A stretch of DNA of 49,167 nucleotides from assembly GCA_964013405.1 (NCBI GenBank), contig CAXGWI010000010.1, positions 1-49,167 of the forward strand. The letters run 5' to 3'. Below are positions 1 to 49,167 of this stretch, one piece after another. The position numbers were made by a program, and so were the translations under genes. The DNA is from an uncultured Myxococcales bacterium (GTDB lineage Bacteria > Myxococcota > UBA4151). The notes beneath the pieces are model-generated. The model did no database searches and was not told the origin of the DNA. It was given only the letters and a program-made list of their open reading frames with translations. Each line of letters opens with the position of its first letter. The stretch's first letter is position 1.

Positions 1-2
1 AA

Positions 3-1247
3 AAATCCTGTGCGGAGAAAGACCCGAAAGCATTTGCGCGTCATCCGAGCGGGACGGGGCCTGTGGCGTTTTCACGACGCGTTGCTGATCGGGAAATTCA
101 CTTCCAACGATTTGATACAACCTTAGCCTTTGAGAAGCTGATCTTACGAGTTGTCAAAGATGAGAACACCCGAATTCTCGAAATGCTCAAAGGGCGCAGT
201 CACGTCCTTGTGACCACACCAGCACGCCCTTTGCTTGCGGTTCTTGCTCGTAAAGATGAACTCAAACTACTCAGTCAGCCGGGCTTAGGTTATTCTTATC
301 TCGGGCTCAATTTGGAAGTTCCAGCCCTTCGAAAGAAAGCGGTACGGAGAGCCTTAGCTCTCGCCATAGATCGTCCAGGAATCATCAAACACAAATATCT
401 GGGATTGGCTCGTCCAAGCGTTGGGATGATGCCGCCCCAGCACTGGGCTCACGCCAGCCATTTGGAGCCGATGGTGCCGGACCTCCGCCAGGCGGCAGCC
501 CTCCTCGCCAGCGTCGATTACCGCACCAACCCCGACCTCCTCGATGACCCCACCGGCAATGATGAGCGAAAGGTTTTGCGCTTAGAGCTCCGCTGTACCC
601 CCGAGAAAGCATCCCGGGCCCTCGCCCTTGTCTTGAAGGGTCAACTCCATCGCATCGGTGTGGAGGTCGATCTGCGCGTGAACGACTTTCCGAGCCTGTT
701 TCAACAGGTCAAAAGGCGAAATTTTCAAATGGTTCGCATGGAGTGGACCGAGGTGCGGAACCCGATGTTGCTGGAGTGGGTTTTTCACAGTGACTTTATC
801 CCGGAGGAAGCAGGGCCTCCCTGTCGCCACCACCGGGATTGCCCCGGTGCGTATGAAAGCGGCAACGAGACCAAAAGGCGATACAGTTGCACGGCGAAGG
901 TCTGTTCTATGGCGGCCGGTACCTGTGGTGAGGGCTGCAGACGGCAAGGGGCGAGCCAGTGCGAAGCCACCGAGCCTGGACTTTGCCGTCGGGCCGGCGG
1001 GAACCGGGGAAGTTACAGCCGTCCTCGCGTCGATGAGCTTATCGATCAGGCCCGCGGTCTTTCGGGGGAGGCAGAGCGCAAGCCCCTCTTTGATGAAATT
1101 CAAAGGCTCCTCGCTGAAGACCTGCCTTACATCAGCTTATGGCATGAGGACCGAGTCTGGGTGGTGAATACGGCCTGGCAGGGCATCGTGCTCAAGCCTT
1201 CCGGCAGCTTTACAGGCCTTTTGGGTGCCAAAAGGAGGGAGCCATGA
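3..1247 (+). CDS. ABC transporter peptide/nickel substrate-binding protein (SBP family 5), 5' partial, with Cys-rich insertion
   Basis: Frame is open from base 3 (HPSGTGPVAF, the P.GTGP motif). Also VRRALALAIDR, GNRGSYSRPRVDELIDQAR and EIQRLLAEDLPYISLW. Lies upstream of two Opp/Dpp permeases. Confidence 0.93.
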   Translation, partial: KSCAEKDPKAFARHPSGTGPVAFSRRVADREIHFQRFDTTLAFEKLILRVVKDENTRILEMLKGRSHVLVTTPARPLLAVLARKDELKLLSQPGLGYSYLGLNLEVPALRKKAVRRALALAIDRPGIIKHKYLGLARPSVGMMPPQHWAHASHLEPMVPDLRQAAALLASVDYRTNPDLLDDPTGNDERKVLRLELRCTPEKASRALALVLKGQLHRIGVEVDLRVNDFPSLFQQVKRRNFQMVRMEWTEVRNPMLLEWVFHSDFIPEEAGPPCRHHRDCPGAYESGNETKRRYSCTAKVCSMAAGTCGEGCRRQGASQCEATEPGLCRRAGGNRGSYSRPRVDELIDQARGLSGEAERKPLFDEIQRLLAEDLPYISLWHEDRVWVVNTAWQGIVLKPSGSFTGLLGAKRREP

Positions 1248-2194
1248 GGGTGCTGATGACCTTGATTCAGATCTTCCTACGGCGCCTCCCGGGAATTTTG
1301 GGCGTTCTGTTTGGCGCCAGCCTCCTTGTCAGTGCCACCCTTCGCCTGGTCCCCGGAGATCCCGTTGACCTCATCCTGGGCGAAGAAGCCCACGAAGTGG
1401 ACCGCCAGAAGTTAACCCGAGACCTGGGTTTGGATCGCAGCTTTCCCGTTCAATATGGGCTCTTCCTCAAGCAGTTGGTGACCGGCGAGTTACGCAGCTA
1501 CCGCAGCGACACCACCGTCTTCGAAATGATCGGCCAAGCCTTGCCGCACACGGTGATCCTGGCCCTGTTGTCCGTGGCCTTGTCGTTGAGCTTAGGAATT
1601 GGGCTGGGGATCATCGCTGCCCTCAACCGAAAGCGGGGGTTGCGGGGGCAGGTGATCGATTTCTTCGCCTTGCTCTTTGCGTACCTTGGCGTCGCCATTC
1701 CCAGGATCTGGTTGGGGCCCGTGCTGCTCTTGGTTTTTGCGGTGCAAAATGACCTGTTTCCCGTGGGCGGCGCCGATGCGGGCTGGCGGGGGCTCGTTTT
1801 ACCCGTGTTGAGCTTGGGGACAGCGATGGCTGCGATGCTGGCTCGCATGACTCGGGCTTGCCTGCTCGAGGTGCTCGGCGCCGATTATGTGCGCACGGCC
1901 CGGGCGAAGGGGTTGGCCGAGCGGGTTGTGATCGGGACCCATGCCTTACGGAATGCCCTCATCCCCGTCATCACCATCGCTGGCCTGCAGATGGGGGGCT
2001 TGCTCGCCGGCGCCGTGGTCACCGAGAAAATCTTCAATTGGCCCGGGATTGGGACCCTTCTTCTCGATTCAATCCAGAAGATGGACTTTCCCGTTGTTCA
2101 GGCTGTGGTTCTGCTGATTGCTGGTATCTACGTCATGGTGAACCTGGTCGTCGACCTGCTTTATGGCCTGACAGACCCAAGGGTGCGGCTATGA
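1244..2194 (+). CDS. Peptide ABC transporter permease (OppB/DppB family)
   Basis: LVPGDPV, DYVRTARAKGL (EAA loop), HALRNALIPVIT and EKIFNWPGIG. ATGA overlap with the SBP gene. Confidence 0.95.
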   Translation: MRVLMTLIQIFLRRLPGILGVLFGASLLVSATLRLVPGDPVDLILGEEAHEVDRQKLTRDLGLDRSFPVQYGLFLKQLVTGELRSYRSDTTVFEMIGQALPHTVILALLSVALSLSLGIGLGIIAALNRKRGLRGQVIDFFALLFAYLGVAIPRIWLGPVLLLVFAVQNDLFPVGGADAGWRGLVLPVLSLGTAMAAMLARMTRACLLEVLGADYVRTARAKGLAERVVIGTHALRNALIPVITIAGLQMGGLLAGAVVTEKIFNWPGIGTLLLDSIQKMDFPVVQAVVLLIAGIYVMVNLVVDLLYGLTDPRVRL

Positions 2195-3000
2195 AGTCCG
2201 CATTCTCCCTGCTGCGGGTCGGTATCGCCGGCACCCTTTTGGTCCTCCTCGCCGCCGTTCTCGGTCCGTGGCTCGCCCCTTATGGGCCTCAAGATATCGA
2301 CATCACCCGGGAATTGATGGCGCCGAGCCTGGCCGGTGGCCTTGGTACAGGCGTCAACGGCATCGATGTTTGGAGTTGGTTACTCCACGGTGCCCGCGTG
2401 AGCCTGCTTGTGGGATTTTCCGTGGTGGCGATCGGTCTCACCGTGGGCTTGGGCGTGGGGCTTGTCGCCGGTTACTTCGGCGGCCTCTTCGATATGGTCG
2501 TGATGCGGATCATCGATGTTCTCCTCGCGTTTCCTGGCATTTTATTGGCCATTTACATCGCTGCTATCCTGCCACCGAGTTTGGGCAATGTGATCCTCGC
2601 CCTCTCGGTGACGGGCTGGGTGGGCTATGCTCGCTTGGTCCGAGGGCAGGTGCTTACGATTCGGGAGCGGGAGTATGTCCAGGCCGCCCGAGCCCTCGGG
2701 GCTGGCCCCCTTTGGATCATTCGCAAGCATCTGCTGCCGAACATTCTGGGGCCTGTGCTGGTGCATGTTAGCTTTGGTCTGGGGGGCGCAATTCTTGGTG
2801 AGGCAGCCCTCTCCTTTCTCGGCCTCGGAGTCGCTCCGGGCACCCCCAGTTGGGGAGCACTTCTGGATGAGGGCGCTCAGTATCTTCTGGTCGCCCCTCA
2901 TCTTGCCATCGCGCCGGGCATCGCCATCGCTGTGGCCGTCCTCAGTTTTAACTGCCTTGGGGATGGCTTGCGCGATCATTTGGATAGCAGGAGCACCTGA
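2191..3000 (+). CDS. Peptide ABC transporter permease (OppC/DppC family)
   Basis: ATG at 2191 overlaps the previous stop. GARVSLLVG, MRIIDVLLAFPGILLA, EYVQAARALGA, HLLPN, EAALSFLGLG and PSWG. Confidence 0.95.
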   Translation: MKSAFSLLRVGIAGTLLVLLAAVLGPWLAPYGPQDIDITRELMAPSLAGGLGTGVNGIDVWSWLLHGARVSLLVGFSVVAIGLTVGLGVGLVAGYFGGLFDMVVMRIIDVLLAFPGILLAIYIAAILPPSLGNVILALSVTGWVGYARLVRGQVLTIREREYVQAARALGAGPLWIIRKHLLPNILGPVLVHVSFGLGGAILGEAALSFLGLGVAPGTPSWGALLDEGAQYLLVAPHLAIAPGIAIAVAVLSFNCLGDGLRDHLDSRST

Positions 3001-4079
3001 TGAAACCCACACGGATCGCCGCCCGTCTGTTGATGGCTGGCTTTGATGGACTCGAAGCGCCGGACTACATCCTGAAGCTCTTAAGCCAGGGCTTGGCGGG
3101 CACCATCCTCTTTCGGCGAAACGTGGAGGGGCTTGAGCAACTCCTGGCCTTAAACGGGCAACTCTTGAGTCGGGGCGCGGCCCTGTTGGCTGTGGATGAA
3201 GAGGGGGGACGTGTTCGGCGCTTACGGGGAATCACCACGGATTTGCCGGCCATGGAGGTGCTGGGCCAGCGGGGGCGGGAGGATCTCTGTTATCGGGCCG
3301 GCGCATTGCTTGGACGGGAGCTGGCGGCCCTGGGATTTTCCATGAACTTCGCACCCATTTTGGACGTGAATACGAACCCACAAAACCCAGTGATCGGTGA
3401 TCGGAGTTTTGCCCGCACACCCGAGGAGGTGATTCGCCTGGCTCTGCCTTTTGCTCGGGGGCTACAGCAGATGGGGGTCGCTGCCTGCGGGAAACACTTC
3501 CCCGGGCATGGTGACACCGACACAGATTCGCACCTCACCCTTCCCGTCCTGAATCATGACCTCAAACGAATGGCTTCCGTTGAGCTTGCGCCGTTTCGGG
3601 CTGCGGCGCAGAGCGATTTGGCGAGCATGATGACAGCCCATGTCTTGGTGCCAGCCTGGAATCCGGATCACCCGAGCACCCTCGACCCGAAGGCCTTGGG
3701 CATCCTTCGCCGGCAGTATGGTTACCAGGGCCTGATCATTAGTGATGACCTGGAAATGGCCGCGATTGCGGCGCGTTACGGCATGGCCGAAGCCGTCACA
3801 TTAGGGGTCGAGGCTGGCGTAGATTTGTTCCTCGTCTGTCGCCGTCGAGATCGGGTTGAGGAAGCCTTTGAGACACTGGTCCGTTTGGCCGAGTCCGGCC
3901 CCCTCGCATCGAAGGTGGCCGCGGCAAGTCGGCGGGTTGAGGCGACCATTCAGCGCTATGTCGGAAGCCCTTCGGCCCCCACCCTTGCCGGGGCCCAGGC
4001 CGTTCTCAAGCGAACCCGCTTCGACTTGGCTGACGCCCGCGATTTGGGGCTCGACCCGACTGAGTTTGATCGGGGCTAG
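3000..4079 (+). CDS. nagZ: Beta-N-acetylhexosaminidase (GH3), cytoplasmic type
   Basis: AVDEEGGRVRR, NFAPILDVN, IGDRSF, the NagZ signature KHFPGHGDTDTDSH, and SDDLEMAA. No signal peptide. Confidence 0.95.
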   Translation: MKPTRIAARLLMAGFDGLEAPDYILKLLSQGLAGTILFRRNVEGLEQLLALNGQLLSRGAALLAVDEEGGRVRRLRGITTDLPAMEVLGQRGREDLCYRAGALLGRELAALGFSMNFAPILDVNTNPQNPVIGDRSFARTPEEVIRLALPFARGLQQMGVAACGKHFPGHGDTDTDSHLTLPVLNHDLKRMASVELAPFRAAAQSDLASMMTAHVLVPAWNPDHPSTLDPKALGILRRQYGYQGLIISDDLEMAAIAARYGMAEAVTLGVEAGVDLFLVCRRRDRVEEAFETLVRLAESGPLASKVAAASRRVEATIQRYVGSPSAPTLAGAQAVLKRTRFDLADARDLGLDPTEFDRG

Positions 4080-5998
4080 TGACCCGCAGCCCTCACCTCT
4101 CGGACGGTCAGCCAGCTCTCCATGAGCATCGCCAGCATCGCCAGGACCAACAGGAAGGGCCACAGGGGTAGTCCCTGATCGGGGCCGCCGCCACTGCCAG
4201 CGAGCGCTTGGCGTTGGGCCTGGCTCATGGGTCGGCTTTCCCGCTCATCGGTTCTTAGTTCGACCCCCAGTTCGACACCCTGGGCCCGCCAGAGCCCCAT
4301 CTCGGGCGGTTGAAATCGGAGCTGGCCCCCTTCGATCGGGCTTCGAACCCGCTGCCCTTGGGGGCCGATCCAGGTGACTTCTTGTCCTCCCATCGGCCGG
4401 GTGAAGCCTTCGCCACGCCGGAGGTCAGCGTCGAGTCCACCGGCCGATTGACCTGCAAGCCACCGCAGTAAGCCGCGGAGCAAGGGGACGAAGCCCGGGC
4501 GGATGGCCAAGTCTGAAAGATCCCGATCCAGGCTCGTGCTGAGAGCGGCGATCCGTCCCCGCTCTCTTTGGGCAGTGACCAGCAGGGGCCGACCGTCACT
4601 GAGACGCCAGCGCACAACACCCCCTTCTTGTAGATTCACACCACCCCAGACCTGAGTCCTTAGGAGTCCTTGGGCTCGCTCCAATCCGAGCTCGCCAAAA
4701 AAGGCGGGGTCCTCGGGAACAGCCACGGAGATTGCGGCTTTCTTGGAGGGGCGTCCGTCCACGTCGAGCGCCATCCAGCGAGAGCGAATCGGCGCCGGCA
4801 GTAGGTCATCAAGGCTGCCGTTGAGACCCACTGGGTCCATGCGGGGACCGGCGCTCACGATCAGCCCGCCGCCCCGCTCCACAAAGGCTCGCAGTTCGGC
4901 CACAAAGGCGACGTCGAGCTGGGAACTGTCGGCCAAAAGGACGACTTGGGCCTCTTGCAAGGGAGCCTGTCGCTCCTCGCCCAGGCTGACTTCCGTCAAA
5001 TCAAAGGGGTCTCGGGTGCCAAGGGCATGGGCCGCTTGGCGCAGATAGAAGAGTTCATCTTGGTAGTCGACACTGCGGGCGTCCCCGTTGACGGCAAGAA
5101 CCCGCGTGGGGCCTTGCATGGTGAGGCCCAACTCTCGCTTGTTGTCCTCCACCCAGCGGTCTTCTTCGAGTTCGAGAGCCAGTCGGTGATGACCGGGCTC
5201 AAGGCGAAGGGTCAGCAGGGCTTCACCCAGGCCGTGGGCGGCCACTTCGAGGCGCACCGTGCTTTTGACCTGCCCGGCCTCTGACAATTGCAGCCGGCGC
5301 GGCCCCGGACTGCCATGAACCGTCACAGCCAATTCGACCATGCCGCGCGAAAGAGGCCGAACCCGCACTGCGCCAAGGCCCGCATTGTCCCTTTCATCCG
5401 CTTTGCTGACCAGGTGAGTGGCTTGACTGGCGGTGCTGGCACCCCAGCCGTCGGTGATGAGGAGGCTTTGTCCTTCGATCCCGCTGACACAGCGATCCAG
5501 GTCGACGTAGCCGAGGGGCTTCTTGTCGCCGAGGAGGGTGCGGGGTTGAAGGCCGGGAACCGGTTGCTCCTGCAGGAAGGCCTGACCCTCCACACCACAA
5601 TAGACCAGCGCCACGGGGCGACTTCGAGCTTGGGTTTCAGCGAAGTCGACGGCCAGATCAAAGAATCGTTGTCCTCGGTCGTTTTTGGCCTCCATCGAGC
5701 CACTGCCATCGATGATGAGGGTGATCGGCCCCCGGTCGGTTCGGTCCCCCTCCGGCGGCAGACCCAAGATGGGTAACAATGCGGCCAGGCAGAGCCCCGC
5801 GACAGCCAGCGTGCGACAGGCCAGCAAGAGGAGCCGGCGGAGTCGAATACGTCGACGCTCCCTTTTCATCGCCCTTTCCAGCAGAGGAAGTGGTGCAAAG
5901 GGTTGGGGGCGCGGTGGTCGGCGGGAGAGGAGGTGAATGGCCAGGGGGGCCGCAATGAGGAGGGCCAAGGGCCAGGCTGCCGCAGCGAGCCAGTTCAA
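4076..5998 (-). CDS. BatA N-terminal/vWA-like membrane protein of a MoxR operon
   Basis: N-terminal PLAIHLL...F..L.LL BatA motif, IDGSGSM MIDAS-like motif, GATase-like region LRAFVERGGGLIV, and a C-terminal TM (LWPFLLVLA..ESWL). Confidence 0.85.
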   Translation of the reverse strand: MNWLAAAAWPLALLIAAPLAIHLLSRRPPRPQPFAPLPLLERAMKRERRRIRLRRLLLLACRTLAVAGLCLAALLPILGLPPEGDRTDRGPITLIIDGSGSMEAKNDRGQRFFDLAVDFAETQARSRPVALVYCGVEGQAFLQEQPVPGLQPRTLLGDKKPLGYVDLDRCVSGIEGQSLLITDGWGASTASQATHLVSKADERDNAGLGAVRVRPLSRGMVELAVTVHGSPGPRRLQLSEAGQVKSTVRLEVAAHGLGEALLTLRLEPGHHRLALELEEDRWVEDNKRELGLTMQGPTRVLAVNGDARSVDYQDELFYLRQAAHALGTRDPFDLTEVSLGEERQAPLQEAQVVLLADSSQLDVAFVAELRAFVERGGGLIVSAGPRMDPVGLNGSLDDLLPAPIRSRWMALDVDGRPSKKAAISVAVPEDPAFFGELGLERAQGLLRTQVWGGVNLQEGGVVRWRLSDGRPLLVTAQRERGRIAALSTSLDRDLSDLAIRPGFVPLLRGLLRWLAGQSAGGLDADLRRGEGFTRPMGGQEVTWIGPQGQRVRSPIEGGQLRFQPPEMGLWRAQGVELGVELRTDERESRPMSQAQRQALAGSGGGPDQGLPLWPFLLVLAMLAMLMESWLTVREVRAAGH

Positions 5999-6873
5999 CG
6001 GAGTTGCTCCCGGGTCAGTTGCCTGAGGATGGCCACGGGCGAATCATCATTGCGGGCCAAGAGCAGGTGGGCCCCGGCCTCCGCGGCCCGGGTTCGGCAC
6101 TCGTCATCAAAGCGAGCGAGCTCCTCCAAGTAGGCAGAACGGATTGCCTGGGCGTCAACGGTGAGGGCCTCACCCCGTTCGATCGGCTCGAAACGAACCC
6201 CACCCTCAAAGTTGAAGTCCACCTCTTCGGCGGCCAGCAGTCGGACCACGGCGCAGTGCCAGCCTCGCTGCCGCAACTCACCCAAACCGCGCCAAAATTG
6301 ATCATCGGCCTCAAGGAGATCTGAGATGACGATTAACAGCCCCTTGCTCCCCATGCTGTTGCCGATTTCGCCGATGGCGCCGCTCAAGTCTGTCTGGCCG
6401 CTGGCCTCGATATTTTCGAGTTCCTCAGTCCACGCGGCCAACTCCGCAAGCCCGGCTCGCAGTCGACGCCGCCAGCGCCCATCTCCCGCGAGGAGGTGAA
6501 GGCCTGCCCCATCCCCCGTGCGCTGGGCGATGTAGGCCGCCCCTAAGCCAAGCCACCAGGCGTAGCGCAGTTTGCTGGTCGGCTCCCCGCTGGCCATGCT
6601 CCCTGAGGTGTCGACGAGGACCGCGACCTCAAGGCGCTTTTCCGGTCGGAGTTCTTGGACCATCACCGCGTCCCGTCGGGCCGTTGCCCGCCAATCGATG
6701 CGGCGGGGGGTATCGCCCAGTCGGTAGTGTCGATGCTCGATGAACTCGCCGGCACCGCCGAGGCCTCTGGCGTCGTGGAGGCCGTCGACGGCCGCCTCAA
6801 CCAGCCGTTGAACTTGAAACCGTAGGGCCCCGAGATGAGCCAGGGCCTCGATGGAGAGATCCTCTTCGCTCAA
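5995..6873 (-). CDS. DUF58 domain protein (MoxR-associated, vWA-like)
   Basis: GEFIEHRHY..GD..RRIDWRATAR, VDTSGSM and VISDLL. Confidence 0.92.
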   Translation of the reverse strand: MSEEDLSIEALAHLGALRFQVQRLVEAAVDGLHDARGLGGAGEFIEHRHYRLGDTPRRIDWRATARRDAVMVQELRPEKRLEVAVLVDTSGSMASGEPTSKLRYAWWLGLGAAYIAQRTGDGAGLHLLAGDGRWRRRLRAGLAELAAWTEELENIEASGQTDLSGAIGEIGNSMGSKGLLIVISDLLEADDQFWRGLGELRQRGWHCAVVRLLAAEEVDFNFEGGVRFEPIERGEALTVDAQAIRSAYLEELARFDDECRTRAAEAGAHLLLARNDDSPVAILRQLTREQLR

Positions 6874-7865
6874 TCGCTTTGTTCCTCGAGCAACTGGCGA
6901 GCCAAGTCCTCACCGGACAGCCCTTCTGATTCCGCTCGGAAGCTGGGGATCAAACGATGCCCTAATACCGCTGGGCCAAGGGCCCGCAGGTCGTCGCGGT
7001 CCGCAGCTGCTCGACCGTGGAGAAGGGCCCGGGCCCGGCAGGCCTGGAGTAGAAATTGACTGGCCCGGGGGCCTGCGCCCCAGCGGATCAAGTCCGAAAC
7101 CCAGTCGGGTGATTGGTCTCCAGCCCGACTGCTCCGCACCAGCGCGACAGCTTGTCGAACCAGTTGCTCGTCCACAGCGACGCTCCCGACGAGGTCCTGA
7201 TAGGAGGCGAGCTCATCGGTGGAGAGCACGGGCTCAAGAGCCTGTTCCAAGTCCCGACTTGAAAGTTGCGCGATGGCCAACTCTTCCTCAGCGCTGGGAT
7301 AGGCCACACGGATCTGCATCATGAAGCGATCCAGTTGGGCTTCCGGGAGGGGGTATGTCCCCTCCTGTTCGATGGGGTTCTGCGTGGCAAAGACGTGAAA
7401 TGGGCGGGGGAGGCTGTGATCCTGGCCTCCGACGGTGACCATTTTCTCCTGCATGGCCTGGAGCAGCGCAGATTGGGTTTTCGGTGGTGTCCGGTTGATC
7501 TCATCGGCGAGGAGCAGTTGGGCGAACACTGGCCCTTGCAGGAAGCGGAAACCCCGTTGGCCGCTCTCCCGATCCTCTTCGAGGACTTCGGAGCCAAGAA
7601 CGTCGGCGGGCATGAGATCTGGCGTAAATTGAATTCGATTAAAACTCAGCCCGAGGCTTTCGGCCACACTGCGGACGAGGAGCGTCTTTGCGAGGCCGGG
7701 GACGCCCACAAAGAGTCCATGACCACTGCCCAAAAGACAGACCAGCAATTGCTCGATGACTTGATCTTGTCCCACAACGCGCTGGCCGACGGAGTCACGG
7801 AGTCGACCCATGCTCGTTTGTAGCGCGGCGAGGCGCTCCTCATTCAATGGGGTTGTCGAGGGCAT
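6870..7865 (-). CDS. moxR: MoxR family AAA+ ATPase
   Basis: GVPGLAKT (Walker A), RIQFTPDLMPAD, LLADEINRTPPKTQSALLQAMQE and ATQNPIEQEGTYPLPEAQLDRF. Confidence 0.96.
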   Translation of the reverse strand: MPSTTPLNEERLAALQTSMGRLRDSVGQRVVGQDQVIEQLLVCLLGSGHGLFVGVPGLAKTLLVRSVAESLGLSFNRIQFTPDLMPADVLGSEVLEEDRESGQRGFRFLQGPVFAQLLLADEINRTPPKTQSALLQAMQEKMVTVGGQDHSLPRPFHVFATQNPIEQEGTYPLPEAQLDRFMMQIRVAYPSAEEELAIAQLSSRDLEQALEPVLSTDELASYQDLVGSVAVDEQLVRQAVALVRSSRAGDQSPDWVSDLIRWGAGPRASQFLLQACRARALLHGRAAADRDDLRALGPAVLGHRLIPSFRAESEGLSGEDLARQLLEEQSD

Positions 7866-9666
7866 CCTTTTCTCTCCCTAGCTTGAGTTCTTTATGTAGA
7901 CGCTGCCCTGGTTTGAGCGTGATTTTGAGGCGCTTCTTGAGACCAAGGGCTGTGTTTCGCAATTCGATTTCATGGGTTCCTGGGGTCAAGGGATAGTCCG
8001 TCAGTGGCGTTCCCCGTCCAATGGCCTGGTCATCGATGAGCACTTCGGCCCAAGGGCTTGTGACCAGCGTGAGATAAGCGGCGTCTTTTGTCGGCGTGAC
8101 CGATTCTTTTGGGCTCGCGGCCTTGGGCCGTTCCGCGCCTTCTAATCTCGCCTTCGCCCGCAGCTCCCGTTGATGCAGCGCATCATCCTGCAGCCGAATA
8201 CCCAGTTGGGCCAGGGCGTCGTGAACCTCCGGGTCAAAGGGGTTGATTCGGTTCGCTTCCTCATAGGCCTGACGGGACTCCTGCCAGCGCTCGGCCCGCA
8301 GGCCGAGCCGCCCCAGTAAGATCCACGTGCGGGGATCATCCGGTGCTTGTTTTGCGCTGCGGTTGAGGAGGTCCCGGGCCGCGTCGAAGGCCCGCGTTGC
8401 GATGAGGCAATCGGCCAGGCGGTGGACGAGTCCTGGGTAGCCAGTTCCCGCTTTGTCGACGGCCCGCTGATACTCGATCGCCGCCGCTTCGTGGTGACCC
8501 CGTCGGTACAGCATGTCTCCTAACCGAGCCCGTCGCCCGGCCGGGCCATCAGGGCGGGAAGGGTCGGTGTCGTCAGCAGAGCTTCGGTTACGCCCGAACT
8601 CAAGTGCGGACTTCCGAGCACCAGTGACCGTTTCCATTGGGCGTTTTTTTAACCATTGAGTCCACGAGCTCTCAAAGCCCTTAAGGTCGGTACCGAAGAG
8701 CTTTTCGAAGGCCGGGTCTAGCTGGCCATTGCCTTCCCGGATGCCGTCCATCAAGCCGATCACAACGCCATCACCCTTTTGTTCCAGCATGTACTCGATG
8801 GCCGTTTTGACTTCGGCAAAGGCCGTCGCTGTCGCCTCTTGGCTTGGCAACAAGGCCATGGACGGGCTCATCCGAGCAAAACTGATCAACTCGTCCTTCT
8901 GAATCGCCTTGGCAAGGAGCTCGGCAGCGTAGGGTGCGAGGGGCTCACCGTAATCACCTCGCCAACCGCTCTCATGGTATTTCGCCAGGCCTTCGTGAAG
9001 CCAGACGGGGACCGAATTGTGGCTGCGCCGGGAGATCAAGAGGTGGATCAATTCGTGACTGGCCGTGTCGAGCCAGTCATAGCCCCTCAAGGTGACCCGG
9101 GGGGTCACCAGCATCAAGCGGTCGAATTTGCACAGGGCGATGGTTCCTGAGGTCTTGATGGCCTCCAAACTTAGGGTGCTCACCTGCGCAAAGCTCTCGA
9201 GGCTGGAGTAGACCTCGACCCGAATGGGCTCCTTTACGGTCACACCGAAGCGTGGGCCATGGCGAGCAAGGGCCTCTTCGAGGGCTTCATGCAAGTAATC
9301 CGCAAGAACCTGATCGGGGCCGGGGGGCACGTGGACGGTGAAATGGCGGCCCGGGTAAGCCACGTGGTTCCGAGTTTCTTCAAAGGTCGCCTGAATCAAT
9401 GGCAACAAGGGGCTTTCCCGTTTCGCGGCTGCCCGGGCCCGACGCAAAAGGTCGAGCGCATCCTGATAGCGGCCCTGAAAGAACTTCACTCGGGCCGCAG
9501 CCTCTTGGATGGCGGGAAGATCGGGAAGGGTCGTGAGCAGTGCTTCAGCTTCAGTTGCCGCTTCGCTGGTTCGCCATTGATTGAGGAGCTGGTGCACCCG
9601 GGACTCGACCCCGGCCTGAGCCAGGGACGAGACACTGAAACACAAGAGGACGAGAAGACGCATCAT
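7840..9666 (-). CDS. Secreted TPR protein with peptidase MA-like (gluzincin) domain and C-terminal PEGA domain
   Basis: Signal peptide, HELIH plus PVWLHEGLAKY, flanking TPR-like helices, and a PEGA-like C-terminus (SPWAEVLIDD..IG.GTPL....LTPGTH). Confidence 0.85.
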   Translation of the reverse strand: MMRLLVLLCFSVSSLAQAGVESRVHQLLNQWRTSEAATEAEALLTTLPDLPAIQEAAARVKFFQGRYQDALDLLRRARAAAKRESPLLPLIQATFEETRNHVAYPGRHFTVHVPPGPDQVLADYLHEALEEALARHGPRFGVTVKEPIRVEVYSSLESFAQVSTLSLEAIKTSGTIALCKFDRLMLVTPRVTLRGYDWLDTASHELIHLLISRRSHNSVPVWLHEGLAKYHESGWRGDYGEPLAPYAAELLAKAIQKDELISFARMSPSMALLPSQEATATAFAEVKTAIEYMLEQKGDGVVIGLMDGIREGNGQLDPAFEKLFGTDLKGFESSWTQWLKKRPMETVTGARKSALEFGRNRSSADDTDPSRPDGPAGRRARLGDMLYRRGHHEAAAIEYQRAVDKAGTGYPGLVHRLADCLIATRAFDAARDLLNRSAKQAPDDPRTWILLGRLGLRAERWQESRQAYEEANRINPFDPEVHDALAQLGIRLQDDALHQRELRAKARLEGAERPKAASPKESVTPTKDAAYLTLVTSPWAEVLIDDQAIGRGTPLTDYPLTPGTHEIELRNTALGLKKRLKITLKPGQRLHKELKLGREKDALDNPIE

Positions 9667-12602
9667 CGAACCAACTCCTCGTAATACTCGTTTACGCTCT
9701 CCTTGTGATCGCCGGGCGCGCCCTCACGCCAGGCCTCCAAGATCTCTTCTCGCCAGGCCCCGGGGACCTCAAAGCCTTCCCCTTTGGGGATCTCCACCCG
9801 GTCTCGGCTCCCCTTGGGACCGTCGGAGCCGCCGGGTTTGCCCCCTTGGCCCCCCGCACCCTTGTTGCCGAAAGGGTTCATCATGCCGCTGCCTTGGCCA
9901 CCACCGCCGCTGGCCTCCAATTGCTCGCTGAGTTGATCGAGGGCCTTGAGGACCTCGCCCTGGTGGCCATCGGCCTGCATGCTCTGATGTTGGCGCAGGC
10001 GTTGACCTGCCTTGCCGGAGGCACCCCGAGCCTGATCCAGCGCCTCGCGGCTTTCGTCGCCGACCACCGGTGCCATTTGGTTCAACTCAGCCATTTTTCC
10101 GGCGAGCCGGTCCATTCGCTTGCCGATCTCTTTTTGGCTGCCAGCGATTTGCTCCATGGCTTGGCGCTCGGCCCGGCTCGGTTGGCTATTTTGCTGCAAC
10201 ACCCGCTGCAGTTCTTCATTCACCTCTTTCGTGAGTCGGGTTGCCTTATTCTTTTGGCCCAGCGCCCGCCGCTTCTCTTTTGCATTGTTCATGTTGTCCA
10301 GCGCCCAATCCAGGCGGCTGATCGCATCTTGGGCAGCCTTCGTTGCTTTCTCCGCTTCGGGGAGTGCGTCGGCGGCGAGACTGTCGTCGGCCTCGTTGAG
10401 TCGCTGCTGAGCCTGTTCCTTGAGATCCTTCATCCACGACGATTCGTTGGGGATTTGCTCCAGGGCGCCTCGAGCTTCCGACAGCTTATCTTGTAGGCCC
10501 TTTCGCCACACTTTGAGTTCATTGCCCATGGTCTCGAGGCGACGTTGATCTTGGGCTTTGCGGACTTGGCTTAACCGACTTCGTGCCCGTTCTTGATTGT
10601 CTTTGAGCCACGCGAGCTCTTGTTTGACCTCATCGGCCTTCTCTTTGAGCTCTCGCCATTCTTTGCCACCGAACTGCTTACCCGCTTCATCCACTTGTTT
10701 ATTGAGTTCGGTGAGGCTTTCACTCATCGCTTTGAGGGCGTCCATCGCCTCCTCGACCTTGCCGGCCCGAACGAGGTCTTCAAGGCGGTCGAGTTCACCG
10801 CCGAGATTCTTTTCGCGCATGGCGTCAGCATTGAGGTGCTGCCGGCCGACTTTCCGCTGGAGCTTGGCCATGCGCGCCGCAAGCTTTTCCAGTCGCCGCC
10901 GCATGCTTTGAATGCTTCCCAGGATGCGCTCCTTGAGCTCCGGGTCATCGGGGCTGTCCCGGTAAGAGGCCATCATTTTGGCTAAGGCCTTCCGCTCCTC
11001 GGCGAGCTGCCGCTGGTAATCGCTGATCTGTTGGAGGCGGCGCTTGGAGAGGAGGTCGTCCAGGTAGAGGAGGTCCCGCTCAAGACGGTCTTCCATGGCC
11101 TCGTGACTGCGTCGTCCTGCCGCATAGCCGGCTTGCGCTTTCGTCAGCCGCTTCAGGGTCTCTTTGAGGGCTCGAGAAAAAGAATCGAGATCAAGGCGGC
11201 GGTCGGCGAGGTCTTTGACCAGTGGTTGTCCCCGTCGCAATTCGGTGCGGAAGTTCTCGCTCCATTCCTTGGGGCTCATTTTACGCGGGAGGAGTTGGGC
11301 GAGCGTGTCGACGAGTCGGCCGAGGTAGGCTTCGAGGCGATCGAGTAATTCTTCTTCCCGGCCACTGGGGTCGAAGATGCGGATCTCATGCCATGCGCTC
11401 CGGCCTTTGCCTGGGCCGGTGACATCATTGTTGTCTTCGACTTCGATACACCAGTGGAGGACATCGCCTGGATTCATACCGAGCGTCCCCAGGTCGAGTG
11501 TTCCCCGCCGCCGCAGTCGGGAGGCGAGGGCGCCGGAGGGAAGCCGCTCCTCTTGCAGGCCCAGCGGTCGGCGTTGCTCATCGGCCTCGCCCTCAAGGCG
11601 ATAGACGAGAAAAACACCCTTGAGGCCATGGTCGTCATCGGCCGTAAAAAGATATTCGACCTGCCCGGGGGTATCCAGTTCGACCCGCTCCTTCGGAAAG
11701 AGTCGTTCTACTTTCGGCGGCTGATCGGGAATGACGGATAATCGATGCCCCTTCACCTCAACCAGTTCTTGATCGTTTACGGTGAGGGCCAGGCGGTAGT
11801 AGCCGCTGCGCCGAACAAGAAACTCACCCTCGACAAGACCGTCGGGATGGACGGTGAGACCGACTCGATGCCCTTCAAGTAAGACGGCAGCCTGCTGGGT
11901 CTTACCGGGCGTCTCCGGCTGAGCCCTCAGTTTGACGCGGGTGCCCGCGGGGAGCTCCAAGTCGCCATCGCTACCCTTGAGGAGCAGGTTCTCTCGCTGC
12001 AGGTAGCCGGGATACTCCAAAGTGATGTCTAGGTTGCTCACTTGGGCCAGGATCGGCTGGTCCGCTGTTTCGGCCTCGGCGCTCAGCGCCGTGTCGAGTT
12101 GGGGCAGTCGCTGGCTGATCTGCCAGGCCGCGGGGCCGGCGACCATAAGGGCTGCCACAAGGAGATAGCCCGTGGCCCGCAAAGGCGATCGTGTGAGCGG
12201 CCCCAAGTCCGGATGGGGGGGCAACCCGGCCAGTGCGTGTTCCTTGGCGAGGGTGGCTGCGGATTCACTGCCGAGCGCTTGGCCACCCTGGGCCAGTCGG
12301 AGGGCGGCGATCTGCGGCGCTGCCACTCGCCGTTGGGCTTCGAGTTGATTCAGCAGGCCGGTCGGCGTGGGCCGTAGCCAGTAGGACAGAAGGATGAAGG
12401 CGACGACGAAACTGAACCCGAAGCCAAGAAGCGTATCCGCTGAGGGTAACCAGGCGATAGGGAGCCAGGCCAAGCAGGCCAAGGCCAGGGCGACCACCAG
12501 CGTGCCGCCGGCAAAAAGGGCCATAAAACGGGCGCTGCGGACACGGCGGACCTGCCGATGAAGCCATGTGTTGAGAGCGTCTGTAGCAGCGGACATTGTC
12601 AT
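9663..12602 (-). CDS. DUF4175-like membrane-anchored protein with Ig-like and long coiled-coil regions
   Basis: N-terminal TMs, IPDQPPKV and ADDDHGL motifs, a Q/E/K-rich coiled coil, a Gly-rich linker, and C-terminal REEILEAW...VNEYYEELVR. Confidence 0.75.
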   Translation of the reverse strand: MTMSAATDALNTWLHRQVRRVRSARFMALFAGGTLVVALALACLAWLPIAWLPSADTLLGFGFSFVVAFILLSYWLRPTPTGLLNQLEAQRRVAAPQIAALRLAQGGQALGSESAATLAKEHALAGLPPHPDLGPLTRSPLRATGYLLVAALMVAGPAAWQISQRLPQLDTALSAEAETADQPILAQVSNLDITLEYPGYLQRENLLLKGSDGDLELPAGTRVKLRAQPETPGKTQQAAVLLEGHRVGLTVHPDGLVEGEFLVRRSGYYRLALTVNDQELVEVKGHRLSVIPDQPPKVERLFPKERVELDTPGQVEYLFTADDDHGLKGVFLVYRLEGEADEQRRPLGLQEERLPSGALASRLRRRGTLDLGTLGMNPGDVLHWCIEVEDNNDVTGPGKGRSAWHEIRIFDPSGREEELLDRLEAYLGRLVDTLAQLLPRKMSPKEWSENFRTELRRGQPLVKDLADRRLDLDSFSRALKETLKRLTKAQAGYAAGRRSHEAMEDRLERDLLYLDDLLSKRRLQQISDYQRQLAEERKALAKMMASYRDSPDDPELKERILGSIQSMRRRLEKLAARMAKLQRKVGRQHLNADAMREKNLGGELDRLEDLVRAGKVEEAMDALKAMSESLTELNKQVDEAGKQFGGKEWRELKEKADEVKQELAWLKDNQERARSRLSQVRKAQDQRRLETMGNELKVWRKGLQDKLSEARGALEQIPNESSWMKDLKEQAQQRLNEADDSLAADALPEAEKATKAAQDAISRLDWALDNMNNAKEKRRALGQKNKATRLTKEVNEELQRVLQQNSQPSRAERQAMEQIAGSQKEIGKRMDRLAGKMAELNQMAPVVGDESREALDQARGASGKAGQRLRQHQSMQADGHQGEVLKALDQLSEQLEASGGGGQGSGMMNPFGNKGAGGQGGKPGGSDGPKGSRDRVEIPKGEGFEVPGAWREEILEAWREGAPGDHKESVNEYYEELVR

Positions 12603-12723
12603 TCAACTCGTTTTCGGCAAAACCGAGGGGGCTTGAGGATGTTCCCCAGGCTGTGAACCGATGGCTGCCACAAGCGGGCCATGCTCGCCAGGGGCGTAAG
12701 GAATGATTTTCCTGTGAATAAGC

Positions 12724-13365
12724 TTGAAACGACCAACGTCGAAGGCTCCGGTTGCTGCTGTGTCTACCGAGGATGACCAGACTTTGGTGGAGGCTGCAGC
12801 CTCCGGTGACCATCGAGCTTTTGAAACCCTGGTCTCGAAGTATGAGCGGAGAGTGTTCGCTGTGGCCTTGCAACTGACTCGAAATGGCGACCTGGCCCAG
12901 GAGTTAACCCAGGAGGTGTTCGTCCGAGCCTGGAAGGCCCTGCCGCGCTTTCAGGGCGGCGCCAGCTTTTACACGTGGGTTTATCGGATTCTTAAAAACC
13001 TCAACATCGACCGCCACCGACGCAATAAGCGCCGGGCAAGCAGTGAGTTTAACGATGACGTTGGCTGGCGCGTCTCTGAAGTGGGTGTCGGCTATACGGC
13101 GCGCCCGGAAGTCGATGGCGTGGAGCACACCCATCGGGGGGAGATGCATAAGGTCCTTCACCAGGCCCTCGCCGAGTTGAGTGAGAACCATCGAGAGATC
13201 CTTGTACTACGAGAGGTACAAGACTTGAGTTATGAGGAGATAGCGGAGGCGATGGAGATCCCCAAAGGAACCGTGATGAGTCGACTGTTCCATGCTCGTC
13301 GTAAACTAAAAGAGCAAGTAGTCGAACTGGTTGGAGAGGAGGCAGAAGATGAACTCCTTCGATGA
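12724..13365 (+). CDS. ECF sigma-70 family sigma factor
   Basis: GD..AFETLV, AQELTQEVFVRAWKAL..F.G.ASFYTWVYRI (region 2) and LSYEEIAEAMEIPKGTVMSRLFHARRKL (region 4). Start may be a few codons downstream. Confidence 0.95.
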   Translation: MKRPTSKAPVAAVSTEDDQTLVEAAASGDHRAFETLVSKYERRVFAVALQLTRNGDLAQELTQEVFVRAWKALPRFQGGASFYTWVYRILKNLNIDRHRRNKRRASSEFNDDVGWRVSEVGVGYTARPEVDGVEHTHRGEMHKVLHQALAELSENHREILVLREVQDLSYEEIAEAMEIPKGTVMSRLFHARRKLKEQVVELVGEEAEDELLR

Positions 13366-13894
13366 TCAGGACCTCGTCTACCTGTACATGGACAGTGAGC
13401 TGCAAGGGGTCGAACTTGAGGCTTTCGAGCAGCGACTGAAGGAGGAGCCAGCGCTCCAAGAGTTGCTCGCCGAAGCCCGAGCGATTCAGGTGGAGACTCG
13501 ATCCTTGTTGGATGTGCCCGTGCCGATGGGTCTTCGTACCCGCGTGATGGCGGAGATTCGGGCTGAGGAAGCACAAGCTGAATTGGGCGTGTTCGACCGG
13601 CTTATCCAGGGACTCCGTCAGCATTGGCCGGTCCCAGTGGCCGTCGCAGCTTGTTTGGCTTTGGTCGTCGGGCTTGGCCTGAATCGGGTCGAAGAGACCC
13701 AGAATGTGCTGACGTCACCGCCGGCCGTGGAGCAAGCGGAGGTTGCAACACCCAAGCCTCGTATGGCGGCCGGTGCGGTCGAAATTGAAGATCTTGATGC
13801 CAGTGAAGATTACGACATCATGATTTATCTTGCCCCCGGGAGTAACAACCAATTGATTTGGTTGACTCCGAAGACACCGGAGGAAGAAGGATGA
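13349..13894 (+). CDS. Membrane-bound anti-sigma factor (zinc-free ASD)
   Basis: Overlaps the sigma gene end. LYMDSEL...E...FEQRL ASD pattern without HxxxCxxC, one TM (VPVAVAACLALVVGLGL), and a small periplasmic tail. ATG 13349 follows GGAGG. Confidence 0.8.
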   Translation: MNSFDDQDLVYLYMDSELQGVELEAFEQRLKEEPALQELLAEARAIQVETRSLLDVPVPMGLRTRVMAEIRAEEAQAELGVFDRLIQGLRQHWPVPVAVAACLALVVGLGLNRVEETQNVLTSPPAVEQAEVATPKPRMAAGAVEIEDLDASEDYDIMIYLAPGSNNQLIWLTPKTPEEEG

Positions 13895-14337
13895 GAAGCT
13901 TTAGTGTTCTAGCGGCCGCTGGCCTGTTCCTTGTCTTTGGTTTCGTCGAAGCGAAGGCTGTCGAGCCCGATGCTTTCGAGCTTCAGATTCGGGTCGTCCA
14001 TGCTCGCACCGACGGTGCAGGTCTTGACCCGAGACTGCAGGACCTCAAGGTGGACCTTGGCCAACTCAATTACCGGAGCTTCAAGCTGCTCGATGGGCAC
14101 AAAAAGCAGGTCTTTTCCCGGGAGACGATCGCTCTTGAGTTCCCTGGCAACCGCTGGCTCAACGTGCGGACGAAGGGGATGACCAAGGATGGAGCCTTGA
14201 AAATTAAGCTCTCCATCCGTGATCTCGGTTTTAAGGTGAAGGCGAAGGTACGCCCCGGCAGTACGATCCTGGTGGGGGGACCCCCCCACGATGGTGGTGC
14301 CATCGTTCTCGCTGTCACCGCGGCGAAAAGCCGCTAA
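13891..14337 (+). CDS. Secreted hypothetical protein, third gene of the ECF operon
   Basis: ATGA overlap with the anti-sigma gene, signal peptide MRSFSVLAAAGLFLVFGFVEAKA, and a beta-rich mature part ending ILVGGP..GGAIVLAVTA. Confidence 0.8.
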   Translation: MRSFSVLAAAGLFLVFGFVEAKAVEPDAFELQIRVVHARTDGAGLDPRLQDLKVDLGQLNYRSFKLLDGHKKQVFSRETIALEFPGNRWLNVRTKGMTKDGALKIKLSIRDLGFKVKAKVRPGSTILVGGPPHDGGAIVLAVTAAKSR

Positions 14338-15329
14338 GACTGACTCCAAAGCCGTCGGTTGGTTTCCCGGAGTCGTCGAACGAGGTTCCGACTGAGCACT
14401 TCATAAAGGATCGACCGAAACTCATGGTCGCCTTTCTCCACCTGGTCACTGCTGACCTCAAGGAGAAGAGCGGGGCTTGATGCGACGGCGTCGGCGCTGC
14501 GATGCTCGCCTTCGAGCATCGCCATCTCGCCAAAGATACCCCCTGTGCTCACGGTCTCAACCGTCTCGTCATCAATGCGAATATCGATCTTGCCTGTGAG
14601 GACGAAGAACATCGATTTGCCCACTTGGCCGGCTTCGAAAAGCACCTCGTTTTCCGCCAGTTGTATGGCCTTGAGGTGACTGACCAAGTAATTGAGTGAA
14701 TGCTCGGAAAAGACCTTGAAGCCAGGCAGGGTGATGAGTCGGGCGACAAGGGGGTTGTCGGCCGGCGTCACCGCCTCCCGCACCGTGCTTGCCAGGTTCG
14801 CAGCGCTGATGGGCGAGGGGGTGATGAAAACATTTTTTTCGAAGGGATGCTCTTCGGGCTCTTCGCCTTCTTCCGCCTCCTCATCCCCGGATTCTTCGGA
14901 TGCCTCGTCTTCCGCCACCTCTTCTGGTGGCGTGCTGGCCTCCTCTTCTGCCTCCGTACCCTCGCTCTCTTCAGTCTCGGTGTCGCTGTCCGTTGGCGGC
15001 TCCGAAGCCGATTCATCGCTGGGGTGAGAGGCTATCTCTTGCTCTTGGTTCCAGCGTCTTGCGAGGTCAAAGAAGTTCGCCGGGTAGCCCACGAGCACCA
15101 ATGGGCAGTTGGTTTCGCTGCGCAGGCGCTCGATGGGGACAAGGTCTTTCGGTTTGCCTTGGGCGATCTCGTGGAAAATAATGACCGAGTAGTCTTGGCG
15201 CCGCATGGCTCGTATCGCACTGTCGGCGTTGTAGACGTAATGAAAAGCCTTAAAGCCCAGGGGTTTCAGTGCGCCCGCAAAAAGGGAGCGGAACTGCTCG
15301 TTGCTGCTGATGTACAGTACTGACTTCAT
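14334..15329 (-). CDS. Cyclic-nucleotide-binding domain protein with degenerate N-terminal receiver-like domain and acidic insert
   Basis: LFEAGQVGKSMFFVLTG and the phosphate-binding cassette GIFGEMAMLEGEHRSADAVA. An E/S/T/P-rich low-complexity tract lies in the N-terminal half. Confidence 0.85.
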   Translation of the reverse strand: MKSVLYISSNEQFRSLFAGALKPLGFKAFHYVYNADSAIRAMRRQDYSVIIFHEIAQGKPKDLVPIERLRSETNCPLVLVGYPANFFDLARRWNQEQEIASHPSDESASEPPTDSDTETEESEGTEAEEEASTPPEEVAEDEASEESGDEEAEEGEEPEEHPFEKNVFITPSPISAANLASTVREAVTPADNPLVARLITLPGFKVFSEHSLNYLVSHLKAIQLAENEVLFEAGQVGKSMFFVLTGKIDIRIDDETVETVSTGGIFGEMAMLEGEHRSADAVASSPALLLEVSSDQVEKGDHEFRSILYEVLSRNLVRRLRETNRRLWSQS

Positions 15330-16924
15330 GGCTCTTTCTTGAACAGGCTCGCCATGGGTACCCCTTCAACCTCAACGGCTGCAACCGGCTTGAATCCAGA
15401 CTGCCTTAAGTGACTGAGAACCCAGTCGGAATCCGGCTGATGAAAGCTGATTCCCCAGTCGGCTCTGGAGGGACCTCGAGCGAAGCGTAGATCCGCCCTC
15501 AGGTAACCGATCTCTTGATAGGCCTTAAAGGCATCGAGATTTGTTCGGTCCAAGAAGAGGCGAGCCTTGGGCTTGGCTTCGCGATTCAGTTGATCGAGTA
15601 GTTGCCTGCTGGCACCACCCCAGAATTGGCGCTCCATCCCCAGATTTGCGGCGCCGCGGATACCCCCAGCCAGCTCACTGTAGCTGCCGATGCCATGGGG
15701 GTGGTGACGCAGTAGGGTGACCGCCCCCGGCAGGACCATCAGGGCTGCGATCGCAAGGACGAAGGGGCGGCGGTTCCGGCCAAGGCTTTGAATGTGGGGC
15801 CAGGCCCAGGCTGCGGCGATGATCAGCAGCAGGGGGAGGCCGTTCATCCAGTGTTTGGTACCCCCAAAGATCGGTACTTTCGGGCCGGCGATGAGGAGGG
15901 GAGGGAAAAGGGCAGTGGCGAGCAAGAGAAAGGCTCGTTCCTGTCGGTCCCAGACCCCATGCCACAGGGCAGACAGGCTCTCCCGAGCCTGGGCGAGGAC
16001 GCCGGCGGTTGCAGCAACCAATGTCACCAGGGGAAGTGTGATCGCCCACATCGTGAAGGGGAAGGCCCGCGGGAACGGTGGCTCCCAGAGCCCATCACCG
16101 AAGTATCGTACGGGGTAATGCTCATGGTGAAGGTGAAAACTGAGATACCACGAGACCCGTTCGAGGGGTGCCGGCCAAAGATAAGGCCAGTGCAGGAGGA
16201 AGACGAGGGGGCCGAGGACGCCCATTGCGAGGACCCACCAGGGGATGGGGGGCAGGCGGAGTCTTGCCTTGGCCAAAGACAGCCGATCTCGTTGGCAAAA
16301 GAGCCAGTGAAGACCGAAGACGATGGGGAGAAAGAGCGCGTTGTGTTTGGTGGCGATGGCGAGGCCGAAGACGAGACCAAGTCGCACGTGGCCCCAAACC
16401 GAGTCACCCCGGTTCACATAGGCGAGCACAACCGCAACCCAAAGGGCTGTGACTGCCGAGTCAAAACAGGCGAGATGGCCATGGTAGTAGAACCGAGGTG
16501 CGAAGAGGAGCATGAGGGCTGCGAGCAGGCCGACAGGCCGGCAAAACAGTTGGCGGCCCAGCACATAGGTCAAAGCCACAGCCAGCCCGGCCATTCCCAT
16601 GCCGGGCAGACGCATGGCGGTGGGGCCAGAAACCCAACCGAGACTTCGATGGAAGAGGATGTCCGAGAGGGCAAATAGGCTCTTCATGAGCACGGGGTGT
16701 TCTGGATTATAACTCCAGTTGGCATCGATCCCGGCCTGACTGAAGGCCAGGGACGGCTGGCTAAAGATTAGATCAAACCATCGCCCATAGTCCCGGGCCG
16801 CTTTGAAATAATAACCTTCATCTCGGGTGAAGCCGACGCTGTCCGCACCGAAGAGAAGCAAGAGGAAGGTGCCGATGCCTAGGGACCAGGCCAAGCGGCG
16901 ATCGAGGGGCTCGAGGGCATTCAT
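15326..16924 (-). CDS. Glycosyltransferase family 39 / ArnT-PMT-like (GT-C) membrane protein
   Basis: First-loop DE motif (FTRDEGYY), EHPVLMK, R.P, LA.ATKHNA and about 10 hydrophobic segments. Confidence 0.85.
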   Translation of the reverse strand: MNALEPLDRRLAWSLGIGTFLLLLFGADSVGFTRDEGYYFKAARDYGRWFDLIFSQPSLAFSQAGIDANWSYNPEHPVLMKSLFALSDILFHRSLGWVSGPTAMRLPGMGMAGLAVALTYVLGRQLFCRPVGLLAALMLLFAPRFYYHGHLACFDSAVTALWVAVVLAYVNRGDSVWGHVRLGLVFGLAIATKHNALFLPIVFGLHWLFCQRDRLSLAKARLRLPPIPWWVLAMGVLGPLVFLLHWPYLWPAPLERVSWYLSFHLHHEHYPVRYFGDGLWEPPFPRAFPFTMWAITLPLVTLVAATAGVLAQARESLSALWHGVWDRQERAFLLLATALFPPLLIAGPKVPIFGGTKHWMNGLPLLLIIAAAWAWPHIQSLGRNRRPFVLAIAALMVLPGAVTLLRHHPHGIGSYSELAGGIRGAANLGMERQFWGGASRQLLDQLNREAKPKARLFLDRTNLDAFKAYQEIGYLRADLRFARGPSRADWGISFHQPDSDWVLSHLRQSGFKPVAAVEVEGVPMASLFKKEP

Positions 16925-17709
16925 TGGAGCCCCAGGCTCAAGGCCATCTCGTTACGGTCGGGCGCCGATGTGGAGAATTCGAAACGCAAAGGTGCCGACC
17001 GGTCGAGACGGAGATGAAAGGGGCGCAGGCCTGTTTTCGGCTGATAGGCGTAGCGAAAGAGCAACTCATCGCCCTGCCGGACAGCCAACTGGACCGGCGC
17101 CTGGCCATGGCGAGCGCCGTGATCTGTGTGCCCGATGCCACCAACGAGGCTCTTGGCGTCTTTGGGGTCGATGATCAGGGTGGCTTGGCCACTGGGTGGG
17201 AGTTTGAGTTTGTAACCGTGGGCAAAGCGTCCATCGAAGATCACTTCACCCCGCCTGATCTCGCCCTTGCCTTCCCGGCAGGCCGTGCGCCGTGCCGTCG
17301 TTCGGCACCGGCCCCAGGCGATTTCTTCAAGGAGCGGGGTGGCGCCTTGATCACCTCGATAGAAGCGAAGCTCGTAGGGCCCGTACCTTGTGCTGCGTTC
17401 GGGACTGCCCAAGGTGGCGGGAGGGGAAGAGGAATTGGGACCTAGGATGAGCCAAAGGCCCCGATGGGGGCGATGAAGGTCGTGGCGGCCGAGACGGAGT
17501 TTCGGTTTCTTTATGACCCCGTGAATTCGGTGGGCCCACCCCCACTCCCACTCTGGAGAGAAGGCGATTTCCTCACCGGGCTTATGGTCTTTGCTCAGGG
17601 ATTGGATCAGCTCCGTTCGGGCCCCTTCATCGGGGCGGTTCCAAGCGGTGCTCGCCTGGAGCGCCCAGGTGATGCCGAGGGCGCCGAGCAGGAGGAGTTG
17701 GCTGCGCAC
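16921..17709 (-). CDS. Hypothetical exported/membrane-anchored protein
   Basis: 262-aa ORF filling the gap, N-terminal hydrophobic segment, beta-rich C-terminal region, and overlap with the GT39 start. Confidence 0.65.
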   Translation of the reverse strand: MRSQLLLLGALGITWALQASTAWNRPDEGARTELIQSLSKDHKPGEEIAFSPEWEWGWAHRIHGVIKKPKLRLGRHDLHRPHRGLWLILGPNSSSPPATLGSPERSTRYGPYELRFYRGDQGATPLLEEIAWGRCRTTARRTACREGKGEIRRGEVIFDGRFAHGYKLKLPPSGQATLIIDPKDAKSLVGGIGHTDHGARHGQAPVQLAVRQGDELLFRYAYQPKTGLRPFHLRLDRSAPLRFEFSTSAPDRNEMALSLGLQ

Positions 17710-18846
17710 CTAATCGCCCGGTTGCAGGGCGAGCGCCCAACTGATGCCGAGCATGCCATCGGTAACCGCTTTGGGTTGCCCACCTTCGACGGATCGTTCC
17801 AGGAGGCGAGCCCTCGCAAAGACGGTGGCTCCTCTTTGGAGCCGCCAGCGCACCTCCGCCAGGGCAAATGGATGGCTGCGATCGCCCACCCAGCCGCCAC
17901 CGAGATAAATCCGTCCGACCTTGCCCCGATGAATGCTTGCGACAGCTTCTGCCCTCTGGAGCCCCGGGTCTTGGGAAAAGGTCAAACGCATCCGGTCACT
18001 CCACTGCACCTTGGCAGCAAAACCGAGGCCGCCTGTGGGCCCTAGAGTCAGGTCTGTGAGGGGGTCGAGCATGCCCAGGGATGGGTCGAAGGGCTGTGCC
18101 ACGAGTCCGCTTGGGCTGTGCCTGAGTTCCAGGCGCCAACGCAGCCAGTCCGGGGAGAGGCGGTGTTCGCCCCGCAGGCCACCATGGACTCGCCATTGAC
18201 GATCTTGGTGGCTACCGAGGCCCAGGACGCCGCTGGCAAAACCAGCGAGGGCGAAGTCTGAGCCGTGATAGGGCAAGGTGAGGTCGATGGCCAAACGACC
18301 GTCGACACCGGGTTGCAGCGGGCCAGCATCGGTTCCCGCCACGACCAGTGCTAGTTCTGGCTGAACCGGTTGTCGAACCCGGGGTGTCCAAAGGCTGTAA
18401 GCTAAGCTCGCCAGGGCAAAGTGACGGGACAGGGCGACTTGTCCTCGCCAACGATCGTTCTGACCGATGAACTGCAGCGCCGAATCGGGGCGGTCGGGAT
18501 GGTGACCGATCGGGTACTGCTGGACCACGGTTTCGGCCCCTGCACTGAGGTGGAGTTTACCGCCGCTGGCGGAGAGTTTACCCCGGCGCCATTTCAGGTC
18601 CTGAAGGATGGCCGTGAAATCCCCTGCCGTATCCCAGTCTTGGCGGCGCAAAGAGAGCTCGCCCGGGAAAAACTCAAGGGGCACCGCCAGGTGGAGGTGT
18701 TGTCCTTCGGACTTGAGAATTAGGTCCGGTTGAATGTGGAGTCGTAAGCGCTCATCGAGTCGACCGATCCCGAGTTCAAGGCCGACATGGGGCGTCGCCT
18801 CAGCGAGGCCAGGAACAAAGGCGAGCCATACCAGCCAAACCCGCAT
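17710..18846 (-). CDS. Hypothetical protein, probable outer-membrane beta-barrel
   Basis: Signal peptide MRVWLVWLAFVPGLAEA (ATG 18846; the ORF extends to 18888). Alternating amphipathic strands and terminal GMLGISW. Confidence 0.6.
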   Translation of the reverse strand: MRVWLVWLAFVPGLAEATPHVGLELGIGRLDERLRLHIQPDLILKSEGQHLHLAVPLEFFPGELSLRRQDWDTAGDFTAILQDLKWRRGKLSASGGKLHLSAGAETVVQQYPIGHHPDRPDSALQFIGQNDRWRGQVALSRHFALASLAYSLWTPRVRQPVQPELALVVAGTDAGPLQPGVDGRLAIDLTLPYHGSDFALAGFASGVLGLGSHQDRQWRVHGGLRGEHRLSPDWLRWRLELRHSPSGLVAQPFDPSLGMLDPLTDLTLGPTGGLGFAAKVQWSDRMRLTFSQDPGLQRAEAVASIHRGKVGRIYLGGGWVGDRSHPFALAEVRWRLQRGATVFARARLLERSVEGGQPKAVTDGMLGISWALALQPGD

Positions 18847-18877
18847 GGAAAGGGCTCCTTGAGATCCCAGGCATCTC

Positions 18878-19585
18878 CTACCCAGCATTGTTCATCCAGT
18901 CGAGAAGCCCTTGAAGGAGGGTGTCTCTGTGCCGAGCCACCAGGATTCTGGGGGCGGCGTTGCCCATCAGGTCTTCGACCCCTTGCCATAAGGCAGCATC
19001 CTCTTCCCGGTCCCGGTCGATGGTCAGCAGTTCGCCGCCGCCGTGGAGGTTGAGGACTCTCTCCGTCGTTTGGCAGCGCAGCCCGCGGATTGGAACATCG
19101 GGGGCTGCACCATGACAAACCAGCACGAGTTGCAGCGCTTCCATGCGGAGGACCCCTGTGTTGGGGACACGGGGGAGTGCCACCATTTGGGGCGCCCTGG
19201 GCCGTAACCAGCGATGACGGAGGATCGCAGCCAGCCCCTCTTTGGGGAGTTGGGGGCCATCGAGCGTCAAAAAGCCTTCTGGGGCCGTGACGATCCCGAT
19301 GCCGGCTTCGACAGCCATGCGTTCTTCCATCAACTCAGAGCGAGTCAGCAGCAGTGTTTCCGCTGCCCGCTCGAGCTCTTCATCCGATGCACCCGGTGGT
19401 CCCAGTTGGGTCGAAAGGTCCCGGGCAAAGGGGCGAAAAGCCGCCGAAAGTTGAGCGCCGACGAGGAGGACGGGAGCCGATGGTAATCGTAGGCTAGGGA
19501 CGGCTGAATCCAGTCCGATGCGGGCCCGTTGGCGCTCAAGATCGCCAAGAAGTAAGCTCTCGGCGTTCAGTGCCTCTGCTCCCAA
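18878..19585 (-). CDS. Hypothetical protein
   Basis: 235-aa ORF tiling the gap in a co-oriented block. No recognised motif. Confidence 0.55.
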   Translation of the reverse strand: MGAEALNAESLLLGDLERQRARIGLDSAVPSLRLPSAPVLLVGAQLSAAFRPFARDLSTQLGPPGASDEELERAAETLLLTRSELMEERMAVEAGIGIVTAPEGFLTLDGPQLPKEGLAAILRHRWLRPRAPQMVALPRVPNTGVLRMEALQLVLVCHGAAPDVPIRGLRCQTTERVLNLHGGGELLTIDRDREEDAALWQGVEDLMGNAAPRILVARHRDTLLQGLLDWMNNAG

Positions 19586-21480
19586 GCGGTCATGATGAGG
19601 CGAGTGATCCGGTGATCCGGCCGATCGGTGAGCTGCTCCATGGCCAGTTCAAGGGCCTCAGGGGCTTGGGCGCCTTGCGCCTGGGCCTGGAAGAATCGCT
19701 CGACGCCGGCTCTGAAGGCAGGTTCCATACTGGTTAACACTTGGAAGACGGCGGTGCCGTCGATGGGCACCTGCTGCAGACGGGCGAGCAGACCCGAGGG
19801 GGCGTCGGGAAGAAGGTGGGCTTCTCCACCGTCGAGTGGTTGCGCGCAGATGGGCGCTACGCGCGCCGCAATGCACTGAACCGGAAGGTGCTCTCCCTTT
19901 TGCATCACCTCGTGCAACCAGCCCACAGCGAGACGACGAAAACGGGCGAGGCTGGCGACGAAGACGATGACCAAGTCGGGATCAAACTGTCGCCCAGACC
20001 AGCGCCAAAGTTCGGCCAGCGCTCGCTGATGACTCAAGGCCCGCCGATAGGCTCGATGACTCGTCATGGCGTCGTAGGCATCAGCGATACAGGTGAGGCG
20101 GGCGAGGTCGCTGAGTTCCGAACTGGGCTGCCCTAAGGGATAGCCCCCCCCCTCGAAACGTTCGTGGTGGCCGTAGACCGCGGGTAAGAGGTCAGCCATC
20201 GCTTCCAGCGGTTGGAGCATCTCCATACCCACCACCGGATGGGATTCGAAGTGTGCTCGCTGCTCAGGACTGAGGGGGCCGGCATGATTGATCATGGAGT
20301 TGTCGAGGCGAACCTTACCGATATCGTGGAGGAGCCCTGCGTGTCCGGCCCGCTCCACTTGCCGGGGTGACCAGCCCATCCCAATGGAGACCAATCGGGA
20401 ATAGACGCTTACCCAATCACTGTGGCCCGCCGTGTATTCGTCATGGAGCTCCAGAGCCCGTACAAGGACCTCGATGGTCTGTCGGCTCGCCCGCTCCGAG
20501 CGGTAATGGAGAAAACGTTGCCGCAGAACGCTCTCGCAGGGCTGTACGAGGAGTTGTACTGCCCTTTGCCTGCCTGGGTGGAGCCGGTGGGTTCGATCGC
20601 CGTAGACGATCGCGAGGTAGCCCATGATCTCGGGGCTGCCGTGACTTGGTGCGGGCAGCAAGAGGGGGTGGATGAGGATCCGTCCAGGAGGCGGTTGATC
20701 CGGGTAGAGAGCGCTTCGTTCCGAGGCGGTTAGCTCGCGGACTTGCAAGCCAGGATCGAAGGCGGTGAGCGCATCGCTTAGGGGTAAGCCTGGCCCGTCC
20801 TCCCGGCCCAGGGACAGGCGGAGCGAGGGGCGTTTGTCGCCTGGCTGGCGAAGAATGGCCCAGCAGAGATCGCAGTCGCTTTCCTGGGCCACTGCTTCAA
20901 GAAGGCGGGCGAGGCCTTTTTCCGAGTCATCTCGGCTTGCGAGCAGATGATTGAGTTCAAGGAGGCTGGCCGCGTTGCGCAACTGCGCTTGTTCGACTCG
21001 ATTTTCGTGGGCTTCGACGGCTGCGTTGACCACGTCATCCAGGCCGCGGAGTGCTGGCTTGGTGAGATAATCATAGGCTCCAAGGCGGATAGCCTCCTTG
21101 GCCACCGCTTCATCGCCAAAGCCCGTCATAAAAAGCGAGGTAACGACGATCTCTGCTCTCGCCACCTCCCGCAGGAGCTCCAGGCCATTCATCGGCTCGT
21201 CCTGACCACTTTGAGAGAAGTCGTAGTCGGTTAGCAGCAGATCGACGGGCCCAGTGTAGAGGTGTTGAAGGGCATCCTCTGCGGAGCGGCATGCGGCCAC
21301 CTTTACATCATGCTCGAAGAGAATCTCGATTCGCTCCTTGAGCATTTCAAGGATCCCACCGTCATCGTCTGCGATGAGGATACGGAGTTCGCGGGGTTCG
21401 GACCCAAGGCTCATCGGCGTGGTGCGAAGCAGCCCGACGTCAGCGGGATCATGGACGAGACCTGACCAGCGTTGGGTCAC
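19567..21480 (-). CDS. Response regulator with GAF-like region and HD-GYP cyclic di-nucleotide phosphodiesterase
   Basis: Intact REC (IADDD, LLTDYD, FMTGFG, YLTKP). HD-GYP motifs YTAGHS, LLHDIGK, HHERFEGGGYP and IADAYDAMTSHRAYR. Confidence 0.93.
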   Translation of the reverse strand: MTQRWSGLVHDPADVGLLRTTPMSLGSEPRELRILIADDDGGILEMLKERIEILFEHDVKVAACRSAEDALQHLYTGPVDLLLTDYDFSQSGQDEPMNGLELLREVARAEIVVTSLFMTGFGDEAVAKEAIRLGAYDYLTKPALRGLDDVVNAAVEAHENRVEQAQLRNAASLLELNHLLASRDDSEKGLARLLEAVAQESDCDLCWAILRQPGDKRPSLRLSLGREDGPGLPLSDALTAFDPGLQVRELTASERSALYPDQPPPGRILIHPLLLPAPSHGSPEIMGYLAIVYGDRTHRLHPGRQRAVQLLVQPCESVLRQRFLHYRSERASRQTIEVLVRALELHDEYTAGHSDWVSVYSRLVSIGMGWSPRQVERAGHAGLLHDIGKVRLDNSMINHAGPLSPEQRAHFESHPVVGMEMLQPLEAMADLLPAVYGHHERFEGGGYPLGQPSSELSDLARLTCIADAYDAMTSHRAYRRALSHQRALAELWRWSGRQFDPDLVIVFVASLARFRRLAVGWLHEVMQKGEHLPVQCIAARVAPICAQPLDGGEAHLLPDAPSGLLARLQQVPIDGTAVFQVLTSMEPAFRAGVERFFQAQAQGAQAPEALELAMEQLTDRPDHRITRLIMTAWEQRH

Positions 21481-21490
21481 GACGACTCCC

Positions 21491-21811
21491 TTACCAGCGA
21501 AGCATGACGGTTGCCTGCCGCAGAGAGAGCATAAGCAGGCCGACTTGCGCCAGGCAAAACCCGATCAGCCCTGGATTGGGGTGACAAACAAGGAGAACGA
21601 GTAGCCCGACGACTTCCAGACCGAGTTGGTGTCGTACCCGCCCGCGATCGACGGCCAAGGCAACATGGCCGCAGGCCGGCAAAAGGAGCGCCATGATCGC
21701 CCAAACCAGTGGCGTCGGGGGCCCTTCGGGGAGTTCTTGGAGATAGAGAAGGAGCGGGTAGGGGAGTCGCAGGAGACAAAGGGCCGCAAAAAATGAAAGG
21801 GGAGTGCTCAT
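21491..21811 (-). CDS. Small hydrophobic membrane protein (about 4 TM)
   Basis: 106-aa Leu-rich ORF between the rny-like and HD-GYP genes. GGGAG between its stop and the next start. Confidence 0.5.
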   Translation of the reverse strand: MSTPLSFFAALCLLRLPYPLLLYLQELPEGPPTPLVWAIMALLLPACGHVALAVDRGRVRHQLGLEVVGLLVLLVCHPNPGLIGFCLAQVGLLMLSLRQATVMLRW

Positions 21812-21822
21812 GCCCTGTTCAT

Positions 21823-21838
21823 TGCAGGTCCGAAGCCA
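21823..21838 (-). promoter_or_regulatory. Candidate sigma-54 (-24/-12) promoter
   Basis: Minus strand TGGCTTCGGACCTGCA has the exact GG-N10-GC spacing and is preceded by an AT-rich tract. Confidence 0.4.
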
Positions 21839-21884
21839 GATTGATTTCAGTGAAAAAACAAAGGCTTTACTTCTTATGGCTGGC

Positions 21885-23408
21885 TTAGCGGGCGCGCGTT
21901 TGTGCCACGACGCGACGGATGAGCGTCACGTTGATACTACCCGGGTATTCCATTTCTTCTTCGATTTGGTCCGCCATGTTTCGCGCCAGGTTCCGCATGT
22001 CTTCTTCTGAGGTTCGGATCGGCCGGCCGTTCCGGTCCTCTGTGTGAAGAATAACCCGTACTTCTCGGCCACCGTGCACCGCATAGGAATCATCGACGAT
22101 CCGGGGGCTTTTGGTGATCCGGTCCAGCTCTCGAAGACGCTGCTCATGGTGTTCGCCCATGTGATAGCGAGCCCCCGGTCTAGCGCCACTGATCGCATCC
22201 CCGGCAGCGACGACAAAGGGCTCAAGCCCGAGGGGAGGTTCATCGCCATGATGGGCACCAATACAGGATGCGACGCCCGCATGTTCATCTTCTGCCCGTG
22301 CCACTTCAGCACCGAGTACCGCATGCCCCCCCTCCGTGTCGTGGGTGAGGGCTTTGCCGATGTCATGGAGGATCCCCCCTCGTCTGCCGACGGGGCCGTC
22401 CAGACCGAGTTCCCAGCAGATCATCCCCGAGAGGAAGCCGACCTCTGCGGCGTGCCGCCACTGATTTTGCCGATAAGAGGTTCGAAACCGAAGTCGATCG
22501 AGAAGGCGACGCCGCTCCCCTTCTACCGCACCAACTTTCAAGGCCTTGATGCTTTGGTCTGAGCACCGTCCAGCGACGGCTTTCATGGACCGGGAAATGC
22601 CGTTGAGGCGTCGCTCTAGTTCCTCACCTGTTGGTAACTGCCCGCCGCCAACAAGATCCTCAGCGAGGCGACGAACGGCCTCTTTCCACCACGGGTCTGC
22701 CCCTTTAACGCTGTAGTAGCCCTCCCGCTCCGAAGCGACGATCTCCATCTCGCGGGCTTCTTTGAGTTCGGCGCTCCAAGCCACCAGCTCGAGACCTCGG
22801 GCTCCGTTATCGCAGCGAAACCCTGTGGAGAGGCGGGGGGCGAAATGACTATCAATATATCGTTCTGAGCAGCGTTGGATGATCTGTCGGACCCAGGTTT
22901 CCTGTTGTGACTCAGTCCGTTGTGCGCCCTGACGAGCAAGGCGCTCGGTGCGTTTTTGTTGGTCGGAGATGAGCTCGGCCTCGAGTTGCTGCAGTAAGTC
23001 TGCTGGGTCGATGTCCGCCTGGGTGGCGAGCCCCTCTTGGAAGGAAGCCTGGAGGCTGCTTAGACGGTCGCTGCGGTTCTTGCGGCGATCCCGAAGGCTC
23101 TGATGCCGTCGTTCGATGGCTTCGAAGGCGGCTCGAGCGAATTCAAAGGCTTTCACCTCTTCTTCGTCGATCGCGGCACGCTCGATGCGGTCCTCGAGTT
23201 GCTTCACCTTTCGTTGCCTGCGGGCGAGTTCGGAGCGCCTTCGGCCTAGGCGATGACGATGACGACCGGCCATGCGGCGCCGGAGTTTCTGTTCTGCCCG
23301 AGCACTGTTTGGTTGTTCTTTAGGCGCTTGGGCTGCTCGAACCCGCAGTCGGTCCGCCAGCAGAAGGACGAAAAACCCAGCAAAGGCACCAATTAATCCG
23401 GAGATCAT
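21885..23408 (-). CDS. rny: Ribonuclease Y-like protein (TM, coiled coil, degenerate KH, HD domain)
   Basis: LRFRTSYRQN, LHDIGKA, GAHH, DAISGARPGAR, SYAVHGGREVRV and IEEEMEYPG.I.VT.IR. N-terminal TM present. The KH GRIIGxxG motif is absent. Confidence 0.85.
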   Translation of the reverse strand: MISGLIGAFAGFFVLLLADRLRVRAAQAPKEQPNSARAEQKLRRRMAGRHRHRLGRRRSELARRQRKVKQLEDRIERAAIDEEEVKAFEFARAAFEAIERRHQSLRDRRKNRSDRLSSLQASFQEGLATQADIDPADLLQQLEAELISDQQKRTERLARQGAQRTESQQETWVRQIIQRCSERYIDSHFAPRLSTGFRCDNGARGLELVAWSAELKEAREMEIVASEREGYYSVKGADPWWKEAVRRLAEDLVGGGQLPTGEELERRLNGISRSMKAVAGRCSDQSIKALKVGAVEGERRRLLDRLRFRTSYRQNQWRHAAEVGFLSGMICWELGLDGPVGRRGGILHDIGKALTHDTEGGHAVLGAEVARAEDEHAGVASCIGAHHGDEPPLGLEPFVVAAGDAISGARPGARYHMGEHHEQRLRELDRITKSPRIVDDSYAVHGGREVRVILHTEDRNGRPIRTSEEDMRNLARNMADQIEEEMEYPGSINVTLIRRVVAQTRAR

Positions 23409-26400
23409 GGCTCGGTAGATACAGGAGGCTCGCCCTCTGTTTCAACGGGCTTTGTCAGCGGGGGGGGGAGTTTGGCTGCAGGGGGCCGGATGGGGGGGCC
23501 TGGGACCGGCAAAGTGTCCACTTGAGGCGGCTCGTCTGTTTCGACCTGGCTCAGGGGCGGCTCGCTCTCTTCGACGGGGTTCGCCGTCGCGTCGGTGACT
23601 GGAGTTGCCGGCTGGGGCATGCTCACCTTTGGTCGTGGGCTTGGTGGCGTATTCTGGGTCGTGGTGGGCGTCGGGATATTGCTCCGGCGGGTCATCACCT
23701 CGTGGGCCTGCCTTAGCCGCTCATTGAGTTGTCGAACTCGGCGGTCTGAGCGCTCCCGCTCTTCTTCGAGTTGCCTGCGCAGTCGCTCGGCCTCGCTGCC
23801 ATCGGTGGAGGGCCGGGGGAGACTGCTCATCTGAACCTGGCGGTTGAGGTCGGCGACTTTACCTTGAGCTTTACCAAGTTGGGCCCGGAGGGCTTGCTCC
23901 ATCGCCTCGGCTTGCGCCTGACTCGCATTCAACTCTTCTTGGAGGCGGGCCAGATCGGCGGCTCTGGCCTTCGCCGTCTCTTCGGCCAGCCTTGCCCGTT
24001 GCCCGAGTTCTTCCTCAGCCTGGTCAATCGCTGCCTGTTGGTCCGCTTGAAGCTGTTCTGGCTCCAGGGCTTCCCGTTCGAGTTGGGTGATACGACTTCG
24101 GGTTTCCTCGAGGGCCTGTTCTCGATGAGCGAGTCGTTTTTGCAGAGCATCCATGCGTTCTTTGACCTGGGCAATCCATTGTTCTCGGCTCTGTCGAAAA
24201 CGAGCGAATTGGGCTGCTTGCGCTTCCTGTTCCGTACGCTGGGTTTCCAGGGCATGTTGGCTTGTCTCAAGAGCTTGCTGAAGACGCTGCTGCTCCCGCT
24301 CGAGATCGCGGATTTGCTCCGTCTGTCCGGCGACGGATTCAGTCTCACCGCTGAGGGATTCCCGCAGCGAAATGGCTTCCTCGCGATGAACGGTGAGTTG
24401 CTGCTTGAGGCCGGTGATTTCTTTCTCTTTTCGCCCCAGAACGACCTTCATTTGGTTGAGTTGCTCTCTCGACTCGCCATCGAGGTCTGTCAGGCGGCGG
24501 TTGAGTTCCAAGATCTCTTGATCCTTTTGATCGAGATCTCGGAGCCGATCACTGTTCTCAGCGAGGCGATCATCCAGGCTCCTACCCCGTGCCTCTGCGC
24601 TTTCTAGGTTCGCCTTGTAGGCTCCCAACTCGGCTTCCAATTCCGTCTTTGCGTGGCTGAGTGACTCCAAGTGCTGCTCACGGTCATTGAGTTCCGTGAG
24701 CAATTCCTCTCGCTGCCTGTGCTCAACCTGTAGCCGGCTGTCGAGGTCATCGGATTTTCGTTGGAGAGCTGTGAGTTGTTCTTTGAGTCGGCCCGCGGTC
24801 TCTTCGGTCTCAAGGCCTGACTGGCGCGTTCGCTCCAGTTCGGTTTCTCGAGTGCGAGACTCCTCATGACTGCGTTCTAATTCACGCCTGACACTCTCGA
24901 GTTCGGTGGTTCGCAGTTGCAATGATTCCGCAAACTCGCTGGTCTTTTGCTCCTCGTCACGAAGGGCCCGGCGGGTCTCATCCATACGCTCTTGGATTTG
25001 ACTAAACTCCTCGGCGCGGCGAGCGAGTTCCATATCCGCTTGTTCGCGGGCCTCTGTCGCTGCACGCAGTGCCTCTTCGGTCTCCATCAATTGGGGGCGC
25101 AATCGGCTCAATTCGCTATCTGTTTCACCACTGCGTTCAGTGGCGAAGCGGAGTTGCTCTTCTTGTTGCGCAATCTGCTGGTGGGCTCGGTGGAGTTGAT
25201 CGTTGAGGTCATGGGTGCGCTGGTCCTGCTCACTGATCTGGCGACTTTGTTCTTGGGCTTCCGCCTCAAGGCGCAGCAGGCTCTGCCTTAAGGTTTCCAA
25301 TTCGACCTTGAGCTTCTCGTTGCGCTCACCCGCATCGGTGAGCCGCTTGTCCAATTCGGACTCTCGAGTTGCTGACTGACGTAGCTGCTCATCCCGACCA
25401 CCGACAGCGCTCTCGAGTGCAGCGACCTGATTGCCCAGTTGATGGATGGTCTCTTCCCGTTCGCCGAGGGTCTCTTCCAGTTCCGCAGAGTTGGCGAGGC
25501 GGGCGTCTAAGCTGTCTTTAAGCTCCGCTTCTCGCTGCCGTGCTGCTTCCCGATCCTGCTCCACCTGCTGCAAGAGTTGTTGGCGAGCCTCTTCCGCACT
25601 GCGCCACCGGGCCGAGAGGTCTGCTTCCCGGGCCTTCGAGCTTCCTAGAGCCTCAGTGGCCTGATCGAGCCGGCTTCGGAGGGCCTCAGCCGCCGCCTCA
25701 TGAACCGCAGCTGCCTCTTCCTTGCTTCGCTGTGTCGTATCGAGGCGTTCGTCCAGCGCTTGGATGCGTTCCTGAGCTTCTTGTCGTTGTTGGGCCCGTT
25801 CATCCTTCAGGTCTTGGTTGGCTTGGCGCTGGGCCTCCAGTCGGCCCTCAAGCGTTGTGATGTGCCGCTGTCCTTCGGCCAGGTCTTGTGCAAGTTCCGT
25901 CTCTTTGAGTTCGGCTTGGTTGCGACTGTCCTCCAACTCGCTTTCGAGCTCGCGTAGTTGTTCTCCTCGCTCCGCCAGCCGTACTTCCAGTTGATTCCGC
26001 TCTTCCGAGAGCCGGCTTCGTTCACTTGCGAGTTCTTCACGCAGGGAACTGAGCTCGTGTTCCAACTCCCGTGTCTTGGTGTCGGCCCGTTCCCGCTCGT
26101 CGACCGCATTGCGCTGGCTGGCTTCTAGGCTCGCATTGAGGGCTGATGCCGCCGCTTCAAGTTCCCCGATACGCAACTCGCGGGCTTCGAGTCGCTCGTT
26201 CAGATCGCTCTCGACTTGGCTGTGGTGCTCCTGGCTGCTCTGGAGGTTCTCCTCCAACTGACCTCGTAGGGTCCGGCCGGCCTCCAGTTGCCCGGTGAGT
26301 TCGGCCTCTCGATTGGCATGGGCCTCAAGGCGGGCGCCGAGTTCGGCCAGGCGATGGTCGCGCTGATCCAGTTGGCTTCTGAGTTCTTGGACACTCGTCT

Positions 26401-27388
26401 GGCTCCCCTCAAGCCGGCTTTTTAGGTTCGACTCTCGACCAGAAAATTCATGGCGAAGTTCGTCCACGAGGGTCCGGTGGTTGTCGACTAACTCCCGCTG
26501 CTCTTCGAGGAGTTCGGCTCGAGCTTGGCTGACCCGCTGAAGTTCACTTTGGAGGCTGTGGATCTCCGCATTCCGGTCGGCTCGTTCTTCAGCACCGGAT
26601 GTCTTGAGGGCGTTCAGTTCTTCGAGCAGTCGGCGCCCCTCTTCTTCTAGGGCGACGACTTGGGCTTGCTTCGCTTCTCGTTGTCGTCTCGCTTCCTCTG
26701 CTTGATTATCTTTCGCTTCCGTCAAGCTGCGAAGATCGTGGCGCAGGCGCTCGATTTCCACCTCATGCTGGCGGAGAAGGCCTTCGGCTTTTCGGCCGCT
26801 CTCCTCCCGGTCGCGCCAGCTCCGCTCCACTCGCCGGAGTTCCTCTTCCTGAACCTTGAGTCGCTGGCGCAGAATCTGAATTCGCCGGTCGCTACCCACG
26901 TCGAAGGGATCTAAGTCCGCAACCTCGGGCAGTTGAGACCCCGGCTCGGGGAGGTCGATGTTTCCCTCCACTGATGTGGGCGCTTGAGAGGCGGGTCGAG
27001 GTGTTTCTGTGATGCCCTCCAGGGCAACCACCAACAAATCGGTGAGGGCCTCGGGTTCAGGCCAGCCGCGCACATAATCGGTGGCTGTCCCATGTTGCTC
27101 TCGGTGTTGGGCGACTGCGTCTTCGCTGAGGTCGCCCACATCGATCACAATAATCGATGCGGGCAAGGAGAGGGCTCGGATGCGATTACAGAGCGTCAGA
27201 CCGCGCGGGCCTGGCCGCTGGTGCTCCAAGAGGATCGCGTGATAATCGCCGGCCCGGAGCCGTGGTAGAGGGTCTCTCGTCTCGACAAAGTCGACGACAA
27301 ACCGGGGGTCTCGAAGGCGGCTTGCGACTTCCGTGGCCCGATGGGCATCAGAGATGACCACCGCAATCTGCCAATTGACTTCAGACAT
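23405..27388 (-). CDS. AglZ/FrzS-like protein: pseudo-receiver plus ~1000-aa coiled coil and Pro-rich tail
   Basis: N-terminal GLTLCNRIR...AVAQHREQHGTATDYV resembles the FrzS/AglZ receiver (GY.IC.KLK...FAQHRKLK..ADEY), with Glu at the phospho-acceptor position. E/Q/R/L heptads run over most of the 1327 aa. Confidence 0.75.
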   Translation of the reverse strand: MSEVNWQIAVVISDAHRATEVASRLRDPRFVVDFVETRDPLPRLRAGDYHAILLEHQRPGPRGLTLCNRIRALSLPASIIVIDVGDLSEDAVAQHREQHGTATDYVRGWPEPEALTDLLVVALEGITETPRPASQAPTSVEGNIDLPEPGSQLPEVADLDPFDVGSDRRIQILRQRLKVQEEELRRVERSWRDREESGRKAEGLLRQHEVEIERLRHDLRSLTEAKDNQAEEARRQREAKQAQVVALEEEGRRLLEELNALKTSGAEERADRNAEIHSLQSELQRVSQARAELLEEQRELVDNHRTLVDELRHEFSGRESNLKSRLEGSQTSVQELRSQLDQRDHRLAELGARLEAHANREAELTGQLEAGRTLRGQLEENLQSSQEHHSQVESDLNERLEARELRIGELEAAASALNASLEASQRNAVDERERADTKTRELEHELSSLREELASERSRLSEERNQLEVRLAERGEQLRELESELEDSRNQAELKETELAQDLAEGQRHITTLEGRLEAQRQANQDLKDERAQQRQEAQERIQALDERLDTTQRSKEEAAAVHEAAAEALRSRLDQATEALGSSKAREADLSARWRSAEEARQQLLQQVEQDREAARQREAELKDSLDARLANSAELEETLGEREETIHQLGNQVAALESAVGGRDEQLRQSATRESELDKRLTDAGERNEKLKVELETLRQSLLRLEAEAQEQSRQISEQDQRTHDLNDQLHRAHQQIAQQEEQLRFATERSGETDSELSRLRPQLMETEEALRAATEAREQADMELARRAEEFSQIQERMDETRRALRDEEQKTSEFAESLQLRTTELESVRRELERSHEESRTRETELERTRQSGLETEETAGRLKEQLTALQRKSDDLDSRLQVEHRQREELLTELNDREQHLESLSHAKTELEAELGAYKANLESAEARGRSLDDRLAENSDRLRDLDQKDQEILELNRRLTDLDGESREQLNQMKVVLGRKEKEITGLKQQLTVHREEAISLRESLSGETESVAGQTEQIRDLEREQQRLQQALETSQHALETQRTEQEAQAAQFARFRQSREQWIAQVKERMDALQKRLAHREQALEETRSRITQLEREALEPEQLQADQQAAIDQAEEELGQRARLAEETAKARAADLARLQEELNASQAQAEAMEQALRAQLGKAQGKVADLNRQVQMSSLPRPSTDGSEAERLRRQLEEERERSDRRVRQLNERLRQAHEVMTRRSNIPTPTTTQNTPPSPRPKVSMPQPATPVTDATANPVEESEPPLSQVETDEPPQVDTLPVPGPPIRPPAAKLPPPLTKPVETEGEPPVSTEP

Positions 27389-27439
27389 CGGACGTTCCCG
27401 CCTTTGCAGACCCTCTTCCTCCCCTTAACCTAATCCACA

Positions 27440-29053
27440 GTGCTGGACAAAAGCTGCGCCAGGGCCGAAGAGGCCAGAAGGAGCGATGACTGGATGATCC
27501 CTCAGACTGCAGCCACGCCCGTTGCCGACTATCTCGACGGCCTGGGTGGCCAGATACCGACGGCGTTGGTGATTGCGCTGCGGGGTGAGGAATTGCGCAT
27601 CGTCGGTCGCCGGGGGCGGTTTGGCGAGTTTGAACTGGGCTCCCTATCGAGTCACCCAATACTCGTGGAGGTCCTCGACTCTGGGGGGCCTTGGATGGGT
27701 CATCAGTCCCCCCCGCTCGAAGCGTTTCAGGAGCACATTGGGCGTGGACAAGATGGAGGCGCCGCTGTGTTGTGGCCCTTGGTCTATGGTGAAAAGCGCT
27801 TTGGCATCGTCTACTTGGAACCCAAACAAGCAGATGTCGATGCCGAGCTCTTGGGTCATTTGAGTTTGAATGCAGGCCGGCTCATCCAGCGCTTACATGC
27901 CCGCCTGGTGGGTATTCAGCCGCGGGAGCCCCGTGCTCAGGTGGTCCTACGGACCGCGACCGGTCTGTATCCCCTCGACAGCAGTCGGGCGATCTGTGGC
28001 GAATCGGAGACCCTTGCACTTCAGGCCGGGGAAGTCACCGACGCTGGCTTGCTTTTGAATCTAGCCTTAGCTCGCCCGGACGGCGAGGCAGCCAGGCAAT
28101 TGGGTCAACTCGATGAGTTTTTGACCGCCCCCTTACTCGCTCGATTTCTCGACACGGAACTCAGCAACCTTTTGCCGGTGTTGGACCGACTGCCCCAGAG
28201 CCGCCGTCGTGTGATGCGTATTCTTGTGACCAGTGAGCAGGGGGCTTTACGCCAAGAGGCCCTGCATTGTTTAGAGCGATGGCCAGATCCAGACCTCTGC
28301 AGCGCCGCCTCTGCTGAGATGCCAGAGACATCCCTTGCTCGAGAACTTCTGCCCATGGCGTTCTCCGCCGATCGAAGTCTGGCGACCAGCGTTGCCCGGG
28401 TGCTTGAGCGGGCGCGACGGCATCCTGATTTCGACCGGGAAGTTCTTGCCTCCCTGCGTGGTCTCTTTGGCCAGCCGATGCATGGGGGCGCCCGTCCCAA
28501 GCTGGAGCCCTGTCGGGGGGGCGGCCAGCACTTGATGGTTTTCCTCGCCGATCACCGACCGAGTTCTGGCGGTATCCTGATGGCCTTCCAATGCCGCCTC
28601 TGTCAGGCTTCAGTCCGATTGCCGACCAGCGATGAGGAGTATCGGCGCCTCTCGGAGCAATTGGGGCGGGCCATGGAGTTGCTGGCCCGCTTTCGCGACC
28701 CTCGTGCCGTCGGTGAGATCATCCCGTATTTGGATCACGAGGCTCTTCGTGACCGGGCCCGTCGCGCGCTGGTTGATTTGACCCTCGTTGGCCGCGATTG
28801 GCGGCGAAACCAGTGGGAGCGTTGGTGGCGACAGCACCAAAGTCGAGGGCGCCATGCTTGGATTATCGATGGTCTGGGGCACTGGGATAGCGAAGTCCGC
28901 TCTCGGGCCGTCGCGGAACTGTACGCAGAGACTGGCGAGAACTTCGGCTTCCGGCCCGAGGGGAAGCGGGGAGAACGCAAAGAAGCGATCGGTCGAGTTC
29001 GAGCTAGCCTGTTGCCCCAAGACATTCCGGTGGAAATCGAACCGGTTCCTTAA
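27440..29053 (+). CDS. FrgA-like protein (GAF-like N-terminus, HEAT-like C-terminal repeats)
   Basis: C-terminal DPRAV..I.YL...A.RALV.LT...W..WW.....R..WIIDGL.H....R..A..EL...TG..FG pattern, as in myxobacterial FrgA-type proteins. An alternative start ATG 27494 follows AGGAG. Confidence 0.6.
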   Translation: MLDKSCARAEEARRSDDWMIPQTAATPVADYLDGLGGQIPTALVIALRGEELRIVGRRGRFGEFELGSLSSHPILVEVLDSGGPWMGHQSPPLEAFQEHIGRGQDGGAAVLWPLVYGEKRFGIVYLEPKQADVDAELLGHLSLNAGRLIQRLHARLVGIQPREPRAQVVLRTATGLYPLDSSRAICGESETLALQAGEVTDAGLLLNLALARPDGEAARQLGQLDEFLTAPLLARFLDTELSNLLPVLDRLPQSRRRVMRILVTSEQGALRQEALHCLERWPDPDLCSAASAEMPETSLARELLPMAFSADRSLATSVARVLERARRHPDFDREVLASLRGLFGQPMHGGARPKLEPCRGGGQHLMVFLADHRPSSGGILMAFQCRLCQASVRLPTSDEEYRRLSEQLGRAMELLARFRDPRAVGEIIPYLDHEALRDRARRALVDLTLVGRDWRRNQWERWWRQHQSRGRHAWIIDGLGHWDSEVRSRAVAELYAETGENFGFRPEGKRGERKEAIGRVRASLLPQDIPVEIEPVP

Positions 29054-29832
29054 AGGCGATAGATGGGCTTTTGACCAAGGACGTGTCGTGCGAGTTCCAT
29101 GACCATTGTCCCCTTGCGGGACTTGAGTTCAGCCCGCCAAACCGGACGGTCATCACCCTTGCCCACCCATACGGTGAGCTGCCGCTTTCGCTTGCCCTCG
29201 TGGATGGTCAACTGGACCCTCCAGGTCTTCACAGGGCCGGCTAAGGTTTGAATCACTTCTTCTTGCTCAATCAGGCCTTCGACTCGCCGAAGGGTGCGAA
29301 AACCATAGACTCGGGCGCAGACTCGCTGCTTGGGCTGGAAGTCGAGATCCCGGAGGTTGTAGAGCACGACCAAGGGATCAAAACCCTGCCTTGAGCCCCG
29401 CATCTTTCCAGCTCGGCGCCGCTTGCCGACGTGATAGCTCCAGTCGATGCCTTGATCCCCAAAGGAGGCTCGGTCCTTGTATTCCATACGCCCGCGGGTC
29501 AGGTCATTTCGGTAAAACCGACTGCTTTGATTGCGGGGGTCGAGGAGGCTGAGGACTTTGCCCCGCAAGTCGGCAGCCACCGAGGCGAAGGCATTGGTCT
29601 CAAAGTCTGCCCGAATGGTGTAGCCGGCGCCATGGGGCGTGCGCTCCAGGCCACCGAGCCGAAAACTGGCGGAGCCGGCTCGAACCCCTCGAACCGAGAC
29701 AAGATAGGTGAGCTCTTCTCCCTGCGCATAGGGCAGGGTCGGCGACTGGGCCCGATCGAAGTGACAACTGGGGGGAGGCCCCTGTGGGACGGGGCTGACC
29801 GAGAGTGCGGCGGCGAGAAGCATGGGGTTCAT
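29050..29832 (-). CDS. DUF3108-like exported protein
   Basis: GEELTYLVS..G..AG, DPL..LY.LR, E.I.T.AG...TWRV and VWV..D.RPV. Strong AGGAGG RBS. Confidence 0.75.
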   Translation of the reverse strand: MNPMLLAAALSVSPVPQGPPPSCHFDRAQSPTLPYAQGEELTYLVSVRGVRAGSASFRLGGLERTPHGAGYTIRADFETNAFASVAADLRGKVLSLLDPRNQSSRFYRNDLTRGRMEYKDRASFGDQGIDWSYHVGKRRRAGKMRGSRQGFDPLVVLYNLRDLDFQPKQRVCARVYGFRTLRRVEGLIEQEEVIQTLAGPVKTWRVQLTIHEGKRKRQLTVWVGKGDDRPVWRAELKSRKGTMVMELARHVLGQKPIYRL

Positions 29833-29875
29833 AGGCTTTCTCCTCCTTGCCCCTCCTGACGACGGGTCTTCGACT

Positions 29876-30667
29876 CTATTTCATTAGGGATTTCGCCATG
29901 GCCTGCCGAAGGCCGGTGGGCAGATCACCAAACCAAAGCTGCTGAGCCAGCAAACCCTGCTCGAGAAGCAAGGCCCTCCCATCCTGTGTGATCAAGCCCA
30001 TGGTCTCGCTTTTTTGACAGAGCATCGTGGGGCCATCGGGGCGATAGTTGAGGTCGAGAACACGGGGGGTTTGGGCCTGGAGATCGAGGGGCGTATCCCG
30101 TCCTAAGGGTGTGCTGTTGATCACAAGGTCCACCGAGCCAGCGCCTTCGTGCCAGCCCAGGTGTTGAAGGGCGGCAGTCTCCGTGAGTTGGCGGGCGTGG
30201 AGTTCTTCAAAGGCGGTTTTGCGGCGGCATCGGATTTGGATCCGGGCGCAACCGGCCTGGTCGAGGGCCCAGATCGTCGCGCGCGCAGCGCCACCGGCAC
30301 CAAGGACGAGGGCATCTTTGCCCCCGAGAGCACCCGGTCCACCCAGCACTCGAAGCAGGCCTGGCCCATCGGTGTTTTCCGCCCGCCAGGATGGGCCGAC
30401 GGCCACGAGCGTATTGGCCGCGCCCAAGCGTTGGGCAAGAGGGCTTATCTGGGGGCAATATTCGATCACCGCGGTCTTGAGCGGGTGGGTGATGTTTAGG
30501 CCCGTGTAGTTGGGGTGTAAGCGCTCCAGTTCCCTGGAGAGGTTTTCTGTCGCTGTGGTGTGGGCCCGGTACTCACCCACCCATCCCCGATGCTGGAAAG
30601 CCCGTCCGTGCATCGCTGGGCTGAGACTCTCAGCGACGGGATCCCCAAGGATTCCTAGGCGAATCAA
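29876..30667 (-). CDS. aroE: Shikimate dehydrogenase
   Basis: GDPV..SLSPAMH, GLNITHPLK, GAANTL, NTDG.G, GAGGAARA, INSTPLG and DLNY. Confidence 0.94.
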   Translation of the reverse strand: MIRLGILGDPVAESLSPAMHGRAFQHRGWVGEYRAHTTATENLSRELERLHPNYTGLNITHPLKTAVIEYCPQISPLAQRLGAANTLVAVGPSWRAENTDGPGLLRVLGGPGALGGKDALVLGAGGAARATIWALDQAGCARIQIRCRRKTAFEELHARQLTETAALQHLGWHEGAGSVDLVINSTPLGRDTPLDLQAQTPRVLDLNYRPDGPTMLCQKSETMGLITQDGRALLLEQGLLAQQLWFGDLPTGLRQAMAKSLMK

Positions 30668-31602
30668 GCCAGTCGCCTCTGCAGCGCCTCGATGTCCCGT
30701 GTGATTTGCGCTGTGAGGGCTGCAACGCTGGCAAACCGCCGCTCGTCTCTGAGGTGGAAGTGAAGGCTTAGATTCATGGTCTCGCCATAGAGATCGAGGG
30801 CTTCGGGAGCGCCGACGAGGTGGGCCTCAATGACCAGGCCTCCATCGTTAACAAAGGTTGGCTTTGTCCCCACATTTACCACCGCTGGAAGACGGAAAGA
30901 GGCTCCCGTTGCGAAGCCTCCGTACACACCGGGTTTTGGGCGTAACTTATCGGAGTGAATGTCTATATTGGCGGTCGGAAAACCAATCTGCCGACCCCGT
31001 TGGTCGCCAGGAACCACTCGACCTGAGAGCGGATAGCCATGACCCAAGAGGGCGATGGCCTTGTCGAAGGGGCCTTCCGCAATCAACCGGCGGATGCGAC
31101 TGGATGAAATCGCCTTATCACCGCTTTCAACCTTAGCGACCACATCGAGCACCGCTCCGTTTTCCTCAAGGATGGAACGGAGCAGTTCCGTATCGCCCCG
31201 ACGGTTCGTGCCGAAACGAAAATCTGCGCCCACGACGACGCCAGCCGCTTGGAGTTGTTCCACGAGCACCTCTGCAACGAAGGTCTCAGCCGGAAGCAGT
31301 GCAATGCCTTCGTCAAAGGGTAGAAAGAGGGGCTCTCCCACACCTGCGTCCATGAGTAAGCGGACCCGTTCGTCGGGTAAGGAGAGGAGCTCAAGAGTGC
31401 TTTCCGGGCGAAAGTAACGACTCGGCGGCGGCCAAAAACTTAAGGCGGTGAGGTTGGTGGCACCGACATCCTCGGCCAGCGCCAGTCCCCGTTGAACAAG
31501 TGCTTGGTGTCCTCGATGGACGCCGTCAAAGTTGCCGATGCAGATCACCCGCCGTCGCCGGACCAGTTCGGGGCCGACCCACCGCCCCGTGTTTTCTGTC
31601 AT
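30664..31602 (-). CDS. ribF: Bifunctional riboflavin kinase/FAD synthetase
   Basis: IGNFDGVHRGHQAL, VGADFRFG, ISSSRIR, GRQIGFPTAN, IEAHL and LRDERRF. Confidence 0.96.
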   Translation of the reverse strand: MTENTGRWVGPELVRRRRVICIGNFDGVHRGHQALVQRGLALAEDVGATNLTALSFWPPPSRYFRPESTLELLSLPDERVRLLMDAGVGEPLFLPFDEGIALLPAETFVAEVLVEQLQAAGVVVGADFRFGTNRRGDTELLRSILEENGAVLDVVAKVESGDKAISSSRIRRLIAEGPFDKAIALLGHGYPLSGRVVPGDQRGRQIGFPTANIDIHSDKLRPKPGVYGGFATGASFRLPAVVNVGTKPTFVNDGGLVIEAHLVGAPEALDLYGETMNLSLHFHLRDERRFASVAALTAQITRDIEALQRRLA

Positions 31603-32510
31603 GGTCCTGCGTCAAGGGGGGTCGGGTTCTCGCTCGGTGGTCCAAGGGGGCGGATCTCTTTGTCGACGCCGGGGTTGGGTTCGACTCGGGGTGCTGGCGG
31701 CGGCGGCGACCAGCGGGACCAGCAGCCCTCTTGTGCTTCGGTTCCCGGCTCGAGGACACAGACCCCATAGGCCTTTGGAAAGGTCTCGTTCAGCAGTTTG
31801 CCGTCCTTGCTGAAGATGGCGGCCACCGGACCCAGGCGCGTGATCGTCTCCTCTTGAGCTTTGCTCGCCGCGGCCGGCGGATCACTCTCTTCGTAGCGCA
31901 TCATCAGGTGGGCCCGAGCCCCCAAAGCGGGGTAACCATTGACCCTCAGCGCCCGGACAAGCCCCACGCCGCTGCGGACGAAATCGAGGGAGGAGAGGTA
32001 GACGAGATGGGCCCCTGAGCGATGTAGCTCGGTCAGATACTCGCTGCTGCCCGGTCGTTGTTCATCATCGGAGAGATAGGCATCCGAAAAGAGCCGTTCC
32101 TTGAGTCGGCGCTGAACGAGTTTGTGGAGCGGATCCTCCTCTTTGATGTCCAGATACTTAAGGAAAGCAGCGGGACTGCGTAGCTTGAGACCATGGTCCG
32201 AACTGCGCATCGCTTTCTCCATCAGCGGCTTGCGCTTTGCCTCGTACATAACCTCGGTGAAGATGCGTTGCAGGCGGGGAAGCCGGTCCATGAGGACCTG
32301 GTCGTCGAGGTGCACGATCACGACGCTATTCTCGACTTTTTTGATGCGCTCGAGGATCTGCTGCCTGGCTTTGTCTGGATCCCCGTTTAGGGCAGGCCAC
32401 GTGACCTCTTTGACCGGTGGAGGGGGTGCCTCAGAGGTTTTTTCTACTGGGGCTGATCCGCATTGGCAGCCGGATGCGAGGAAAACAAAAATGAAAAGTC
32501 GTCGTGTCAT
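31599..32510 (-). CDS. Lipoprotein with degenerate HAD-like fold
   Basis: Lipobox LASGC then QC. HAD-like scaffold VVIVHLDDQVLMDRLPR...RPG...L...GAHLVYLS with the catalytic positions altered. Pro-rich linkers. Confidence 0.6.
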   Translation of the reverse strand: MTRRLFIFVFLASGCQCGSAPVEKTSEAPPPPVKEVTWPALNGDPDKARQQILERIKKVENSVVIVHLDDQVLMDRLPRLQRIFTEVMYEAKRKPLMEKAMRSSDHGLKLRSPAAFLKYLDIKEEDPLHKLVQRRLKERLFSDAYLSDDEQRPGSSEYLTELHRSGAHLVYLSSLDFVRSGVGLVRALRVNGYPALGARAHLMMRYEESDPPAAASKAQEETITRLGPVAAIFSKDGKLLNETFPKAYGVCVLEPGTEAQEGCWSRWSPPPPAPRVEPNPGVDKEIRPLGPPSENPTPLDAGP

Positions 32511-32615
32511 TGATCATCCTATGCCTATCCGGGACCTATCTGCATTTAGCCCGACGATCCAGCGGTGCGGTCGGCGAAGAGAAAAAAGTGAGATGACGCA
32601 CTAAAGACTTCTCTC

Positions 32616-32797
32616 GCTGTGCCGTTGTCTGGGGTGCATCGAGAGCGACTCTGCCATGGGTTCCTCAGATGCGGTTCTGATGTTGGTCGCAAGCTCAACA
32701 TGGAGCCCGATGGTCAGGGGCAAACGATCGTCGGATTCCAACTCTACAGCAGCTTCGATCCGCTAAGACCGCCAATGTCGGCGGTCTTAGCTTTTTT
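32616..32797 (+). ncRNA. Candidate structured non-coding RNA (long rod with branched apex, ending in an intrinsic terminator)
   Basis: Hand-folded nested pairings span 32616-32750, with a GCAA tetraloop and G.U wobbles favouring the + strand. Ends in a terminator with no + strand gene upstream. Confidence 0.55.
32762..32797 (+). terminator. Rho-independent terminator
   Basis: Perfect 12-bp stem GCTAAGACCGCC / GGCGGTCTTAGC with a 6-nt loop, followed by TTTTTT on the + strand only. Confidence 0.8.
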
Positions 32798-33503
32798 CCT
32801 GGCTGCTGATGCGCACGAGGCGGGGGCGAAGCTCGGGGCCCGGCGCAAGGAAAAATAGGGCATCCATACCTGGATTGTCGGCCTGGAGCCGGGCCCGTTC
32901 TTGCTCAAGCTGAGCTTCAAACTCTTGGTAGCTACCCACCTCGGATTCCCGTCCTTGGCCCCGCAGGGCTTGGATGTACTCCAAATAGACCTCTCGATAG
33001 GTCTCGGTGGTTGCCGCTTCTTCGGGTACCTTGGGGAGCATGGTCAGACTGGGTTCCGGCGCAATTCGCGGGGCTATTGCCTCCGATCCATCTTGGTCCA
33101 TGCCAGGTTCTTCAATGAAGCTGCCTGCGAAATCTCGACTATCGTTATCGGGACGGTGGAGGATCACAGGGCCTAGATTTGCGTCGACAGAACGCTCTTC
33201 GAGGAGACGCATCACCGCGTCAACCTCCCGGGCCAGTTCTCTGTGTAGGCCGATGCCTTCGACCAACACAGATCGGGGCTCGCCGGAACGAGCGGCCTCG
33301 GCGACTTTCCTTCGGATCTCATCGAAGGGCTTGAGCAATGCGTCGACGACGAGGAACAGTACCGTGAGGGTGAGGGCCAAGACGACCAAGTCCACCAGCA
33401 TGAGGGATTCCTCGACGAGGATTTCAGAGATCTCCAGCCACCAGCGCAGCAAGAAACCTGGAACTAAAATCGCTGCGACCTTGAGTACGGCGACGGATCT
33501 CAC
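32787..33503 (-). CDS. Membrane protein (2 TM, HAMP-like) with MXAN_5187-like C-terminal domain
   Basis: GTG start in a GTGA overlap with the upstream stop, and two TMs. C-terminal YREVYLEYI..L...G......YQEFEAQL..ER..L resembles the MXAN_5187 C-terminal family from memory. Confidence 0.6.
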   Translation of the reverse strand: MRSVAVLKVAAILVPGFLLRWWLEISEILVEESLMLVDLVVLALTLTVLFLVVDALLKPFDEIRRKVAEAARSGEPRSVLVEGIGLHRELAREVDAVMRLLEERSVDANLGPVILHRPDNDSRDFAGSFIEEPGMDQDGSEAIAPRIAPEPSLTMLPKVPEEAATTETYREVYLEYIQALRGQGRESEVGSYQEFEAQLEQERARLQADNPGMDALFFLAPGPELRPRLVRISSQEKS

Positions 33504-33970
33504 GGCTTTTGAACCCCCGATCGGCCCTTCATTCCCGCGCGGCCGAGTGCTTGGATAACCTTTGATTCCGATTTTGAAGCCGCGAGAAAAGCCTTTTTGC
33601 AGTCGGTAAAGAGCCGCCGCCGCAGGCAAAGCTCGAGGGCCAAGGTCTGCTCCGTGGGGCTACCGGACTCGGCCAACTGACTCAGTTGCTGTTTGCTGAT
33701 ACCGGGTGCTTTTCGGGACAGAACTTGGCCAAAGTCTGGCGAGAACAGGATGGCAGCCACGACAAAACCCAGGCCTAAAAGTATCGCCGATCGACCGGTG
33801 GGGGCGTCTTCCCGTCGGGAACGGACAAGATGGTCGATGGCGAACAGGCCAAGGCCGATCAAGTAGACCGTTTGAGATAATAGAGCGCCGCCACCATCAG
33901 CCTGGCTCGTCAGCGCGGCCAGGGCCGCACCCACCAAAACACCGGCGACAAGATAACGAACCAGCTTCAT
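33500..33970 (-). CDS. Hypothetical membrane protein (3 TM)
   Basis: 156-aa ORF with three hydrophobic segments and a helical tail. Confidence 0.6.
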   Translation of the reverse strand: MKLVRYLVAGVLVGAALAALTSQADGGGALLSQTVYLIGLGLFAIDHLVRSRREDAPTGRSAILLGLGFVVAAILFSPDFGQVLSRKAPGISKQQLSQLAESGSPTEQTLALELCLRRRLFTDCKKAFLAASKSESKVIQALGRAGMKGRSGVQKP

Positions 33971-34012
33971 GGCGATGTCATGGGTGAGGGCGCCATGGGA
34001 GTCAAGCCTTGG

Positions 34013-34519
34013 TCAACCGGACTCGATGCGCTTGAGGAGCGCCTGAAATCCGGGCTCATCTCGTTCGAACAAGAGGGCGCTACGAATCTCCGACTTTGCG
34101 GCGCGAAGATCGCCCTTCTCCAGCGCGGCCAGCGCGGCCTGGTAATGACGTTTTCCAGCCTCTGTTTTCCCCGGCTCCTCCGCCTTTTTACGGGCTAAGG
34201 AGCGACTGCGGACCTTGCCTGTATCCAGGCGGAGTTCGCCGCCTTCAAGCCCCTCTATGTACGCTGCCTTTGTGATGGGATTTCGAAGGGTAGAGTAAGC
34301 TTCTGTGATGCGGCGATAGATGGCGCTGACCGCTTGGTGTAATTCGGGGTCGTCCATGCCACCGAGCCGATCTGGGTGGTAGTGTTGGGCAAGGCGTCGG
34401 AAGCCGCCTCGAATCTCTGTCCCTGAAGCATCTTGCTTGAGGTTGAGGAGCTGAAAATAATTTAACTGGTCCAGCCGTTGCGCGACGCGAAGAACTGCGG
34501 TTCGCCAGTCCGCACTCAT
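34013..34519 (-). CDS. J-domain co-chaperone with C-terminal TPR-like helices
   Basis: NYFQLL, HYHPDR (HPD motif), [13 protein letters not shown], and a TPR-like tail. ATGA overlap with the Hsp70 gene. Confidence 0.9.
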
Positions 34520-36069
34520 CGGGCCGTACCAGGCAGTGAAGCGGAGGCTTCGGCCACAGACTGGTCATTCATCTTGACGCTGAGTCGGACGTTGGCTGAG
34601 GCCGCTCGCCCGGTTTGACAGTCGGTGGCGGTGACTCGGACCAAACCGTTTGGATCGATCTCGAAGGTCACGTCGATTTCGACTTGGCCGCGGGGGGCCA
34701 ATGTCAACGGACCAAAGGCAAACTCACCGAGCAGGGTATTGTCCGCCTGCAGATCCGATTCTCCCTGAAAGACGCGAATTGCGACGAACTCTTGGTGGTC
34801 TCGACTGGTGACGAAGGTCCGAGTTCTTTCCGTTGGGATGGGGGCATTCTTCTCGATGATGGCTTCGGTGAAGCGCTGGACTGTGCCCAGGCGGAGCGTC
34901 AGCGGTGTGACATCGAGAAGGATTTGTTGCGCTTGGCTCTGGTCATTCAGGCTCGCGCCGTAGATGGCCGCACCGACCGAGACGACGAGATCGGGATCGA
35001 TTCCAGTGTCAGGCTCTCGACGAAAGAAGCGACGAACCGCTTCCCGGACCGCTGGAACCCGTGTGGAGCCCCCAACCAGCACGACACCATCGATGAGGTG
35101 AGTGCCTGTCTTCGCTTCTTTCAGCACGCTGTCACAGATTTCGATGCTTCTTTGAATCAGTGGCTCGATCAACTGATCGAAACGATTTCTCGTCAGGCCA
35201 TAGACCATGGGAATTCCGGCGACGACCTCGAGATCAATCTCCACCGTATCGTGCTCGCTAAGTTCTCGCTTACTTGTTTCTGCCAGGTCCCAGAGGACCG
35301 CCCGGGCGGCCGGATCCTGACGAGGGTCCCGGCCGGTTTTGTTGAGGATCTTCTCGGCCAGGTCATCGACGATCACACCATCCATATCGTCACCCCCGAG
35401 ATACGTGTCGCCACCGGTTGCGAGGACTTCGAGGACGCCCGCGCCCATCTCGAGGACTGAGAGGTCGAAAGTACCACCGCCAAAGTCGTAAACAGCCACA
35501 CGCTTTGCCTCTTGGTCTCCGTACCCATAGGCCAGGGCGGCGGCTGTTGGCTCGTTGAGGATACGTAATGGTTCCAGGCCAGCGATCATGGCCGCATTAC
35601 GAGTCGCCTCTCTTTGGTTGTCGTTGAAGTAAGCGGGGACGGTGATCACCGCTTTCGTTACGCTTGTCGTGCCCAGATAACTGGCCGCCGAATGGGCCAA
35701 TTCCCTCAGGATCATCGCGGCGATTTCCTCAAGCCGATATGCCCGTTGGTCAATTTGTACACGGACGTCACCGTGGGCACCGGAGAGAATATTGAAGGAC
35801 ATTTCTTCCTGGGCCTTTTGGACCTCAGCGCTCGAACTGGTCCGGCCCACGAGTCTCTTGCTTGAGCGGACCGTTCGTTCCGGTCGCTGGCCAATACCTG
35901 CCCGGGCCGGGTTGCCGACGAGCACGCTGCCGTTGGGAAGAAAGGCAACACAACTGGCGGTGGTGAGTTCCCCGTCTTGATTGGCGATCACCGTTGGGCG
36001 GTTGGCTTCAACAACGGAGACCACCGAGTTCGATGTTCCCAAATCAATTCCAAGCACCGGCGGTGACAT
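34516..36069 (-). CDS. Hsp70 family protein (DnaK paralog lacking the C-terminal lid)
   Basis: [58 protein letters not shown] and LLDVTPL. Ends at 517 aa. Confidence 0.95.
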
Positions 36070-36163
36070 TTCTAACGCTCCACGCTAAGCGGCCGGGCCC
36101 CCGGACCGGGCCCAGCCCACAAGATGTGTCCGATTTTTGCAAGGGGCCTCTGTGGAGACCTGT

Positions 36164-37330
36164 ATGAGTTCGTGTCGGATCCTCGTGATGGACCCCAGTC
36201 CAACGGTTCGTCGCGTGGTGCAATTGGTTCTTGGGCGTCAAGGACACGACGTTCTTGCCACCGGTGTCGCCGCAGAAGGTGCGGATTGGCTGGTTCGGGA
36301 AGATCTCGATCTGCTGATCGCAGATTCTGCGCTGATGTCGCCGGGCTCCAATTTGGCCCAGACAGCACACCGGCAAGGGCTGGGTCATCGAATCCTCCTC
36401 TTGGTGGCGAGAGAATCGGATTTGGCGTCAGCAAACGTGCCCCATCTGTTCAAGCCGGTGACGCCGGACAGGCTGTCCCAGGTCGTCACGTCCCTGCTGC
36501 GGGAGGCAGCGAGTGAGGATGAGAGTGAGTCGGGCGTGGCGGCCATCCCCATGGCCTCGGCCGGGCTCGATCTTAAAGCCTTTGATGTCCGGGGGAACCC
36601 GGTGCTGTGGAGCCGTTTGTCTGCGATTCCTCTTCCCGAGTTGCTCCAGTTGATGCGGGCTCGAGGTGGAGCGACTCAGGTGACCGTTCGGGCCACAGAC
36701 CGGCGGGTGTGCATCACCATGAGGGTTGGCAAGATCGACTTTGTCCAAGCGGAGGGGCTGAGTCGAAGTTATCGCCTCGGATCATACTTGATCCGCACGG
36801 GCGCCATCGCGGAAGAGACGCTCGAGGATTTTTTCGCTGAGGGAAGGGCTGCGGGCCAGCCTCTCGGCAAAGCTCTTGTCGCTGCCCAACTCATCTCATC
36901 CGACCAACTGCGAACAGCGGTGGCCCTTCAGAATTCGGAGTTGGTCTACGAGGTCCTTCGATGGGCTGATGCCGAGGCAGTGGTTTCTGTGGGGGGACAG
37001 CTCTCAGAGTTGGAAGCTGAAACCGGGCTTGGATTAACCATTGAAGAAGTCTTGATGGAGGGCCTGCGTCGAGTGGATGAATGGCAGCGCCTAGAGCGAG
37101 ATTTACCATCCATGGACGCGATCCTTGAGCCGAACTTGGTGGTGATCAACGGCTTCGATCTCTCCAAGCTGTCGGCGAGCGAGCGGGATGTGTTGACTCG
37201 TTTTCGCGGTGGAGCAACCCTTCGGGAGGTACTTGGTGAATCGGAGGAACAGTCCTTTGACCTTTGTCGCGCGGTGCACCTTTTGATGGGGGCTCGGATT
37301 CTACGTGAGCGGCCGGAGGCAGCACCTTGA
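36164..37330 (+). CDS. Response regulator with DUF4388 (PatA-like) domain
   Basis: REC domain (ILVMD, LLIAD, LFKPV). L..IPLPELLQL, RLGSYLI..G.I and LMEGLRRVDEW. ATG follows GGAG. Confidence 0.85.
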   Translation: MSSCRILVMDPSPTVRRVVQLVLGRQGHDVLATGVAAEGADWLVREDLDLLIADSALMSPGSNLAQTAHRQGLGHRILLLVARESDLASANVPHLFKPVTPDRLSQVVTSLLREAASEDESESGVAAIPMASAGLDLKAFDVRGNPVLWSRLSAIPLPELLQLMRARGGATQVTVRATDRRVCITMRVGKIDFVQAEGLSRSYRLGSYLIRTGAIAEETLEDFFAEGRAAGQPLGKALVAAQLISSDQLRTAVALQNSELVYEVLRWADAEAVVSVGGQLSELEAETGLGLTIEEVLMEGLRRVDEWQRLERDLPSMDAILEPNLVVINGFDLSKLSASERDVLTRFRGGATLREVLGESEEQSFDLCRAVHLLMGARILRERPEAAP

Positions 37331-38559
37331 TTACAGCGATTCTTCTGCTGTCGACCCAAACGGCGCCCCTGGATGCCGATTGGATCGAGCGTTTCACCCT
37401 GGCTGCAGACCGATTGACGCTGGCGGCTGTTGAAGCCTCTGGTCAGACCCGGGACCTTGAGGAGTTGTGGGTTAGCGGCGAGACGGAGCAGGTCCTCGAA
37501 CTTCTCAATGGTCGGGCCTGTATCGTGTCTTCCCGGACGGCCACCGGCGGTTTAACTTGCGCAGCCGGAGGTCCCCTGCCCGATGGCAACTTGGAGACGG
37601 CAGGCTTTCACAATGACCGGGGCCGGCGCCTAGATCGTCTGCGTGGTGGTGGTCAGGCTTTTCTACTCACCGGCATTCAGGGCACGGAATGGCGATTGCT
37701 GGCCTGGATTGATGCGTCTCGTGGCGTCGTTCTCGGTCCCGGTGTCAGCACGGCCCAGCCCGATCAACCCCTCATCCTGTCACCGGAGCCAGCCGCTGCA
37801 ACGGGTTTGCCGTGGTGGTTCTGGCCCCTTTGCTTGGGCTTGGTGATGCTCGGGATGATCTGGGGGCGTCGCCACCGGCGCGGTTTCTCCCAGGAAGAGA
37901 TGGATGCCCATATCGAAGCAGAGCGACAGCGGGCCCATGACCTCGTCCATGCCATGGATCGTCTTTTTGAGACCCAGGCGGCCTTAGCCAAGGGCATCGA
38001 GCGAGGGGATGTGCTGCCGGAGCCAAGTCGATGGGGGCATCAGCAGGTCGGCGAGGCGATGAACGCCCTTTTTGGTCGTTGGCGAGACGCTGCGCAAGAG
38101 GTTGGCGAGTCCCTGGAGCGACTCCTTGAGGGGAGTGAGCCCCGTGATCGGGAACTGGAGATCGAGCATTGGCTGGATGAGAAGTTGGCCCCATTGAGCC
38201 AGTTGGGAACACTGCTTTCCCAATTGGCGATTGTGATGGAGCAGCAGGGGGAAATGAGGCGTTCCCGTCAGTTGCGAGCCCGTCGGGCTGGCTTGCTGCG
38301 TTATGTGGACACGCTGCGGATGGAGATTCTGACGCTGCAATTGGAAGGCAGTCAGGCGGTGACGCGACACCGGAACCTTGCCCTGTTAAGCGATAGCGTC
38401 GATCAACTTTTGCGCCAGGTGGGGGGGCGTATCGAAGAACTCGATGGGGAGGAGTCGAAGATTCCGGTCCTTTCTGATCTGCGTCGCCGCCTCCTGCCCT
38501 TTGACCAGACTGAATCCCAGCCCGCTGATGAACGTCGGAGCACGGCAAGGAGGATGTGA
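37327..38559 (+). CDS. Hypothetical membrane protein with HAMP/MCP-like helical cytoplasmic part
   Basis: TTGA overlap, one clear TM (WWFWPLCLGLVMLGMIWG) and a helical C-terminal half. Confidence 0.6.
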   Translation: MITAILLLSTQTAPLDADWIERFTLAADRLTLAAVEASGQTRDLEELWVSGETEQVLELLNGRACIVSSRTATGGLTCAAGGPLPDGNLETAGFHNDRGRRLDRLRGGGQAFLLTGIQGTEWRLLAWIDASRGVVLGPGVSTAQPDQPLILSPEPAAATGLPWWFWPLCLGLVMLGMIWGRRHRRGFSQEEMDAHIEAERQRAHDLVHAMDRLFETQAALAKGIERGDVLPEPSRWGHQQVGEAMNALFGRWRDAAQEVGESLERLLEGSEPRDRELEIEHWLDEKLAPLSQLGTLLSQLAIVMEQQGEMRRSRQLRARRAGLLRYVDTLRMEILTLQLEGSQAVTRHRNLALLSDSVDQLLRQVGGRIEELDGEESKIPVLSDLRRRLLPFDQTESQPADERRSTARRM

Positions 38560-39206
38560 TGACCGCCTTTTGGACAGCAATGCTCAGCCTTTTTTCGGCG
38601 CCTGTCGCTACCGCACCCGCGCCCCCGCTCGACGTAGAAAGCATCATTCAGGGGGTGGAGCGGGCCTATAATCAAACCGATAGCCTCGAAGCCCGCTTCG
38701 AGCAGCGGTATCATTCCAAGGTCTTTAGACGGACCCGGCTGTCCAAGGGGACCGTTCGATTTGCGCGTCCGGGCCTGATGGACTGGCAGTACGAGTCTCC
38801 CAAGCGACGGCGCTATCTGCTCGATGGCAAGGATCTCTGGGTCCATCGAGTGGACGAAGGGGAGTTGATGGTCCGGCGTGACTACGATGGGGGTGAACTT
38901 CAGGCAGCCCTCCGGTTTCTATGGGGGCGCGGTCGACTCGATAAGGGTTTCAAAGTGACCCTGTTGAAGCAGGATGGTAAGCGCGCGCTTCTGCGCTTGG
39001 TGCCTGAGCGGCCGAGTGGTCACTATAAGCAGGTTCGCCTTGCGGTCCGCCTCAGTGACTTCCGGATCAGTGATTCCGTTGTGGTGGACGCCCAAGGTAA
39101 TGAAAATCGCTTCAAGTTCATCGCGGCGAAGTACGACCGGAAACTCGTCGCAGGGGACTTCCGTTTTCAGCCTCCCAAAGGGCTCAAGATCACCGAAGTG
39201 CCCTAG
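38556..39206 (+). CDS. lolA: Outer-membrane lipoprotein carrier protein LolA
   Basis: Signal peptide, L.ARFEQ, SKGTV.FARPG...W.Y..P, DGK.LW, D.QGN.NRF.F and F.FQPPKG. Confidence 0.88.
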   Translation: MMTAFWTAMLSLFSAPVATAPAPPLDVESIIQGVERAYNQTDSLEARFEQRYHSKVFRRTRLSKGTVRFARPGLMDWQYESPKRRRYLLDGKDLWVHRVDEGELMVRRDYDGGELQAALRFLWGRGRLDKGFKVTLLKQDGKRALLRLVPERPSGHYKQVRLAVRLSDFRISDSVVVDAQGNENRFKFIAAKYDRKLVAGDFRFQPPKGLKITEVP

Positions 39207-39256
39207 CGATGTGACAGCGGCCGCGCCCTGTGGCAAACCATGGGCGGAATCAAACC

Positions 39257-42028
39257 ATGATCCTGTTTCCTGCCCTGCTCTTCTCTGTCGCCAGTCCATG
39301 GTCGCCGCCAGCGGCCTTTCAGCACAGCTACGTTCAGCGTCGAAGCGAGAAGATTGAGATCTCAGCGGCGCCTGACTTTGTGGTGGTGAAGACAGCCAGT
39401 CTAAAGACACTCCGCAGCAACCTGCCGGCGGGCGTCGAGGTCGTCGCCGCCTTTGGTCACGATGGTCTCGTTGAGTTGCGTCGAACGACGCCATCGTTGC
39501 GGGGGCTACTGGAGTCCCTTCGCCCCCTGCAGCGGCGCCGAGTGATTCAGCGGGTCTTTCCCGTATGGCGTCGAGGTGTCGATGGGCGTGCCCATGTGGA
39601 CGACCGAGTGATCTTCAGGCTTCGGCGAGCGGCTGATTTGGCTGCAGTGAAGGCCTTAGGGCTGGGCGATCTGAGGGCGGCCCGGGGTTTGCCGCTGACC
39701 TGGACTGCCAAGGCGCCGGATGGTGATGCGGTGGGAACCACCAATCGTTTCGCCGATGCGCCGGCATTTGTTTGGATCGAGCCCGACTGGTTCTTTTGGC
39801 CCAAGCCGCTGTGGACGCCCGATGATCCGCTGTTGGAGCGGGCATGGCATCTTGCTCCGGAGGGGGTGGCCGGTCTTCGCGCTGAGGCAGCCTGGGATCG
39901 GGTCCGGGGGGCGGGCGTCCGTGTCGGTGTCATCGACACGGGGATCCAGACGGACCATCCAGATCTCAATGTGCTTGCGGGTTACGACGTCATCGGTGGC
40001 GATGACGACCCCTCGCCGGAGTGCTCGGCTGCTCGGGATGGTCGTGGTCGGGCCGAGGGTTGCCCCAATGATGCCCGTTTTATGGAGTCCCACGGTACGG
40101 CGGTGGCCGGCATTACAGCCGCGACCGGCAACAACGCTTTGGGGACGGTCGGCGTCTGTCCCGAATGTTTGGTTTTGGGGGTTCGGATGATTAACCGCTC
40201 CGCCGGAAGGCGGCGCAGCCATGCGGACGCGATCCGCTGGCTCTCCGATCAGCGAGCAGCGGTGGTCAACAACTCCTGGGGCCCCTCGGTGAGCCGGTAC
40301 TTCCCCTTCAGTTTGGCCGAAGAAGAGGCCTTCGCCTACGCTGCCGCAGGCCGGGACGGTCTGGGGACGCTGTTCTTGTATGCGGCCGGCAACGACCACT
40401 TTCAGGATACGGGCATCAACCCTTACCTAACCCACCCCCACAGTGTTGCTGTGAGCGCATCCACACGCCAGGGGGACCTCGCCTGCTATTCCAATGTAGG
40501 GCCTGATATCGATGTTTCAGCCCCTTCCAAGGGCTGCTTCGATGGTGAGGGCGGTTTGACCACCGTCGATGTGGCTGGGGTCAATGGCTACACCGATAAC
40601 GATTATTACCATGACATGGGCGGGACGTCTGGAGCCTGCCCCGTTGCGACAGGGGTAGCGGCCTTGATCGTCGCAGCGAATCCGGCCCTGAACCATCGGC
40701 AGGTGAAGTTGGTTTTAAGCGCCAGCACACAAGCCAACACGCCCAATGTGGATGGCTGGGTTCAAAGGGGGCGGAGCGCTGCACTTTTTGAACGGGACGA
40801 CCGGGGCTGGAGCGCCGCTTTCGGCTTCGGTCGAGTCGATGCCTTAGCCGCCGTAGAACTGGCCGAGGGATTCCGTCAGGACGGTCCCTGCACCGATGAC
40901 TGTGAGGCCTGTGTCGATGGGCGCTGCGCCGAGCGCTGCGAACAGGATGCGGACTGTCCAGGCAGGAGTCGCTGTGTGGAGGTGGAGAATGGTCGAGCCT
41001 GTCACCTGCCCAGTCTTGATACAAGCCGAGTGGGTGCCCAATGCAGCGATGCCTGTGAGACCTGTGTTCGAAGTGTTGCGACGAACGGCCAGCCCCGGGA
41101 TTTGTGTACGGCCCTGTGTGATGTCGATGAGGACTGCCCGAGCGGTTGGGCCTGCGGCGAGGTGCCGGAGGTAGGCCGGGTATGCCATCCCGGGAGTCGG
41201 GGCTGCGGCCAGCCCTACGATCCAGATGAATGCCCCTCCGGGATCCGGGTCACCGACGACAGGGGCAATGATTATTGTGGCTGTAGCTGCATTCCCGACG
41301 AGCCGGCCCCCGATGCGGCCTTCTGTCCCGATGGATTCTATTGTTCTCAGGCCGACTGTGACTGCACCCGAGAGGGGCCTGGTGGCTGCGTGGAGTTCAC
41401 GTGCGAGGCCACCAGTAGAAACAACACGGGCATGCTCCCCGCATGCTTTCCCCGGGAGGACTTTAGACCACCTTGTGCCCACGACATCGATTGTGGTGGT
41501 GGCGCGATTTGTATTGAGGGGACCTGTGCTGACGACCCCAATACTTGTCGCGCGTGTTCCCAGTGCCGGGCCCATGACGACTGCGGTGAGGGGGGCTTTT
41601 GTGGTGCCCTCGAAGGGGGGCGACGGATCTGTTTGATTCGCTGTAGGACCGATCAAGACTGCGATGGGGATTCGGTGTGTCGAGCTGTAAATGCCGGGGA
41701 TGGTCGGGTTTTTGAGTTCTGTTTGAACAACCCCCAAGAGACCAGCGAGGAGATTTGTCCCGAAGACTATCGCTGCGGTAGCGACATTCCCCGCTGCGAT
41801 GGCGATGAGGACTGTCCCGGTCCCAGTTATCATTGCGATTGGGATGGGCAGTGCCGGGAGGGCGAACTGCGACCCCGCCCCGAGGAGCCCCAACTGCCAG
41901 GCCCCGAGCCCAAGACGGAGCCGCCTCCTGCCTCACCCAGCGGCTGCTCCTGTCAGAAGGTGCCGTTGGTCGACGGTCTCGTGCTCCTCTTTGTTGCAGC
42001 CCTTCTCCGTCGTCGTCGGGCGTCGTGA
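39257..42028 (+). CDS. Secreted subtilisin-like (S8) serine protease with Cys-rich repeats and MYXO-CTERM anchor
   Basis: Catalytic VIDTG, HGTAVAG, AAGN and GTSGACP. Many C-x5-C modules. Tail is Pro linker-GCSC-hydrophobic-RRRR. Confidence 0.92.
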   Translation: MILFPALLFSVASPWSPPAAFQHSYVQRRSEKIEISAAPDFVVVKTASLKTLRSNLPAGVEVVAAFGHDGLVELRRTTPSLRGLLESLRPLQRRRVIQRVFPVWRRGVDGRAHVDDRVIFRLRRAADLAAVKALGLGDLRAARGLPLTWTAKAPDGDAVGTTNRFADAPAFVWIEPDWFFWPKPLWTPDDPLLERAWHLAPEGVAGLRAEAAWDRVRGAGVRVGVIDTGIQTDHPDLNVLAGYDVIGGDDDPSPECSAARDGRGRAEGCPNDARFMESHGTAVAGITAATGNNALGTVGVCPECLVLGVRMINRSAGRRRSHADAIRWLSDQRAAVVNNSWGPSVSRYFPFSLAEEEAFAYAAAGRDGLGTLFLYAAGNDHFQDTGINPYLTHPHSVAVSASTRQGDLACYSNVGPDIDVSAPSKGCFDGEGGLTTVDVAGVNGYTDNDYYHDMGGTSGACPVATGVAALIVAANPALNHRQVKLVLSASTQANTPNVDGWVQRGRSAALFERDDRGWSAAFGFGRVDALAAVELAEGFRQDGPCTDDCEACVDGRCAERCEQDADCPGRSRCVEVENGRACHLPSLDTSRVGAQCSDACETCVRSVATNGQPRDLCTALCDVDEDCPSGWACGEVPEVGRVCHPGSRGCGQPYDPDECPSGIRVTDDRGNDYCGCSCIPDEPAPDAAFCPDGFYCSQADCDCTREGPGGCVEFTCEATSRNNTGMLPACFPREDFRPPCAHDIDCGGGAICIEGTCADDPNTCRACSQCRAHDDCGEGGFCGALEGGRRICLIRCRTDQDCDGDSVCRAVNAGDGRVFEFCLNNPQETSEEICPEDYRCGSDIPRCDGDEDCPGPSYHCDWDGQCREGELRPRPEEPQLPGPEPKTEPPPASPSGCSCQKVPLVDGLVLLFVAALLRRRRAS

Positions 42029-42054
42029 CAGAAGAAGGCAATCCAGGCTACACT
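42025..42054 (+). promoter_or_regulatory. Candidate sigma-70 promoter
   Basis: GTGACA-18 nt-TACACT, 28 bp upstream of the 42083 ATG. Confidence 0.35.
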
Positions 42055-42082
42055 GCCGCCACTGCGGTGTTTCGGAAGTGAA

Positions 42083-44173
42083 ATGGGTCGAATTGTTCGC
42101 ACATCGCTGATGGTCTTCATCGCTTTGGCGGGCTGTCAGTGTGAGGAAGAGCGCATCACTCGCGTCTGTCTCGACGACAGCGAATGCGATTCGGGACTCA
42201 TCTGCGACAATGGGGCCTGTCGGCCGGGCAAGAGGACCTGCCTTAAAGGTGTTATCGAAGAAGATTGTGAGCGCTGTGCCGGCCGGGAAGATTGTCCTGA
42301 TGGGAGTCGATGTTCTCGTTCGGGACTCTGTATTCCGCCGCAGTGCGACCAGGACCAAGATTGTGCGCAAAGCTGCCAGGATGGTGCCAGCCAACTTGAG
42401 GTCTGTGCGGTGGATGAAGAGTCGGGATGGCGCCGTTGTGTCGATTTTACCTGTGAACTGGACTCGGAATGTGCGGAACGCTTTGCCGAGGTGCCCGATG
42501 GATTGATCCCAGTCTGTGTTGCTCGCGGTTGTCGCTGCCGCAACCCCTGTGGCGGCGAATGTCCCTCGGGCCAGGTGTGCTGTGGGGAGGACGGTAACGA
42601 ACAGTATGGTCAATGCATCGAGCCCCCAGAGGCCTGTGCATCCACGACCTGTGGTCTTGGCTTTGAAGCCAACCAGGTCGACCCTGGAGCCTGGTCGATC
42701 GGTCGCTGCCTGACAGCCGATGAAGTTTGTGAATGCGTCGAACGACCCCACCTGCCCATGGGGGACTTCGGGATCCACTCCGATATTGCAACCGCTGGTG
42801 GCCAGGCGGTGATCGCAGCCTACAACAGCCATTACGGCGATTTGCTCATCGGTGTTGGCGACAGTGATTCCATGCACTGGCAGTTCATCGATGGGGTTCC
42901 GCCGCCCACCGAAGAGACGGTCACTGGCGGGCCGAGCGGTCCCCGAGCCGGTATCTCGGCGCCAGGTGAGGATGTTGGTCGCTACCCGGCCATCACCATC
43001 GGCCGAGACCAGACGATACACCTTGTCTATCAGCACGTGGATGAGGGGGGGCTGATCTATGCTCGGTCGCTCTGCGGGCTTGGTTGCGATGAAGGGGCGA
43101 TCTGTGCATCCGATGGCCGCTGCCGTCAGCCCGAGGCAACTTGCGACGGGAACTGTTTCCCTTCCGAAGCCTGTATCCGGGGTCAATGTCTCAACCGAGC
43201 GGGTCGTAATCGCTTCTATCGGGTGGAGTTGGACGACGATGGGGATGGGGCCTACTTCAGTGATATCGAGTTGGATGAAGGCCAATGGCCGTGGATTGTG
43301 AGCGCTAAGCACCAGGTTGACCTCGGTCGGGGGCTTGAAGCCCGGATGGTTGCCTATCGAGGTCAAGATGCGGCCCCTTCGAGCCGCGCTGACTTTGCGG
43401 TCTCTGCACCGAGCGAGATCGCCGAGCCCCTCGAGGGTTATGCCTGCCAGGGGGGTTGCCCGGTTGGCACCCTGTGCGGCGATCCTGGGGGGCGATGCTA
43501 CCCGACCACTCAGGATTGCGACCCCCTCTGTGCAGAGACCGAGTTTTGTAGCGAAGGGCTCTGCATGGAACGGGTCTTTGACCCCCCTCGTCTCGAGCCT
43601 GTTGTGGCGAATGCGCACAATAGGATCGTGCGGATTGGGCAGTCGCTAGAAGCCGTCTGGCACGATCCCGTCGCCGATCAGGTCATGCTCTGGACCCTTG
43701 GCGATACGCCGAGACCAGCGGGCCTTGAGGGTGGCGACTTTGTCACGATGGCGGCTCTCGGTGGGACCCGACACCTTGCGTTTCTCCGGGATGAAACGCT
43801 CATCTACGCCCAGGTGAACGGGCGGGGAGAGATCATCCACGAGGAAGTTGTGGATAATGGATTTCGCCAGCGTGATGGTTTTTCGGAGCAGCACGTGATG
43901 GCGGAGCCTGCCCTGGATTTGGCCCCCGATGGCACGCTGACACTGTACTGGCAGGACGCGAGTTTTCAGGATGTTTTGATGGCTCAACGCAACCCGGGGG
44001 ATGACCAGTTTGGCGAAACCTCGACCCTCCTTGGGGCCGAAGATCCCTACGAAGGTGGCTACGGATTTGCCAATCGGGTTGCTCGCGCGGAGGATACGGC
44101 ATGGTTCTCGACGTACAGGTTCCATCTTGCTGATGATCTACCGGACAATGGTCTCATCCTTCTTGCGCGCTAG
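42083..44173 (+). CDS. Cys-rich lipoprotein with probable beta-propeller
   Basis: Lipobox LAGC then QC, repeated C-x5-C modules, and blade-like repeats (G.HSDIA, DVGRYPAI, G.FSDIELD) interrupted by Cys modules. Confidence 0.8.
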   Translation: MGRIVRTSLMVFIALAGCQCEEERITRVCLDDSECDSGLICDNGACRPGKRTCLKGVIEEDCERCAGREDCPDGSRCSRSGLCIPPQCDQDQDCAQSCQDGASQLEVCAVDEESGWRRCVDFTCELDSECAERFAEVPDGLIPVCVARGCRCRNPCGGECPSGQVCCGEDGNEQYGQCIEPPEACASTTCGLGFEANQVDPGAWSIGRCLTADEVCECVERPHLPMGDFGIHSDIATAGGQAVIAAYNSHYGDLLIGVGDSDSMHWQFIDGVPPPTEETVTGGPSGPRAGISAPGEDVGRYPAITIGRDQTIHLVYQHVDEGGLIYARSLCGLGCDEGAICASDGRCRQPEATCDGNCFPSEACIRGQCLNRAGRNRFYRVELDDDGDGAYFSDIELDEGQWPWIVSAKHQVDLGRGLEARMVAYRGQDAAPSSRADFAVSAPSEIAEPLEGYACQGGCPVGTLCGDPGGRCYPTTQDCDPLCAETEFCSEGLCMERVFDPPRLEPVVANAHNRIVRIGQSLEAVWHDPVADQVMLWTLGDTPRPAGLEGGDFVTMAALGGTRHLAFLRDETLIYAQVNGRGEIIHEEVVDNGFRQRDGFSEQHVMAEPALDLAPDGTLTLYWQDASFQDVLMAQRNPGDDQFGETSTLLGAEDPYEGGYGFANRVARAEDTAWFSTYRFHLADDLPDNGLILLAR

Positions 44174-46703
44174 TCGACGTTCTGCCGGTGGGCTCGCCCT
44201 CCTTTTGCTGCTCGCCCCAACGGGCGCTTATGGGTCGGAAAGTGAGCCCGAGCTCGGCGCGGGCGAAGTCCCGGAGCAAGTCGCCATCGAAGAGGAGACG
44301 AGTGAAGCACTCGCCAAGGAAGAGGATAAGAACGCAACTCGGAAGGCGGTGGAGGCGAAAGCGCCCAAGCTCTTGTTGTTGCCCATCCATTTCGACCCCA
44401 AACTCAAGTTAGGTCGCGACCGACAAATCAGCTTCTTTTTCGCCATCAAGAATGCCTCTCGTAGAGAGGGCTCTTTCCGGGTTCGTACGCTCAAGGACTT
44501 GGAGTTGGAGGCAGAGGAGCTCCATAGTTATGCAAAGATCTGCCGGGACGACGGCTGTCTTTATGAGGCCCTCGCCAACACCGAACTCCCCCATTTCCTT
44601 CGGGTCTCTGTCCTCGAGGCAGCCGGAGGCGCTGTCACGGTTCGAGTGGTGGCTCATTCCGTGGAGCATCGACGGGCCTATCAGCCGGTGGAAGCAACCT
44701 ACAGCGCTCAGGAGGGTGGGACGACTGCGGTCCAAGTGGCCCGGAGTCAAATCGCCCGCTTGGTTCGCTTGGGTGTCTGGTCTTTGCCGCCGCCCCGGCT
44801 GCCCGATGGGTCGGCACCCGTGGCCGACTCTGCGTTGATTGTTGAAGCCCCTCACGGCGCATTCATCTCGGTCGATGGTGTGGTGCGCGGTGAGATCGAA
44901 GAACACAACATGACTCGCATCGAAATGCCGGGGGGCAAGAGCTACCAACTCAAAGCCGAGATCGAGGGCTTGAAGGCCGACGAAGTGAAGGTGGACCTCG
45001 GTCCCGCCAGTACGGTCCGCCTCAAGTTGGAGCCCAGTCTATCGGGGAGTGCGGAGCAAGTGGGCAAAGCCCTCAAGGAAGCAAGCGATCAAGGGCCCCA
45101 GGCGAAGCGGCGACGAGTGGGCCGGTTGGTGGTGAAGGTGAAAGCCAAGCCAGGGGCGGACGTTTATCTCGATGGCGAATGGATCGGCGAGAACCCGCTG
45201 ACCTACGATCAATGCCCAGTGGGCAGTCATAAGGTCGTGATTCGCCATCCCCTCTATTATCGGCTCAAGCGCAGCGATGTGATCTGCCAAGCCGGCAAGG
45301 TGATGCGGATCGAAGCCAGTATGCTGCCCAGGTACGGTCGGATTAAGGTGCAAACCAAGCCGGCCGGGGCCGGCGTCCTTCTCGATGGTGATCCGGTGGG
45401 CAAAACGCCGATCACGATTGATGAGGTGACTTCGGGGACCCATCGGGTTCAGATTCAGGATGATCGTTTTGAATCACCGGTTCGTCGAGTGAAGGTGGTC
45501 GAGCACCAGACCGCCTCCGTCTGGTTGCCGCTGAAAAAGCGGTTCGGCTACCTGCAGGTCAAAGGCTACCCGAAAGACCTGACCGTGAGTGGTCGAGGGC
45601 GGAAGGTGAAATTACGGGAGGGCGAAGGCATTCTCGCCCTCCCCCCCGGTCGCACCGAGGTGACATGTTCAGCACCTTTTTATAAGCCGGTGAAGCGGTG
45701 GGTTCGTCTCAGTCGAGGGCAGAACTGGCCCTTCAATTGCGGTGAGTTGAAGGCCATTGCTACTCGCCTCAAAGTTCATGATCCCGGCCACCCTGGGCGC
45801 TTGGTCGTGGACGGCAAAGTGGTCGCACGGGTGCCTGCAGAGGTGGCGATCGAGCCGGGTAAGCACGTGATTGAGGTGCGTCCAGACGCCCATTCGATGA
45901 AGGGATATCGGACCGAGGTGGTGGTTGCGGACCAGGACCTTGTGGAGATCCACCCAAAATTTGTTTTCTCCGTTGGCGGGCTCAAGGTGAGCAGTCGCCC
46001 AAGCGGCGCCATGGTCTATCTCGATGGCAAAGAGATCGGCACGACCCCTTTTGAGAAGAAGGATCTTCCTACGGGAATTTACGTTCTTGAGATCAAACTG
46101 AAAGGTTACGACCCTTATGGGCGGCGCTTGGGCGTTGGCGAGAACGAGGTCGTCACCATCAGCCCGCCGCCGCTGAAACGACGGGGTTTGCTGCGCGTTC
46201 AGGTCGAGCCGCCCGGTGCCACGATTTATGTGGGGGGGAAGGCCATGGGGCGTAGCCCCCTCGAAATCGATGATCTTCCTTATGGATTTTATGACGTGAC
46301 CGCCAAGAGAGAGGGCTGGACCGAACGCAGCGCTGAAGTGGAAGTTAAGGATGGCGAAGAGACGGTGCTTCGCCTCAAGCCAATGCGGCCTTTGAGTTTG
46401 GTCAACGCCCCCTTTTACGACCGGGTGCCGAAGGGGCGCCTTTTGCTCTTTGGGGGCTTAGGCATGGTTGCGGTTGGTGCGGGCTCCTACATGGGCGGGC
46501 AGGCGTTGAGAGCCTCGGCGCCCAGCCTCTACGACCAAGCCAACGGTGTGACCGATCGGGACGCAGCCCTCGATTTCATCGATCGTGGAAGAAATCAGGA
46601 TCGAATGGGCCAGGGGTTGATGAGCGCATCCGGTTTGGCGGGGCTGCTTGGCGTGGTTGGCGTGGGCACTTACCTCTACCGCTTTCCCTGGGGTGACTTG
46701 TGA
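44148..46703 (+). CDS. Secreted multi-PEGA domain protein
   Basis: Signal peptide from ATG 44148 (the ORF extends to 44001). Repeated P.GA.V.LDG..IG.TP......G.H/Y PEGA units and a C-terminal Gly-rich hydrophobic hairpin. Confidence 0.88.
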   Translation: MVSSFLRASRRSAGGLALLLLLAPTGAYGSESEPELGAGEVPEQVAIEEETSEALAKEEDKNATRKAVEAKAPKLLLLPIHFDPKLKLGRDRQISFFFAIKNASRREGSFRVRTLKDLELEAEELHSYAKICRDDGCLYEALANTELPHFLRVSVLEAAGGAVTVRVVAHSVEHRRAYQPVEATYSAQEGGTTAVQVARSQIARLVRLGVWSLPPPRLPDGSAPVADSALIVEAPHGAFISVDGVVRGEIEEHNMTRIEMPGGKSYQLKAEIEGLKADEVKVDLGPASTVRLKLEPSLSGSAEQVGKALKEASDQGPQAKRRRVGRLVVKVKAKPGADVYLDGEWIGENPLTYDQCPVGSHKVVIRHPLYYRLKRSDVICQAGKVMRIEASMLPRYGRIKVQTKPAGAGVLLDGDPVGKTPITIDEVTSGTHRVQIQDDRFESPVRRVKVVEHQTASVWLPLKKRFGYLQVKGYPKDLTVSGRGRKVKLREGEGILALPPGRTEVTCSAPFYKPVKRWVRLSRGQNWPFNCGELKAIATRLKVHDPGHPGRLVVDGKVVARVPAEVAIEPGKHVIEVRPDAHSMKGYRTEVVVADQDLVEIHPKFVFSVGGLKVSSRPSGAMVYLDGKEIGTTPFEKKDLPTGIYVLEIKLKGYDPYGRRLGVGENEVVTISPPPLKRRGLLRVQVEPPGATIYVGGKAMGRSPLEIDDLPYGFYDVTAKREGWTERSAEVEVKDGEETVLRLKPMRPLSLVNAPFYDRVPKGRLLLFGGLGMVAVGAGSYMGGQALRASAPSLYDQANGVTDRDAALDFIDRGRNQDRMGQGLMSASGLAGLLGVVGVGTYLYRFPWGDL

Positions 46704-48370
46704 AACGTCTTCTTGTCCCCCTCGTGCTGTTGCTCTGTTTCCAGGCCTGCGAGCCCGCCCGGGAACTGTCGAATTGCAATCTCGATGGGGTCGTCGATCC
46801 CGGCGAGGAGTGCGACGATGGTAATGCGGACGCGACTGATGATTGCACGAACACCTGTCACACCGCCCGTTGTGGCGATGGGGTTTTGCGCATTGATCGT
46901 CTCCCCGGCGAGCCGGGATTTGAAGCCTGTGAAATCGGTGAGGAACTCGATGGCGTTCGCTGCAGCTCCTGTTCTTTTGGGCGCTGTGGCGATGGGGTCG
47001 TCACCGAAGGTGAAGCCTGCGACGACGGCAACGAGATCAGTGAGGATTCTTGTATCAGTTGCCGGCGCGCGGCCTGCGGCGACGAGGTGGTTCGACAGGA
47101 TGTCCCCGAGGGTGAGCCGGGCTTTGAGCGTTGCGATGATGGCAATGACGATGAAGAAGACGGCTGCACAAGCCGTTGCGAGCCCCCTCGATGTGGTGAC
47201 GGGCTCCTTCGGGCCGATCGGGATCCCGGCGAGCGGGGTTATGAGGCCTGCGATGATGGTAACGATGACAACACTGACAACTGCCTCGATGATTGCCGGG
47301 CGGCAGCCTGTGGCGATGGTTTTCATCGGCTAGACCTCGATCCGGAGGATGAAGGCTACGAGTCCTGCGACGACGGTAACTTGGATAATCTCGATGCCTG
47401 TACGGAGGGATGTCACTCAGCCCGTTGTGGTGATGGCTTCCTAAGGCAGGACCTTGAGCCAGGTAGCGAGGGTTATGAGGCCTGTGACGACGGCAACACC
47501 GACGATGACGATGGCTGCTCTGCGGACTGCTCGGAGTTGCGTGCGAATTGTGGCGATGGGATTCTAGAGGTCCCGGCGGAGGCTTGTGATGATGGGAATC
47601 GCTTCGGCGGTGATGATTGCAGCGCAGACTGCCGTCAGGATCTGACAGAAGTTGCCCTCGAAGGGGGCTGTTTTGATCAGGGATCACCCACTGGAAGTGG
47701 TAATGATACGCCGGCCCATCGAGTCTGCCTGAGCACCTATTTCTTGTCGCGCAAGGAAGTGACTCGGCGTCGATATCGTCAGTATTTGGCGGCGGCCGAA
47801 GGGCTTGCAGCGCCCGAAGGTTGGTCTGAGTCCCCGGACCACCGAGAGGACCAACCCATCGTTCGGGTGACCTACGATGAGGCCCAGGCTTACTGTCGTT
47901 ACTTTGGTAAACGCTTGCCGACGGAGTCCGAGTGGGAGTTTGCCGCCCGCGGTGGGACCTTGGGGCTAAGCTACCCCTGGGGTGACCAACCGGTGCCCGA
48001 TTGTGAGCGGGTGGCAAAGACCAGTCGCAGCGGTGAAGCCAATCCGGAGGCCTGTGTGCCCCGGCAGGATAATATTTATCAGTGGTTCGAACCCTGCACC
48101 CGTCCTGACGGGAACAGCATCCATCAGCCCGGTCTCTGTGATCTCATCGGCAATGTCCGGGAGTGGGTGGCCGATTTGTACAGCTCCTCGACCTACAGCG
48201 CTCGGGGGGCGGAAACTCAAAACCCCGTCTACGAAGCCAGCGGCAGCAACCGGGTGATTCGAGGTAAAATCGGCACCGCTTGGAAGCGGGATAATGGCAA
48301 CCCAGCAACCCCCCGCAACGATGTGGGCTTTCGCTGTGCGCGAGGTGGCGATCCGACGCCTGAAGAGTAA
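46700..48370 (+). CDS. Lipoprotein with myxobacterial Cys-rich repeats (DUF4215-like) and C-terminal FGE-sulfatase (CLec-fold) domain
   Basis: Lipobox FQAC, CGDG...E.CDDGN....D.C...C repeats, and FGE motifs P.HRV, EVT, RLPTESEWEFAARG, YPWG, DLIGNVREWV and GFRCAR. Confidence 0.9.
   Translation: MKRLLVPLVLLLCFQACEPARELSNCNLDGVVDPGEECDDGNADATDDCTNTCHTARCGDGVLRIDRLPGEPGFEACEIGEELDGVRCSSCSFGRCGDGVVTEGEACDDGNEISEDSCISCRRAACGDEVVRQDVPEGEPGFERCDDGNDDEEDGCTSRCEPPRCGDGLLRADRDPGERGYEACDDGNDDNTDNCLDDCRAAACGDGFHRLDLDPEDEGYESCDDGNLDNLDACTEGCHSARCGDGFLRQDLEPGSEGYEACDDGNTDDDDGCSADCSELRANCGDGILEVPAEACDDGNRFGGDDCSADCRQDLTEVALEGGCFDQGSPTGSGNDTPAHRVCLSTYFLSRKEVTRRRYRQYLAAAEGLAAPEGWSESPDHREDQPIVRVTYDEAQAYCRYFGKRLPTESEWEFAARGGTLGLSYPWGDQPVPDCERVAKTSRSGEANPEACVPRQDNIYQWFEPCTRPDGNSIHQPGLCDLIGNVREWVADLYSSSTYSARGAETQNPVYEASGSNRVIRGKIGTAWKRDNGNPATPRNDVGFRCARGGDPTPEE
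47075..47542 (+). repeat. Four in-frame tandem 117-bp (39-aa) Cys/Asp-rich repeat units
   Basis: CGD codons start at 47075, 47192, 47309 and 47426 (exact 117-bp period). Further degenerate units flank them. Confidence 0.85.
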
Positions 48371-48382
48371 GGGCCCCGGGGG

Positions 48383-49165
48383 CTAGCTCCGCTCGTGCCC
48401 GGTGAACTTCACGTAGGCAAAATCCAGATCCTGGTTGTTGATCCCTCGCTTGGGCGGTGCGATCCAGTTGGCAAATTGCCCCGGCTCGGTGACGCACTCC
48501 ATGAGACTCGCGACATAAGCCCGGTCATCGGGCGTGGCGATCCACTCATCTTCCCGGGCCCGCCACTCGGTCTCATCCATCAAGTCGCCTTCTGGCGAGA
48601 AAAAGTGGTCTGCGTACTCACCTTGATGGCGATGAAAGCGGCGGTTCGGCAGGCTAAAGCGGTAATTGAGTCCTGCTTTTTTCAACTCCCGGTTCCATTT
48701 CGCCAAGGCTTTCTCGCAGTCTGCGATGTAGCTGTCCCGAAGGCTTTCATTCATGGCTTTGCGTAGAGGGACCTCTTCGTTGATCAACATGCCGTTGCGC
48801 ACCACAGGGATGGCTCGGCCGGCGTCGAGGGCTTGGTGATCATCATGCTTACGGCTTTCATCCCAGCGGGCTTTTAAACTTTGGGCGAAGAAGGTGGCGG
48901 CGTTCGAGCTCACCTCACTGCCAAAGAGATCGAGGGAGAGGCTGTACCAACGGTTGATATAACGCTGAATGAGATCGAGGGGGATGCCGCCGAGGGGGCG
49001 GACGTTGGCGTCGTCATCGCCGGCCATGAGCTCGGCAGTTCGACGAATGACGCGCTCGACGCCGGTTTGTCCCACGAAGAGGTGATGGGCTTCTTCGGTC
49101 AGCATGAACCGAGTGGTTCGGGCCAAGGGGGAGAAGCCGCTCTCGGCCAGGGCCCCTAGTTGGTA
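48383..49165 (-). CDS. boxB: Benzoyl-CoA 2,3-epoxidase subunit B, 5' partial
   Basis: Frame is open to the window end: YQLGALAESGFSPLARTTRFMLTEEAHHLFVG (di-iron ExxH). Also SLDLFGSEVSSNAA and PGQFANWIAPP.RGIN. Confidence 0.93.
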   Translation of the reverse strand, partial: YQLGALAESGFSPLARTTRFMLTEEAHHLFVGQTGVERVIRRTAELMAGDDDANVRPLGGIPLDLIQRYINRWYSLSLDLFGSEVSSNAATFFAQSLKARWDESRKHDDHQALDAGRAIPVVRNGMLINEEVPLRKAMNESLRDSYIADCEKALAKWNRELKKAGLNYRFSLPNRRFHRHQGEYADHFFSPEGDLMDETEWRAREDEWIATPDDRAYVASLMECVTEPGQFANWIAPPKRGINNQDLDFAYVKFTGHERS

Positions 49166-49167
49166 CT

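Follow-up and report, generated by a model that had tools for sequence, protein, structure and literature searches.

The largest intergenic gap of the window, by which we mean the whole stretch of 49,167 nt analyzed here from an uncultured Myxococcales bacterium, appears to hold a stand-alone plus-strand non-coding RNA gene of a family absent from Rfam, a view supported by comparison of homologous loci. We put at roughly two in three the probability that its product is a ~164-nt trans-acting RNA, likely transcribed by FliA after hook completion, that clamps the leader of a flagellin-flaG mRNA at two sites and blocks ribosome loading. This reading is built on a promoter-like motif, a terminator, conservation, complementarity to the leader, and the rank of that complementarity, all of which can be read from the sequence itself (coordinates in Table 1).

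Table 1. Features of the small-RNA locus and its neighbors (window coordinates unless a locus is named)
Feature	Position	Strand	Remarks
303-aa gene, no Pfam family	31599..32510	-	Heads run with ribF and aroE; constant neighbor of the RNA
Predicted -35 box, sigma-28 (FliA)-type (CTAAA)	32601..32605	+	CTA[AC]A in 8/8 homologous loci
18-codon antisense ORF	32601..32657	-	Opened by complement of seed A; 10/18 residues identical in same-genus homolog
Predicted -10 box, core CGWTGT	32621..32628	+	17 nt after -35 box; core and spacing kept in 8/8 loci
Predicted small RNA, 164 nt	32634..32797	+	Start inferred at 32634-32636, where conservation begins
5' hairpin P1	32635..32673	+	Loop (32652-32657) complementary to AUG-GCA
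Seed A, 15-nt perfect complement	32652..32666	+	Covers -9..+6 of flagellin G000:C116:7377-8201 (-), from Shine-Dalgarno through spacer and start codon to second codon
Seed B, open linker and base of P2	32673..32690	+	Pairs with -85..-69 of that leader (17 pairs, one bulge)
Long hairpin P2, G-rich apical loop	32685..32760	+	Fold from predicted start
Possible third contact (tentative)	32714..32723	+	10 pairs with leader -105..-96
Intrinsic terminator, 12 pairs and T6 (hairpin 32762-32791)	32762..32797	+	Overlaps the 280-aa gene (minus strand) at its stop codon
280-aa gene, no Pfam family	32787..33629	-	Convergent with the RNA
Lipoprotein-like gene (second genus), no Pfam family	L012:2429-3010	-	Also L011, L013, L040, L042, L045, L047

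The RNA gene, its homologs and its fold

The gap (32511-32786, 276 nt) lies, as the original prediction had it, between two genes on the minus strand. It had also been called the only large gap of the window; by crude gene calls it is the largest, and there are further gaps of 262, 236, and 197 nt. The 12-bp hairpin with T6 said to be oriented for a plus-strand transcript is present. The 303-aa neighbor, described before as HAD-like, receives no family from Pfam; it is 69% identical to its homolog in a Myxococcales MAG. A distant paralog of this neighbor (26-30% identity) is found in four family genomes (L014, L015, L016, L017). No tRNA or tmRNA was detected by a scan of the window, which also carries, at 34013-36069 on the minus strand, a second DnaJ-domain/Hsp70 pair (168 aa and 517 aa), shorter than canonical DnaK. 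Contigs of RNA run X1 include a 163-nt piece in the gene neighboring the RNA and none over the RNA; this gap in the contigs carries no weight.

When 61 genomes were searched at the DNA level with the locus from the genome of this window (G000), a strong match was obtained in a genome of the same genus (G001) and a weak syntenic one in G002, a member of a second genus together with G003 and G004. Tracing the 303-aa neighbor led to the element in G001, G002, G003, and G004. A pattern scan of metagenomes gave 14 matches, five of them homologs by synteny and nine set aside as chance. A covariance model built from seven homologous sequences finds, by construction, a single copy in each of five of the six genomes from one flagellated family (completeness of G005, 59%); against 145 other genomes of the phylum it returned a lone 22-bit, 46-nt match in G007, likely due to chance. 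The sample amounts to about six distinct species, and the relatives are not independent.

The homologs are 149-164 nt long, and a plus-oriented hairpin with a T run stands at the 3' end of all seven that were folded. In the second genus, a lipoprotein-like gene sits between the RNA and the 303-aa gene, and the place of the 280-aa gene is taken by an NtrC-like gene (recognized by eye); plus polarity and the terminator are still kept. Because polarity and terminator persist though the downstream neighbor differs between genera, the element is best regarded as a stand-alone plus-strand gene. No Rfam model matched at its gathering score in the window, the check proposed with the original prediction; at E<=10, two chance-level eukaryotic matches only were seen over the gap, and ten loci including the flagellin leaders gave three chance-level matches only. 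The absence of an Rfam match, the conserved plus polarity, and the dedicated terminator support the earlier suggestion of an unannotated plus-strand non-coding RNA, possibly of a new family.

From its predicted start, the RNA folds into a 5' hairpin (P1), an open linker, a long hairpin (P2), and the terminator. This layout is the minimum free energy fold in six of seven homologs; in the G001-like sequence the 5' part folds differently, yet all 14 P1 pairs are possible. The outer six pairs of P1 are kept in 5/5 genomes, with changes to G-U only. In P2 of the second genus, both sides have changed at 4 of 19 counted pairs, all from one divergent sequence. In the five sequences from the second genus, pairing holds in 95% of cells and 6/40 pairs have changed on both sides (one pair being scored as unpaired in this count), which is above 500 shuffles and all slid controls; as the changes come mostly from one divergent genome, this support is modest.

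The 135 nt before the terminator had been drawn by hand as one nested rod. The segments exist, but they do not make up the favored fold. Within 32610-32800, pair probabilities are 0.026 for GCTGT/ACAGC, <=0.006 for GTTG/CAAC, 0.002 for TCTGG/TCGGA, <=0.003 for ATCG/CGAT, and ~0.18 for the inner CTCTG helix, and in the same order 0/5, 1/4, 4/5, 3/4, and 5/5 pairs are kept in G001. The GGGTTCC/GGAGCCC helix keeps 4/7 pairs there, in a comparison that leaves out the rod helix CCAT/ATGG. The alternative fold retains 14/14, 10/11, 12/15, and 12/12 pairs in the same genome. With a start at 32634-32636, the stretch 32616-32633, which contains the outer helices of the rod, would lie in the promoter and would not be transcribed.

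The folding z-score, suggested earlier as a check, is -4.15 on the plus strand (32610-32800) against -2.64 on the minus strand; most of the plus-strand value comes from the terminator. Without the terminator the values are -1.19 (32616-32761) and -0.92 (32634-32761), and across seven homologs the body scores -0.4 to -1.3. A weak body score is expected for an RNA that keeps its seeds open. Body folding no better than that of shuffles would equally suit a locus from which no RNA is made, that is, a promoter or operator remnant next to the terminator of another transcript, with a flagellin match due to chance. We consider this very unlikely, since the promoter motif, the fold layout, and the plus terminator are kept across two genera with different neighbors, and since it does not account for the rank of the target among 2802 leaders (see below).

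An ORF of 36 codons (32656-32766) had been offered as an alternative or additional reading. The ORF exists, but this reading is not supported: its middle is frame-shifted in the same-genus homolog and its start codon is missing in the second genus. The locus could in principle encode a short mRNA for this peptide, as the same ATG in the same-genus homolog opens a 31-codon ORF whose frame is restored by compensating shifts, or else, CsrA being present, an RNA that titrates CsrA. CsrA sponges of the CsrB/RsmY type carry many GGA motifs in hairpin loops, in contrast to just two GGA triplets in the 164 nt of this RNA. Together with the frame-shifted peptide and the absent ATG, this makes either version highly improbable.

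The original prediction had also likened the element to 6S RNA, from its ~180-nt, rod-like appearance. At the locus there is no match to the 6S model (RF00013, gathering score 46.4 bits) even at E<=10, and the conserved rod of paired 5' and 3' ends around a central bubble was not found, the outer helices having P<=0.03 with 0/5 and 1/4 pairs kept in G001. The sole match to the model in the genome lies on another contig (G000:C83:10846-10961, plus strand) and scores 18.5 bits, below the Rfam cut-off; the model is thus weak in this bacterial family. Candidates at the equivalent position occur in four of five relatives, which with G000 makes five of six family genomes, all below the cut-off (divergent loci L001:1470-1650, L018, L019, L020, L021). 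All five are located 3' of a zapA-like gene (by eye, no Pfam match) and 5' of ygfA (5-formyltetrahydrofolate cyclo-ligase) and rny. According to the accessible text of PMC7641849, ssrS likewise follows zapA and precedes ygfA. Our RNA gene is positioned elsewhere, and in 5/6 family genomes the zapA/ygfA site is filled by the other locus.

A divergent second 6S RNA, or another decoy of RNA polymerase, would be compatible with the size of 32616-32797 and with the pairings drawn by hand in one sequence. It is at odds with the lack of a match at E<=10, with rod helix probabilities of 0.002-0.18 and helices that are not kept, and with the separate, sub-cut-off candidate between the zapA-like gene and ygfA-rny; we regard it as largely refuted and extremely improbable. 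The likeness to 6S RNA is one of rough size only: this RNA matches no covariance model, forms no closed rod, and occupies another gene neighborhood. The Pxr sRNA model (RF01812) had no match at E<=10 in G000.

The promoter and its flagellar setting

In 8/8 homologous loci, the two promoter boxes keep a fixed spacing while the spacer sequence varies. The arrangement CTA[AC]A-17 nt-CGWTGT resembles the sigma-28 consensus. A motif drawn from the RNA loci has 21 matches in G000, eight of them intergenic, with the RNA locus and two flagellin genes among these. Two of the three distinct matches within 377 kb of G003 precede flgM and a flagellin, and a slightly relaxed motif stands before flgM in five of six family genomes and, with one mismatch, in the sixth, G000. 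FliA scored over the curated cut-off in 5/5 genomes searched, FlgM is encoded in 6/6 family genomes, and eight matches to flagellin-domain genes were found in G000. For comparison, the sigma-28 motif of Bdellovibrio is given as TTAAG-N16-CCGATA in the accessible part of PMC3627812. The single hit of a sigma-70 scan (9/12, 32463-32492) falls within the 303-aa gene and is no better than shuffles; an earlier sigma-28 pattern with fixed spacing had given three matches versus 0-3 in shuffles. Taken at the level of motifs, the RNA is likely transcribed by FliA (sigma-28), with a predicted start near 32634 (32634-32636). Neither this promoter nor the complementarity to a flagellin described below was part of the original prediction.

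The lineage carries further flagellar loci of note. At G000:C15:7765 (+), an unusually long flagellin-domain gene (732-aa open frame) has a sigma-28-type motif ~107 nt upstream of the domain match. A flagellar cluster with flgM, csrA, a fliW-like gene (by eye), and several flagellins is found at G000:C7 940-8000 (region of L036 and L092) and G003:C76 75700-86000. A CsrA-FliW-flagellin circuit is probably present in this lineage, which is filed near the myxobacteria.

Pairing with the flagellin-flaG leader

The predicted target is a flagellin-flaG mRNA with a 199-nt leader and a sigma-70-type promoter (TTGACT, 17 nt, CACACT) conserved in 5/5 aligned leaders. A single mismatch-free contig of run X1 begins at the predicted sigma-70 start, takes in both flagellin and flaG, and ends at a terminator (C116:8400-6848); it comes from one study and shows cover rather than a mapped start or level. 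The leader (G000:C116:8201-8400, i.e., L027:1920-2119 on the minus strand; also L032, L033, L034, L057) is a conserved structured RNA with no Rfam match. It has a closing helix with matching changes (by eye), an internal AGGAGG, itself conserved but not accompanied by a conserved start codon, and, 5' of the ribosome site, a hairpin with an AAGGA loop of the CsrA-site type. GGA motifs occur in it at eight places, including the hairpin loop between the two sites described next. CsrA was found in 6/6 family genomes, and Hfq and ProQ each in 0/6.

Two stretches of the RNA are complementary to this leader. The 15-mer of seed A has two occurrences in the genome, the RNA locus and the target flagellin, and its match is the longest among 2973 gene starts; one other 15-nt genome match exists, to a different part of the RNA. 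The same 15 pairs can form in G001, where a contig end cuts the leader before the seed B site. For seed B, TTCTGATG is invariant in 7/7 aligned sequences. With the RNA split in four equal parts, the leader ranks 1/2913 for RNA nt 33-64, the part with seed B, and 4/2913 for the sum. Seeds A and B have co-linear sites, separated by 60 nt that fold into two hairpins; the AAGGA loop belongs to one of these. After opening of both RNAs, the net energies of the two sites are -12.5 and -14.7 kcal/mol.

A third contact, noticed by eye together with an apparent compensatory change, is tentative: alone it is worth -4.4 kcal/mol, compared with -35.8 kcal/mol for seeds A and B alone, it adds no binding energy, and its pairing in the second genus is not above background.

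Whole-molecule co-folding of the RNA with the leader gave -34.5 kcal/mol, and none of 2801 other gene starts came as low (best -25.5, mean ~-9.5, SD 3.6 kcal/mol). This ranking concerns a target that was first spotted by eye, with the leader length set from that target and the gene starts taken from a crude caller. RNAs with shuffled bodies (n = 315) reached on the same leader a mean of -7.5 and a best of -19.7, and the RNA combined with four other flagellin starts -7.6 to -11.0. The 5' ends of two sigma-28-type flagellin mRNAs did not pair with the target leader (-5.2 and -5.7). When accessibility was ignored and hybridization energy alone was used, the leader ranked 139-224 of 77,253 genome tiles in an approximate nearest-neighbor energy scan, and 35/2913 for seed A at gene starts. 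By co-folding, then, the RNA is predicted to pair with the flagellin leader far better than with the other gene starts tested.

In the second genus, seed A is an 8-9-nt anti-Shine-Dalgarno sequence, which is also antisense to the start of the overlapping lipoprotein gene. A two-site layout is common to the co-folds of G002, G003, and G004, with the linker 5' of the AAGGA hairpin and the anti-Shine-Dalgarno on the ribosome site. For the G003 RNA, the orthologous flagellin leader ranks 1/147 windows (-16.6, against a mean of -7.2, SD 2.7); the background is a non-random 377-kb sample, and served as a proxy for G002 and G004, whose leaders are beaten by 3/145 and 1/145 windows, respectively. Taken singly, the second-genus modules pair no better than background, and whole-molecule co-folding alone singles out the leader. 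When RNAs and leaders were exchanged, the G000 leader scored -37.4 with the G000 RNA, -37.0 with the G001 RNA, and -11 to -13 with second-genus RNAs. Second-genus leaders scored -8 to -20 with RNAs from within the genus and -6 to -12 with the G000 RNA. The modeled pairing is genus-matched.

The ribosome site, start codon, and first codons of the lipoprotein-like gene are antisense to the RNA and its promoter. The RNA might be mainly a cis-antisense regulator, of the lipoprotein gene in the second genus or of the 18-codon ORF and the downstream ribF-aroE run in this one, with the flagellin match secondary. Overlap with the lipoprotein Shine-Dalgarno and start is complete in G002, G003, G004, and L042, a minus-strand Shine-Dalgarno and ATG exist in both genomes of this genus, and the RNA is always beside the 303-aa gene. 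Nevertheless we find this unlikely. A tblastn search at E<=1 finds no match to the lipoprotein in G000, where the RNA is kept nonetheless; the 18-codon peptide is 10/18 identical and its frame differs from that of the lipoprotein gene; and seed B, the most conserved part, lies outside the overlap. A cis role would also leave the rank of a distant flagellin leader, 1/2802, unexplained. The 18-codon ORF is probably a by-product; the complement of the -35 box provides its stop codon.

The pairing could also be real and serve another logic, with the abundant leader acting as a sponge for the RNA, with binding that remodels the leader and so relieves CsrA repression, or with another flagellin as the main target. 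In favor of such readings, the flagellin-flaG contig is the deepest run X1 piece examined, the leader has its eight GGA places, one in the hairpin loop between the sites, and CsrA occurs in 6/6 genomes. In 4/4 second-genus genomes, moreover, seed B fits about equally well a site that is conserved ahead of a second flagellin, at a distance of 213-218 nt. The ~450 nt before this MAIVV-type flagellin (L028, L029, L030, L057) hold conserved hairpins, AAGGA loops, and an island complementary to seed B in all four. In the three genomes tested, however, its upstream region co-folds more weakly than the orthologous leader (-11.4, -9.9, and -14.7 vs -13.2, -16.5, and -18.5). In this genus, seed A spans Shine-Dalgarno and AUG with 15 pairs, and sRNA pairing over both should itself block initiation. 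We judge such alternatives to have a small chance of being right, and repression of the flagellin-flaG mRNA is the reading followed below.

Proposed mechanism and relation to known flagellar RNAs

The locus is a real, family-restricted candidate small-RNA gene with a specific predicted target. From this we infer the start site, transcription and its dependence on FliA, pairing in the cell, repression, and purpose, in the following scheme. Export of FlgM frees FliA, as flagellar logic has it, and the RNA and the sigma-28-type flagellins would then be transcribed together. The 5' hairpin of the RNA would open on the Shine-Dalgarno and start codon of the flagellin-flaG mRNA, blocking initiation, and the seed B linker would anchor the RNA 70-85 nt upstream of the start, with the AAGGA-loop hairpin looped out between the sites. 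Duplexes of this length would form with no need for Hfq or ProQ. The sign of regulation is taken to be repression because of the site covered, and the target is assigned to an earlier flagellin class from its sigma-70-type promoter motif; the purpose is likely a hand-over from the early flagellin to the sigma-28-driven ones.

A further-reaching version, to which we give rather less than even odds, is a chaperone-free switch in which the RNA, made by FliA, holds the CsrA-site hairpin clamped at both flanks. The resulting multi-way junction would silence the housekeeping-promoter flagellin-flaG mRNA as the late flagellins start, and RNA and leader would be co-evolving between genera.

Control of a flagellin leader by a sigma-28 sRNA is of a known kind, and the RNA family is new to Rfam. 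In the accessible portions of PMC4626219 and PMC11187230, Campylobacter jejuni CJnc170/FlmR and CJnc10 (CjNC4, CjNC1) are stand-alone, sigma-28-dependent RNAs with their own terminators. They are predicted to base-pair with the ribosome sites of flagellar genes of earlier classes, the minor flagellin flaB among them, act independently of Hfq in reporters, and shorten flagella when overexpressed (PMC4626219, PMC11187230). At the motif level, our RNA shares the sigma-28-type promoter, the stand-alone gene, and the terminator, and in silico it is also complementary to the ribosome site of a flagellar mRNA of an earlier class, the class being assigned from the promoter of that mRNA. As far as the descriptions available go, the Campylobacter RNAs are 44-47 nt long and have one seed and many sigma-54 targets, whereas ours has 164 nt, two long co-linear seeds, and one clear sigma-70-type target with a 199-nt structured leader.

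Vibrio cholerae FlaX pairs at three sites on the flaB leader, according to the available text of PMC11879080. [quoted passage not shown] Our RNA resembles it in having several sites in one flagellin 5' UTR, ribosome site included (two supported in silico, the third tentative), and differs in being a separate gene far from flagellins, with a FliA-type motif, in genomes where ProQ was found in 0/6, and in acting, as predicted, in the opposite direction of the hierarchy. It thus works, by this prediction, like CJnc170/FlmR and FlaX, yet by size or origin is a member of neither.

UhpU, MotR, FliX, and FlgO, small RNAs of E. coli, are likewise under sigma-28 control; as described in the accessible part of PMC10578931, they are UTR-derived, three pair inside the fliC coding sequence and alter flagellin levels, and Hfq is involved. 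In contrast, our RNA is stand-alone and pairs, as predicted, with a leader and start codon in genomes where Hfq was found in 0/6. Bdellovibrio bacteriovorus, of a predatory relative lineage, has the small RNAs APsRNA3, 6, and 7 with a FliA motif (PMC3627812, in part); by description they share this motif with our RNA, and that portion of the report assigns them no targets. No such RNA is described in Myxococcota in the literature searched, which lay mostly outside subscription journals.

The finding gives an uncultured marine lineage a candidate regulatory RNA for which promoter class, target, and the exact base pairs can all be named. If the multi-way-junction switch is correct, it would tie the FlgM-FliA and CsrA-FliW checkpoints to one mRNA in a flagellated Myxococcota lineage. 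If the RNA acts as proposed, sigma-28 RNAs that repress an earlier flagellin would have arisen again, independently of Campylobacter FlmR, in a design that is multi-site like that of Vibrio FlaX, runs in the reverse direction, and uses no known chaperone. It would then support RNA-RNA pairing as a recurring means of ordering multiple flagellins.
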